In this document: positions 1 to 64,000 of the stretch, piece after piece
Layout of the letters: the number at the start of each line of letters is the position of its first letter
Position numbering within the stretch: position 1 is the stretch's first letter
Assembly: GCA_025201805.1 (NCBI GenBank)
Contig: MU619343.1
Coordinates: 49,889 to 113,888 of the forward strand
Reading direction: 5' to 3'
Length of the DNA stretch: 64,000 nt
Origin: Parasitella parasitica NRRL 2501
Taxonomy: Eukaryota > Fungi > Mucoromycota
The notes under the pieces: model-generated
What the model saw: only the letters and a program-made list of their open reading frames with translations
Told to the model about the DNA's origin: nothing
Database searches by the model: none
Position numbers and translations under genes: made by a program

Positions 1-489
1 TATATAAAAAAGAAAATCTACTTTTTCACAAGCACTTTCTCCCATTATTTCTCTCTCTCTCTTTTCTTCCCTTTCTTTTGTCTGAATAAATGAATTTTGT
101 TTACGATTATCATTTCGTTCCACCAATCAAACTCTGACGGCTGCTTACAAGCATACCGTGATCCGCCGAACATTGGAGTGCCTACACAGCATCCACAAGG
201 ACTTGCTTTATGACGCATCTGCTTTAAACAATATTTCATTCGTACGAAATTTTTTTTTTACATTGCCCGCAGACGAGACGAAGGATATTCTAGTGAAAAA
301 GAGTTCAAAGATGTCAATCCTTTTTCTTCATTAAATTCGAGGCTTGGCGAAGGCTTGGTTGTATACTCTTGCTTTTCCTCTATCAAAATCAAGAACTCCG
401 GTTGAAGAATCATAGCATAGCATAAGCTTACATCAAGGCAGCATAAAGAGCAACAACAGAGAGCACCAGACATATCAAGAAGTTTCCGA

Positions 490-2691
490 ATGGCACGTGT
501 ACACTTGTTCACATCCTCGACTCCCCATAGCGAAAGAGGTCGACAATCTCCCTCTCCCGAATGCAACGATATAGCTGACGACGCTCCCTGTCCATCGACA
601 GAGAACATCACAATAGCTGCAAATGAGACACCAACATTGAGCCATGAAGATGCGAATACGTTAGACGTAGATGCCGTAGCAGCCTCGCCTACATCTATAA
701 AATTATCAACCCCCGCCTCTCCTCATCTACAACATCCACAGCAGGATCTAGCATCAAGCACTGCAGCCCTCACTGCCGCTTTGTTACAATCAGCTCATGA
801 AAACGAGCAGGCGACCGACACTGTAGCTGCTACCATATCAAAAGAATCTCGTAAGTGAAAAAAAAAAAAGAATCCTAAAGTGCCACATGGAGACTAATTT
901 CCGGAATACCACATAGATTCATATTCCGGTTTACCACCATCAGTGCAAAATGAGCAACAACAGCAGCAACCCGTCAAAGCTGACGATGCCGCTGATCAAG
1001 CAACTGTAGCAGCAACAGCGTTGCAGCTCTTAGGGCTCTCTCATTCTGACAACACCACCAACCCAAGCAAGGATCTAACAAACAATACATCGCAAAACGT
1101 GTCTAATAGCAACAATGGTAGTGCAAACGCAGATTCTGATAATGTGGTGCTGATTGCGAGTTATCCAGGACTCGCTTCCAACGCTGAAGACATTGACCTA
1201 AACAGTGATGACATGGTTCAGGATTACAAAAGGGGTACATGGACTAGAGAAGAAGACGAGTTGTTGTTGTCAGGCATCAAGAAGTTTGGGTACGGCCGAT
1301 GGAAAGAAATTGCTACCAGCATACCGAGACGAAAGGGTAAACAGTTGAAGCAGCGCTGGGATAATACACTAGCAGCCAAGTATGTGGATCAAGAGTGGTT
1401 AAAAAGCAAGATAGAAAGCGAGAGTAATCTTCAGCAACTGCAGCTACGAGTTCCTCTTCCTCCTCCCTCGCTTTCTTTGCTAGAAATGAATAAATCAAAT
1501 CACAGTGGAGCTTCATCTCCTAGCAACAATAATACGACGGGATCAACAGACGATAAAGCTCTCAAATTTTTAGAAGCGACCGATTGGAATGAGATTGCTT
1601 TAAAGATCAGTGAAAAGGCTAGAGAGGGAGATCAACATGCTATAGAAGCTCTATTATCTCAGGCGCTTTTAGGCACTGTCGCTAACCACGCTAGTGCAGC
1701 TGCGACGGCATCTAATTCAGCAAATGTCAGTACAAATGCTACGTCTTCTCCTGTCATTGGCGACAATAACAAGACCATTCATGGTGGAGATAGTACGCCT
1801 ATCACCGATAGCGTAGTTTCCTCTCCTGTACAGCCCCACCAAAACTTTGATACCTTTTCATTGCAGCATCCCTCAAATCCAGGCACCCCATCAACATCTA
1901 CAAACAGCAATAGTTTCCCCCACAATAGCCCGCCTCCTCTCACATTAGCTGACGCAGCGGCTTTGGCATTGTATGCGAATCAACTCTCTCAACAGTCTGG
2001 TAGCCATGCAGCTTCCTACTTTCTGCCATTTGGTACTGCGCCTACCACCAATAATGAAAGCTCGGTAACAGCAGAAGCAACAGGAGTGGCGGCCATCCAG
2101 CACCATCCACCTTCTGATTCCTCACAACTACAGGCATACGCCTCTTCTTCTGTTTCATCCAACAACACAACCATATCGCCCTCACAGCCATCACTTGGTG
2201 CCAACAAGAGTGCCATAGGGAAGAAAAGACGTCGTTCTGATCCAGCCTTAGCAGACACACAAAGTGCAGCCATGAACATCTATGCGTCGGCAACGCCGAT
2301 CACCACCACTATCAATAATCAAACGCAAACGGTATTCCCGTGCCTGTTCCCTCAATGTGGCAAGACATTTGCAAGGCTGTATAATCTCAAGAGTCACTCA
2401 AGGACACACACTGACGACAGACCTTTTGTATGCCATGCTTGTACTGCTGCCTTTAGCCGTAATCATGATTTGAAACGCCATTCCAAGATACATGGAGGAG
2501 ATAAACCCTACAGATGTGAAGGCTGTCAGAAGAGTTTCTCAAGGTAAGACGTCAAGATATATGAAAAAATGGTTGCCATGCCTTGATAGTAATTTTTTTT
2601 TTTTTTTTTTTTCAATGTTACATATAGACTGGATGCCTTGAAACGACACAAAACTAATCAAAGAAACAAACAAGGATGCAATGAGAGCTAA
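490..2691 (+). CDS. Myb/SANT plus C2H2 zinc-finger transcription factor (exons 490-850, 917-2543, 2628-2691)
   Basis: Myb repeat [29 protein letters not shown]...QRW; three C2H2 fingers ([54 protein letters not shown]|LDALKRH); GT-AG introns join the frames. Confidence 0.9.
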
Positions 2692-4082
2692 CCATAGCAT
2701 ATTGTATCAAAAAACTACTACCATTATTTTGCCCACTTACCCACTCAATCACTCACATATTGTATTATTTTCGAACCCTTCCTTACTACCGTAAATATTG
2801 ATTATTTTCTGGACACAAATATTGAAATAAAATGTTTTTTTTTTTTTGCTAATATTGAACCTGATATATAAAGGTATGGTATTACAGAGTGTGTTTAATA
2901 CATCTGCAGCCATTTCTCTCGTAACGCCACAATTTCATGTCGCAAGAAACACCAAAATTGCATTAAATTGCACTTTAAAAGACATATTACACTCGCTGTT
3001 GCTTTTTAATAAAGTTCGCAAGTATACCAAACAATCTCTTTTGATCACCAGAAGTATTCTGTATCATTTTGTGGCAATTTGAGGGCCAAAAAAAATTCAT
3101 GATTTTTCTACGATTTTGCATGAGGTACCCCTTTACCAAAAACGACTTTTCAAGAATATCCGAATTTTAAGGTCAAAAACGAGACTTTTTATTAAGATAT
3201 ATACCAAAGTAAAATATGCATATAAGTGCTATTCATTAATTGAAAGTGCTTGAAGATAGGTTTGATAATAAATATATCTACTTTTTTCCATAAAACATTA
3301 AAACTGAATTTTCTCAATAACTTTATATTTTCTTTAAAAATTGTAAATCTAAAAATTCCACCATTTTTACCAAAAAAAAGGCTATATACTTGATTTATGG
3401 CACAAACCATGCTAGATATACGATTTGTGAAAATAAAACCTTTTAAAAAATTAAATGGTCAATTTTTCTGTTTTTTGGGAATTTGATAAAAAAAATATTA
3501 AAAGAGAGCAGGCGTAGTAAAATAAGTGAATTATTGACATCTGTTGGGAGATGATAAATGCCGCAAATTGGACATGGCACGTTCCACAATAGATTGGTTG
3601 TCAAGAATAACTGCATCGAAATGTTTTTTCCATTTAGCTCGCCAGACAGAGGTTAGAATACAGGTAATTGCTTGCTTGATGAGGCTTAATTACCCGTGCA
3701 TAAGAGCGCATCGTATCTTTCTGTTTGTTTGGATTATGGCGAGAGTATCCATTGTTTCCCCATAATTTATCACCATAGAAAGTCTAGTTATTTCAAACGT
3801 CGCTGCCGCCAGATTTTGGCCATAACCGGATGCTATTTGTTCGTAAATGAACAGTGGATCAATACAGCTTCGCAATTCAACTCGTAAGGTTATAAAAGTA
3901 TAGGGTATATCTGCATAAGTCAGCAATCAAAGTCTGTGTACGAGTACAAAATTCTGTTAATAAACCGAAGCGAGATGAAGATTTTGCATTCTCAGTCAAG
4001 GTATATTATCATGCGAAGCATTAGAAAATACTATTATTTTAAACAAAGTGCACTTGTTAACACTTTTTATTGTGCTATTTCT

Positions 4083-5011
4083 CTACTTGTATTGAGCATA
4101 AGGATCGTTTCCTGCGATATCACGACGCTGGCCAAAACTCATTCCAGACTACAATCAAAAGAATGACAATGTTATACAATAATCCAATTTGCCAAACTCT
4201 TTTCTTCGAGATCTTACTTGACTGGCACCTCCCGTGTATCCATATTGATAAGTGTTGAACGTTGCATTAGCGGCATTAGCTGCATCCTTTGAGTATGTTG
4301 GCTTTTGTTTGTCGGCAAGTTTACCTCCGAGATACTATATATGCATGCATGAATTAGACTTTTCTCCTCTCTTGATGGAACGCTGCGGCTATACTACTTA
4401 CATTTGGCGATGTACCAGCTTTATACCCATATCTTGATAATGAGAAAATTGCATCAATCACTTGGGTCATATTCTTTTTTTCAAACAAATCCACCGTTTG
4501 GAAAAGGTCATTTTTGGGTACGCCTAAAGCTTCAGCGCCCCTTAGAAATATCGAAATGTTTTCCATCTAATTAATTGTGTTGCATTCAGTGCAAGAAGCT
4601 TTAAATTGAGTGGGCATTGCTGAACAAAAAAAAAAAAATACCTGAACAAATGGCATTTTTGATTGCTTAAACTTTCCTTGGCCCGGTACTAATTTACCTA
4701 TGACTCTATTCAGGGTTTGATCGTTTCAGTGCGAATGTAGAAGATTTCATGAATGGTGATAATCCCTCCTTAGTGTACCTACTTGCATAAAATGACACCG
4801 TCTTTCAAGCTATCAGCAAAATTGTCAGAAGGAAACTTTTCGTTGATCAACTCCTCAATCCATTGCTGTGCTTGTTGCTCGCGTTCAACTGAATATTTGG
4901 CATTTATTCTCGCTTGGATCTCTAAATACCATCCTTTAAACAGATGTGCATAGCAAATCTTATAAAGCGTTTACCTTTGTCAATACCATATAAAGGTGTT
5001 TCGTCTTCCAT
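4083..5011 (-). CDS. SCP1: Calponin/transgelin-like actin-binding protein (CH domain plus calponin repeat), multi-exon
   Basis: MEDETPLYGIDK start; CH motifs LKDGVILCK and MENISIFL...DLFQTVDLFEKKNMTQV; calponin repeat QYGYTGGASQ|SGMSFGQRRDI; stop at 4083-4085. Confidence 0.9.
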
Positions 5012-5189
5012 GATAAAACAATAAAAAAAAACTATGCTGCAAGAATAAAATAAAAAGGAAACCGCCGAGATTCTCGGAGCCATTCTGTTTAAAACCACTC
5101 CAGAGGAAATGGGTTCATCAGCCGAATGAAAAGCAGTTGACTGGACAACCACATCTGTCAAGTATTATCAAAGTGTTTTGGCCTTGGGC

Positions 5190-5740
5190 ACATTACATCA
5201 CTGAATATTGTCATTAGGTAAACCAATACTGCAGACAAACATATCAATACGAGTTTGCAAATCTGGCCCTTGTACTTATTTAGCAAAGTGATGATGATTC
5301 AACCGATAGTAGAGCCCTGAGCAGCCAAAGCCAACAAGACGGCAAAGTGCATGGTTTTTTTTTAGTTTTGGTTTAGCTGAGGCAGACAGGTCATCCTTAG
5401 CTCTTAGTCAGCCCTTGGTCATGTTGACATCTAAGCAGGGTTTTACAGAGTGAGTAAGCCTTGGATGACTACACAACATTTGAATTGAACAAAAAGGCTT
5501 TTCTTCCTTCTATTTCTTTGGTGTGTAGGCTTTTTTTTTTCTTTACCGTAGAAAGGCCACCACTACTCCCTTTACTTGTGCTCTAAGCCTGCTGTATTGC
5601 CCAGGATGTCCTTTTTGTGGCTATGACCATTGTTGAGTGTGATTTTTGACGTCACCGGTGAAGAAGCTCGAGTTTTGGTTGTCTTATTGGCACCCAGGGA
5701 TGTGCATCCCAAAAACGAAATTGCACCTGGCAATTTTTAT
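5190..5740 (+). ncRNA. Candidate structured ncRNA (H/ACA-like hairpin ending in ACA, plus further stems)
   Basis: GGTCATCC (5389-5396) pairs with GGATGACT (5463-5470), followed immediately by ACA; adjacent hairpin at about 5314-5383; other long-range stems. Confidence 0.35.
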
Positions 5741-5766
5741 TTTTATTTTACTCTGTTATTTACATC

Positions 5767-6752
5767 ATGTTTTCCCCTGTGCTCAAGAGAAGTGTAAGTT
5801 TAGAGAGAAACAGCCCGTGACAGAGATTTTAACCATGCAAATAGCTTACAGCCGCTGCTGCCGGTAGCGCTTGGGTCGCAACTGCCTCTACGGCATTTGC
5901 GGAAGAAAAGAGAACCAAGGTAAGAAAATATAGAAAAAAAAAAAAAAAAAAAAAGCGAGCACCAACAAGATGTGATCAGCCTTCTCATCAGTTAATGTAC
6001 AGCTCAGTATTTACGATGAACCCGAGCCCAAAGTAGTCATCATTGAATCGCCAACCAAGCTTGAAGAGCAAGTTTACATTGCACAAAAATATGCCAACGA
6101 AACATTGGAAGAGGGCAAGGTAAATTTGAAATACGATATAACAGGCGGCAAAACCTTCATATTCTGATGTATAAATGTATGATAGACTCAAGTCAATGTC
6201 TGGGTACAAAAATACCAAGAACTAGAGAATCAAGTTACCACTAACATCAGCAGCACTATCGACAAAGATGAAGAGATCTTTCCCAATGTAGTTTATGTTG
6301 GTGTTGCCGCATTGGCCGGCACCATTATCGCTCGCAACAGAAACATTGTGCTTCGTTTTTTGACTTCTACCGCATTAGCCGTTGGAGCTTCGTACTATCT
6401 TCTTCCAAAGACCACTCACAATGTTGCCGTTCAGCTCGAGAAGTTAGAACATAGATATCCTCCACTCCACGCAGCACATCAGAGCGTCAACGATGCTGTT
6501 GGAGATGTCCGCAAACAAATTGATGACACTGTATCGCAATTGCGTGGCACCGTCGATGAAAATGCCAGCAAATTGCGTCAACAGATCGAGCAGAACACGA
6601 AACTCGTCAAAGATCAAGTTACCAGTGCTGTCGACTCTACCAACTCCGAGGCAAAGGAAAAGTACGATCAAGTCAAGAAGAACGTTGAAAGCATGTACAC
6701 AACAAGATCAAAGCCCGGCGTTGATGAAGTCTTGAAGCAAGAAAGAAAGTAA
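5767..6752 (+). CDS. MICOS subunit MIC26/MIC27 (apolipoprotein O family), 4 exons
   Basis: Spliced MFSPVLKRS|LTAAAAGSAWVATASTAFAEEKRTK|LSIYDEPEP...PTKLEEQV...|...YVGVAALAGTIIARNRN; the LSIYD and AGxIxARNR motifs are typical of the family. Confidence 0.8.
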
Positions 6753-6912
6753 AATTTTTCAATAAATTGTATATAAAAGTCTATTTATTAAAATCATAAT
6801 GACATGGATTGCCCTTGTTTTTTTTGACTTTTTTGACTTGGCCTGCTGTTGTTTGATGGTAGTGTATATAGCTATTTTTTGGATATATAACCCCTCCCTT
6901 TGTTCAATCTTT

Positions 6913-6922
6913 NNNNNNNNNN
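6913..6922. other. Assembly gap (10 N)
   Basis: Run of n. Confidence 1.
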
Positions 6923-7050
6923 CAACATCAAAACAACAAATAGCAAATCAATAGTTGGCAGCCAACTTCGGCAGCAGCACAAGGTTCACTCACACATTTC
7001 CTCTTTTCCTTTTTCTTTCTTGTCCTAGTTTTACAGAACAAAGATTCAAC

Positions 7051-8616
7051 ATGTCAAAAGATAATGTACAAGAACCTCATCCTTTTTATGACGAAAAGTC
7101 TATCGAAAAAGAAGCCCGGATTCGGAACCTTTTTGATTCGCTAGACCACAAGGGTCAAGGTGTTGTGTATACCAAAGATATATCAGAAGCATGCCGACTG
7201 CCAGCCCATACGAGATATGCGTCAGAACTGCTGAATTCAGACGATGAAAATGGGATAGACTATGATAGATTTAGGGCTCACGTCATTGAAAAAGAGCAAG
7301 AGCTTTGGGATGTGTTCAGCGCCATCAACCAACAGGGCGACCATAGATTGAAGCCGAATGAATTGGAATATGCGCTAAAGGAGTCCGGGATTCATGTTAC
7401 AAAATCCGATATCGAAGCCTTGGTTCAATTTATTGGCACTGATGGCCATGGCTACATTGATTTTGAAAATTGGAGAAATTTCTTGCTGCTTTTGCCTCAC
7501 GAAACTACGTTGACCGAAATCTACAGATATTATCAGACCACGACACAGCTCAATGCCGATGCTGAGGTTGTTATTCCACACACGGACGAGGCAGCGCGGA
7601 ATGCATACAAATACCTAACAGCAGGCGCTATGGCAGGCTGTGTTTCACGCACCTGCACTGCTCCCCTAGATCGACTCAAAGTATACCTTATTACTCACAC
7701 TACTTATCAACCCCACCTTAATACACATCAACACAAAGCATCGTCATCGGCCATCTTGAATGCTGTAAAGAAAATCTATCGGGATGGCGGTTTTCGTGGT
7801 CTTTACGTCGGTAATGGTCTAAACGTCATAAAAATCGTGCCAGAATCAGCCATCAAATTTTACGTTTTTGAAACGTCAAAGGCAATCATGGCCCAAATGA
7901 CAGGTGCACAAGATAAAAACTCGATTCCTGTTGGTGCGCGTTTCATTGCTGGCGGTGTGGCCGGCTTGTGCTCTCAATTTTGTATATATCCTTTAGAAAC
8001 TCTCAAGACGAGAATCATGTCCAGCCAAGAAGGACAGGGCGTCAGACCAAGTGCCTTAAAGACAATAAGAGAAATGTATAAAACTGGTGGCCCAAGAGCT
8101 TTCTGGCCTGGTTTATTTTTGAGTCTGTTGGGTGTATTTCCATACCAAGCACTAGATATGGGTATTTATGAAACTTTGAAAGTGTCTTATTTGCAGTCCA
8201 TGGATAAAGCTGGTGCTAATCAGGGATTGCCACAAGGCGAAAAGGTGCATCCTAACGTGCTAGTGCTGTGGATGTGTGGCATGGTTAGTGGCTCAATTGG
8301 AGCAAGTAGTGTTTATCCTTTAAACATGATTAGGACTAGGTAAGACTTGAATGATCATGTGTGTGTGGATTGTATGCGTGTGTGTATGTGCGTGCTAACA
8401 AGCATCTGTATATAAACTAGATTACAAGCGCAGGGAACACCCGGCCATCCTTTTAGATACACTTCTGCTTGGGATGTAGCTCGAAAAACGTATAGAGCTG
8501 ATGGTGTCCGAGGATTCTATAAAGGACTCGGTCCAACTTTATTCAAAGTTGTGCCTTCCATTAGTATCAGTTATGCCGTCTATGAATTTTCAAAGAGATC
8601 ATTGGGAATTTCATAA
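7051..8616 (+). CDS. SAL1: Calcium-binding mitochondrial carrier (ATP-Mg/Pi carrier, SCaMC type); one intron at about 8340-8420
   Basis: N-terminal EF-hand-like loops (DHKGQG, DGHGYIDFENW); three carrier signatures PLDRLKV, PLETLKT, PLNMIRTR; last exon LQAQGTPGHP...YEFSKRSLGIS*. Confidence 0.9.
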
Positions 8617-8722
8617 AATTTACTATTAAAAGAAAGAAAAAAAAAAAACTATAGACCTTCTTGTAAATATATACATATATTAAAAGCAATAATAATATTG
8701 TTCCTCCCAGATCGAGACAGAT

Positions 8723-10248
8723 TTACATTAAAGTATCATCATTGTTGCCTGTAGAGCAAGTAACGGACCATAATCTTGCAATGGAGCAAAGTGCGTTTGG
8801 CGGATCAAATGATGGTGCATTTTTGGTGGTTTTTGGTGGTCTGTTGTCATTTCTAAGCGAATAGTACATGCCCAGTATCAAGTAGTCTGTGACCGTATCA
8901 CTGTGTGCTAATTCTTGCAGCTTATCCTGTTCTGCATCAGCATTAGCAACAGTAGCATCCTCTTGGTCGCTTTTAAAAGGTGCCATGATTTCTACATTCT
9001 TTTTTATCGTGTCTAATTTTTGCTCGATACTCTCACTAAAGGCATGGTTAGTAACAGACATGGTGGATCGAGAAGCAATGTAAATTTTCTGCAATGATTG
9101 GGCAATATGGGGCAAGTAGGACAGATTTTGAGTCAGTTTCTTTGCATATGTACTGCTGAAGATGAGTGGATACAAATGGCATGTTTTCTTGATCAATAGT
9201 GTAGTTAGTGCCTCCTCCAAGTAGTTTGTTATAATGTCCAACGTCAATTTTCTCTTCCAATTTGCTTGGAATTCTTTCAATTTAGGGCTAGTGAAATTGA
9301 ATACGACCTCCAGTTTATCCAGGGTGCCATACGGTGCTTGTTTATCCAACACATAAGATAAAGGAGTTGTTACAAATGCTTTCTCAATTTGATAATAGTA
9401 AATTCCATTTTCAGTAGTTGCTAGAGTACAGGTCAAAGTAGAAGGCTTACACTTGAATCTACACTTTTGCATCACTTTGTCTAAAATGATTTGGAACCAT
9501 GGAGGGTGGTCTAGTTTATCCTTCAAGTTGTTCAATAAAAGAATGCATTGTACATTCAGCACACCAGATGGATTCAGTACGACATCTAGTTTATCAAGAT
9601 CAAATTGTCTGTAGCTTTCTTGTCGATTTTGAAGATGATATGTTGAATAGTGAGTGCATGTTGCATCGCATGAGAATGGAGTAGACAGAAGAGCACTACT
9701 CTTGGACTCTGGAATAGATAGATCCACTTGTTTTGTTGAATGAATGCTACTGATCTTTGATCTGGAGAATTCTTTGGGTGGTGTTGGTATAAATGTATTC
9801 GCTGTAAGCAATGAAGACGAAGGAAATGAAATGCTACCGTCATCCTCCTCTTCGCCTGCTTCCGTCTGATGTCCCACTTGTTGATCCAGTCCTTCTGACC
9901 CATCTAATAGACAATACAGATATTCGCCCGCTTGATCTACTGGCGATTTTTCTTCAATGGAATCCATTATGTATTTGAAAAGAGGGAGTTGATTCAAACT
10001 GATCAAATGCTTTTGACGGAACGAATCGGCTGAGAGGAATGTCCGACTAAACATGGCTACATGTAATGGTAAAAGAAAAGATACTTTTAAGCTATTAACC
10101 AATACTAACAAAAGTATCAATGTTATGAATTGCTTGATCGAATTTCGTTTGTTTTCATCAGAAAACAAACCTTGCTCAGGTTGAACTTCACATGCCACCT
10201 TAATCAACCATACTAATCATTTTTCCAGGCGAGGTTACACACAACCAT
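8723..10248 (-). CDS. Hypothetical protein of about 490 aa; candidate TOPOVIB-like (degenerate GHKL plus transducer)
   Basis: 494-codon open frame; probable ATG micro-exon at 10248 with a short intron; motifs LVLVNSLK, LDGSEGL and SYLPHIAQSL (see findings). The gene is likely; the function is speculative. Confidence 0.7.
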
Positions 10249-10320
10249 GTTTTATTCGTATTTTTTGTTAAATTGTATATATTTTAGTTATCGAATGCAT
10301 TTTAAATAAATCAAAGAGGG

Positions 10321-11084
10321 TTACATGGCAGCCAAGTATAAGGTACCGATAGCGGTAGCACCCATCACAGCATAACCAGTTGTGTAAACACTCTTGATGT
10401 CAATCATTTTAGTGGTATCCCAAACCTAGTGTAATTCGCAATTAACCAACAAAGACTGTAGCTATTCCTGCATTACTTACCAAATGTCTGATGCCGTTGA
10501 GGCTGTGGAAAACAAAAGGGAAAGCGACAGTTGTCTTTGCAGCAAACTTCAAAGCAAAAGGAGCCGCTGTTGCAGCAGAAATAATGCTGGCGGTATCAAT
10601 TGTAACACCAAGAGCAGGAGCTGCAACGTAGGCAAGGGCACCCAAGTAGAAAGCTACCAAATAGAGTAATATAATTTTAGATAAAAAAGATAAACATGAT
10701 CGCGTTTCAACTTTTACCACCGCCTATAGCAGCACCAGTGACTCTATGAAGACCAGACAAATACCAAGTGATTTGGGGTTGATAGATTTGAAGATGGGGA
10801 GAAACAGGGCGAAGCTTACGTTGCTGGCGCAAAAGCTCGGATTCAGCAGCAGCACATTGCTCTTGAGCCTTGTGAGAAGCATTGAAATGTCTTTGGTGTG
10901 TGTTAATTTTCTTATCGAATTGGTTGCCATGGTTACTTACCTGACACCAAGCGCAGGAGAGGTAGCAACGGCGCTTCTAAATATGATGGGGTCTATTTAA
11001 TCAGGGTTAGTATTCATATTGTTGATTGTAATATCTCTATTTACTTTGAGCAACTGTCTTCAAGATGGAACGGGTAGCCAACAT
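10321..11084 (-). CDS. SDH3: Succinate dehydrogenase cytochrome b560 subunit, multi-exon
   Basis: MLATRSILK transit peptide; QRKLRPVSPHLQIYQPQITWYLSGLHRVTG; FHSLNGIRHLVWD. Confidence 0.95.
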
Positions 11085-11181
11085 TATATTGTTAAAGAGT
11101 GGGGTGTGAAAATGTGAAGAAGATAAAATGTGGAGAAATTGGAAGGGGGGTGGAGGCGTTCATTTTATCTATAGGATGTGA

Positions 11182-12771
<1,590 letters not shown>

Positions 12772-13080
12772 TTAGTATATGTAGATAGCGTTAACAATAA
12801 TCCATATTTAATAATTGATAATACATCATAGTAATCATATTACATGCACTAACCAATATAAACAAGTATAATGCATATCTGTATTTTAGACATGTTTGTA
12901 TGTATCAGGCCATACTGCAACAATAATCAAGATGCCATCTTAAGCATACACTTGATCACAACTTGCCTAGCTTTTGTTTCAACATTCCCCGAGCTCTTTT
13001 CTCGCTTGATTTCTGTTCAGAATATATATGAGAGCAACATTATGTCTCGCTCTTTTTGTTTGTTGTCCAAGTATTGCTGA

Positions 13081-13557
13081 ATGACCATGATTACACGATT
13101 GATATGTCTGTGTGGAATTGTATGCACAGTCGTCTCACAAAGCAAGTATATACACACATCATTAATCACATAAAAGATATACTCACTGGATAAAACAATT
13201 ATGTAGTAACTTATCCTACAGTTGGGACTGTGTGGAAGGTTGGCCAAAACGCAAAAGTTGTAAATATGTATATCAATTTATAAAGGCATTTGAAGAAGCA
13301 TTAACCACTCGCAATGTATACACACAAAGTCATTTAAGCCTGGCCAAAATGGAGAAACGGTCAGTCTATTCTTTAACAATGATCGAAGAAACGCGTTAGG
13401 TGGTGGATCTATTGCCAACATTGGCGGTACTTTTCAATTTACAGTACCTTTAAACGCTCTCAGCTTAAAAGGCGGGACCTCTGAGCTGGTCGCTGTGCAT
13501 AGAGTGAATGGACATCTTCAAGCCGTAGATAATGTAAAAGTTCGAATTATTCATTAG
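13081..13557 (+). CDS. Small secreted protein of 113 aa (exons 13081-13141, 13207-13259, 13330-13557; first intron GC-AG)
   Basis: Signal-like MTMITRLICLCGIVCTVVSQ, then ITYPTVGTVWKVGQNAKV, then a 75-codon stop-free exon SFKPGQNGETVSLFF...KVRIIH*; splice phases are consistent. Confidence 0.65.
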
Positions 13558-13920
13558 TATACTTGCATATAATAAAACGACATTATTTACAAAATTAAGA
13601 TAAGTTTGTATGATAATAGTTATATATCTGAACACTACTATCATGGAAATGCCAAGGAGTCTCTAAGATAATACTTTCATTGGCTATTCTTTAAGGGTTA
13701 TTCACAACCCTTTCTACTATAATTTCAGCAAACATCTCACCGTATATCATAACCACACTAAGTCTCACATACTGTTATCCTTACGAATATACACTGATTA
13801 CAAATATTCCTCAACCCTTACGAAATAAATCAATCTCAATATACTACAGATTTAAAATATACGGGTCTTCATATACATATTTACATATTTATTCATAACG
13901 AGAAGATGAGAGCTAGATAT

Positions 13921-14422
13921 TCAGTATTTCCTTGCTTTTTGGAGCCTATTGAACAGACCCCTTTTTGTGTTTATGGGAGCTTGTGTTGGTCTGCGTCTTG
14001 TAAAACCAAAACCTCGAGATTGCGGTCTGGAAGCAGCAGAAACACCAGCGGCAGTAGCGGCAGCTGGAGCCAATTTTTTTACCAGCCCACCAACAGTGCT
14101 TCTCTTTGATCTCTTGTTTGTAGTGGCAACTTTATGATTAGGAGAAACCATTGTTTTAAGTCTACGTAACGCCATTGAATTAGATGGAGCAGTATTTACG
14201 GCACCATGTCGCTGTTTTCTTGACGAGCTAAAGCCAAATTTACGATTGGGTGGAGCTACTTGTACAGGTCTTTGAGATGCACGACCGAATATAAAAGGAG
14301 GACTGAAATGAACATCAGTTGTGAATCAGCATTTGATAAACAGGTGTTACAAACCTCTTTTTTGCATGTACTGTTCTTGGTGCAGTCTGGCCTGCAATTG
14401 TTGTGCTGTTGGTGTTTCCCAT
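13921..14422 (-). CDS. Highly basic, putatively N-myristoylated protein of about 149 aa (intron 14303-14354)
   Basis: MGNTNSTTIAGQTAPRTVHAKKS|PPFIFGR... splices in frame into ORF 13921..14175 through a 52-nt GT-AG intron. Confidence 0.7.
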
Positions 14423-15428
14423 ATTGATTTGAATAAAGGAAATTTGCGTTTTTTTCTGTCTTTTTATAACAAGGCAAATCCAATCTAGTGGCTATAATTT
14501 GTGGTTACAATATGAGTTCATAGGATACTGTTAAAGAAGTTAGCCTTATTGATCTATCAGTCCATTATTCAAAGTCTCTGACGTAAGATGTACTGCATTA
14601 AGGTGATGACGGTCTGTGCAACGTTCAAATTTGCTTTTTTAGACGAACAACAGGTTGATCACATTTTGTCTGTTAAAAGCAGACCAGAAGCGCTAGAAAA
14701 AGGTACATACGCGGGTTGTAGAAGGAGAAATAGGACGTATTTTCACTTGAAGAGTATATTACTTGAGACCACTTGAGTGAAGGTTTCTCGACAAACAGGT
14801 TCTGATGCTAGATTTACAACAAACAAACAAACAGAAGCTGTGTAAAGATCTTCAAGTTCACCTGGGTCCTCATGATACTTTTCAAACTTTTTCCATATTT
14901 CAAAATTATAAAAACCTCCTATTTTTGATTGTACACTGTATGTAATGCTCATAAATATGGTAGCAAATGCCAGCAAAATATAGTTTCCATCATTAAAATA
15001 TTGTTTCTTATCATATTGCATCGCGAATCACTTTGATTTGCAATTGGTGAAATGCAGATCTGCATGCATGATTTTTATGCTCTTGGCGACAAATAGTATC
15101 AGAAATCGATTACGCCAAGAGGGCCATAAGATTACAGACATACAGAAGATAGAAGCTCAACGATTCTGAAATGTAGCAATAGAGCTGCATCTCATTTTTG
15201 TATGTTCTCATATAGGTACATCTACGGTGAGAGCTATATTTAGGCATATATTTATTCGACAGTATACCATTTTTCTACATATAAAAGAGGAAAAAATGGC
15301 AAGATGGCTCTATATTCTTTGTTCTGCAAAGTGACGCTTATGTATGATAACAAAACAAAACAAAATGTACAGGGATATGTGCGCATGTATGTCGATCAAT
15401 GTCGCGTATTTCACAGATATGAAAAAAG

Positions 15429-15437
15429 ATATAAATA
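15429..15437 (+). promoter_or_regulatory. TATA-like element upstream of the secreted repeat-protein gene
   Basis: TATAAATA about 60 nt upstream of the ATG at 15496. Confidence 0.4.
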
Positions 15438-15495
15438 CAGCCAGATAGTTACGTTGATTTCGTCGAAAATATCATCAACTCGTACATCAAATAAC

Positions 15496-16038
15496 ATGCA
15501 AATCAAATTATTGTCTATTGCTTCTTTGGCCTTCCTCTTTGCTGCTGCTTCTGCTGCGCCTGCCGGAAATAACGATCAAAAAACACAAGATGCCGCTGCC
15601 AGTGGAGACGAAGCCGCTTTTAATGCCAAGGTTGCTGCTATCCAAGAAGACCCTGAAATCAAAAATACTTTGGAATTCTTGATTCAACAAATTGCTGGAA
15701 AGTTGAATGAACAGTCTTCATCCCAAAATATTCAAGCTCGCGGTGAGCCACTTGATCAGGTTAAAGATACAGATGGTGTTGCTAAAGGTCTTGATGCTGT
15801 CAAAGATGTCACTGGTGGTGCTGTTGAAGATGTCGCTGGTGGCGCTGTCGCAGATGTCACTAATGGTAACCCTACTGATGCTGCTAAAGATGCTGCTGAA
15901 GGTGCTGCTAAGGCCGCCAGTCAAGTTGGTGATGCTGTAAAAGGTGCTACTGATACTGGTGTTGCTGAAAATGCTGTTGACACCACCAGTAAAGTTAGTG
16001 GTACTGTTAGAGACGCTATTGGTGAAGTTGGCTATTAG
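15496..16038 (+). CDS. Secreted Ala/Gly/Asp/Val-rich repeat protein
   Basis: Signal peptide MQIKLLSIASLAFLFAAASAAP; DV(T/A)GGAV repeats; strong GCT/GGT codon bias suggests high expression. Confidence 0.85.
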   Translation: MQIKLLSIASLAFLFAAASAAPAGNNDQKTQDAAASGDEAAFNAKVAAIQEDPEIKNTLEFLIQQIAGKLNEQSSSQNIQARGEPLDQVKDTDGVAKGLDAVKDVTGGAVEDVAGGAVADVTNGNPTDAAKDAAEGAAKAASQVGDAVKGATDTGVAENAVDTTSKVSGTVRDAIGEVGY

Positions 16039-17484
16039 GTATGACACTCAAGTTGGTGGTAATCAATCACCTAGCATCTAAAAGTTTAATCCAGTTTATT
16101 GTTATTACATAAGCTGATTATTCACCCCTAATAGTTTTAATTTTTTCTTCGTCAACTATTGCTGATTTCAGTATTTTTGTTCATAATCTCATTCTTAATA
16201 AATTTTCATACACTAGATTGTTGCAAGGTGTCTTGTTTTATGTCTAAAAACAGTACTACTGCTTCCATATTGAAAGATATCTGACCAAACATGAGTCTGA
16301 CGCCAAGCTGGGTGATAGAGAGGGGCAGTTGCTGTACGCTTGCTATTTGATTCAAGCTATTATCTACTATTTCCAATGTAAACCATTTATTTTACATATT
16401 GGATAAAATCACATTAATTAAATTGTCTTCCGTATTCAATACATTATGCTTTATACAAGTTTAAGAGGGTTATTGCCCATCTTGATTATTTTTCCTCTGC
16501 ATCTGCCTTGATAAAATGTTGGCTCAAAAATGGGATTTTTATGACACGGACATGCTGATCAAGAACCATCGTTTGATTCGCTTCTGAGTCTAACCTAAAG
16601 CCAAATCCATTTCAAATTTCCCCCCTCTGAATTACATTTAGGCATATTAATTTTGTAAAAAAAAAATCGCTGAATGCAATAATACGGTACCATCATACGA
16701 AGCGAAATGTCATTTCTTCCGATACGCAAAAGAATGAGGTCGCCAAGATCTGATTATAGTTAGTTCTAGTTGATTTCAAACAATATGCAGAAATTTTTGG
16801 CGGTAAATAGAGAATGAACTTCTATCATTGCAGCCACTTTTTCATGCTGCTATCGCTTTTACAATCACTTTTCTATGACTGATCTACCCCTGAGCATAAT
16901 TCTACGTATTCTTCCTTTTGGAAGTCTATATTATTGCCAAGAATGTTTTTGTTCTTCTAAAAAAAGATGTTATAGATGTTTGAAGCCAAGCCAACCAGCC
17001 ACGATCATTCTACACACATACGAAAATAGAAATACGGAAGGCTAAGCTATTTAGCATCATGATCTCTGTGCCTTTTCACTTTTTACCATGACTTCATTTT
17101 ACTGTGCACTTAATCCTTACTAATATATCCTTGTCTACATGACGTATGAATACGTGGATGTAGAGCATATTGCTGAATACATATGCTTCATGTGCATTGT
17201 TGCACAATGGTTGTATTTCTTTGTGCTCAATAGCCTGCCAAAGGCAGCAATGAAGTCAGCTTATTGGATCAAGTAATGCCTAGATTTGGCTTGTATCACG
17301 CATCCAAGATAGTTTAGTTTCACTTTTACTGAAGCAAATGTTTTTTTTAATCTTAAAAACACCACCGTTTCGTCACTATTGTAACGGTTACAACCATTAC
17401 TGTCAAATAGTATAAAAAGATTGGAGGTTTTTGATAATAGGCTTTTTTATATTTTCTTCATACTTTATTTTTTCACTTTTCAAG

Positions 17485-18114
17485 ATGGCACTCTTTGGAT
17501 ATCTAGCCACCTTTTTTACCTTTGCCGCGCTTGTTCTTCAAATCTTTTCCATGATAGGCACAACTTATAATCAGCCATTCTTAAGGGATTTGTACTTTGT
17601 CAAAGTATCGACTGGCAGTGAGTTTGTCATTGCTGGCTTGTGGAGTTACTGTACTGGTTCTGTCAGTGGTGGGGTAAGCGCATGCACCAAACCTGTTCCA
17701 GCTTTTAACTGGAGTCTTGCTGACGGCGTTGCTGGGAGATATTTGGATGGAATCAGTAATCTGGATCGTGTATTCTTGGCCAACTTCATTCTGTACTGGA
17801 TTGCGTTAGGTTTCACCTTCTTTGCATTGATCATCACAGTCATGAGCCATTTCAGACGTGGCCCCGACTTTTTAGCTTCTCTCATGACCTTCATTGCTTT
17901 TGTCGTTCAAATGGTAGTATTTATCATTATTCTTGTCATCTCTATTCGTGGTCTCAATGCAGCAAAAGGTGAAAGCGCATCTGTGTCTGGTAATCTGGGG
18001 CCTTCCATGTGGATGACTTTGGGTGCCTTTGTTGCTCTGTTATTTTCTTCCATCGGCTATTGCTTTGCCTGTATCTGTGGCCCGGGGAAAATCAGATCTA
18101 ATGAAAAGGTCTAA
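17485..18114 (+). CDS. SUR7/PalI family tetraspan membrane protein
   Basis: Four hydrophobic segments; claudin-like GLWSYC...C motif; GPSMWM before TM4. Confidence 0.9.
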   Translation: MALFGYLATFFTFAALVLQIFSMIGTTYNQPFLRDLYFVKVSTGSEFVIAGLWSYCTGSVSGGVSACTKPVPAFNWSLADGVAGRYLDGISNLDRVFLANFILYWIALGFTFFALIITVMSHFRRGPDFLASLMTFIAFVVQMVVFIIILVISIRGLNAAKGESASVSGNLGPSMWMTLGAFVALLFSSIGYCFACICGPGKIRSNEKV

Positions 18115-18930
18115 ATGTTATTATATTCTGAGCCTCGTCTTCTTTATATCCTCATGAATATGGTTATATACTATATTCAAGCCAATGGTATAATACAGAA
18201 TTTACCTGTATTGAAATTTGTATACATAACAACCCAAAACAACTTGATACTATTACTGCTAATATTATTTTTTCACCTCTCCTCGACATCCTTATACATA
18301 TATCTTTTAATGAAATAAAAATACTTTGAACATGCTTTGCTTCTCTTACGAATAAAACAAATAAACAATTTATGCATTGCAACATCGTCGTGTGTATAGG
18401 ACAAATGCAGCATGACACTTTACTAATGGGCCCTAAAATGGATTATTTTACAAGGCACACTCTAATTTCATGCGATTATATTTTTGTAGTATCTAGTACG
18501 AAAGACTACATGAGTCTGCTGTAGTACATTCAACATGTTTTAAACTGTGCAATTACAGTATATTATATCAGGAGATTGGTAAAACTTTACTAGTAGTGTC
18601 CATCAGAAGCGAATTTTTTTGAACAGAATACCCTAGTCGGTTTACTTGACTATAAATCAGCCGACGAGGTAAAATCGAGCGCGGTGGTAATTTGCATCGA
18701 CATTTTTGAGTTGTGACGAATTGGTGAATGAGGGCTACACGCACAAAGCCATACAAAGTTTAGTTACCAAGAGTACACTTATCATTGGATACGCTGTAAG
18801 TGAATGTGTTATGATAAAAAACCTGGCCTCACATCCAATTACCCCCCTTCCTGTTTCTATTTTTTTTTTTCTTTTAGTTCTGTCTCTCTTTTCGCTTTTT
18901 ATTTATTATAAAGCAACACGACAAACAGTA

Positions 18931-20025
18931 ATGGACGAATATACTTTAAAAGATGTTTCCAAGCACCAAAATTCTGATTCCTGCTGGGTTGTTTACAAAA
19001 GCAAGGTATATGATGTAACAGAATTTATTCAAGACCATCCAGGTGGAGACGACCTCATTTTAGACCATGCAGGACATGATGTTACTGCAGTCATGAAGGA
19101 TGTGCTTGAACATGAGCATTCTGACTCGGCCTATGAAATCTTGGAGGAATATTGTATTGGCATTATTGTGGAAAATACTGCTACCACTGCGAATGTTGCT
19201 GCTACCAAATTGTCACTTCACGAACAACGTATGAAGCTATTGGAGGAGGAGGAAGAAAGCAAAACATTTGGCAAGGAGGATTTCAGACCCTCCGAAACCG
19301 ATATCACCTCTGACGTTAAAAAGAATCAATTCTTGGATCTGAGCAAGGCACTAGTTCCTCAACTCATCCGTGCTCGGTATACAAAGGAATTCTATCTGGA
19401 GCAAGTTCACAAGCCTCGTTACATGAATGGGCCAGCCATCTTCTTTGGGCACCCGTTATTAGAACCTTTGACAAAGACGGCTTGGTATGTTATCCCCACT
19501 GTTTGGATTCCGTACGTAGGCTACCAATTATACCAATCATTTGCGTACGGCAACGACATAGCAACATGGATGTCTTTTGTTTTGGGAATAGCCATTTGGA
19601 GTTTATTAGAATACCTCCTTCACCGCTTCTTTTTTCATTTGGATGAGCTATTACCTGACCATCAAGCAGCATTTGTATTGCATTTTGTCATTCATGGATT
19701 CCATCATTATTTGCCTATGGATAAATTAAGATTAGTCATGCCTCCTACGCTTGCCATTATCATTGCCTATCCCTTGGTGTCTTTGGGCCATTTCTTGTTT
19801 CCTCCAATGGTCTCCCATGGTGTTGTTGCTGGCGGTTTCTTTGGCTATGTCCTGTACGACTGCACGCATTATTATCTTCATCATGCTCGCGTATTCAAAT
19901 ATCATTTCAGAGAAATGAAGAAATATCACATGGCGCATCATTACAAGAATTATGAAGGTGGCTACGGTATTACTTCCAAGATTTGGGATTATTGCTTTGG
20001 TACCGTACTGGAGTATACCAACTAA
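18931..20025 (+). CDS. SCS7: Sphingolipid fatty acid 2-hydroxylase (cytochrome b5 fusion), intronless
   Basis: b5 HPGG motif; His boxes LHRFFFH, HGFHH, HYYLHH, HMAHH; PMDKLRLVMPP. Confidence 0.97.
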   Translation: MDEYTLKDVSKHQNSDSCWVVYKSKVYDVTEFIQDHPGGDDLILDHAGHDVTAVMKDVLEHEHSDSAYEILEEYCIGIIVENTATTANVAATKLSLHEQRMKLLEEEEESKTFGKEDFRPSETDITSDVKKNQFLDLSKALVPQLIRARYTKEFYLEQVHKPRYMNGPAIFFGHPLLEPLTKTAWYVIPTVWIPYVGYQLYQSFAYGNDIATWMSFVLGIAIWSLLEYLLHRFFFHLDELLPDHQAAFVLHFVIHGFHHYLPMDKLRLVMPPTLAIIIAYPLVSLGHFLFPPMVSHGVVAGGFFGYVLYDCTHYYLHHARVFKYHFREMKKYHMAHHYKNYEGGYGITSKIWDYCFGTVLEYTN

Positions 20026-20905
20026 TCTTTTTTAAAATTCATTGCTATTAATCATTATTACTTTATTACACATCTGTTTTGCTTATTTTTATGTATTATG
20101 TAAAAAAATCTTTCGACTTTTTGGAAAGCATGCTTTATTCCGTAATCTCATTAATAAAATCCATGCACACGCACATTAAATGTATTTAAATGTAGAAGAT
20201 TATCTCTAACGAGTAAAGAAAGTGTTCTTGTGAAAAGATTTTTAGTGGCATATCAGAAAATTTTTCTTCTGTAATTTGTAGTTTAACTTCCAATAGTGAA
20301 GATTTCATTTAAGGATGTGTTTATTCTCAATGGTAGATTTTATCAGAGATTGAGCGCATTACTTAGTTTTTGATAAACCAATGTTAAGGCTCTTGTGCAA
20401 GAATAATCCGATAGTAAGGATAGTATTGATCATAAAGAGAAAAATGTTATAGTAATATGGATTCCATTTGATTTAGACTATTCATTAGTTTTCCCTTCTA
20501 TAATTGCGACTTGTTTTTTTTCATAATTAACTCCTTGAATTTAGGATCTTGTTGTTATATGGTTTCAGATGCTGGATGAGCTTGAGAGTATGTTGATATC
20601 CGATGTGTAACGCTTTCATGATTGTGGATGCCAACATCTCGGCTTTGCTATAGATTTTCCGCTCGATCTTATTCTCAAGGGACTTTTGGTCTTGGATTTC
20701 ATTGAATAATTGATAAATTATGGTGCTTCCTTAACGTACATCGTTTATCCTAACATATATGACACTGGACTACACGATCGTAAATTATCATATCTTGAAA
20801 AGCAAAAAAACCTTCACATGACAAGATGAGAACCTGGAGTCAAGTATTGACTTGAAGAAAAAGGCTTTTAAAGAACAAGGTTTCCGTTTTATTAAACAGA
20901 ATATT

Positions 20906-21216
20906 CCTCAGTTAGAAAAACGCCTTCCGCCGATAATGACTCTAGGATTGCAATGACGAGCCATAAGTCAGGAAACAATGATGGCAAGAGAAATATCGAA
21001 ACAATTATCTGGGAAAATGAAATTAATCAGGTAATGATCCGTTTATTACATTCAAAATAGAGAGTTGATATATTTTCTACGAACCGAGGAAAGCGATGCG
21101 AGGATAAAGATTTTAGTGATGAGATCCGGGAAATAGGGTAGATTATACTCATCCCAAATGTCATGTCATATTACTTTATGATCTGATATTTTATTTTGAC
21201 ATCCGGTTTTAGAATT
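20906..21216. repeat. Insertion of about 310 bp within the Fanzor remnant; dispersed repeat copy A
   Basis: Flanked by ATT...ATT; removing it restores the frame IKQNI-DTSTS; homologous to about 62497-62680. Confidence 0.65.
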
Positions 21217-22245
21217 GATACATCAACCAGTACTACGGGCCGTACTACGAAGCAAAAAGAAATACTTCACGAAAATCAACCAAGCCTGCTATAATCAGTA
21301 ATGCAGAAACGCTTCTTTCAGAAACAAATTTATCTACTGTAGACGTTGACAAATTTTCGGGTTATATAAAGGCAAGAGCTTCTGTGGAGGATTTGTTGAG
21401 CCAATGCTATGGAAATGAAACTCAAAAACATGAAGAGAAATACTTGCCTGGCTCCTGTTTTAATTTAATGTGGAGAAGAATAGAAATCTGTGGTTAGAGA
21501 AATAATTCATATTAAAAATTCGAGGTTACTTTCCTCAAAATAATCTAAGTCTCAACTGTATGCGGCCTATGTACTACTAAGGCTACAACAAAAACATATT
21601 ACGAAACTATTGCACAAGTAACTCAACTTGTGGAAGAGTTATTCACAAGTGAAGAAGTTACGTTAAAACAACGATTAAGTAAACCATTCCGAAAAATGAA
21701 ATTCTCAAGCAAAGTTACTACTACCAAACTGATGAAATATTAACACGAAGCTTGAAGAAGAAATTTGGTCTTGATTGCGTCCTGGTGTTAAGGAACTGGT
21801 CTGTCTCCAAACAATAAATACCATGAAGCGACAAGAAATAAGGGCCTTATACGAATGTACAAGAGGAATGGGGTTTTCGTTTTTCTGATTGATAAGTTTA
21901 AAACCTCGTCATAATGCCCAATCTGTGAAGATGATCTCGAAACTTTCAAAACAGTTTAGTTAATCCCCGCTTATATAAAAGGGCTGGTATACCAGTAGTC
22001 AAATGCCACGGGCTACTAAGGTATATGATAACGGTAATTGTAACAACGAATTGGGATGATTACAACCACTCAATCATTAGGTACAAGAGCAGCAAAATGC
22101 CTTTCTGAAGAAACGGTAAAAAAAGTTATGGAACCGAGATCCTGCAGCTGCTTGGACTTTCGAAAGATATTGATAAGTTTAAGGGTCAAGTGCCCAAAGC
22201 TGTTTTTCAGAAAACAAGCCCAAAAATCAACATAAAAAAGAGAAA

Positions 22246-22286
22246 TTTTCCACTAGAGTATTGATCTGGCTATTTAATGCAGGTAA
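22246..22286 (+). ncRNA. Candidate Fanzor omegaRNA scaffold at the element's right end
   Basis: TTTTCCACTAGAGTATTGATCTGGCTATTTAATGCAGGTAA lies directly downstream of the RuvC-III-coding region and contains a CTAGA/TCTGG hairpin. Confidence 0.6.
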
Positions 22287-23186
22287 TATACCGTATTAAT
22301 ATCCTGTATTAGTGAAAATATTATAAGACAAGAAATTAGAATTGCAACAAGTGCACATCATTATGCAGTCCAAACAAGGACTTCGTTGGGCTTAGACGTC
22401 TACTGCTGGCATGGCAAAATGATGCACTTTTGACTGATCTACTAAAATACATGAATAACTTCAGTAATCAAGATAATTTTACACAGTCTATACCCCCCCT
22501 TTTTTATATATTACTATAAACATGCGAAAAAGACCCCTTTTTTTGTTGCATATATAGTTCTTTATTTTGGTCTTGCCGACATCAATATCAACCCATGAAT
22601 ATGGCGAGCATGCAACAAACATGTATAGAACGCACACCCAGGATTGTGTATATGTCTCAACTAAATGTTCGGATGGATCAAGTGCAGTGTAGAGCAATAA
22701 AAAGCTCTCCTCGCTTTCTCCTTTTAACCTACTTTTTTCTTTTGCTTATATTGATATTCTTTCATACTACAAAAAGGATAAAAGAAGCCCCTAAGTAGAA
22801 CGAAAGACATGAAAAAACTACACTGGCTCTTTGCTGCTTCCAAAAAAAAAAGAAAAAAAAAAAAGAGGATCCTCTCCTTGTAAAAAAAGACCCCTTCTAT
22901 TCTCAATTTCATAATGATCACCTCTCCTTGTGTTGTCGTTGTTGTTTTCTTGTTGCTATTGGTGTTGTCTTGTTAAGAGAAAAAGTTGCAACTACAATAC
23001 ATCAACTTCTTTTCCCTTTTTCACTTCTTTTTTTTTTTTTATCCCCCTCGTTGTCTATGTTCAACTTGTCATAATAATTTTATTACTTCTGCCATTACTA
23101 CTATTACCACTACTAGAACATCTGTAAATACACATATATTTTATCAATCCATCTAACTGACCAAAAGACAGATAAGAAAGAGGAAA

Positions 23187-24936
23187 ATGGGTGATATACA
23201 AAGAACATTCGTCGCTATATTTATTGCACTTGCATTTGTTACATGTCAACAACAGCCAATACCAACATCAACGTCAAATATATCGACTACTACTTCCTCT
23301 TCAAAGAACCCTACCACTACGACAACAGGTACTTATATTTGGCAATCACAAATCGATCGAACTATTTGTACATGTATTAAGGAGATGTATTAAAAAAAAC
23401 ATTTAGACTCTTCGTCGTCTTCCACCACTTGCGGTTCAAATGGCAACACAGATACAATTTGCTCTCCAAGAACTGGAGATGTTTGGAGAAATGGTACTTG
23501 GTATCCGATTACATGGAATACAAAGTATGTATTATGATTCTGCAACGAAATAAGGCATGTATGCTAATTATCAATTCAGGTACCCATCTTATGTGTCTTA
23601 TGTTAGTATATATTTACGCAAACTACATGTACGCGCATACTAATTACATCTTATGTAATAGCCAACATTGGATGTCTACATCTACTTTGTACAGAACTAT
23701 CAAAATATCCTCATAAAAAATATCACCAATATAAGTACTTCGAAAGGAAACGTAGCTGTCCTTGTCGATGATACATGGAGACTTGATTCATCGGCACAGA
23801 CATACAAAAGCTTAATTTACATTGTACCAAATGGTATTAATCCAGAAGAAGAGATAACAAATAGATTTTCAGATTATCCTCCACCTATAAATAATCTAGT
23901 AGAACGTAATGGATTATATTGCGCCCTATACTGCATTTATGCTAACATGTCCACCCTGTTTAGAAATGGCTTTGGTCCCCTTGTCTACCGCTCTATCTGA
24001 ATCTGCAAATGCTACTTTATCATCAGCAATTGCTTCAATGACAAATAATCTTATACCTACCTTGCCACCATCAGAATCTTCAGTCGTGAAATTGTCCGCA
24101 GATGATGAGGTTCATAGAAAACAGGCCGGTCCAGAAGCTCGCACTATTCAACCCTGGGTTATTGCAGCTGTTGTGCTAGCATGCTTAGCTGTACTAGGTG
24201 CATGTCTTGCCATCCTCTGGGTCATGAGACATAGTAGAAGAAGGAAATTAGTATACGGGGAAAAGGGACATCTGGGTATGTAATTTTTAATGTTAAGGGT
24301 ACACTTTGAGTATTAACAAATGAGCATATCATAGAACTCAATAGCACAGCAAGTAGCTCCATGTTTCCTGTATTAGAGCAAGATGGCAGTAGCAAAGAAA
24401 AATTTAATGCCATGTCTACCATCTCTCTAAATCAACCTACAATCAACACGGCAGTGTCAACGCCCGTGCGATTTTATGGAACAGCACATACCGGCAGTGA
24501 GAGAGGTTCGCTGAAAGGTCATACAGCGCCAAGCAGTCCGTTAAATAATACTGCATCTTCGAATATGGGGGGCTTCATATCTACGCCTTCTTTGCCACTA
24601 GACGGAAAAATATACATGCTTGGAGACGATGCACGTCCTCAATCTACCACTTCGTTTAGTAACATCTCCAGTAGGTCGGAGCCTCCTCTGACATCCACCG
24701 ATGCCCTCTTGATCGCAGACACTTTTCGTCAGCGAATGAGAAGGCCAGAATGGCAGCAACAACAACAGAAAAGCAACGATGCAAATGATGCAGATGAGGA
24801 GGAAGAAAAGAGACGTTACATAAGTGAGCAATTATTGAAAAAAGAATTGGAAGCAGAAGGTACCTTGATGAAAAAAGTCGGAAAGCGGGCGCATTTACTG
24901 GCAGCCACTTACCAAAAGCAGGACCAGGAGCCTTGA
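23187..24936 (+). CDS. Type I single-pass membrane protein (signal peptide, Ser/Thr stalk, TM, cytoplasmic tail), multi-exon
   Basis: MGDIQRTFVAIFIALAFVTCQ; CSPRTGDVWRNGTWYPITWNTK; TM WVIAAVVLACLAVLGACLAILWVM followed by RHSRRRK; GT-AG introns phase-consistent where checked. Confidence 0.8.
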
Positions 24937-25608
24937 AGTCATAACCAATGTGTATACTCTTTTCATGTAACGATATATCTTTTTTCTTTTTGTCGCGCGT
25001 TCTTTAATTTAATGCATACAGCCATGCAGATAATATTTATAGATAATAAACCGTGTATTCTTCTGCTTCTACTTACTCATGTCGTTTGCCTTATTACTAT
25101 AATATACCAGCAAAGCAGACACACTGAGAATATTTATTGAATTATTACGTAAAGACCCAAATTGATCAAGTAATTTAAAATGCGTGCAGCATATTCCTTT
25201 AAAACGTAAAAAAAGCACAGCACCCACACCTGAAGATCATGAAAATTGTATGATAAAATAAACAGGAAACACACTACGAAATCTCTAATATTACAAAGAT
25301 GTAAGTCAGGCTTACATCATAAGAATACTACGAGCAAAGACCTCGGCACACACGCTACTGTACAGTTCGTGTATTACATTGATTATATTACATAAAGTTT
25401 GACAGATTCATGTATCTGAATTGATTGTGCAGGTATAATTAGTTGATGCTGATATTGTACGAAACCCTTAGTTTCTCAAGATGTGAATTATATTTTTCTA
25501 TTACTATTTTGAAATCATTGTAACATGATGTGATACATCAGCCCTCCTATTCTACATTGATATGATAATGACATTTGATCTATTGTTCCATTTTTTATTA
25601 TTTACAAA

Positions 25609-26351
25609 TTACTGACGCTGATTTTGATATTCCTCCTCCTTTGCTGGATCCTCAAACGCTTCAGGCTCTGCAAGGCCATTGATAGTGGGAGGTTCAAACA
25701 CAGATTCCAAGTGTCTAAGAGCAGCTTGTTGCATTTCATTCAATTCAGCTTCGTCACTAGGGTCAGCATAAAATTCGTCATAATCATCTTCCTCTTGTTC
25801 AGCCATAAACTCTTGATCAGGGTGAAGAGAAGCACATTCATTCATAGCCATGTAAATACCTTCTACTTTNNNNNNNNNNGTCAATAAAGAAACTTCTTGA
25901 ACTTCAAGATCGAAAATACTTACAAGCGCCTCCATCTCTAGGAATTAAACGTAATTCTGTCACTGTTTCCTCTCTTTCTTGTTCATCTTCCGGCAACTCT
26001 TGATTAGGGAAAAATAAACCAGAATCAAGCTGACAGTAAATGTTGGGTTGACCATCTTGTCTAGAAATGGCATGAATAATAATGTCTGGGTATTCTACAG
26101 CGATGCCAGATTGTGCTATTTCTGAATAAAAGTATAATTGACTAGTTTTAGATGTTAGTTATATCGTGTACTTTTATATATATATATTTGGCGATGAGAA
26201 ACGCTTACTCTTCGCAGACACTAAGTTCGCCAAAGATGGGGTCTTGATGTCCTGCTAATGGAGGAGAGATCAACAAGGCAGTGTCTTTTTGAATATGACG
26301 AGACTTTAAAGAACTAGTATCTGGTGCTTGGCTAAGTAAAGTAACTGTCAT
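25609..26351 (-). CDS. pICln / methylosome subunit (CLNS1A/Lot5-like PH-fold protein)
   Basis: GIAVEYPDIIIHAISR, IYCQLD, TELRLIP, IYMAMNECASLHPD and AALRHLESVF motifs. Confidence 0.9.
25870..25879. other. Assembly gap (10 N) inside an intron
   Basis: Run of n. Confidence 1.
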
Positions 26352-26729
26352 TTTCAACAAATTGTTTTCAGATGAAGAAGGGACAGAAGATAAACCATCA
26401 ACGAAAAAATTTGTGCCGTTGTTCAAAGGTTTATCATACTAGATGCACACCTCAGATCAATTGTTGCTACGTTTGTATCGAGCCAACAAGAAATAAAAAA
26501 AAAAGAAGAAGCTCCAGCCAAGCAAGCAGTTCATGTTGACCCTAAGTTAGATGCTTTCGAAACCTTTCAATCGAGTGTCAAAATTCTTTTAAGCAGACAA
26601 TTGCCATAAATTTTATTTCATATAATATATGTACATGCTTTGAGTATAGAAAGGAACAAGAAAGGATAAAGAGATAAAAAAAAAAACAATTAATATAAAG
26701 AGAAAACAAATCAAAAAAGAGGGAATCAT

Positions 26730-27096
26730 CTAAAACTTGATGGCAGATTTCTTTCCCTTCTTTTTCTTTTCCTTCAATTTTCTGGCATGTCGGTTGCTAC
26801 GAGGTCCACTAGTAGAGATCTTTTTCTTGGGTTCTTCTTCAGTCATGGCATCAGCGTCAGCCGTAGATACAGCAGCTTCTTTTTCTTCTTCCATAAAATC
26901 ACCAACGCTAGGCTTTTTGGCAGCATCGGCCTGAGCTTGTGCTAAACGAGCAAGACGGGCATCTTCAACAGGCTTAAAGATTTTCTCTCTTTTGAGAGCT
27001 GGTATAATTCAGTACATCAATCTCAAATAGCTAAAATTATTTAAATACAATACCTCTAGTTCTTTTCTTTGTGTGTGATCTCAAACTTCTAGCCAT
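26730..27096 (-). CDS. Small basic nucleolar protein (DUF2423 / YBL028C / LLPH-like), 2 exons
   Basis: MARSLRSHTKKRTR|ALKREKIFKPVEDARLARLA...KISTSGPRSNRH...KKSAIKF*. Confidence 0.85.
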
Positions 27097-28615
27097 TGTG
27101 TAATACAGATATATATGTCAACAAGTCGATTAGAAATAGGTAAAAGCAGAAAAACATTTTTTTTTTCAATTGATTTGAAGCATCTTTAGACAGCCACAAA
27201 GAACCCACATTTCACCTCAAAAAAGTTAAGTTTCGTGACTGAAAATCCCCTTTTAAACCTGCATGATGGACCTTCGCCTACGATGCTTGGCCTTGTTGAC
27301 CTCTTCTTTGTTTAGTCACATAAAATCAAGATCGAAGCCTTGTCTGATACATTGTTATGATTACTGAATTGATTATATTCCAAGGTGGTAATTTCAGCTT
27401 AAAAAATCAATTATACTCTTTTAGCTTTTTAGTCTAATAGAATATATTAGAAGATGTCATGAACAGTTTGAATGACGGCTGATAAAGAGGTTTCGAATTG
27501 TCAATCGTAATGTTACTTCACCATTACACTTTTTAAGGCTTGTTAGAGAGACATAATAGAGAACCGAATTTGCGTTTTCTATTCATAGATCGAAGATTTA
27601 CTATTGCAAGCAGAATTGCTCTGCTATAAAAACGCAGCTGATATCCTGTTTGTCGCAATTAACGACAGTACGTGTAATACAGCCAAAATATCTTTGTAAT
27701 TAGCGGATCGGCATACTCTTCATTTAAAAAAATCAAGATAAAAAGAAGATTATAATCTCATAAATGGATCTGCTCTCATTTTCTAATTGTTCGTAAAGCT
27801 GCTATTTAGCATCGTTTAATAAAGGCAAATGCTGAAGATCAAATAACACAACAACATCTTGATGGTGGTAGTATGTACGCTCAAAAACTACTTTGCCAGG
27901 ATTATTCTTGTTGTAAGGATTTTCAATTTTGAAGGGCATTGGATTTTTTTACATGTTTTTTTCTTTTGAAAATCATAGCCAACTCTCGACAAGCTGCCTT
28001 CTACAAAACATTCGATTGCCATCTTATCCCAATCGGTATCTATAAAACAATGACAATAGTAATGCTGTGCTAAAAGTAACTGATAGCAATTTTTTTTTTG
28101 TAGTATCTCCTCTGGCCTCAGGTACATTTCTTATTTGAAGGGTCTAAATTTTGATGAATGTACTTGATAATTGTTTAATTGTCTAGAAACTTAACAAATA
28201 AAATATGAAGTATAAAATATACCTCAGAAGTTCATTTGAATCTGCCATCTCAAAACACAAAAAGTGAGTATGTTCAAGGAAATGTAATCTATACATAATA
28301 AATAGTTATAACTCTTCATCGATTGAGAGCTCTGTTTAGAGCATTAGATTTGCAAGTTGATACACAATTATCAGACATGCATTGGCATGTAATAATCATT
28401 TCAATGCAACTTGCTTCGAAATAAACAGTACTTGGAAAATAAATGAGACGCATCTTGGGCGACATGAGCAGGATGGTGGATAAATTTTTTTGATCACATT
28501 GTCACAAAGCAGTCGATTTAGTAACGAGGTCAACGTTCAATGGTTTATTCAACAGAATAAAATGCGTAAATGAGGGCATGCATGGAATGATGGATATTTG
28601 TATAATATATAGGAA

Positions 28616-29184
28616 TCAGGTTTGTGGCTGAAATTGATCAGGTTGTGGTGATGAAAAGACCTTTTTTATGATTTCATTCCTTTTGAACAAATGTCAGCAT
28701 TTGCGGAAATGTCGAGATAAAACGGCATTATTTTACCTAGTTTTGTAGCTATGAAGCTGTTCTCTTAGCTGATCGAGATTTTTAATGGGTAAAATGCCTT
28801 CGATATCTTCTTTTCTATTGATAAATAATTGTATCAGTCAAATAAATGCATACCATAAACCCATGGATTAAGCACATACAGCTTACGAGCTGATATTCCC
28901 TCTATTGTTAGGTTTAGCAAACTGGCATCTTCGTCAAATTGATCGCTCATTTGACTTTGTTCTAACACACAGTCAGTTACTTGGAATTTGGAGCTGTAGC
29001 TATCCACAGATTTGAGCTGAGAAGCAGAAGAATCGAGCTCGACCAAGATAACATTATCTTTCGGTATATTTAACGGAAAATCTTCGTCTTCAAACACATA
29101 ATGTATAACGGGATATTTGTATGTGTTGTGTATTTGATCATGAATAACAACAAACTGAGGTATATCTAACTGCGATGTGTTCAT
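28616..29184 (-). CDS. Atg31-like autophagy protein, 3 exons
   Basis: YPVIHYVFEDEDF, VILVELDSS...SVDSYSSKFQVT, LTIEGIS; C-terminal helix LREQLHSYKTR|NEIIKKVF. Confidence 0.6.
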
Positions 29185-29399
29185 AATAAAAACGATAAAA
29201 AGAAAGTTGGTAAGGTTGGTCATAATGTACAGGACATCTATTGATCATTTTATTGGTTACGAATTACTTGGTGTGGATCAACAACCCAGCAAAAATTACT
29301 ACTACGAGGAAGGGAGAGCAGCCATGCCTGTGTGAAAATTAAAATATACTCTTTTCTTACTCCCTTTTCCTTTTCATTACAAATAATTTATTTCTCGAA

Positions 29400-30371
29400 A
29401 TGTTCATTTACAAACCTCAATTTTATGCTTTGGGTAAAAGAAGCTCCACCATAACAAGGATGCTTCTTGCTCGTCATAGTTCGTCCTCTTCATCTTCGAC
29501 CGCCAAATTGGAAAATGAAGTCAATAAAGATAAAGCAGCTGCGAAACCAACAGTTGCCAAAAGCGGGGAACAGCAACAACAACAGCAACAGCAACAGCAA
29601 CAGCAGCCGTTCAATTTAACGGACAAGACCAAGAGCCTCAAGATTCCTTTTATGCCTGTAATCAATATCCCAGAAACTGAATTCGCACACAATGCTTTTT
29701 TCTCTCTTCACAGACCACTTTTAGGGCTATCTGATGAAGACGAAAAGCCATTTTTTAGCAATAGATCTGAAGAACGAGACCAAGAAAAGCGTAAGTGTAT
29801 AATTCTCGGATGTTGCCATGGCGACTTTATGTATGTGATATTTATAAATTATTTGGTAGTTGATGATGTATTGGCTAGTTACATGATGGATTTACAACCT
29901 TTTGTGGAACCGCCTGCGCCTGGTGCTGAATTATCAGATCATAATAGTCTGCATACACAAAAAGAGCTGGAAGAAGATGAGCATCTTGAAAGAGGGGTGT
30001 CATTTAAGATTATAGACGATGGGGAGTTTGTAGATGGTTTCATGCCAAACAATTCCCTGGCTGAGCAGCAGCAGGAGCAGGAAGAAGAGTTGGAACATGT
30101 TGTTCAAACACACAGTTTACCAATGTATCATATGCCTGAAAGTGGAGATGTTTTGGACTATTTGACATCGATTGAGTCAAAAATAAAGATGGAACATGCA
30201 AGACTGGATGCAGAAGATAGCGCAAAGGCATTACGATTAAAGAAATTAGAAATGATCGATAGTACAAAACGATTTAGCCAAAGCAAGCCAAGATTTTATG
30301 CCATTAATCACAATAGGAATATCCACTCAAGATTACGTCGTTATCAACAAAAATGGAATTTGAAGGATTAA
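29400..30371 (+). CDS. Putative mitochondrial protein with a COX24-like FFSLHRP motif; probable intron 29791-29859
   Basis: Arg/Ser-rich presequence-like N-terminus, polyQ, AFFSLHRPL, and PFVEPPAP motifs. Confidence 0.7.
   Translation: MFIYKPQFYALGKRSSTITRMLLARHSSSSSSSTAKLENEVNKDKAAAKPTVAKSGEQQQQQQQQQQQQPFNLTDKTKSLKIPFMPVINIPETEFAHNAFFSLHRPLLGLSDEDEKPFFSNRSEERDQEKRKCIILGCCHGDFMYVIFINYLVVDDVLASYMMDLQPFVEPPAPGAELSDHNSLHTQKELEEDEHLERGVSFKIIDDGEFVDGFMPNNSLAEQQQEQEEELEHVVQTHSLPMYHMPESGDVLDYLTSIESKIKMEHARLDAEDSAKALRLKKLEMIDSTKRFSQSKPRFYAINHNRNIHSRLRRYQQKWNLKD
29570..29606 (+). repeat. CAR trinucleotide run encoding polyQ
   Basis: cagcaacaacaacagcaacagcaacagcaacagcag. Confidence 0.9.
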
Positions 30372-30703
30372 ACACTCTTATTGTAAAAAAACCAAATACA
30401 CAGCTATATACATATATTTCCCCCCCCCCTCTCTCTCTTTTTTTCTCTTTCTCTTCTTGCTTTTATTTATTACGGTAAAAATGCAATAAAAGACTCTAAA
30501 CCATAACTAGAAAACGGTTGTATTTGCTTGTTGTGATATGTTATTTATGTTGCTCAGCTGATGTTCTTGTATTAAAAATGGACTCTTTAACCTTGCTTTG
30601 TGTCTCTCATCATTCCCATTTAAACCCCCCCTTAATATTCTTGTCTTGTTTTCTTTTTTCTTTTAACATTTACAATTTATAACAAAACGAAAAAGCTATC
30701 AAA

Positions 30704-32244
30704 ATGTCTTTGTCGCAGCAGTCTTCAACAGAACAGTTTAGCAGTGAGCAAGGTATTTTCTATCACCAGAATTGGCATCAAAACAAGCTTTTGGTTCACA
30801 TTCCTACCTTGTCAAAAAATCAGCATTACCCGAATCTCTTCATTGCATCAAATCCAAGAAAATCACTCAGGATAGGCAGCAAATGCTTATTGGAGACCAC
30901 ATCAAAGACGCCTTTGAACGTCGGGTTGGAAAATGTGTTGTTCGTCTCTACATTGCAGAATTACTGGGCGCGTTCGACCACATGTAAAATGAAGAGACAT
31001 GCAAGCAGCAGCGGTGCACAAAACCACTCCTCGTCTGTCAATGCAGCAAGAAGACACTCGCAGCCTGATACCAACATGTCGCAACAGCATCATACAATGA
31101 CAGAGTATGCCTCTGCTCCATGTAACAGCAGCAACAGTAGCAGCAGCAGAAGCAGCAGTAGTAACGCTATTCAAACTAGCCACGACGTTCGACGCCTGTC
31201 ATTTCAATCGGATGCTGCGTCTACGGAATTGATCCGACGATTCAGCGCTGAGAGTACAACCAGCAGCCTATCGAGCATCTCTTCATTTATCTTTGAAAGC
31301 CATGCTAAACTTTATCAGCAAAGGCAACAGCAGCATAGAGTCCCATCGTCAAGTGACGCACAGACTGGTCCTCCAGTAGGAGCAGCAGAAAATGTTAGTG
31401 ATTTAATACAAACAGCAGAAGCTGGCCAAAAACAAGAGCAACAGGATCGTGACCCTGGTCATGCCTGTGACACCATGCAAAGCCCCTCTAAACAAATGCA
31501 GCAACTTCAAGGCACAACAACACCTATCAAGCAAGACGATAATAAAGACCAATTGCCCATATGGGCAGACCCTATTAAAGTCAAGCAAAACCCAACAAAG
31601 TTTCAATATACCAAATCCTACATGAAGCAAAGTAATATCCCCAATGACTCCAGCCTGCCGCTTGCAAAGCCATGTGTATTTCATTTCAGCCAAACCAATA
31701 CATCCTCTTTCAACAAGTCAGAACAGTACATTTCTGCTGTGAAGCCGCTGTTTGAATGCGATTCAGTCTGGAGCTTTGCAGCTCGGTGGCGTACGCTCAA
31801 GGAAAAATACGATAAAAAGCCCTCACAACTCTTACCAAACCAGAACCTCTTTTGTTTTATCAAAGGCATTGAGCCCATGTGGGAGGACCCAGTCAACAAG
31901 GATGGCGGAAGGCTGGTTATTATAGTCAATAACAGCGGCAATCATCTGGATGATGTGTTTGAGTGGATCCTCTGTGCTTTTGTTGGCGGGGGATTGCATG
32001 AGAATGGCGTTGTGGGAATTGCAGTATCAAAGAGACATCGTGGTGATAGAGTGGAGTTGTGGCTAGATCAGACCGCAAATGACGACATGATACCTGTATT
32101 GAAGTGAGTATATAGATAGATCAACTGCATGTTGCCAAATTGCTGACTTGATTTTCTCCTAAAAGGAACAAATTGTGTCATCTTTTGGCCAGCACCTGTC
32201 ACGATGAAATCCAGTCAGGACGATACAAGAAGCATTTCAAGTAA
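30704..32244 (+). CDS. Atypical eIF4E-family protein with a long N-terminal extension (intron about 32104-32165)
   Basis: LFCFIKGIEPMWEDPVNKDGGRL, GVVGIAVSKRHRGDRVELW, terminal YKKHFK*. Confidence 0.88.
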
Positions 32245-32512
32245 ATTAACATATATATATTAACAGCAAAACAATACCTTTTTCAATCAAATCTGTAAAT
32301 AGCTTCACTGGATAGCATTGCTTTTTAATCGAATAACAGCCAACAAAATATATTGCAATATAAAAAAAAAACCATTCGCGACATTACATAACAATGAAAA
32401 TAAAAAATAACCATAGCAACTCCCTTTTTTATTTTGACATGTATATAAATGAGCGATCTTCCAGCTGGACCCTTTCTTTATTTTCTTTCTCTCTTATACA
32501 TAATACGCACAA

Positions 32513-33205
32513 ATGTCCATCATCACATCCCCAGCCATCTTTAAGCGCCTGTCGTGCCGTCTGCCCGCCAGAGTCAATTCAATTAACCCCTCCTCATCCT
32601 CATCCTCCACCATCTCATCCTCATCTTCCTCCTCCGCTAATAGCACCGCAATCAATAGCAACTCCACATGTCCATTACCACCAAGCAAAAAGCAAGTAAA
32701 ATCGAAAAGTAACCAATTCAAAGTATCCCATGATATCACCATGCTGTACGAGCTGTTCTCTACACTGTCTCCAGGAAAGTTGCCGTGCGCTACTGCCAGC
32801 CCAATGCCCGTTTGTTTGTGTTGCGAACGGAAGATCACAAGCCAGGTCTGCCTCCCAAATCAACGTCAACATGAAACAGCACACAACAAGCAGACCTCTG
32901 CCTTATTCTACGGCTCTCAAAGCGTGAAAAAATACATGAAAAACATCATGACAAAAACAAACCTGAACGACATTATCAGCCACGGATTCCCGTGTCCACA
33001 CACAGCGCTGAAGAGCGCCAAAAACAAGATCCAGTACTACTGCGAGCAGTGCGAGCATGATAAACGACAAGACACCATCCGCCTGACTCTGACACCATCA
33101 CACTGTCGCTCCCAGGATAATGAAATATATAATAACAACGCTAGTACATTGACTCCAAAGCAAAAAACGTTGAAGAAAAGAAGGGGCTGCATATTCTTCA
33201 TGTAG
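32513..33205 (+). CDS. Hypothetical Ser-rich, Cys-containing protein, intronless
   Basis: 230-aa ORF with a TATA-like TATATAAA at about 32442; motifs DIISHGFP and TIRLTLTP...DNEIY. Confidence 0.75.
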   Translation: MSIITSPAIFKRLSCRLPARVNSINPSSSSSSTISSSSSSSANSTAINSNSTCPLPPSKKQVKSKSNQFKVSHDITMLYELFSTLSPGKLPCATASPMPVCLCCERKITSQVCLPNQRQHETAHNKQTSALFYGSQSVKKYMKNIMTKTNLNDIISHGFPCPHTALKSAKNKIQYYCEQCEHDKRQDTIRLTLTPSHCRSQDNEIYNNNASTLTPKQKTLKKRRGCIFFM

Positions 33206-33364
33206 CAAATAATAGATCTCCTAGAAAAAATTAAACAATAAAATAAACTTTATCCTTTTTAATAGAACAAAAAACAAAAAAAAAGAAGCTTTTGTCTCAT
33301 TGTCATTCCATTTTATTGAATGTTTATATTTATTGTTTATATATTGTTGCACGATGGTAAGGAG

Positions 33365-36300
33365 TTAAACCACGTAGATGTTTGAGATGGGCTTCATTGC
33401 CGTCTTTACTCGTCCTACCACATCAGAAACTCGTTTTTTGAATGCCTCGTTTTCACAATCAACAGCCTATAGCCACAGTGTTAGTTTTTGCCTCAATGCG
33501 AATGCCGTTGCAGTACACTTACAAATTCACACGTATCGACAGTTGCTACAATACCATCCACGTCAATAGTGATCTTTTTTTCCTTTTCGTTCAGCTCGAC
33601 TTGCCCAAATTGAGCTTCTAAAAATGAGGCAACATCTAAAAATTCTTTATCCAACTGCTCAGCCCGTTCCAAAGCTTCTGTTTCTTTTGATTTGGGCGAT
33701 CCATGACTATGTGAGCAAGGCTGCGAACTCGCTAGAAGAACCGCATTAACAAACCCGGACCATAGTAGCTACACGCGCATATTTTTATATATAATATATA
33801 TGAACATATACCTTTCACACTTGCAGGAGAGCTATCGATGGACAACAATACTGCCAGTACTGAATCAGCCACCATGTCATTCATTGCATTGCCAATCCAC
33901 TCCAAAGTCACTTGATTCGTATTAGAAGCTAATCTCTTGATATCAATCGTGTCGAATACGCGAAGCACCGTGCCCTCTTGACTAGTGGCTCCCTCGTCTT
34001 TTCCGATTTCAGTCTCTGCAATAGTGCCAAACATCATCTCGAGATGCCATTTCAGAAGCCCAATGCCAGCATTGAATGGCACCACTTGACGTTGTGTCAC
34101 CACTGTTGTGATAAGCCCGCCTAATTCATTCAGGTCTTCAGGACTCATGATGTTCAATTGGAAGTCTTTGACAACAAGCACACCATTCAGAGGCTGGTTC
34201 TCTGTGGGATACTTTGCAGCCAATCTACCAATGGTCTGCGTTTCCAAGCAATAGTCAGCAAAATAACCATCTCACCAGAGTTGCAAGTCAACTTTACCTT
34301 GGCCATTTTCTCACCACGGAAATGTAGCTTGACTGTGTCACAGTTCTTTGGTGTGTAGATTGTGATGTTTTCTTCCTTTTCAGAATATTTACTTTGCAGG
34401 GCCGATTTCAAACGATACATGGCATTAGCCTCACCATGAACAAGGATCTACCCATTGCCGAGAAAGAAAGAAAGAAAGAAAGATTCATTTAAACTGGGAA
34501 TGTACTCATAATTGCTCCATTTACTTACAACATGAGGCGCCTTGACATCGTCGATGAATTTGCTATTTTGAGTGAAATCGACATGCGCAGAGAATGAGAT
34601 ATAGTCTACCGACATTTTTAATGGCACTTTGCGACCATCCATAGCCTGAAAGTCTTGGGGTTCGTTCATTGCTTGCTACAAGGACAAGATTAATGCACAC
34701 GTTGCATATAAAATCACTAGCAGACTTACTCTTGCTAGCGTATTTTCAACGCAGTAACCTGTAATCACCAAACCGTTCTTCTTGTCTGGTGCCCATCTTT
34801 CAAATAACTCTCTGGATAAACCATTCTACATACAGCGTCGTCAGGCACATGCACCACATGGACGTATAAAAAAATGTGCTTACCTGAAGCATACCAGGAC
34901 TTGCCATCATAACACAGGGACCCGAGTCCTCAAATTGCTCTACATTTTTGAGATTACTGATGTGCTTGAACACGAAAGGATTGGATATAGCAAACTGCTT
35001 GCGGATTCGAGCATTCATCATGTTGATGTATGTTTGGTAGACGGCCATGCATCTTTTCGCTAAACTAGAGGCGTAGTAGATGGGGATGCTGTCCAACTCT
35101 GGATGTGCTTCCCAATACTCGTCCAGAATCAACAGCAGTTCTTGAGCACGGCCAAGCGCAAACACAGGCATCAGGCAGCGTCCTCCACGGCTCACAATAT
35201 TATGAATCAGCGCTTTTAAAAGTCGTTAGTTGATCTATACACCATGAATCATTGGAAAAACCTACATGTAAAGCGAGTTTCTTTTGCAATTCTGGGCTCA
35301 TGGCTTTGCACACCGTAGGTACTTTCTGTAATCAAGACGTCTACAGCTCCCTCTGGCTTCTCAGCAGCCATCAAATGTCTATCCTCCTCTCTAGAGTAAT
35401 CACCAGTGTACAACACTTTGACGCCGGCAATCTCAATCAAGAACATGGCCGCACCAAGTACGTGGCCAGCATTGAAACTGGTGAATTTAATACCTTCGAC
35501 TTCCACTTGTTGGTGGTAGTCCACTGCTTCAATTCGGTGGAAAGAGTTGAGCAGATCCTCCTCGCTATACAATTGATCTTCGTCTCCAATATTACTACCC
35601 AGTATATGCAGTGTAAGCATAGTGTCCACCAACTTTCTATCATTCTCAACATTTTACCTGACACGCAAGTAATCACTCAGCAACCACTTGTAAATAGCCT
35701 TTGTGGGATGTGTCATGAAAACACGGCCTTTAAAGGTGGTCTGAAATGAAAGCATTAGCAGAAATACACGGTATGAATATAGGCTACTTACTCTTTCCAT
35801 AAGATAAGGTACGGAAGCAGCATGATCCACATGAAAACTAGTAATGGGGACCTGTCAAACCCCCCTCTTTTGCGTGTTGCATTACAAATTATATATATAC
35901 ATACTGCGTAACCAAGAGCACATCAATGCTTGCAGGATCCATTTCGTCAAAGAAAGGCAGAGAAGCCAAACCATTGTAAGCAGGGTGGATGCCAGCATCA
36001 AGCTACATTGCAAAACATGTATAAAAAAAGGATCAATACAAAGAACGGAAAAAGCCAACATTCAAAAAAGGCACAGATAATTATCACGCAAGTATAGTAA
36101 GAAAAAAAAAAAAAGGCAAATTTTTATTTCGAAAATAGACAAATCAGTCTCTAATGAATCCATATCCAACATGTACACTGCAAGAGCCCTTTTTTTCTCT
36201 AATTTGCTTTTTTTTTTTTTTTTTTTTTTGATAATTATCCAAGCAAAAAAAATTTATTACCTACCAAAACAGTTTTTCCTTTGTATTCCAAGAGGATTGA

Positions 36301-36405
36301 AGATCTTCCTACTTCATTGCCTGATCCAAGCGGCGTAATCTTTAAAAGGTCGTTTTCGTCTGTGATGGGGATTTGATGCTCTGCTTTGCGCTTGATACCA
36401 GCCAT
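33365..36405 (-). CDS. YSH1: CPSF73 3'-end processing endonuclease (beta-CASP), multi-exon
   Basis: [67 protein letters not shown]. Confidence 0.97.
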
Positions 36406-36654
36406 GTTGGTGTGTAGAAAAGTGTGAAAGAGAAGAGCAAGAATGAACCCCGCGACGCACAACGATTAAATGCTCTGTATAATCACCATCAAAATGACGT
36501 CGCCTGAGCCGCCATGGCTATCCAACTGATCCCCTCTTTTTGCAAACATATAAAAAGCCTCAATACCTCCCCCCACCCCCCTCCTCCTCCTCCTCCTTTC
36601 CCCTTCTTTGCCATCCTTGTATTCTTTATCCGTTTCAAGAACCCAGAAAAAAAA

Positions 36655-37566
36655 ATGAGTCGACACTCAAGCTCGAGTAGCATGCCTACTGCGTCAACTC
36701 CACTGCTAAACGATGGCCCCAAAGTCCGTGGTGTGCATCGAGTCCCAACATTTTTCAAGTCTTCTATTCCCAATCGTCGATCTTTGCTGCATGCGTTTGT
36801 TGGTATGGCTGTCCATATGTTGTTTGAATTGGTACTGCCGATTGTATTGTATTATGTGTTGCGTAGCTTTGTCTCGCCATTGCTAGCTCTGTTGCTTGCC
36901 GGCGTGCCGACTGCAATTGCGGTTGTTGTCAAGGGCTACAGAGAGCGCAAGGTGGACATGATGGGCGTGTTGATGTTGATGGGCTTTGTGGTTTCCGCAA
37001 TCCTGGCATTTGTGCAGTCTGATCCCAAACTGTATCTTTTGCGAGAATCAGCCATGACGTTGGCAATGGGCACCATGCTGCTCTTGACAATGTTTCCGTT
37101 TCGCTGGCGCTACCATGTGCTTCGTCCGTTTATGTTTTATGTTGCCAGACAGATTGCAATTTCAAGCAACGTCCTGATGAATGCCAACACGGTGCGTGAA
37201 CACTGGGATTGGTTTTGGGACTATTACTCTACGTTTCGTTACTTCCTGCGAGCATTGACAGGCGTCTGGGGCCTCGGTCTCGTCAGTGAATTTCTTGTTC
37301 GTGTGGCACTCATTAATTCATTGGACGAAGTTGATGATGTTGTTTATTATTCAAATATTTACATGTTTGTAGTCATGTTTGTTTTGGGTACCTTGACCGT
37401 CGTCAGTGCTTTGTTGCTGAGACACTATTTCAATCTTGAACAGAATCGTATCAAAGTTGCCGAGCGCAGATCAGAAATCGAGGGAATCATTGCGCGTGCT
37501 GCAGCAGAGCAAAAGCAACAGCAGTTAAAGAAACAACAGCAGCAGCAACAAACTCTTCCCCGGTAA
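36655..37566 (+). CDS. VC0807-family (bacterial-type) multi-pass membrane protein, intronless
   Basis: LPIVLYYVLR...ALLLAGVP...SDPKLYLLRES...RPFMFYVARQ...FRYFLRALTGVWGLGLVSEFLVRV, the motif order I recall for the family. Confidence 0.8.
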   Translation: MSRHSSSSSMPTASTPLLNDGPKVRGVHRVPTFFKSSIPNRRSLLHAFVGMAVHMLFELVLPIVLYYVLRSFVSPLLALLLAGVPTAIAVVVKGYRERKVDMMGVLMLMGFVVSAILAFVQSDPKLYLLRESAMTLAMGTMLLLTMFPFRWRYHVLRPFMFYVARQIAISSNVLMNANTVREHWDWFWDYYSTFRYFLRALTGVWGLGLVSEFLVRVALINSLDEVDDVVYYSNIYMFVVMFVLGTLTVVSALLLRHYFNLEQNRIKVAERRSEIEGIIARAAAEQKQQQLKKQQQQQQTLPR

Positions 37567-38150
37567 ACGCGCTTTAGTGGCAACAAAAGCTAGCACCCTC
37601 CCCCGCCCCCCGCCCCCACCCCTCATCTGCAATGCCATAATAAATTGTGTTTTTTTATACCCTCTTTGAAATATTCTGCTATTTGTCATCTGTGCAATGT
37701 TCATGAATCAATCGCCCAGTCTTACAACAACATAAAAAGAAAATTGCATGCAGGAAGCACAAATAACAAGTATTGATGTGTTTCCAATCGAGTATTTCAA
37801 GTCAAAAAAACACTGTGGGTAAATGAACCTTACTGCTTGCTGAGATCAATCCAGAAAATCAGGCATGCATAATAATGTTGGAGACAGAATGGTTTCACAC
37901 CTTGCACAGCTTGGCCGGAGAAGGCCGAAAAGATCTCTGAGATAAAGTATCGAAAGAATGTTGTGTACAAAAGTACAAGAGATAGAGCCACGGCTGAAAT
38001 TCTGCTCAAATCATGGTATTTCGTCCTTAGCATTTTGCAGATGTGAGATCAACGCCGCTAAGCCAGTCCCCGGTTGATTTGCCTTCTTAAAACTTTAGGA
38101 TGGAAAATAAAAAAAATATTTTACTCTTTTAGTACGAAATTGCTTGAAAA

Positions 38151-39347
38151 ATGCCACCCAAGAAGCAAAACAAGCAGGAAAAGGTGAAAAAATCCGTCGA
38201 GGACAAGACCTTTGGCATGAAGAACAAGAACAAATCTGCCAAGGTTCAACGCTACGTTCAGCAAGTCCAAGCTCAAGCCAAGCATAATGCTGATCAAAGT
38301 ACGAGTGTAGGTGTCGTTTTTGTTGTGCAAGTAGTTCATGTATTGATGATGCCAACCGTTTCTTTCAGTCTAAAACTAAGGCTGAGCAAAAGAAGGCTCT
38401 TGAGCAACAGAAGAGGGATGAATTCGCTGCTCTTCTCACACCTGTGCAAACCCCTCAAAAGGTTCCTTTCGGCACTGACCCCAAAACAGTGCTCTGTGTT
38501 TATTTCAAACAAGGCACTTGTGACAGAGGTGCTAAATGTAAGTTCTCTCATGATCTGAATGTTGGTCGTAAGGTCGAGAAGAAGAATTTGTATGAGGATG
38601 AGAGAGCCGACGGTAAGTTATTCTTGGATCCATCGTGTCAATTGGTTTTAATTGGGATTGGGACATGCCTCGCGCACATCTAGACACTATGGACAAGTGG
38701 GACCAGAAGAAGCTCGAAGAAGTCGTCCAAAGTAAATCTCAAAAACAACCCCCTACTGATATTGTATGCAAGTACTTTTTGGAAGCCATCGAGTCTAGCA
38801 AGTATGGTTGGTTCTGGGAGTGTCCCAACGGTGGTACAGCTTGTAAATACAGACATGCTCTTCCTCCTGGATTTGTCCTTAAATCAAAGAACAACAAGGC
38901 TGATGAAAAAGAGGAGATTTCTTTGGAAGAATTCCTGGAGAGCGAGGTAAAAACATATTCATTTTGTACATGCGCATCAATCGACGGGCTCACACAGTAT
39001 AGCGTCATAAACTTGGGCCCAACCAAACACCTGTCACCTTGGAATCCTTCACACAATGGAAAAAGACCCGTCTCGATAAGAAGGAAGCCGAGGAAAGTGT
39101 TGCCCGTAAGGCAAAGGAGAATCGTGTCAAAGCTGGTAGATCGCAAGGTATGTCTGGCAGGGATTTGTTTGATTTCAATCCTGCCCTTGCACAAGATTAT
39201 GACGACGAGGAAGATGCTATCGATTTCTCTGCATTCGATCGCGGCGAAACTGAAAAGGAGTATGAGCGTTTGGAAAATGAAAGGTTTTTGGCTGCAAACG
39301 CTGCCAACATGTCTCTCCAAGATAGGAATACTGTTGCTGCAGAGTAA
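38151..39347 (+). CDS. TMA46: Translation machinery-associated CCCH zinc-finger protein (ZC3H15/DFRP1), 4 exons
   Basis: [18 protein letters not shown]; [33 protein letters not shown]; [30 protein letters not shown]. Confidence 0.95.
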
Positions 39348-39547
39348 TAATAACAATAAAACATTTACATTTATATATACGCTTCCATACACTCAATACA
39401 GCATAATACATACAATAACCCGAATAAAATTCGATATTAGGTTATCCTTGGAAAGGCGTCAATGCCCTCACTGATATTATACATGTACATAATTGACAGG
39501 AGCTATATAACCAAAACAAAGACTTGGAAATAAAGCGGTTTTAATAA

Positions 39548-42500
39548 TCAAGATACTTCAACTAACTCATGCTTAGCTTTAGCCAGCTCAAAAAGGGCCG
39601 TAAATTCACCAGAATTACGACACATCTTGTGGAATGCTGAATTTTCGTCTCTCAAGAGCTCTAAAGGACTAGAAATATACAATTTTAGAGATAATAAATT
39701 GTCAAGTGTGGTGATAAGCTTCACTTACTTGGCAAACTCTATGATTTCACCTTGATCCAACACTATAATTCGATCGTACTCAATGACAGTGTTGAGCCTA
39801 TGAGCAATGCACAAGATGGTAGAATCCTTAAACTCGGTCGTAATGGTCTTTTGAATAGCTTTGTCTGTTTCAAAATCAACACTAGCAGTAGCTTCGTCCA
39901 TAACAACAACTTTGCTGCGCTTTAGTAAGGCTCTTGCAAGACACAAAAGCTGCCTTTGACCCTGCGAAAAGTTCTTGCCGCCTTCGCTTACAGATGTCGT
40001 TAAATCTTTAAACACATTTTGATTGATGTCTTGGTCGGATGTATCATTCAATAAATGGACTCTGCAAAGCGCAGTTAAGATTTCGTCTCGAGTAAATTGA
40101 TCAAAAGGATCCATATTAGAGCCCAAAGTACCAGAAAATAAGACGGGGTCTAAGAAGGGCAAATTTGAGTACATGAATCATTCCCTAAAGAAGCCGATGT
40201 CTACCTTGAGGAATAATTGTAAGATTTCTTCGCAAATCTTTGGTGCCAATCTTGGAAATATCCACATTATCAATTAGAATGCTTCCTTTTCTAGCCTCAA
40301 TGAATCGGAAAAAAGATAGGGCCAAGGTGGATTTACCACTTCCAGTTCTTCCTACAATGCCAACTTTTTCCCTGGGCTTTATTGAAAAGGACAAGCCTGT
40401 CAACACTGGCTCCAGATCAACTGCGTAACTAACATGCAGATCCTTGACTTCTATCGCGCCTTTGTCAGGCCACTGCATATCAAATCAAAGAGTGAATATT
40501 AGATCTGGCATACATTAAATAGTCAGTTTACTTGTTTGGGAGGTCGAAAATCTGCAATAGTTGGTGCTTCTTGATCTATCTCCAAGAACTCGACTACACG
40601 TTCGACAGAGTTAAAGCTCATTTCAAGAGTTGTGTATCTTCTTACACCCCAATAAGTCTAACGAATATCAGGTATTATTTACATGTGATGCTAATAGCCA
40701 AATCACACATACCATATCAGTGAATACTGTGACATAAGTCAAGCAAAAGCCTGCCATTGCAGAATCCATCTTATCCAAATTCAAGAGAATGAATATACCA
40801 GTAAGAAGAGTAACCATAGAACCCATAAATGAGATACGAACGCTGACCCATCGACTGACACTGTACGCATAGTACATTGGGCGAGAATTGATGTCAATCT
40901 TGTTCAACATATCAATCATAAATTGTTGTGATAACCCAAACGCCCGAATAGTAGTGACACCAACGATACTCTCGCCAAAGTGAGTAAACAAAGGAGATCG
41001 GCTAACAGAATCCATCCGTTTCAGTTCACGAGAAGCCGCAACAAATCTTAAGCCAAAGTATATGTTGATTAGGGCAACCAGAATCATGGGCGCAATAAGC
41101 ACAGGCAAGATGGATGTCGCTATTAAAACGATGGAAATCACAGTAGTCCATTGAATACAAAACTGGACCATTCCCGCTGGCACAGAGGCATCGATTGTTT
41201 CGAAATCTTTAGAAAACCGATTGACAACACGGCCGATAGGTGTGGTGTCAAAGAAGCGCAAAGGAGCCTTCAACACACGATCGAGAAGAGAGATATACAG
41301 CTTTCTGCTGGCACCAATTGTTCCTGAAAAGGTTGTAATGTATCTTGTCAGACCAAACAAAATATTAATAATATTGATGGCAATGTAGAACTTGAAATAA
41401 TAGCCTGAATCAGGAGGACTATCGTCGCCGGAGGAAGGCACAAGCGTAGCAAGCCCTTGGTGCGAATGAGCAGAAGCTCGAATGGGTAGTTGGCTACCAT
41501 CCATGGCGAACAATGTCATGTTAAAGCCTTTACTCTCATAAGATTGCGCCCATTTCTTCAGCCACCATGTCGATGTAATGTCAAGACTTCTGGCAGCAAG
41601 GATAGCAAAGAAAAAAAACGCCCAAAAGAACCAGTTTCCTACCATCTTGAAATAAAGCTTGTAAAGTCCAAACTTAACTTGGCCTTGAGCGCGGCTTTCT
41701 TTCTCCACCAAGATCTTTGGTGCCTTTTTGTCTGTCGCTTGATCTTGTTCGTCGTTAATAGTTTCAGGACGTAGTTTTTCATTCTTGTCTTGCGCTTCCT
41801 CCTCTGAGAAGGCTTCTTGGAAAAGCACATTCATTTTTCCAGCTTGTCTCAATCCATCAGGGGAGCCGGATATCTGGATGCGACCCTCTTTTAAAAACAC
41901 AACATGAGCACTACCCTGAATACACAGGTTCATATGGTGGGTTATCAAAATTCGAGTGCGGTTCTTCATCAGTGGGCCCAAAAGACACTGCTGGTAGAGA
42001 TGCTTAGCAGTGTGTGCATCCACAGCACTTAGTACATCATCCATAAACACGTTTTGGGCTCTAGAATAGACTGCTCTGGCCAGAGCAACACGAGCCTTTT
42101 GGCCACCAGACAAAGTAATGCCCTTTTCGCCAATTTCCGTTTCATCCCCGTCTTCTAAATGCGACAGATCTTTGACCAAGGCACATGCCGATAATGTAGC
42201 AGCATAGCGTTTTTCAACAAGGGGCAATCCAAACAAGATATTGTCCTTGATAGACGCATTTTGCAACCAAGCAGTTTGCGATACATAAGCAATAGCGTTT
42301 TCCAAAGTCCAGTTGGGGGGCTCAATATAGTCACTATCACTGGCAAAATTAATACCAGCAGAACCATCAAGCGTAAAAGAAGCTGCAGGTCGAGGACAGC
42401 AGACGGCCCCGTGCTTGATTTCTGTTTCGCCCAAAAGACTGAGCATCAACAACGTTTTACCAGAGCCAGTACTACCACAGACAAGGGATAGTTGATTGTT

Positions 42501-42900
42501 GGGAAATATAACATTGAGGTCCCTCAATGTAAAGGTACCATTTTGTCGGTTGTCACCATCACCGCTTGCAATTACATCAGGATTGGTAGCATCGTCTCGT
42601 TTATTACCGCAAGTTGGCCAGCATACCGTGGCGTTTTTGAATCCAATATTGGCAGCAACATCGAAAGATTGGTTCTCTGTACTGATTTCGTCCTCATTCA
42701 AGTAGTCTTCGATACGCTTTACACTGATGAGCGTTTCAAATAGTCGCACTGCGGCTTCAGGGATAATAGAAAACGCGGCACGCAATTCATTAAATATGAC
42801 GATAGATGTAAATGCGATAGGTGCAGTAAGTTGGCAGCCCTGTAATCTAGTAAATGACCAAAATGCCACAGTTGTAACCATAAGAGGTGTCTATGAATAT

Positions 42901-42933
<33 letters not shown>

Positions 42934-44636
42934 AATTATAGTGAGTATAAGAGATGGAGTACGCTGAAAACATAGTACGGTACTTACGCCTTGCCATAAT
43001 AACAAAAAGATAACCTCAGACATGAACGTTGTTTTAAGATGCTCTAGTTCTGTATTTCTCGATCTCATTATTCGTTTTGCCCAGTTTGATTCCCAGGCAA
43101 AGAACTTGATCTGGCGAATACCTTGTAACAGTTCATTCATCAGTGATACACGTTTGTCTCTGGATTTCATCAGCTGTGCTTGTGCTTTGATAAACCATTT
43201 TGTATTGAAATGGTTGATAGGCAATGTTATGACAATGACCAAAAGCCCCATAAAGCTTGACCAACCCAGCAAACGATAGAGGAAATAGGTGCCAAAAACC
43301 AACTCTGTAGGTGCTCTAACAAGAGCACTCCATTGCGATGCAAAATCAGCAATTCTGGCAGCATCTGTGCTCATCAGGTTGACAATCAAGCCAGCAGCTG
43401 AGCTAATGTTATCTTCTTCTATTGTGGCATTATTGCCTCTAGATTTTGGCTCAATAGTCTTTTTGTTGCCTGATATAATGGAGGTGTCCACACGTCGTAA
43501 CGTCTTTCTATAGAGCTCGATATTCAACATTGATTTGATACGGATTTGGACAGACGATTGCGCTTGAAAAAAATAAGGGTTATTATTGGCCATAACGGCA
43601 CTATGTTACACTTACCATGATACCACATTTGGGCGATAATAAGGTTATCAATGATATTAAAAGCTGCCATGCCAATGATGTAACCCAACCCCAAGATCAA
43701 TGACCGATTGTCCGCGCCTCCAACAGAAATGTCCTGAATTAATAACAAAAGCTTGTTCAGGAATAGAGGCTGCCCGTACATGACAAAGGCAATCAGGATA
43801 GATAGTGATAGCTGCAAGGTAAGCGATGCTTGGTTTGCCAAGTAGAGACGATACAGGAGCCTCTTACCACGGCTAGCTCCAAAGTGGTAGAAAATATTGT
43901 ACGATCTGTACGTCGAGGGCAATCTCGGTAAATCGTCATCAGTTAAATCCTTTCCTTTCGAATTGACCATATTGATGATGGGAGTGAGCCAGAAAAAGTA
44001 TAGTGTTCCAATAATTGACTCGACATTGATACTGTTGACCGATTTACCGTTTTCATCTAAAAAGGGGGAGCCTGTTTTGACGGTAGCAGTGGTACATACT
44101 AGGTCAAAACCGATAATAACTGGCAGTACCAGCATCAAGGGAATATTAGATATTCGATACCATGCAACCAATAAATTGCCGACAGAAGAAATCCACAAGA
44201 CAAGGTATAAAGCAAAGAGGTGTACATTTAGAGCCCAACCTAATGCATTAGGCAAGGGATATCTGGTGGCTACCATGGATAAAACCAGGCAGTAAGACCA
44301 CGAAGCAAACGTAAAGGCACATCCAATGACATCGTAGACAACACTATCCTGCTGTTGCTGTGCTTGTCGCACATGGACGTAAAATATAATTGCAGAAATA
44401 ACTACCAAAATCAAAGTTTCTAAATTCAATCGAACGAGACGATTTCCATTAGCGAAAGGCACATTTACAACATCTCGCTTTGTATCTCTTTTGACAGGTA
44501 AGGCATGTTCAGGATTAAGAATCTGTCGGTGATTGTACGCCTTTTGGATAGAAAGAACCAGTGAACTTGTAGTTAATGATACAATCTGACATATGGATAA
44601 CCAAAAATTAATAGGTATTTTAGATAAAGAATCCAT
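39548..44636 (-). CDS. Full-length ABCC/MRP transporter (YBT1/bile-acid transporter-like), multi-exon
   Basis: NBD1 GSTGSGKT / LSGGQKAR / FMDD; NBD2 GRTGSGKS / FSQGQRQ / VMDEATAS; FFDTTPIGRVVNRFSKD; N-terminal TM extension. Confidence 0.95.
42909..42933. repeat. (TA)n microsatellite in an ABCC intron
   Basis: atatatat... run. Confidence 0.9.
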
Positions 44637-45353
44637 ATATTGTAACTGAGAGGAACAAGAAAAAAAACAGTGAAACACGCAACAGCAGCAAACTTAAATG
44701 TTTTCGTTTGCCCTGCTTCGATTAAAGTTCAGATTTGTTGATCTTGCGAAAAGCTGAACAAGTCCCCTGCCCTAGTATGCATCGGGTTTGCCGCTCGAAG
44801 AGGCATTGTGATTCAATCGTTTAGTCTTTACTGCTCGGGATTACGAGAGCGCCATTTGCAATAAAAACACAAAAATTCAACATCCAACATCGCAGGCTTT
44901 TCTTATAATGCTCAAGTTGATTTTATATTTCAGCAGAGTATATAATAGAAGTCTATAACTCAACTTGCGATACTAGAAATTTGCGGTACCATAATATTTT
45001 ATTTGGTTTGTTGCTATGACAATAATGTGGCATTTTCTTAAAATGGAATATGTCCCTGTCTGCTAGGTTTATTTTAGCTGTCAAGACTTTTGTTGCTATG
45101 GCAGGCAGCAAAACTTTGATATGGCTTTCACGACGAGACATAATACAAATCCTAAAAGACAAGGCGGTATCTGTACTCATTTCATGAGGCATCATGAGAA
45201 AATGCTGCAACATGTTTTCTTTACCGACACAAAGAAGGCCAAATCGTCAAAGATCGTTTTTTAGTAATGCTGTGAAAATATCCAGCGAAAACGCAATTAA
45301 ATTCAGATCCCACTTTTCTTTCATTTCGCTCTTAAAAAGTTGGAAAACATATA

Positions 45354-46196
45354 ATGGTTGCAACTGCTAAGCAAACAGTAACCAATGCATCCAAGGTACC
45401 ACTCTGGATTCGTACATGGGTACTTTTTAGCTCTCTTATTGTTATTTGGGTATGGTTCAATCATGATCATTTAATGTTTTGTGTTTGACCCCCATCAATT
45501 ATTGCATTAGGACTTTGGATATTGCTTTCTTCGGTAAAGTTTTATAACCAAGACACTAGAAGAGTCAACAGAAATTAAAGGCTATTATTAGGCCATTGAG
45601 CATGGAAGGTGGTTCTCTCAATTTTTTATGGAAACCTTATAATTTGTACGCGAAGGTAAAAACTACCATAGGAAAATAAAAAATTGGCCGCTGATGCACA
45701 GAAATATTCCATAAAATAATAGATTGACTACTTTTATGGATTGCCTGCTTATAATTCACAAGATGGTTTCACAGGAGCTCAAGGTGATGATAAAAGATTG
45801 CCCCGAAAGTAACAGCTAATCAATGAAGGTGATATAGCACTGATGAATGTCATTGAAACTTTGCTGAATTTCATCTATCTTGGGTTATTGAAAAATGAAA
45901 ATGTCAATGTTGGTCAAGCTAATTTGATTGGATTCTCTGCTGCTTTAATGACACTCTCAAAAACTGTTTTGTACTGGCTTGTGGAGCCATTTTCAGGATA
46001 CCAACATATTGGCCATAACGGCATGAAGGATCTAATCTTATTATGGATTGTAGGTATAGATTTTGCGAATTGTTATCAAGTGACTAATACGCTTTAGGTT
46101 CCTAATGGCCTTTGGATCGTGGTACCTTCTCTCATAGTATGTAGACTTGGAAAGGACATTTTCAGACGCTTAAATGTAAACTCGAAACACGATTAA
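45354..46196 (+). CDS. Emopamil-binding/EXPERA-like membrane protein, about 6 exons
   Basis: LIVIW|DFGYCFLR|PLSMEGG..LWKPYNLYAK|IDYFYG..DGFTGAQ|ALMNVIET..TLSKTVLYW..LWI|VPNGLWIVVP. Confidence 0.85.
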
Positions 46197-46277
46197 ATAC
46201 ACTATTTCTGGTATATTTTGTCGGTAAATTTGGGTTTGGTGTCGTTGTGTGCGGGAAAAAAAAAAAAGTTTTTTGCA

Positions 46278-46500
46278 TTGATGAAAACGTGTGGTGGTTA
46301 TTCGGTATGTCGAGTGAAACCTTACGACTGTGATCGTACCGCTCTCCTCGGGATGCTTGCTCTTGCGAATGCCTAATGGCTAGATCAGAATGAACCGTCC
46401 GTATGATTGGGGAATGTCCCAGCTATTATCTCCAAATGTAACTTTGCAGCAATGATCGCTTGGGTCTCGTTGGTTATGATTCCTGCTTAGATACTTTTTA
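46278..46500 (+). mobile_element. Probable fragment of a Mucor-type non-LTR retrotransposon 3' region
   Basis: GC-richer block after a poly-A; conceptual translation CGGYSVCRVKPYDCDRTALLGMLALA matches a repeat-derived peptide I recall from Mucor predicted proteins (not verified). Confidence 0.45.
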
Positions 46501-48056
46501 GCTTTGCAAACATATTTATCGTATTTCAAAGACGAACCTTGTCTTTGTAGAACTGCCTGTTATCGTGTTTATTTTAATATTTTTTACTTTTTTGGAGAAC
46601 TAACATTACTTTCTTTTACAATATTTCATTGCCTGAGGTCACATCTGTACGTCTGGAGCAAGGGTTTGCTATTCACCACAATCGCTCTTGCATGCTTACT
46701 GCTACTCATCGTGTTGACGTTTGACCATTGATTTAAAAAGTATCCTCAGCTCAACTTGATAAATAAAATGCGAAGTTTCTATGTGGCTATATCATTGACT
46801 TTGAGATACTTGGCATGTGGGTCATCTGTAAACGTGATGCGTGAGGACATCAATAAACCAACGCCTTTTTGTAAATATAGTAATACTCGCTGTAAGTGGA
46901 CCATGACTGATTGTACTCTTCGTAAGCTCAAGCGTCATGTTATCTTATTTTGTGAAAACTTCGTCCCTTGGGATAGGCTCGAGCATTACGACCAGGAAGA
47001 AGCATTCCTTCATGAAGCTACTCGTCTTGATATACCTATCTCTGATTCAACTACCTGTAAATCTACGCGCTCACTATGCTTCTTGGTTTAATATGACATT
47101 ATTGTCACTGTAAAATAATCTATGTTGGTACTACAATGTTTTTCAAGAAATTGAGAAAAAATTACAAATTGTTGGGAAAAGCACAGATAATAATTGATAA
47201 AAAGAGCAAGAATCGCATTAAGATATTCAATATGGTAGATTCAAAGCAAACAAGGATTTTGTAGATACCAAGAATCAAGAAAATTCAGTAGAAGCCATAA
47301 AAGCAGAACACAGGAGCCAGAATAAAAAAGTAGATACACTATGAATAAAATTAGCAATCCATTACATAACATTGACATTAATTACAGAACTTACAGCCTT
47401 GGCAAACTTAGGGAACGAGCCGGCAATAGCCTACCTGGTAGGCGGAATGAGAGGATATTTAGCGATCCCAGGCGGTAAAATGGAAGCCAAGAGGAAGACG
47501 ATATTAAAGAATTTAGATAAGAGGTTAGAGAAAGGGGATTAGGAGAAATGATTGTGGGAGATATATCAGCCTGGATCAATTCACCTTAATTTTCATACAG
47601 CTTTTTTTTCAACATCAATTAAATAGAGTTGATGATAAATAAGGTCCATTTAGACACTTGAACATACTTTCCTCGTTTCATAATATATTAGAGTTGTGTT
47701 ATAGTATAAGCAATCCACTTGACCAAATTTTTTTCTAATCAAACTTTTCTCATTATTTTAAAACTATTTCTCAACAATTTTAATAACTCTTATTAATTTG
47801 GACACTGTCTTTTTTTTTTTCGAGAAAATGAGAAAATCTTCCAGCGCCTACGGTGCCACCAGCAATTGTTCATACCGTGTACCTAAAATAGTGTACCAGG
47901 AAAATAAAATTTTGTCCTTTTCCCCGTGCCTGTAAAATTGAAAAATGACTTTGAATTGCACATCCTTTGTTGCATGAAATGAGATGCATATATAAGGGCC
48001 ACATTTTTTTCTTTGGTGTTTATTCTCTTCTTACTATATACCACTGTTGTATAAAA

Positions 48057-49486
48057 ATGGTTCAAACAGATTTGCTTGATGCAGTTATTACTAAATTCGA
48101 AGTTAGAGACATTCGTTTCCCTACCTCCAAAAGCCTGGATGGTTCAGATGCCATGAACAAAGACCCTGACTACTCTGCCGCCTACGTTATTTTCTACACT
48201 GATGTCGCTGATTTCGAAGGCCATGGAATGACTTTCACTTGTGGCCGCGGTAACGAAACTGTTTGCTGCTGTATCGAGCAGCTTTCTGTAAAGGTCGTCA
48301 ACAAAAAACTGAAAGACTTGGTGGCTGATATGCGCGCTACCCTTCAAATATTCACTGGCGATTCCCAATTGCGCTGGATTGGTCCTGAGAAAGGTGTTAT
48401 TCAGCTCGCTACCGGTGCTGTTATCAATGCAATCTGGGATCTCTGGGCCAAAGCTGTGAATAAGCCGCTTTGGAAGTTGGTTGCTGACATGACACCTGAA
48501 GAATTCGTTCAATGCATCGACTTTCGATATATTACAGATGTCATTACCCCCGAGGAGGCTATTGAAATGTTGCGTGAGAACGTTGCCACTAAGGCAGAGC
48601 ATGAAGCCGATGTCAAGGAGCATGGCTACCCTAGTTACACCACATCTGCAGGATGGCTAGGTAAGATTTATCTATGCTTTAGAGCCAGTAGTTCTGTTTC
48701 TGATATCAATATTAGGCTATAGTGATGAGAAAGTCCGTAGATTGATCCGTGAATCAAAGGCAGAAGGCTTTACCTACTTTAAACAAAAGGTCGGAAGCGA
48801 TAGACAAGCTGATATTCGTCGTGCTGGCATTATTCGCGAAGAAATTGGCGATGAAGGTGTGTTAATGATGGACGCTAACCAAGTTTGGGACGTGCAAGAA
48901 GCTATCGATTGGATGCAAGAACTTTTACCTTTCAATCCTCTTTTCATTGAAGAACCAACTTCTCCTGACGATGTCTTGGGCCATGCTGCCATTCGAAAGG
49001 CTCTTTATCCTCGTACAAAGGTTGCCACTGGCGAGCATATTCAAAACCGAATTATATTCAAGCAATTGTTCCAGGCTCAAGCTATTGATTTCTGTCAAAT
49101 CGATTCTTGCCGTGTTGCGGGCGTCAATGAAGTTCTTGCAATTCTGTTGATGGCCAAGAAATTCAATGTTCCTGTTTGGCCTCATGCTGGTAAGTGTTTA
49201 ACTGGTATGAGTAGCGGTTATTTTTTAACCAATCTTGCGTTTAGGTGGTGTTGGTTTATGTGAATACGTGCAGCATCTTTCCTTGATTGATTATATTTGT
49301 GTCACTGGTACTACTAAGGGTCGTGCTCTGGAATATGTTGATCATTTGCATGAGCACTTCCTGAACCCTGTTGTCATGAAAAACGGTAGATACACTGCTC
49401 CTTTTGCTCCTGGTTATTCCATTCAAATGAAGCGTGATTCTATTGAAGATTACACTTTTCCCACGGGTAAAATGCATTTGAATTAG
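48057..49486 (+). CDS. ENOSF1: L-fuconate/L-galactonate dehydratase (mitochondrial enolase superfamily member 1), 3 exons
   Basis: [26 protein letters not shown]; [10 protein letters not shown]; KQKVG; MMDANQVW; IEEPTSPDD; ATGEH; PHAGGVGLCE; [10 protein letters not shown]. Confidence 0.93.
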
Positions 49487-50292
49487 AGTGTTTCTATATA
49501 TATGCATGTGTATTTTTACTGCTTCTTGTTAACTTTGTGCTCTATATTATGACTCTCATAAAACCATTCTCTATTGTATTGAAAACGAATCCACTCTTCA
49601 ATTTTCTCGCGTTGTTTTTTTTTTTTTACATATCAGACAAGGATCTTCCCTTAGTATAATGCGTTTTTCATATGCCTCAATGTCAGCCTTGAAGCAATAT
49701 TGCTGTCAAGCGAGCAGCCTTCAAAAAGCATCAAGCAAGCATTTTTAGGTCTCAAATATCAATAACTTGGGGATTCTATATAAGGAGGAGGCAGCATAGA
49801 CAGTTACTCATGTTTCTGAAACGAAATACAGAGTTAGTTTGTACAAGTTTGGATTGCATCTTAAGAGAAACACATGCAACAGCTTATGAGATAAATGCCT
49901 TTCCCTGCGAAACATGAATTCTCATAGGGAACAATCCATAGGCAAAATGAATTAATTATGGGTTACCAGTTAAAATATACAAATATAAAAATATGATAAC
50001 CTGATAATGGCGATTTTGAACTAATTCAGATACATTGCCAACTATTATTTCGTACACTACTATTTAAAGGCTATATTTCAGATTTCCCAGAAAAAATTTC
50101 GAATAAAGATGGCACTCTTTATTCTATATATAATCTAGTGAAATCTTCAAACTAGCTCAAGTACACGGCATTAACATTCAAACATGTGTAGAGGCAATAC
50201 CTGAGATTTGACCGCTTTTATTTTTGACCACATCCAAAAAAACAAAAAAAAAAAAAAACTCTTTTGATCTCATTAGACACCAGTTTTCTTTA

Positions 50293-51515
50293 ATGCGCTT
50301 CAAAGCTATCCTCAACAACCCTGTTGGTCTCCACAGTAAGTTTTTGTTTTTTTGCAGTCATTGGCTGCATTGGACTGAGAATATAATAGAGCTTGGACAA
50401 ACCATGGAGAAACTTGGTCCTGTTTGCATTACATCGTTTGCTACTGACAAGCTGCGCTTCATCACCTATCAAGACAGCGTAATTGGCACGCAAGCATGGA
50501 CGTGAGTTTCTCTTTCTCTCAGCTTTTTCATACATACTTACATTAATTGTAGGGATTTAGCAGCTGTAAATGAACCCTTCATCGTATAAAATGTTTGTAC
50601 TGCACTGACACTTTTTATTCTGTTTGTAGACTTGCCTATTTTCTGATTATCGCATCGAGAGCCAGAATCATAACGAAATCAACTTTTTCTTCAAGATTCC
50701 CGACCTACTCCACATTACAAAGGATTTAAGCGAGATTACACGCATTCAGGTTGGCTTGAAACGACGAGGCGACCAGCATATTATTTTGTTTAGGTGGACT
50801 GGAGTGGTAAACATTTGTATGCATGTTGTAAATTGTGACGGTTCGATTAAGGCAGATAAGAATTTTGTAGGATCCAAATCAATGGAGCAAAAGGAGCTGC
50901 CTATTGAACTGGTTAGAAGAGACAGACTCGAGTTGATCAAGGAGCCAGTTACGATCCGTACACCCGAGGTAATCATGCGACTAGAGGAAATCGGACAGCA
51001 TTCTTTAATACTTGTATATGATAGACGTACATCTTATTGCCGCCCTTGACCTCTTTAAAGCCTGCGTCCGAGCAATTCAAAAAGCTCAGCAAGTATATTA
51101 CGATTGCAGCTAATATGAACGGCGAGCTCAGAATTGAGGTGGAATCTGCTTATGCGGTTTGTAGTGCACAGTTTGATAACCTGAGCAATCCCAGTCTAAG
51201 TAAGGGTTAATAAGCTAGGTACCAAGGAAAACATGATTTAACCTGTATAGCTGTGTAGGTGACCATGTTCCCACCGGAGACCCCACGGAATTCTCGCATG
51301 TAAAGGTCAAGAGTGAGGATTTCCTAAACTTCTTGAGCTGCACATATTTGGAGCCTGATGATGTTATTTGCAACATTGCCAGTGAGACTCAAATCGTGTT
51401 TTTGGTGTACTTGAATTTGGACATGTACCAAAATGAAGATGCGCCTATTCGATCTATGCATATGAATTCAAACCGATCTCAATTGACATGCCATTTACCA
51501 ATTCATTTTGATTAA
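50293..51515 (+). CDS. HUS1: 9-1-1 checkpoint clamp subunit Hus1, multi-exon with a 13-nt micro-exon
   Basis: MRFKA start; QAWT|DLAA|TCLFSDYRIESQNHNEI; IKEP...PE|TYILLP; ITIAANMNGELRIEV; FDNLSNP. Confidence 0.88.
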
Positions 51516-51636
51516 CTAAAGGCTGTCAACGCGGACCATTAAAAAAAAAAAAAACAGCATCAACCGACGTCGCCCTTCCCTCCCCCTTTAAATCTTTTTC
51601 TTTCTTTTTCTTTCTATTCATTTATACCCTACTATC

Positions 51637-52179
51637 ATGTGTAAGCATATCCTTAACGCACAGGTAAATTTTGCTCAGCAAAACAATAAATAACACAAAT
51701 AATGGGAATTGACACTTGAGAAGGTTTCTATCCGTGCTCCCTGCTGTAAAAAGTGGTTTGATTGCGCCGAGTGCCACGCTGCTGTGTCGGACCACCTGCT
51801 TAGCAAGTCAAACGAAATGGTGTTTGCTTGCAAGAAATGCAAAAAGGTTTTCCGTAAAGACATGACGTGAGTAAAATTGTGGGATTGATTAGAGTAGGAG
51901 TACCCAACAGTGACGGTTCGTTAGTGATTACGAAGACGAGGATGAGTTTTGCCCTCACTGTGATAATAAATACGTGGTGGAGGCTTTGGAGCCCAAGGCA
52001 AGTCTTGGTATCGAGACTGAAGATATACGAGTGGATAATAGGTAAACTACAGTATATTTTTTACATTGTAGATACTTACACAAGTAATATAATGCAGAGT
52101 TGTCAGGGACGATCGTATAAGATCCGCGCAGAACATAAGCAGTGTTTTTAACATTGATGGATCACATATGATGGGTTAA
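51637..52179 (+). CDS. CHY-type zinc-finger protein, 4 exons
   Basis: MCKHILNAQ|VSIRAPCCKKWFDCAECH...FACKKCKKVFRKDMT|DYEDEDEFCPHCDNKY. Confidence 0.9.
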
Positions 52180-52496
52180 ATGTTATTAGTCAGGCAATAG
52201 AAATAAATGTTGATGCAAAATATCAGACCAAGAGTGCCACACACGCAAATGCAGATATATTGGTATTAGTGAAATCCCAATCAAGCCCAAGGCATTGCAT
52301 CAGCGACACACCATCCAAGCCATCTCTGGCCATCCCTCTACATTATCAAAATTTAAAAAAGCACTGTGATATCGAAATTAGCGGTTGATCGTATATCATG
52401 TATTATGTGGTGGATCATATTTAGCTTATGGCAGCCCTAATCCGAAATTAGCTCAATAATGACGTTTGAAAACGACTAGAGTTGTTTCCAAGTTTA

Positions 52497-55279
52497 TTAC
52501 TGCTTAATAGCATCACAGCCAAACGGGATAACCACAGTTAGTTTTCTATCCGAAATGTTTGAACTTTTCGTGCTTTCAGGTATCCAATCGTATTCAGGGG
52601 CAATAAAGAACTGAGCACTCGTAACTTGCTTTCTTCTTTCAAATCTCGTCATGGATGTAGAAGGTGAGATGTCTCGAATACTGACATTGCTACCACGACG
52701 AGAGATATCATGTGGTAGCAAAGAGGGTCTAATAAATTTGCTTTCTTTTTTCTCATGGTTTTTTAACAACAAGGCAATATTGTTAGCATAATGATCCGTT
52801 TGCCATAATGGCGTTGGTATTATCGACACATCATTATAGCCACTGTCATCATCATCGTCATCATCCGTATTATCTTGCTCTTCTTCGTCATTTTCGTATG
52901 CTGAAACGCTGTTTTGATTATGGTCTGTAAAATCACTAGGGCTTTTTCTTGAGAAGTATGTGGACGAGCTTGGTGAAACGAGTAATGAAGGCGTTGCCAT
53001 CACAAGCTCATGTGGAATTTGTGGCGATTCGCCCAGCAAGACCTTACGAAGCTTATAAATGGCAGCATCGATGGCCAGTTCAATTTTGAGACTATGATGA
53101 ATCTTGGACAGATCTTTAATATAAAATAGTTAGTGTTTTGAGCTTTATTTATAAGGTATTGTATACTTGCGATCCCATGCAACTCTTTCTCCTCTTTCGA
53201 TAAAGTTTACTGCTTCTGCCCGTGATAGATTTGTCAGAATTTTGCCAACGTCTGTAAACGTCAATTCGGGCGACAAAGTGATATCACCAACGTATCTTTG
53301 AGACAGTACGCTTTGTAAACGTAGAATGGCATTTGAAGAAACGCCAATCTCTATCAGTTGAGAGCATCGATGCTGGAATTCCTCCTTGATTAAACGTAAT
53401 GCAAAATTGATGCTTGTCCTCAACAAGGTCGGCTTTCCTTTTCCCTTGTGCAAGTAGGGGGCCACATGAGGGTTGACTACGTATTTTGTGAGCACAGTGA
53501 AAACCATTAGATAGAGTTAAAAATTATACTTTGAACCACTATGAAATGATTCACGCTAAACATTTCGGATATTCTCTTCAAGGGTAAATCACTAGTTAAA
53601 AGTATTAGAACATACGCACATGTTCAAGTTCAATTTTTTAACACTTGCTTGTCGATTGAACCATCACGGTATTTATCGTCTAGTAATGCATGTTAGATAG
53701 CAATATAGATATACAATGTGGAACATTTACCTGTAGGTGTCCATGGTTTCAACCCACCCTCCTTATCCTTGACATATAGATATCCGTCCGGATAAACCAT
53801 AGGCACGGCGCACGAGATAATGCTATGATAATGTATAATTAGATACATGTCGAAGGTTGAGACCCGTATTATATTTGTATAAATATAGCAGTGCTTACAC
53901 TGCCGACCAGACAACCTAAAGAACGCAAATGTCAGGGCTTTAATTTTCAGGGAAAACAATAAGAATTTCAACTTACAACATCGGGCGCCGTAATGTAGTT
54001 AAGCAATCTAGGCATTTCATAAATGCTAGTCGAGCTGACAGCTATATTCAAAATAAGTTGCGACCGATTGTACGCTTCGCTAAATGTGATATCCCCATAT
54101 TGCTCCCTTAATGCCTCTTTAAGAAATACAGGATCGTAAAAACTGCCGCTAAGTAGATAACGGTTGAAACGAAACAATAGAGATTCTGGAATATCTGGAT
54201 GGCTGAATACGTTCTATATATCCTATAAGCGTTAATAAGAGAATAATTTACAACATATATACATGTATTCACCACTGGAATAGAGTTGTTATCATTGAAC
54301 ATGGTAATCCTGTCTTGCTCATTCAATGTACAAATGATAGACGCCATAATGCTACCAGTTGATGCACCTGATAGAATCCGAGGCAGAAGCCGAGCATTGA
54401 TCAGTGTTTTCAAAACACCGACGTGGAAAAAGCCTTGTTGATTAAAAATAAGGTTAATCAATCTGTGTAGGCAGTTGCAGGTTAACTGACCGACCTAAAG
54501 TGCCACCACCGCTCAGCAACAGAGCAGTTCTACCGTAGCTGTGTCTCAGATTCATGAAATAGTCATGCCTCTGTTTAAAATCCATATCTGTTGTTGGGGC
54601 AGTGGTATCTCCAATCCATTGCAATTGTTCAATAATGTGATCAATGTAGTCCGAAATCAGCTTCTTTGTGCCGATACAAGAGTGTTCGAATAGCTGCGCA
54701 TCAAAAGAGAATTAGCATGTGAAATATACAATTATGAACATTACATACTGCACTGTTGCCCATATCACCCAAGTTTCTGGATAAACTCAGTCTCAAAGCA
54801 AATGTCATTGCCCTTCGATTTTGCCCAGAGGAACGAACCTGGTTGATCTCAGAAATACGGGATTGCAGCAGCTTATAGTCGTAATCCTTTGAAACAGGCA
54901 AGTTTTTCCATTCGTTTGCACCCGTCAAATCATCCAATGCCAGGGCTGCTTGGCTCCATTCCTTGTACGATTTTGCAGAATCCAGTTTTTTCTGGAAATA
55001 TTCAAGATACGAGTCTTTTTTATGATAACTTGTTGAGCGGCTTCTTTTGCTAAAGCTGAGCAAAATGGCGCATTTGATCAGAGCGTAGAGATTTTCAAGC
55101 AAGGTCAGCCAGGGCTGCATGAACCTTAATGCAGCACTACTCAGAGTAGGTTTCACCCACATGCTCTCGTTGGCAGATATGTCTGCAGTAACGATGGAAA
55201 CAAACAGCGTTTTGAACATGAGAAAATATTGGAGAGAAAGGGAGTCAAGTTGGTCAAGATGGTGTACTTTATATACCAT
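52497..55279 (-). CDS. Patatin-like triacylglycerol lipase (TGL4/TGL5-like), multi-exon
   Basis: YGRTALLLSGGGTLG, GASTG nucleophile motif, PRLLNYITAP, DGSIDNDLP; start codon uncertain (55279 or downstream). Confidence 0.92.
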
Positions 55280-55754
55280 TCAGAAGAGTGCAATATCCGG
55301 TAAATATGCATATCGTAAAGGCATGTGCCTTATAATATATATATATAATTATATATATATACATCGTATATCGTTCTTTTTTTTGATAAAATGTATAGTT
55401 TCATTCTACATGATATCATCAGTCCACAATCTACCATTAAATTTATCTATGTTTACGAGATGCAGTTTGCACTTGTGCTTAAAAAGAAGAAGGAATCCAA
55501 AAAAAATGCAGCACGTCCATATGTTGTATTTATAATATTGTTCCCTCCCTCTCTCTCTCTCCTTCTCTCTTTCTAATCATCACGTAGACACTGGCTTCTT
55601 GTTATCCAAAATCTTGTTTTTATATTATAAAGCATTCGGTACAAAAAAAATATGGTTTTTTTTAAAGCCGTTTATTAAGAACGGGGGGGGGGGATAATAT
55701 GTAGTATTACATTGTATTTGATTCTATTTACAAAAAGGTATATAATTTCAAGAA

Positions 55755-57317
55755 TTATTGATCTATGTGCTTGATAACATCAGCAAAGCCTCTCATTTTG
55801 TTGCATTCATTACGCAGGTTATCAGAAATGGGGGAATCCCATTGATTGCTTGCAACAAATTGACGGGAATATCGAAGACAGAGCTCCTCACGGAAATTAC
55901 TGTAGACTTTGCGATTAAATAAGCGCTAGACACACAAATATTAGCAGGACGCTTCTGAGCTTATCAGATTCTACTCTTACCTCTCTTCTACGGGTGGCCT
56001 CAGGGTAATTGTGCGATTGATGGATGACAAAGTCATTTGGCAATACATAGTAGTCGATACCCGATATATAAATTTCATAGAGACAAGCAGCTTTGTTTGC
56101 GCCATACCCAATGAAACGTTCATCACACCATGGCGACCCTTGTCTTTTGAAGATGACATATGGTTCGTATGAAAAGTTGTAATCTTCCACAAGATAAGGT
56201 TCTGTAGCAGTGTACCATTTAAAGTAATTTGTAGCAGAATGGCCCTTTTCCCAACTTCGATGAAACATGTCTAGTTTTTCTTCTTCAAATACCTCTGTCA
56301 GTAAATCATCCTTGGTCTGAGGAAACTCTTTGAAGCCAAAGCCGTCCGATTGGGCAAGGTATTCAAACGCTGGTATAACCAGTGCTGTATTGCCTTCCCT
56401 CAACTTGGCCATGATGGCAGAATTTTGCAAAATGCCTTTTCGGAAGTCGGTGCAGAGGTAAAAGTCGATATCCAGCATCAAAATATAGTCTGTACGAGCA
56501 TAAAGCTTGGCTGTGTTTCTCCACATGTTGAACTGTCGATCAAATGAGTCGATGATCAAATGAACATCAACATGTCGTTTCATATCTGGGTTACCTTGGT
56601 ACGTTTGCTGCAGTTTATCCAGAGTACTTTCCTTTTGTTCATCATCGTTGACATGAATCGCCGCTGAAATGGGACCTGTGCATGTCCAAATGGAAATTTC
56701 TGTTAGGTCTCTTGTTTTGTGCAACAAACGGTATCTCCGTATAAATACCTTGGTAACTAGACGCTAATCTACTGAGAACGGGAAACCGATCACTGGTTAC
56801 AATAGTAGAGATTGAGATGTCTTCGTTTTTGGAATTTTCTGTAGCTTTATAGTAGTAAGGATGGATATCAGACGGTCCCATGGCGCCAGAGAATGCCTTG
56901 GACTGGAAAATGGGATCAGTGGTCATGTCAGTGCTTGGCAATGACGCTATTTAGTAGTACAGATGTTACTATACATTTTACACAGTATACATCATAGTAA
57001 AGACCACAACTATGCATACCAGAATAGTTACCTTGATTATCCAAATGTCGTTGCGACAATTGCAGTTGGTCGTAAAAGATGATGCTCTCCGAGGCGTCTT
57101 GCTCATCTCGTTCAATGGATGCTTGATCAAGAGGGGCAAAAAAGAAGGATTCCTTATTTTGTGTCATTGGCTCAACCACATTTTCATGGTTTTGAGCATA
57201 TGGAGTACCTGTTATGTTGTAAAATCGAGATGCTGCATACACGATTGAAACGAAAGCATATGCAATCAGCATGCATTTGAAATATTTTCCAAAATGCTTT
57301 GAAAAGTGTTCCGTCAT
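55755..57317 (-). CDS. GT49 (LARGE/B4GAT1-like) type II membrane glycosyltransferase
   Basis: N-terminal TM; YQGPISAAIH; FNMWRNTAK; MLDIDF (DxD); ALVIPAFE; YEPYVI; CDERFIGYGANKAAC. Confidence 0.9.
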
Positions 57318-58777
57318 TTTATTATATATTATAATGAGTGTATAGAAAAAGAGGGGAACAAAATGAGAAGGTGCTATTTGCTGCTTGTGTATTTATATAC
57401 TTATCGTTTTCGAGTGTCATAATGAGGTTGATTATAATTAAACAGGAGATTCTTTTTACAACATTAGTATAAAATCTGGCCAATGAGTTTCCAAAGCATT
57501 CTTCTCACCTTTATGTAGTAGAAGTCCAGCGAAAGGATATGTTTCAGCTGTTTGCTTTTTTCATTTGTGCTATAAAAAAAAATGGGAGTAACATGTAACG
57601 CGAAATATTGCTGCTATTTTAAAATAATGGATAATTGATATTTTTGTTGTCGCTGATATTAGAAGCTTTTAGTCTCAAAAATAGAAGATATTGAATGGAT
57701 AATTGTTGTGGTGTGATCTGTAAATGCTCATCATTTAGCTTAAATAAGGTTAAATCCTATATGGATGCAAGGTATATTGTACAGAAAAGAATTTTTTTTT
57801 TGCTTATCTTCTAAATAAAGTGATAATATAGTTTGATCCCATCACTTTGACAGGCATTCTTTCGGAGAAGCCTTTAGTGTAACGAAAAACAGGGTTCTTT
57901 TATTTTGTTTATCCTAAAAGTGGATCGAATATCCTTAGCCTGCAGTTTTGTATACCTTATATCGTACCAATGTTTAATCTTCAAACAAAAAAGACAAGCT
58001 AATCTTTCTGCTATTAATGATTCCATTGGCATAGAGAAAAATTGTCTTAGATATGCGAAAATCAAACTTATGGCACCAAAAATGAGAATACATAATTAAC
58101 GTATATACTTTTATATACATGTAAACCGACTTCGGCTATCCAAGAACATGTTATGTCGACAAGAAGCTCGCCACAATAAAGTTAAACTTCAAAAGTGAAC
58201 CTGATCTATTTGGTGTATCAAGATCGATCATATCGCCGGAGTTGAACTGGTGTATCGGTTTTCAGGAACATGTTATATGTAAAGGGTTTTTGATGCTCCA
58301 AGATAGCACATGATAATACTAAAACAAGTGTAGATAAAAAATCTATGATATGGTATATGAATGCATTTTTTATTAAAGAAAATAAATGCATTATTTTAAG
58401 GAAAATAGATTATGTAATCATATGTGGGAGCTTCTAACGTATTGCTGTAAAAATCCACATTGTAGAAACATCTAAAAGTAAGAACCGGTGTTGGTTTACA
58501 ATGTCGCTTATATATTATCCTAAACTATAGGACTGAAGATTATGCATTGACGGCGCCGACAATATCTTAATAACTGGCCATTTTTTGCCTCAAAACAATC
58601 AAATATACCACGTCATGATGGATAATGGTTCGGGTTAGAAGCCGCTACTTTATTACACAGACGACGCCAAGATTATAAATTAACATCGTTCTCCGCCAAT
58701 AGTTATAATTATTCTAAGTTGGTTTTCTCCCTTTTCCAAACCCTTTCTTTGTTTATTATCATAAAGATAGATACAAA

Positions 58778-60660
<1,883 letters not shown>

Positions 60661-60740
60661 TTTTTATATAAACTTTTATTTCATACATCTCTTGTGTTTT
60701 ACTCCAATAAATAATGCCATTTATGTATGTTTGAATTTTA

Positions 60741-61472
60741 TCACTGATCCTTTTTGTCTATCTGTTCCTTGGCCAGTATTTGTTGTTCAGTAGGCAAATC
60801 ATCACCTGTCTTGTTATGGCCGATACGGGCAACCACACTGCGTGATACTTTCTCTTCAATTGGCTTGAATACTTTGTCAACAATGTGTTCAATAGGTTCA
60901 TCAAATATGTACGGTAAGAAAGGCACGATACCAAGACCCAATAATGTAGGTCCCCATGCTTTCACCTTGGCATTCTTTATGTTTTTAAAACCATAGGCAC
61001 TGTATTTGACAATTGAGTGGATAGTCATCATAGGAAATGCCATGGACGCTAATGATTGGAAAACACCTCTTTTCACCATGGTAGTAGCAACTACAGCATT
61101 TTCCTACATATTCCCCACTCCAATAAATGCCCAGGCCCCATACATCACAATAAAAATAACACTTACTTGTCCAGCATGATGGGATTTATACCCTTCATAG
61201 CTTACATCCAAACCCAAATAGAGCCAACTAATACCGTAAGCAGCTGTAACAACGGCAGGAGGCACAATAGGTCTAAAGGCTTCCCCAACGTCTGATGTAT
61301 ACGCTAAATAGCGAGTCGATGCGGCGAGAGCTGTTCTCAATCTACCAGCATAGGCCAAGTAACGAGCATTTCCCTCAAGTGAATCGACTTTTCCTTCAAC
61401 CACCTTTTCTGACAAAGTTTCATTTTTGTTTGCTTGATTTGGCTGTTGGTTCAAACTCTTATTATCAACCAT
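60741..61472 (-). CDS. MTFP1: Mitochondrial fission process protein 1 (MTP18), 2 exons
   Basis: RYLAYTSDVGEAFRPIVP...AYGISWLY; FQSLASMAFPMMTIHSIV; PTLLGLGIVPFLPYIFDEPIE. Confidence 0.92.
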
Positions 61473-61599
61473 TTTTATGAAATACTATTGAGAAAAAATA
61501 AAAGGAAAAGAAAGAGAGAAAGTTAGTGCACTTTCCTGTGAATTTTATTTCATTTCGAATTGAAAAAAATGATTGGCATACTAAAGAAATACTTTTTTT

Positions 61600-61609
61600 N
61601 NNNNNNNNN
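61600..61609. other. Assembly gap (10 N)
   Basis: Run of n. Confidence 1.
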
Positions 61610-62496
61610 CTGGCCCCTTCCCCAGCCTTCCTTTTTGATACAATGCGGCTCTTAACGGGCCTGAATTTCATTTCGGTAGAGTCATAATACATTATCGTTG
61701 ACGAAAAAAGTGTCCCATTTGTTCATACCTGTGCATGTGTGCACCTGCCTGTATTTGATTTGAAATAAATGACAGTAGCACTCTGCCGTTGCTCTTTAAA
61801 ATTTTCAACAATAAACAGCACTACATTATCTGCCCCAGAGTCCAATAAAGCAAAGAAATGTATCTTCACGGACCATATGTTTTTTTGTGCAAGCTTATTG
61901 ATATCACCAAATTGAATTCATTCTAATCAGAGATCCGCAATACGCTAGAAGACTGTATTCATGTAGTAATAGTGATACAAAGTAATCTGAATTATACTAC
62001 ATTTTCAGATTAGCAATATATATCTTTGTCATCGAGATATCCATTGCCGAACCAAGGGTCCGCTAGTTTTATACCATGTAAATCCATACCAAATATAAAA
62101 TTTAGCGAATAAACCATGTCCAGGTTCTGAATCAAACTTAATGAGTACATCATTTTGACACGTCTTGTGGTATTTAATATATGGCTATTAGTAAACTAGA
62201 GCCATTTTTCTCTTTTTTGAAAAAATTCATTAGTCTAGCTGGTGTGTGCAATTTTGTGATTTTTACATGTTCTTGATGAAATTTATTAAATTTTCATGAA
62301 TTCAAGAGCAATGAAAGGTAACTAGAATAAAATGTTTAGGTAGATATGAATAAAGATGAAAATTTGCTTTTTGTTATGTCCGGTTTCTGATAGAGATAGG
62401 AGGGGAGGACACATTAATATTTATGGAGGGCTGTTCTGCCCCTGTAATCCTAAGAAAAATCGCTTGTTTAGTTAGATCAAGACTTTTTTTTTTGGA

Positions 62497-62680
62497 GGAA
62501 ATACTGATTTATCAAGTAAAGAAATCGCATATGACATTCAAAATAAAGGGCTCGTATACTTTCTACGAGCGAAAGAAATGATATGAGGATGTAGATCTTA
62601 GTAGTAAGATCCGGGAAATAGGGTAGACTATATGTATCTACCGCAAATATCATGCATGTTTAGTTTCATATTGATTATAA
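62497..62680. repeat. Dispersed repeat copy B, homologous to about 21011-21190
   Basis: Exact 21-mer AGATCCGGGAAATAGGGTAGA (62607-62627 = 21122-21142) inside a longer colinear, diverged match. Confidence 0.8.
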
Positions 62681-63198
62681 AATCTCTAATTTGAAGGACT
62701 ATGTTTTGTTCCTAATATAAATTGTGATCTAGTGTTTTAAATGAACCAAGTTTGTTGTACATTAGTATAGATTTATAGACATAGTAATTATGTATTTTAC
62801 CAGAACTAATGTCGGTATTAGTTATTTGTAATTTAGAAGTGTGCAAAAGAAGGAGAAGACAGTGTAGAGAGGGGTAGTTAACATATTTATGTTATTTCGG
62901 GTAGGTCAAGTAACACCATCATAATGTCGGTTTTTATTTGAAAAGAGGCTTGCCTCAGAACATCTCTAGTATCTTAGTATCTGCTGTTTTACTCTATTGA
63001 TAAGGGTTTGTATTACATTACATTGACATTCATCAATATTGCACGCAGAAAATATAAATTTATGCGAATTCATTTAAAAATTATATTTTATCTTACAAAT
63101 GCACAAAAGTTTTTGCGATTTTTAAACATAATGCGAAGCTTCTTTGCTAGAGGATGAAGCATTAAAGCGAAATAACTGTGTACTTGCAAATTTTAACA

Positions 63199-63201
<3 letters not shown>

Positions 63202-63251
<50 letters not shown>
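63202..63251. repeat. 50-nt poly-T tract
   Basis: Direct reading. Confidence 0.95.
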
Positions 63252-63252
<1 letters not shown>

Positions 63253-64000
63253 GTGTATAGATGAACTGCGCTATCAAAAATTAACATATTTCTAAATGTT
63301 AATTTTGAATTCTTACGCACTTTTATTTACAATCGTAAATGAGGTAAAGACAAAGACTCAAAGAGCTTTTTTTCTAAACATATTGCTATTTATTGAGTAA
63401 TTAAATTCAATACAAACGGCACAACAGGATAGGCAACATTCAACGTATTCAAAACATAACAAAGACTAGAAATTCTTCTCAATTGAACTTGGATTTTGCA
63501 GGAACCCTAGCAGCAGCTAGCTGACCTTCAGTAGAATTTTCTGTGTCAATTATTATAGGATATCATAGTTATTATTATTTTGACTGCATTATCAAGGCAA
63601 TCGCTTAGACTGGATTTATAGCCAAGTGTTGGTAATTTTTTTTTAGTAATAAATTATAATAATCGAATTTATAATAGTGAAATTTTTTGTATAAGAAACC
63701 ATATATTTTTTTTCTACCAATTCTAACTTAAATAAATCCAACTTAATACTAACAATTGCCATATTATATAAAACGAATTAATGTCACTCAAAATTATGAA
63801 AATATGAAAATTATTTCTTCAGATGACTTCTAACATAAGGGTACGGTTGCCCAAGGGAAAGTTTTACTCAGATATAGCCTTTGTTATATCAATAGCATGC
63901 CATAGAGCCTGTAGCAAGATTAAGGGACTAAAGCCAATGTGCGTGGTAAATCAGGGTGATGTGAACTACTGGCAGTCTTTCACACATCTTATTTGAATTA

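Follow-up and report, generated by a model that had tools for sequence, protein, structure and literature searches.

In the 64,000-nucleotide stretch of Parasitella parasitica NRRL 2501 DNA analyzed here (contig MU619343.1; hereafter the window, with positions counted from its first letter), a gene for a SUR7/PalI protein (17431-18114) is followed by a + strand gene (18706-20025) for a cytochrome b5 plus fatty acid hydroxylase protein of the Scs7/FA2H-like type, both of these neighboring genes being fungal in type. Directly downstream of the hydroxylase gene lies an intergenic space which had originally been predicted to be an ORF-free gap hiding a fossil Fanzor1 RNA-guided nuclease. Indeed, no open reading frame longer than 59 aa is found between 20026 and 22300, and the + strand at 20657-22290 very probably carries, as judged from its sequence, the decayed 3′ half of a PpFz1-type Fanzor1 gene, that is, of a TnpB-like RNA-guided RuvC nuclease from a DNA transposon. 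The relic does occupy the proposed stretch of 20720-22210, but these limits are too narrow, as detectable similarity spans 20657/20709-22290 (+) and extends further 3′.

All peptides that had suggested the relic are present on the + strand close to where they had been read, spread across three frames. By three-frame translation, YMTLDYTIVNYHILK is read in the 20735-20818 frame, KKKAFKEQG in the 20822-20953 frame and KPAIISNAETLLS...YIKARASVEDLLSQCYGNE in the 21219-21494 frame (all on the + strand), followed on the same strand by PFRKMKFSSK, KKFGLDCVLVLRNWS and FLIDKFKTSS*CPIC (21792-21926) as well as by CHGLLR and LWNRDPAAA (22120-22170). When compared with the PDB by phmmer, three of the window pieces match, in colinear order, PpFz1, the Fanzor1 of Parasitella parasitica (PDB 9CF0-9CF3; Xu et al. 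2024, PMC11423790), and essentially nothing else. The 20735-20818 piece corresponds to positions 778-803 of the PpFz1 chain (9CF0; E 8e-4), the 21219-21494 frame (aligned at about 21267-21467) to 934-1000 (E 1.3e-9) and the 21792-21911 frame (aligned at about 21801-21911) to 1134-1170 (E 1.6e-8), with one piece also touching SpuFz1 weakly (E 0.14). Moreover, frameshift-aware protein-to-DNA DP alignment against the frame of a paralogue from contig C201 of the same genome covers 20709-22021 at a score of 553, compared with 38-57 for 12 DNA shuffles, and for the second exon an alignment over 22123-22232 has 25 of 36 residues identical and scores 97 (at most 36 in 20 shuffles). In the genome searched (32.8 Mb, 450 contigs), tblastn reveals paralogues colinear with the window relic, and these are assigned to Fanzor1 because of their matches to PpFz1 (E 2.7e-121 and 4.6e-148) and to SpuFz1 from Spizellomyces (8GKH; 4e-45). 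Hence, the predicted fossil Fanzor1 is corroborated by three colinear PpFz1 matches, by a DP score above that of the shuffles and by colinear in-genome paralogues, with significant Fanzor matches running in order across the fragments. The family assignment rests on these tests.

Similarity begins at about 20657-20709 with the CFPLR..YMTLD block, which is equivalent to chain position 775 or so of PpFz1. From here, the 5′ part of the relic (20657-21015, +) comprises the end of the WED domain and the start of RuvC, recognizable from CFPLR.., YMTLD.., KKKAFKEQG and DGKRNIETI, and it is disrupted by a TGA stop at 20819 and by frameshifts near 20733 and 20894. Regarding the N-terminal REC domain and most of WED, no similarity to the N-terminal 250 residues of the paralogues from contigs C57 or C16 was detected upstream of 20657, and 20170-20656 shows neither Fanzor nor repeat similarity. 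There is no space for the N-terminal half, because the hydroxylase gene has its stop at 20025.

The DPG block of RuvC-I had been predicted to be deleted near 21270. Its loss is evident, but not as a simple deletion, since the block is replaced by a 212-bp, 5′-truncated copy of an LTR-like repeat at 21016-21227 (+). The corresponding repeat family, with TG..CA ends and a length of about 258 bp, numbers at least 48 genomic copies (including loci L002-L030) at 78-95% identity. Five aligned copies (L003, L012, L007, L002, and L023) have the TG..CA ends, the length of about 258 bp and matching 5-bp flanking duplications; such ends plus 5-bp duplications are the signature of a solo LTR, and by these sequence features the repeat is LTR-like. 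Since about 25 nt are missing from the 5′ end of the window copy, its own target duplication is unreadable. Even after removal of the fragment, about 40 reference residues (at about positions 111-152 of the C201 frame) remain without counterpart, among them the GKCVLMDPGRRD block holding the RuvC-I Asp (the DPGRRD block in this lineage). A first DP alignment threading the RuvC-I block through the repeat fragment was discarded as spurious, the DNA in question belonging to the family of at least 48 copies. The repeat is also present in RNA contigs of run X7, the run described below.

Downstream of the repeat fragment, the rest of exon 1 (21228-22020, +) encompasses RuvC with an FRI-type insertion, RuvC-II and the first half of the TNB zinc finger up to ...VKCHGLLR. 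It is 47% identical to the C201 paralogue and is disrupted by seven frameshifts and, at 21503 and 21912, by TAA stops. According to the alignment, 21420-21680 (+) is the counterpart of the FRI insertion described for PpFz1 (PMC11423790), which is found in the C101/C201 family and missing from the C16 copy. At the position of the catalytic RuvC-II Glu (21894-21896, +), the codon AAG specifies Lys, as had been predicted: the window reads IDKFKTSS, whereas the paralogues (GEYKTSS and NEHKTSS) and PpFz1 (IDEFRTSS) carry Glu; TSS is kept in the window. The in-frame TAA at 21912 immediately precedes CPIC (21915-21926, +), the first Cys pair of the TNB zinc finger, and both CPIC and the Cys of CHGLLR are kept. 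After CHGLLR follows the relic of a conserved phase-2 intron (22021-22080, +; 60 nt, with GT..AG kept), the position and phase of which are as in the C16 and C201 paralogues. In the exon 2 relic (22081-22277, +), WNRD and FRKILISLR are recognizable, with WNRD, the RuvC-III Asp motif, at 22129-22140 aligning with WNRD of the paralogues. At the start of this exon, the Cys pair of the paralogue motif RCRSSxC reads Y and M by eye, in a segment unaligned in the DP. Further lesions of exon 2 are a TGA (22106-22108), a frameshift at 22150 and, by eye, frameshifts near 22110-22120 and 22255-22262, and the ancestral stop codon is positioned at 22275-22277. In total, about 12 frameshifts and at least four in-frame stops (20819, 21503, 21912, and 22106) have accumulated, leaving no full-length open reading frame, and the relic is a pseudogene. 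The predicted inactivity of this copy is thus supported by the missing RuvC-I block and N-terminal half, by Lys in place of the RuvC-II Glu and by the frameshifts and stops; the relic would be incapable of making a nuclease and without function of its own.

An OMEGA-type element family elsewhere in the genome had likewise been anticipated, and it is found with 79 matches to PF07282 (the TnpB/Fanzor zinc-ribbon family, which matches an intact paralogue weakly) and 59 matches to the Fz1 lineage of the relic on about 35 contigs, most of the latter with stops. The relic is an ordinary one among dozens in this genome. Intact copies, for which the original prediction had hoped, are absent from the readable ones, many loci being N-masked; N runs in L038, L042, L045, L047, L048, L056, L060, L066, and L075 inflate the open-frame lengths at these loci. 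Paralogues with long open frames are located on contigs C16, C201, and C101, of which the C201 and C101 copies are frameshifted. The best preserved readable Fanzor1 copy is that of C16 (L063 913-915). Besides exon 2, it has an open frame of 529 aa and retains D, E and D, but it is without the FRI insertion, is interrupted by one in-frame TAA at a Leu position of PpFz1 and shows no clear beginning on the 5′ side.

The nearest family of the window relic has members on contigs C201, C101, C57, C10, C62, C50, C76, and C161 (loci L053 1117-3155, L054, L055, L056/L057, L058, L066, L068, and L072). These elements of 2.9-3.2 kb contain a Fanzor gene only and no transposase. At the left end, TA is followed by CAGTGCAACC..GTAAATTTTGTCC, and at the right end ..GACAAAATTAATCAGTnCAACTG is followed by TA, the two ends forming an imperfect inverted repeat of about 28 bp of the CAGT type with TA on both sides. 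Such termini are, at the sequence level, the marks of Tc1/mariner-type Fanzor1 carriers as described by Bao and Jurka (PMC3627910). With respect to the transposase class and element ends that had been left for identification, the nearest family can thus be described as Tc1/mariner-like, but the relic's own ends were not found. At least four copies of the nearest family share one internal deletion (L053 1795 to 2648), indicating that a deletion derivative multiplied after the deletion.

For PpFz1, the omegaRNA is known to start within the end of the coding sequence (Table S3, PMC11423790), and a corresponding omegaRNA-scaffold stretch is conserved at the ends of the C201-family genes. In the window, 22246-22290 (+; TTTCCAC...TATTTAATGCAGGTA) appears homologous to the 3′ end of the C201-family coding sequence and likewise to the PpFz1 omegaRNA scaffold, specifically its 5′ part. 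An nhmmer search with the 3′ end of the nearest family gave a match of 37 nt at 22249-22285 (E 2e-4). The PpFz1 omegaRNA was compared with the window by eye and by one 12-mer pattern; this 12-mer, TTAATGCAGGTA, which both have in common, is present at a single place in the 64-kb window, against none expected. The omegaRNA likeness at 22246-22290 is one of sequence homology only: predicted folding of the segment is not above that of shuffles (z 0.19), for the window and two paralogues alike, and no RNA contig lies over it. Beyond 22290, nothing recognizable follows, and homology does not define the right end of the relic. In the C201 family, an intron-like stretch (GCAG/GTACGT ... GCTAAC ... 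TTCTTAG/) is seen between the stop codon and the right end (L055 3025-3110 and equivalents). Its start falls within the motif that the family has in common with the PpFz1 omegaRNA, the latter reading GCAG/GTAAGC at this site. Guide-RNA production and splicing may overlap at the 3′ end of the C201 family.

As to the origin of the relic, a contig of run X11 (record 6, 9117 nt) is colinear with the window from the hydroxylase gene to 23000, apart from a missing block of 2169 bp (20170-22338, +): in the contig, 20169 and 22339 are linked by 68 letters of unrelated sequence. X11 has the same species label, and about 10% of the hydroxylase-gene positions differ; the label seems to cover divergent lineages. 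Within 19000-23000, run X10 has loose ends that are free of C, so that it looks bisulfite-converted, and it was left out. The positions 20170 and 22338 give the outer limits of an insertion, or of a deletion in X11, and the observation fits insertion. Near these two positions (searched in 20000-20800 and 22200-22700), neither CAGT/ACTG inverted ends nor a TA duplication were detected. Nevertheless, since X11 is without 20170-22338 and the nearest family has TA-flanked CAGT-type ends, we infer that this copy was transposed. The relic would have arrived on a Tc1/mariner-like, Fanzor-only carrier and would then have undergone neutral decay.

Part of the relic is also represented in assembled contigs of run X7, one of which (3125 nt) extends, spliced, from the hydroxylase gene through to 21524. 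Removed in this contig are GT..AG introns at 20414-20476 and, inside the LTR-like fragment, at 21031-21093 and 21138-21212 (all +), and the contig is unspliced across 20477-21028 and 21212-21524. Our guess is that X7 is an RNA run, as its contig skips these three canonical GT..AG stretches. The 5′ two thirds of the relic are probably transcribed from the + strand, as far as can be deduced from assembled contigs, one contig not being proof of one transcript, and no RNA contig covers 21546-22617. Most likely, RNA of the relic would represent a long 3′ UTR of the upstream gene or read-through. Beyond the stop codon of the Scs7/FA2H-like gene, its RNA contig (18200-21524) goes on for about 1.3 kb and has three introns spliced out, which is unusual for a fungal 3′ UTR.

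Considering these contigs, the relic and the LTR-like fragment might have been co-opted as a spliced, three-intron 3′ UTR or non-coding RNA regulating the Scs7/FA2H-like gene, for example, via nonsense-mediated decay or transcript stability. We regard such a role as unlikely. It would agree with an X7 contig joining the hydroxylase gene to 21524 and with three GT..AG introns after the stop, two of them inside the LTR-like fragment, but contigs cannot show a single molecule, its ends or its level. Moreover, the sequence decays like neutral DNA, with frameshifts, stops and 47% identity to its kin, and the block is missing altogether from the divergent lineage that carries the same species label.

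The same contig bears on whether the locus could be a live, intron-rich Fanzor1 gene with the apparent frameshifts representing overlooked short introns. Introns do occur in Fanzor1 genes of the same family, and the fungus uses introns of 60-75 nt. However, over 20477-21028 and 21212-21524 the RNA contig follows the genome without a gap, running through the TGA at 20819, the TAA at 21503 and frameshifts; as it is unspliced there, these lesions cannot be explained as introns of a live gene. As, in addition, homologous residues sit directly on either side of the stops, neither the RuvC-I block nor the N-terminal half is present and the RuvC-II residue is Lys, a live gene has next to nothing to commend it.

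Pfam searches with nine separate window pieces returned no Fanzor-related family but two chance-level matches only, and when 20700-22250, 20030-20722, and 22000-23000 were compared with the genome at the DNA level, no further copy emerged except for the repeat fragment. Chance or low-complexity similarity in AT-rich intergenic DNA, with which both results would agree, is nonetheless extremely improbable as the source of the Fanzor likeness, given that three independent pieces match one protein in order, that shuffles reach only a tenth of the alignment score and that the paralogues share the intron position and the 3′ motif.

The decayed Fanzor1 gene thus favored here resembles PpFz1 in domain order, in the FRI-type insertion between GNET and PFRK, in TSS-CPxC, CHGLLR and WNRD, and in its 3′ end, which is similar to the PpFz1 omegaRNA scaffold. 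In contrast to PpFz1, it lacks both the RuvC-I Asp block and the N-terminal half, carries a Lys in place of the RuvC-II Glu, bears many frameshifts and stops, is interrupted by a repeat fragment and shows no omegaRNA expression in the RNA contigs. From Mucorales and Spizellomyces, Bao and Jurka (2013, PMC3627910) described Fanzor1 transposons (SPu-1, MCi, ROr, and PBl families) that are 2-3 kb long, carry Fanzor alone, have terminal inverted repeats as well as TA duplications and occur as several, mostly decayed families per genome. Like these, the nearest family of the present genome has ends of the type TA followed by CAGTGCAAC..., and the relic shows most of the signature ...[TS][TS]-x-x-zinc finger...RD, whereas its own ends were not found and the leading D of the signature is missing. 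With bacterial TnpB (IS200/IS605, IS607) and Cas12, the relic has in common a split RuvC fold into which a zinc ribbon (TNB) is inserted, and a guide RNA would likewise be encoded at the 3′ end of the gene. Distinct from the bacterial proteins are the eukaryotic context, spliceosomal introns, the FRI insertion, the dead state of the window copy and, compared with TnpB, Tc1/mariner-like ends (in the nearest family) instead of the IS605 hairpin ends.

By itself, the relic matters little, being one more decayed entry of a well-known family that was first described in this fungal group; knowledge of Fanzor1 families in Mucorales-type fungi dates back to 2013, with both the biochemistry and the structures already solved. 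Even heavily frameshifted OMEGA-type relics are, as this case illustrates, recoverable by sequence-only reading. If the co-option considered above were true, lineages with and without the 2.2-kb block would regulate expression of the sphingolipid hydroxylase differently. For the Fanzor1 family, the genome holds a PpFz1-like lineage with the FRI-type insertion on Tc1/mariner-like carriers, this insertion having so far been reported only from Parasitella and Rhizopus. Moreover, within one named species the locus is cleanly filled in one lineage and empty in another, a difference by which Fanzor activity could be dated.

Follow-up and report, generated by a model that had tools for sequence, protein, structure and literature searches.

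A worn Fanzor1 omegaRNA scaffold at the end of a dead, probably Tc1/mariner-type element in Parasitella parasitica, and candidate spliced omegaRNAs in its relatives

A 41-mer at positions 22246-22286 of a 64-kb stretch of the Parasitella parasitica NRRL 2501 genome (contig MU619343.1; hereafter the window) resembles the omegaRNA scaffold of the Fanzor1 nuclease PpFz1. The locus raises three questions: whether this is a genuine scaffold, where the element that carries it ends and the guide begins, and whether the copy still has a function.

A PpFz1-type scaffold beside a Fanzor1 relic

A preliminary description of the locus had compared it with the PpFz1 scaffold, and the sequence given there for PpFz1 proves correct (Table S3 of PMC11423790). 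The 41-mer, TAATGCAGG (22275-22283) and CCTGTATTA (22303-22311) also lie exactly where they had been placed. The 41-mer is identical to the first 42 nt of the PpFz1 omegaRNA in 32 of 42 aligned columns, with a local alignment score of 20 at this position and at most 13 elsewhere in the window. A covariance model built from 10 relatives, with the window excluded, recovers 22242-22285 at 37.8 bits (E 2.7e-6) as the sole significant match in a search of the same 64 kb. Both results identify 22246-22286 as a PpFz1-type Fanzor1 scaffold, as had been proposed; an Rfam search gave no match for it. Across the genome, 11 sites matched the model, and all 10 that were inspected, the window's included, lie within Fanzor elements or Fanzor remnants. 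One of the genome-wide matches, at 475041-475089 of contig C1 of the assembly (G000), scores 43 bits.

The structure of the scaffold is shared as well. When 11 sequences drawn from several genera of Mucorales are aligned, 85.7% of the stem-1 cells are paired and 5 of the 7 pairs vary on both sides; none of 500 shuffles was as good and all slid controls were worse, in tests that kinship among the 11 sequences inflates. One aligned sequence (L070) and another relative (L073) are human-skin metagenome contigs that encode Mucorales-type Fanzor and were treated as fungal. The window copy keeps five of the seven pairs, one of them via changes on both sides, and has two broken. Its CTAGA/TCTGG stem (22253-57/22265-69), described earlier as a hairpin, is present in the minimum-energy structure of 22246-22311, and folding energy alone is without significance for this interval (z -1.6) and for the 41-mer (z +0.6). 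A possible pseudoknot pairing the scaffold 5' end with GGTAA was rejected because relatives do not retain it; Fanzor1 RNAs have been reported without a pseudoknot (PMC13565253, PMC10711439). The closest scaffold, 83% alike, is that of a Mucor mucedo element (L067). Judged from its sequence, the window scaffold is real, although worn.

The scaffold lies just 3' of a Fanzor1 relic on the same strand (Table 1), which bears out the suggested link to a Fanzor ORF. Two ORF pieces match PpFz1 (PDB 9CF0; E 1.3e-9 and 1.6e-8), and Pfam returned nothing meaningful from the ORF pieces. A frameshift-aware alignment (X at stops) with protein P0141 gives 49% identity over 423 aligned residues. The relic carries three stops and at least six frameshifts, and its RuvC-II Glu is replaced by Lys; CxxC and WNRD are retained. 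Its N-terminal ~355 codons were undetectable by blastp, tblastn or blastn against Fanzor loci. An intact ORF with RuvC D-E-D, by which an active Fanzor1 nuclease is recognized, is thus absent from the window copy.

The preliminary description had also suggested looking for an empty site in related strains, and the orthologous locus of P. parasitica CBS 412.66 (L062) is one: it is without the ~2.1-kb insertion. The corresponding interval of Mucor plumbeus is likewise short. A left inverted repeat of the window element was sought and none was found, and the similarity of its left end to the left ends of relatives is not significant. In a genome DNA search with 22100-22400 the locus itself was the sole match, so there is no close sister copy. 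Two Tc1-type DDE_3 transposase genes lie near SCS7 in CBS 412.66 (L062:2175-2990 and 6605-7612) and are a possible transposase source for such elements.

Table 1. Features of the insertion and its surroundings (window coordinates)
Position	Strand	Feature	Basis
18931..20025	+	SCS7/FA2H ceramide fatty-acid hydroxylase, host gene; left neighbour and synteny anchor	94% identity with protein P0001 of P. parasitica CBS 412.66; orthologous locus L062
20175..20193	.	Left junction, approximate; no recognisable left inverted repeat	Homology to empty site L062 ends
20194..20723	.	Insertion interior, no feature assigned	Single copy in genome; no Fanzor match
20724..22240	+	Decayed Fanzor1 (PpFz1/DUF8286-type), C-terminal ~450 codons, intron near 22022-22080	Protein matches, frameshift-aware alignment
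22246..22282	+	omegaRNA scaffold, 5' part: stem-loop 1 at 22252-22270 (5/7 pairs intact) and TGCAG arm at 22278-22282	PpFz1 alignment, covariance model
22283..22303	+	Putative 21-nt intron/subterminal remnant, starting with splice-donor-like GTAATA	Aligns to first 26 nt of L067 intron
22304..22308	+	Predicted 3' arm of stem 2, pairing with TGCAG: right-end CTG at 22304-06 and TA target-site duplication at 22307-08	Same end in relatives; ties as best empty-site junction
22309..22328	+	Host flank, predicted guide, starting TTAGTGAAAA	Aligns with L062 empty site after TATA
23187..24936	+	Psg1-like host gene; right neighbour and synteny anchor; end approximate	L062 and L064 gene tables, alignment

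The right end of the element

The transposon right end had been put at 22286, with a sharp drop in conservation among copies expected after GGTAA. The relatives argue against both: homology in the sister family continues past GGTAA for ~100-150 nt, up to a terminal inverted repeat that ends CTG^TA (^ marks a boundary). This family, B, is younger and resides in the same genome, with ~10 copies or fragments that are 82-98% alike; its ~3-kb element ends TA^CAGT...ACTG^TA and has the scaffold ~100-150 nt inside the right end. The same layout is found in elements of CBS 412.66 (L063), Gilbertella (L068), M. mucedo, M. saturninus (L077) and Cokeromyces (L078) and in metagenome contigs. Terminal inverted repeats with TA were identified in the sister family and in the CBS 412.66, M. 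mucedo and Gilbertella elements, and GGTAA as an element end is absent from all relatives examined. In ten related families, which share their ends by descent and are not independent trials, the scaffold ends TRCAG^GT; a stretch resembling an intron comes next (70-165 nt in nine families, 36 in one), then AG and, 5-9 nt later, a Tc1/mariner-type CTG and TA duplication. Such ends (CAG-starting terminal inverted repeats plus TA duplication) are seen in the relatives; in the window only the right one is recognisable. Of 10 insertions, 9 have a left flank whose last bases are ATA. A target-site duplication within Fanzor1 scaffolds has been predicted previously (PMC10711439, PMC13565253). The genome holds a second Fanzor1 family (C16, C22) with 85-bp inverted repeats (L047:2777-2861 and 6051-6135) and a 529-codon open frame, whose right end likewise carries TGCAG^GT and AAAAG^GTAAGC.

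Our best reading of the window, by comparison with these relatives, is that the element ends at 22306, that 22307-08 is the target-site duplication and that the guide would start at 22309; CCTGTATTA is then most likely the element end plus TA plus flank. The empty site TATA^TTGGTAC lines up with TA^TTAGTGA at 22307-22315, and the flank from 22309 agrees with it in 22 of 34 columns (p 0.07). A scan for the empty-site junction gives its top score, 194, to 22305-22308, tied with 22292, and 191 to 22287. The profile is flat across 22280-22319, and the empty site therefore brackets, but does not prove, the element end.

In the window, TGCAG and CTGTA lie only 21 nt apart, against 36-165 nt in the relatives. 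This spacer (22283-22303) can be aligned with the beginning of the M. mucedo intron as far as the first CTG inside that intron (p 0.011, in one of nine comparisons). As the same element also has the closest scaffold, the spacer is probably the product of a deletion from an internal to the terminal CTG. The earlier reading of TATACC... as the guide is not supported: that stretch does not match the empty site (p 0.50) and resembles the M. mucedo intron start. A different account of the spacer needs no deletion: the window copy would come from a subfamily that is short and intron-less by nature, with stem 2 a long hairpin. The 21 nt do lengthen the hairpin (22274-22308, z -2.3; folding energy alone is again not significant), and a Logan contig (L076) has 36 nt between its arms and an inverted repeat of ~30 bp. 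We nevertheless consider this account improbable: the spacer aligns with the start of a long-intron relative, the window has no matching left inverted repeat, and the genome holds no second copy. The Logan contig itself combines an intron-less Fanzor ORF with ~30-bp terminal inverted repeats, and the 36 nt between its TGCAG and TTGTA (L076:2845-2886) can be read as a very short intron or as a short form that is not spliced.

The fold-back of CCTGTATTA onto TAATGCAGG exists where it had been described and is present in the minimum-energy fold of 22246-22311. Its suggested role in sequestering the scaffold is not supported, as the TGCAG/CTGTA core is conserved in the relatives that retain their end; it is best read as the scaffold's own stem 2 plus the target-site duplication. 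The donor GTAATA persists in the window copy (22283-22463 region); if it were joined to an acceptor in the flank, this hypothetical splice would remove the end and the guide.

Candidate introns and the guide of the relatives

The DNA between the two arms of stem 2 in the relatives has the marks of introns. Of 22 loci, 17 have GT directly after TRCAG and three have GC, with variable bases beyond, and the AG 5-9 nt ahead of the terminal CTGTA arm in the ten families compares with a background of 0.024 per nt. The sequence preceding the donor, TGCAG (TACAG in L066), is complementary to terminal CTGTA. An internal AG^GT, with a branch-like CTRAY before each acceptor, occurs in family B, L063, L066 and L070, and the Gilbertella element has the same internal AG^GT; the remaining relatives have one long intron. 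Several family-B copies (L044, L050, L053, L056-L060) carry differing short deletions in the 50 nt directly downstream of the scaffold, with donor and branch/acceptor mostly retained, and three copies of the family have a GC donor.

The RNA evidence comes from one run, X1, mapped on a single family-B copy (L053), and its RNA nature is inferred from removed host introns. In one contig the joint 6125->6250, with the SNPs of another copy (L045), corresponds to that copy with its 60-nt GT..AG intron precisely excised. A contig with the L053-specific flank breaks off precisely on the C of the final acceptor CAG, which could reflect a fork in the assembly graph, if spliced and unspliced forms coexist, or a chance end. 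Unspliced and half-spliced family-B transcripts are present in X1, and a fully (doubly) spliced junction is not among the joints listed for the run. High-depth contigs with several joints also cover the 5' part of the family-B Fanzor (L053:3300-3750). None of the family-B copies fetched has an intact ORF; these dead copies thus appear to be transcribed and are probably spliced. Spliced Fanzor guides, or a guide RNA precursor that needs the spliceosome, are not described in the literature searched.

Taking these observations together, we think it likely that the window holds the 3' end of a dead Tc1/mariner-type element with a PpFz1-type Fanzor1, that the omegaRNA of its relatives is spliced, and that the window copy has lost its intron region by deletion. 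The dead, non-autonomous element lies between SCS7 and the Psg1-like gene, inserted at what is best read as a TA. Its omegaRNA scaffold would consist of stem 1, TGCAG and the closing CTG-TA of element end and duplication, with the host flank from 22309 as guide. In better-preserved Mucorales elements the 70-165 nt of subterminal DNA between the arms would be one spliceosomal intron or two back to back, and splicing would join scaffold, element end and flank. Once the element has excised, Fanzor could then cut the empty ATA^flank site, with repair restoring the element; the filled site, GTA^flank, would be without the ATN motif. The ATA left flanks match the ATN motif of PpFz1, provided that the first guide base follows the 3' TA. 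In the window copy, a deletion would have taken most of the subterminal DNA, leaving the arms 21 nt apart. First-intron removal is seen in the RNA of one copy, and the remaining steps of this model are inferred.

The published PpFz1 target consists of the TAM ATA followed by AACATCC, so that the guide begins 2 nt after GGTAA (PMC11423790). By our comparison it begins inside a predicted intron with donor GTAAGC; introns are not mentioned in that study (PMC11423790). The guide and the downstream extension of the published target recur in the CBS 412.66 element (L063:7991-8153; LN733591), and beyond them come AG^GT, another intron-like stretch and ACTG^TA. The published 'native guide' is therefore element-internal, and the guide of the published structure is probably intron sequence. 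With slightly less confidence than in the joint reading above, we favour the view that Mucorales Fanzor1 uses a spliced omegaRNA, made by removing one intron or two abutting ones that contain the subterminal repeats, that the published PpFz1 structure represents the unspliced form with intron as guide, and that the window copy is close to a natural genomic equivalent of the spliced product.

Conversely, the native omegaRNA could be unspliced, with a fixed internal guide after GGTAAGC (in the window, the equivalent from 22289 onward) and splicing serving only to process the Fanzor mRNA 3' UTR. Yeast yielded a 71-nt PpFz1 RNA that carries the internal guide and supports DNA cleavage, the unspliced RNA made there being active in vitro (PMC11423790), and unspliced and half-spliced transcripts occur in X1. 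Yet such a guide is part of the element, as its conservation in a second copy (L063) shows, and could not direct cutting of empty sites; no similarity in it is shared between families, and many family-B copies have lost it by deletion. It would also leave unexplained why the TAM matches the insertion flank and why TGCAG pairs with CTGTA, and yeast may not splice these introns. Yeast has a strict TACTAAC branch site. On balance we regard a fixed internal guide as unlikely.

Should splicing indeed build the omegaRNA, the empty-site (homing) logic would be restored for PpFz1, and a different native stem 2 would be predicted for engineering. More speculatively, there would be reason to revisit the cyclophilin partner of the FRI domain, which is specific to this clade.

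The window copy today and known systems compared

The good preservation of the scaffold relative to the ORF had suggested its use in trans. However, better preservation of the scaffold is common to all relatives (between families, scaffolds are 76% alike and ORF DNA aligns at ~60%) and is therefore inherited by the window copy. The scaffold has three private changes in 41 nt, and about three are expected under drift, given host flanks that differ by 13.6% between the two strains. Apart from its own locus, the genome assembly contains no perfect match to the predicted guide; there are two 2-mismatch sites elsewhere in the genome, against one for the control. The scaffold's decay thus matches neutral drift, and use in trans finds no support. 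An element without left end and subterminal repeats should also not excise, and the window copy is decaying and most likely functionless.

These results bear on the preliminary description as a whole, in which the element ends at 22286, TATACC... is the guide, the scaffold is selected for use in trans and the fold-back switches it off. In its favour, 22287 scores nearly as high as the best junction, and ghost omegaRNAs without a Fanzor gene do work with SpuFz1 (PMC10432273). A ghost omegaRNA, however, would be expected to be multi-copy, expressed, conserved after loss of the ORF and accompanied by an intact Fanzor elsewhere, and the window scaffold is single copy with drift-level decay. Two stem-1 pairs are broken, and its model score of 37.8 bits falls far short of the 63-64 reached by held-out relatives similar in length. 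Together with the ends of the relatives, this makes that combination of claims very improbable.

The window copy is a fossil whose value is comparative, as it helps to locate the true scaffold end of the PpFz1 clade. It suggests that the spliceosome may settle a clash between the long ends needed by the transposase and the compact scaffold of the nuclease. The nearest known system is PpFz1-omegaRNA (PDB 9CF0-9CF3; PMC11423790), which has the same protein clade and the same short scaffold (32/42, 7-bp stem 1) as the window and an ATN TAM that fits the ATA insertion flanks; unlike PpFz1, the window copy is dead. SpuFz1 (Spu-1; PMC10432273) belongs to a non-autonomous inverted-repeat element whose omegaRNA continues beyond the right end and takes its guide from the flank, as predicted for the window copy, although there the scaffold is contiguous with the element end, and its ghost loci are numerous and conserved whereas the window copy is single and decayed. 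For the Fanzor1 reRNA of SfAV no splicing was reported (PMC10711439). Finally, in IStrons (10.1101/2023.11.20.567912), TnpB elements that are group I introns, splicing and guide RNA likewise share the right end; there, the self-splicing intron clears the element from host mRNA and reportedly conflicts with the guide. In the Fanzor relatives described here, unlike in IStrons, the introns are spliceosomal and their removal appears to assemble the guide RNA.
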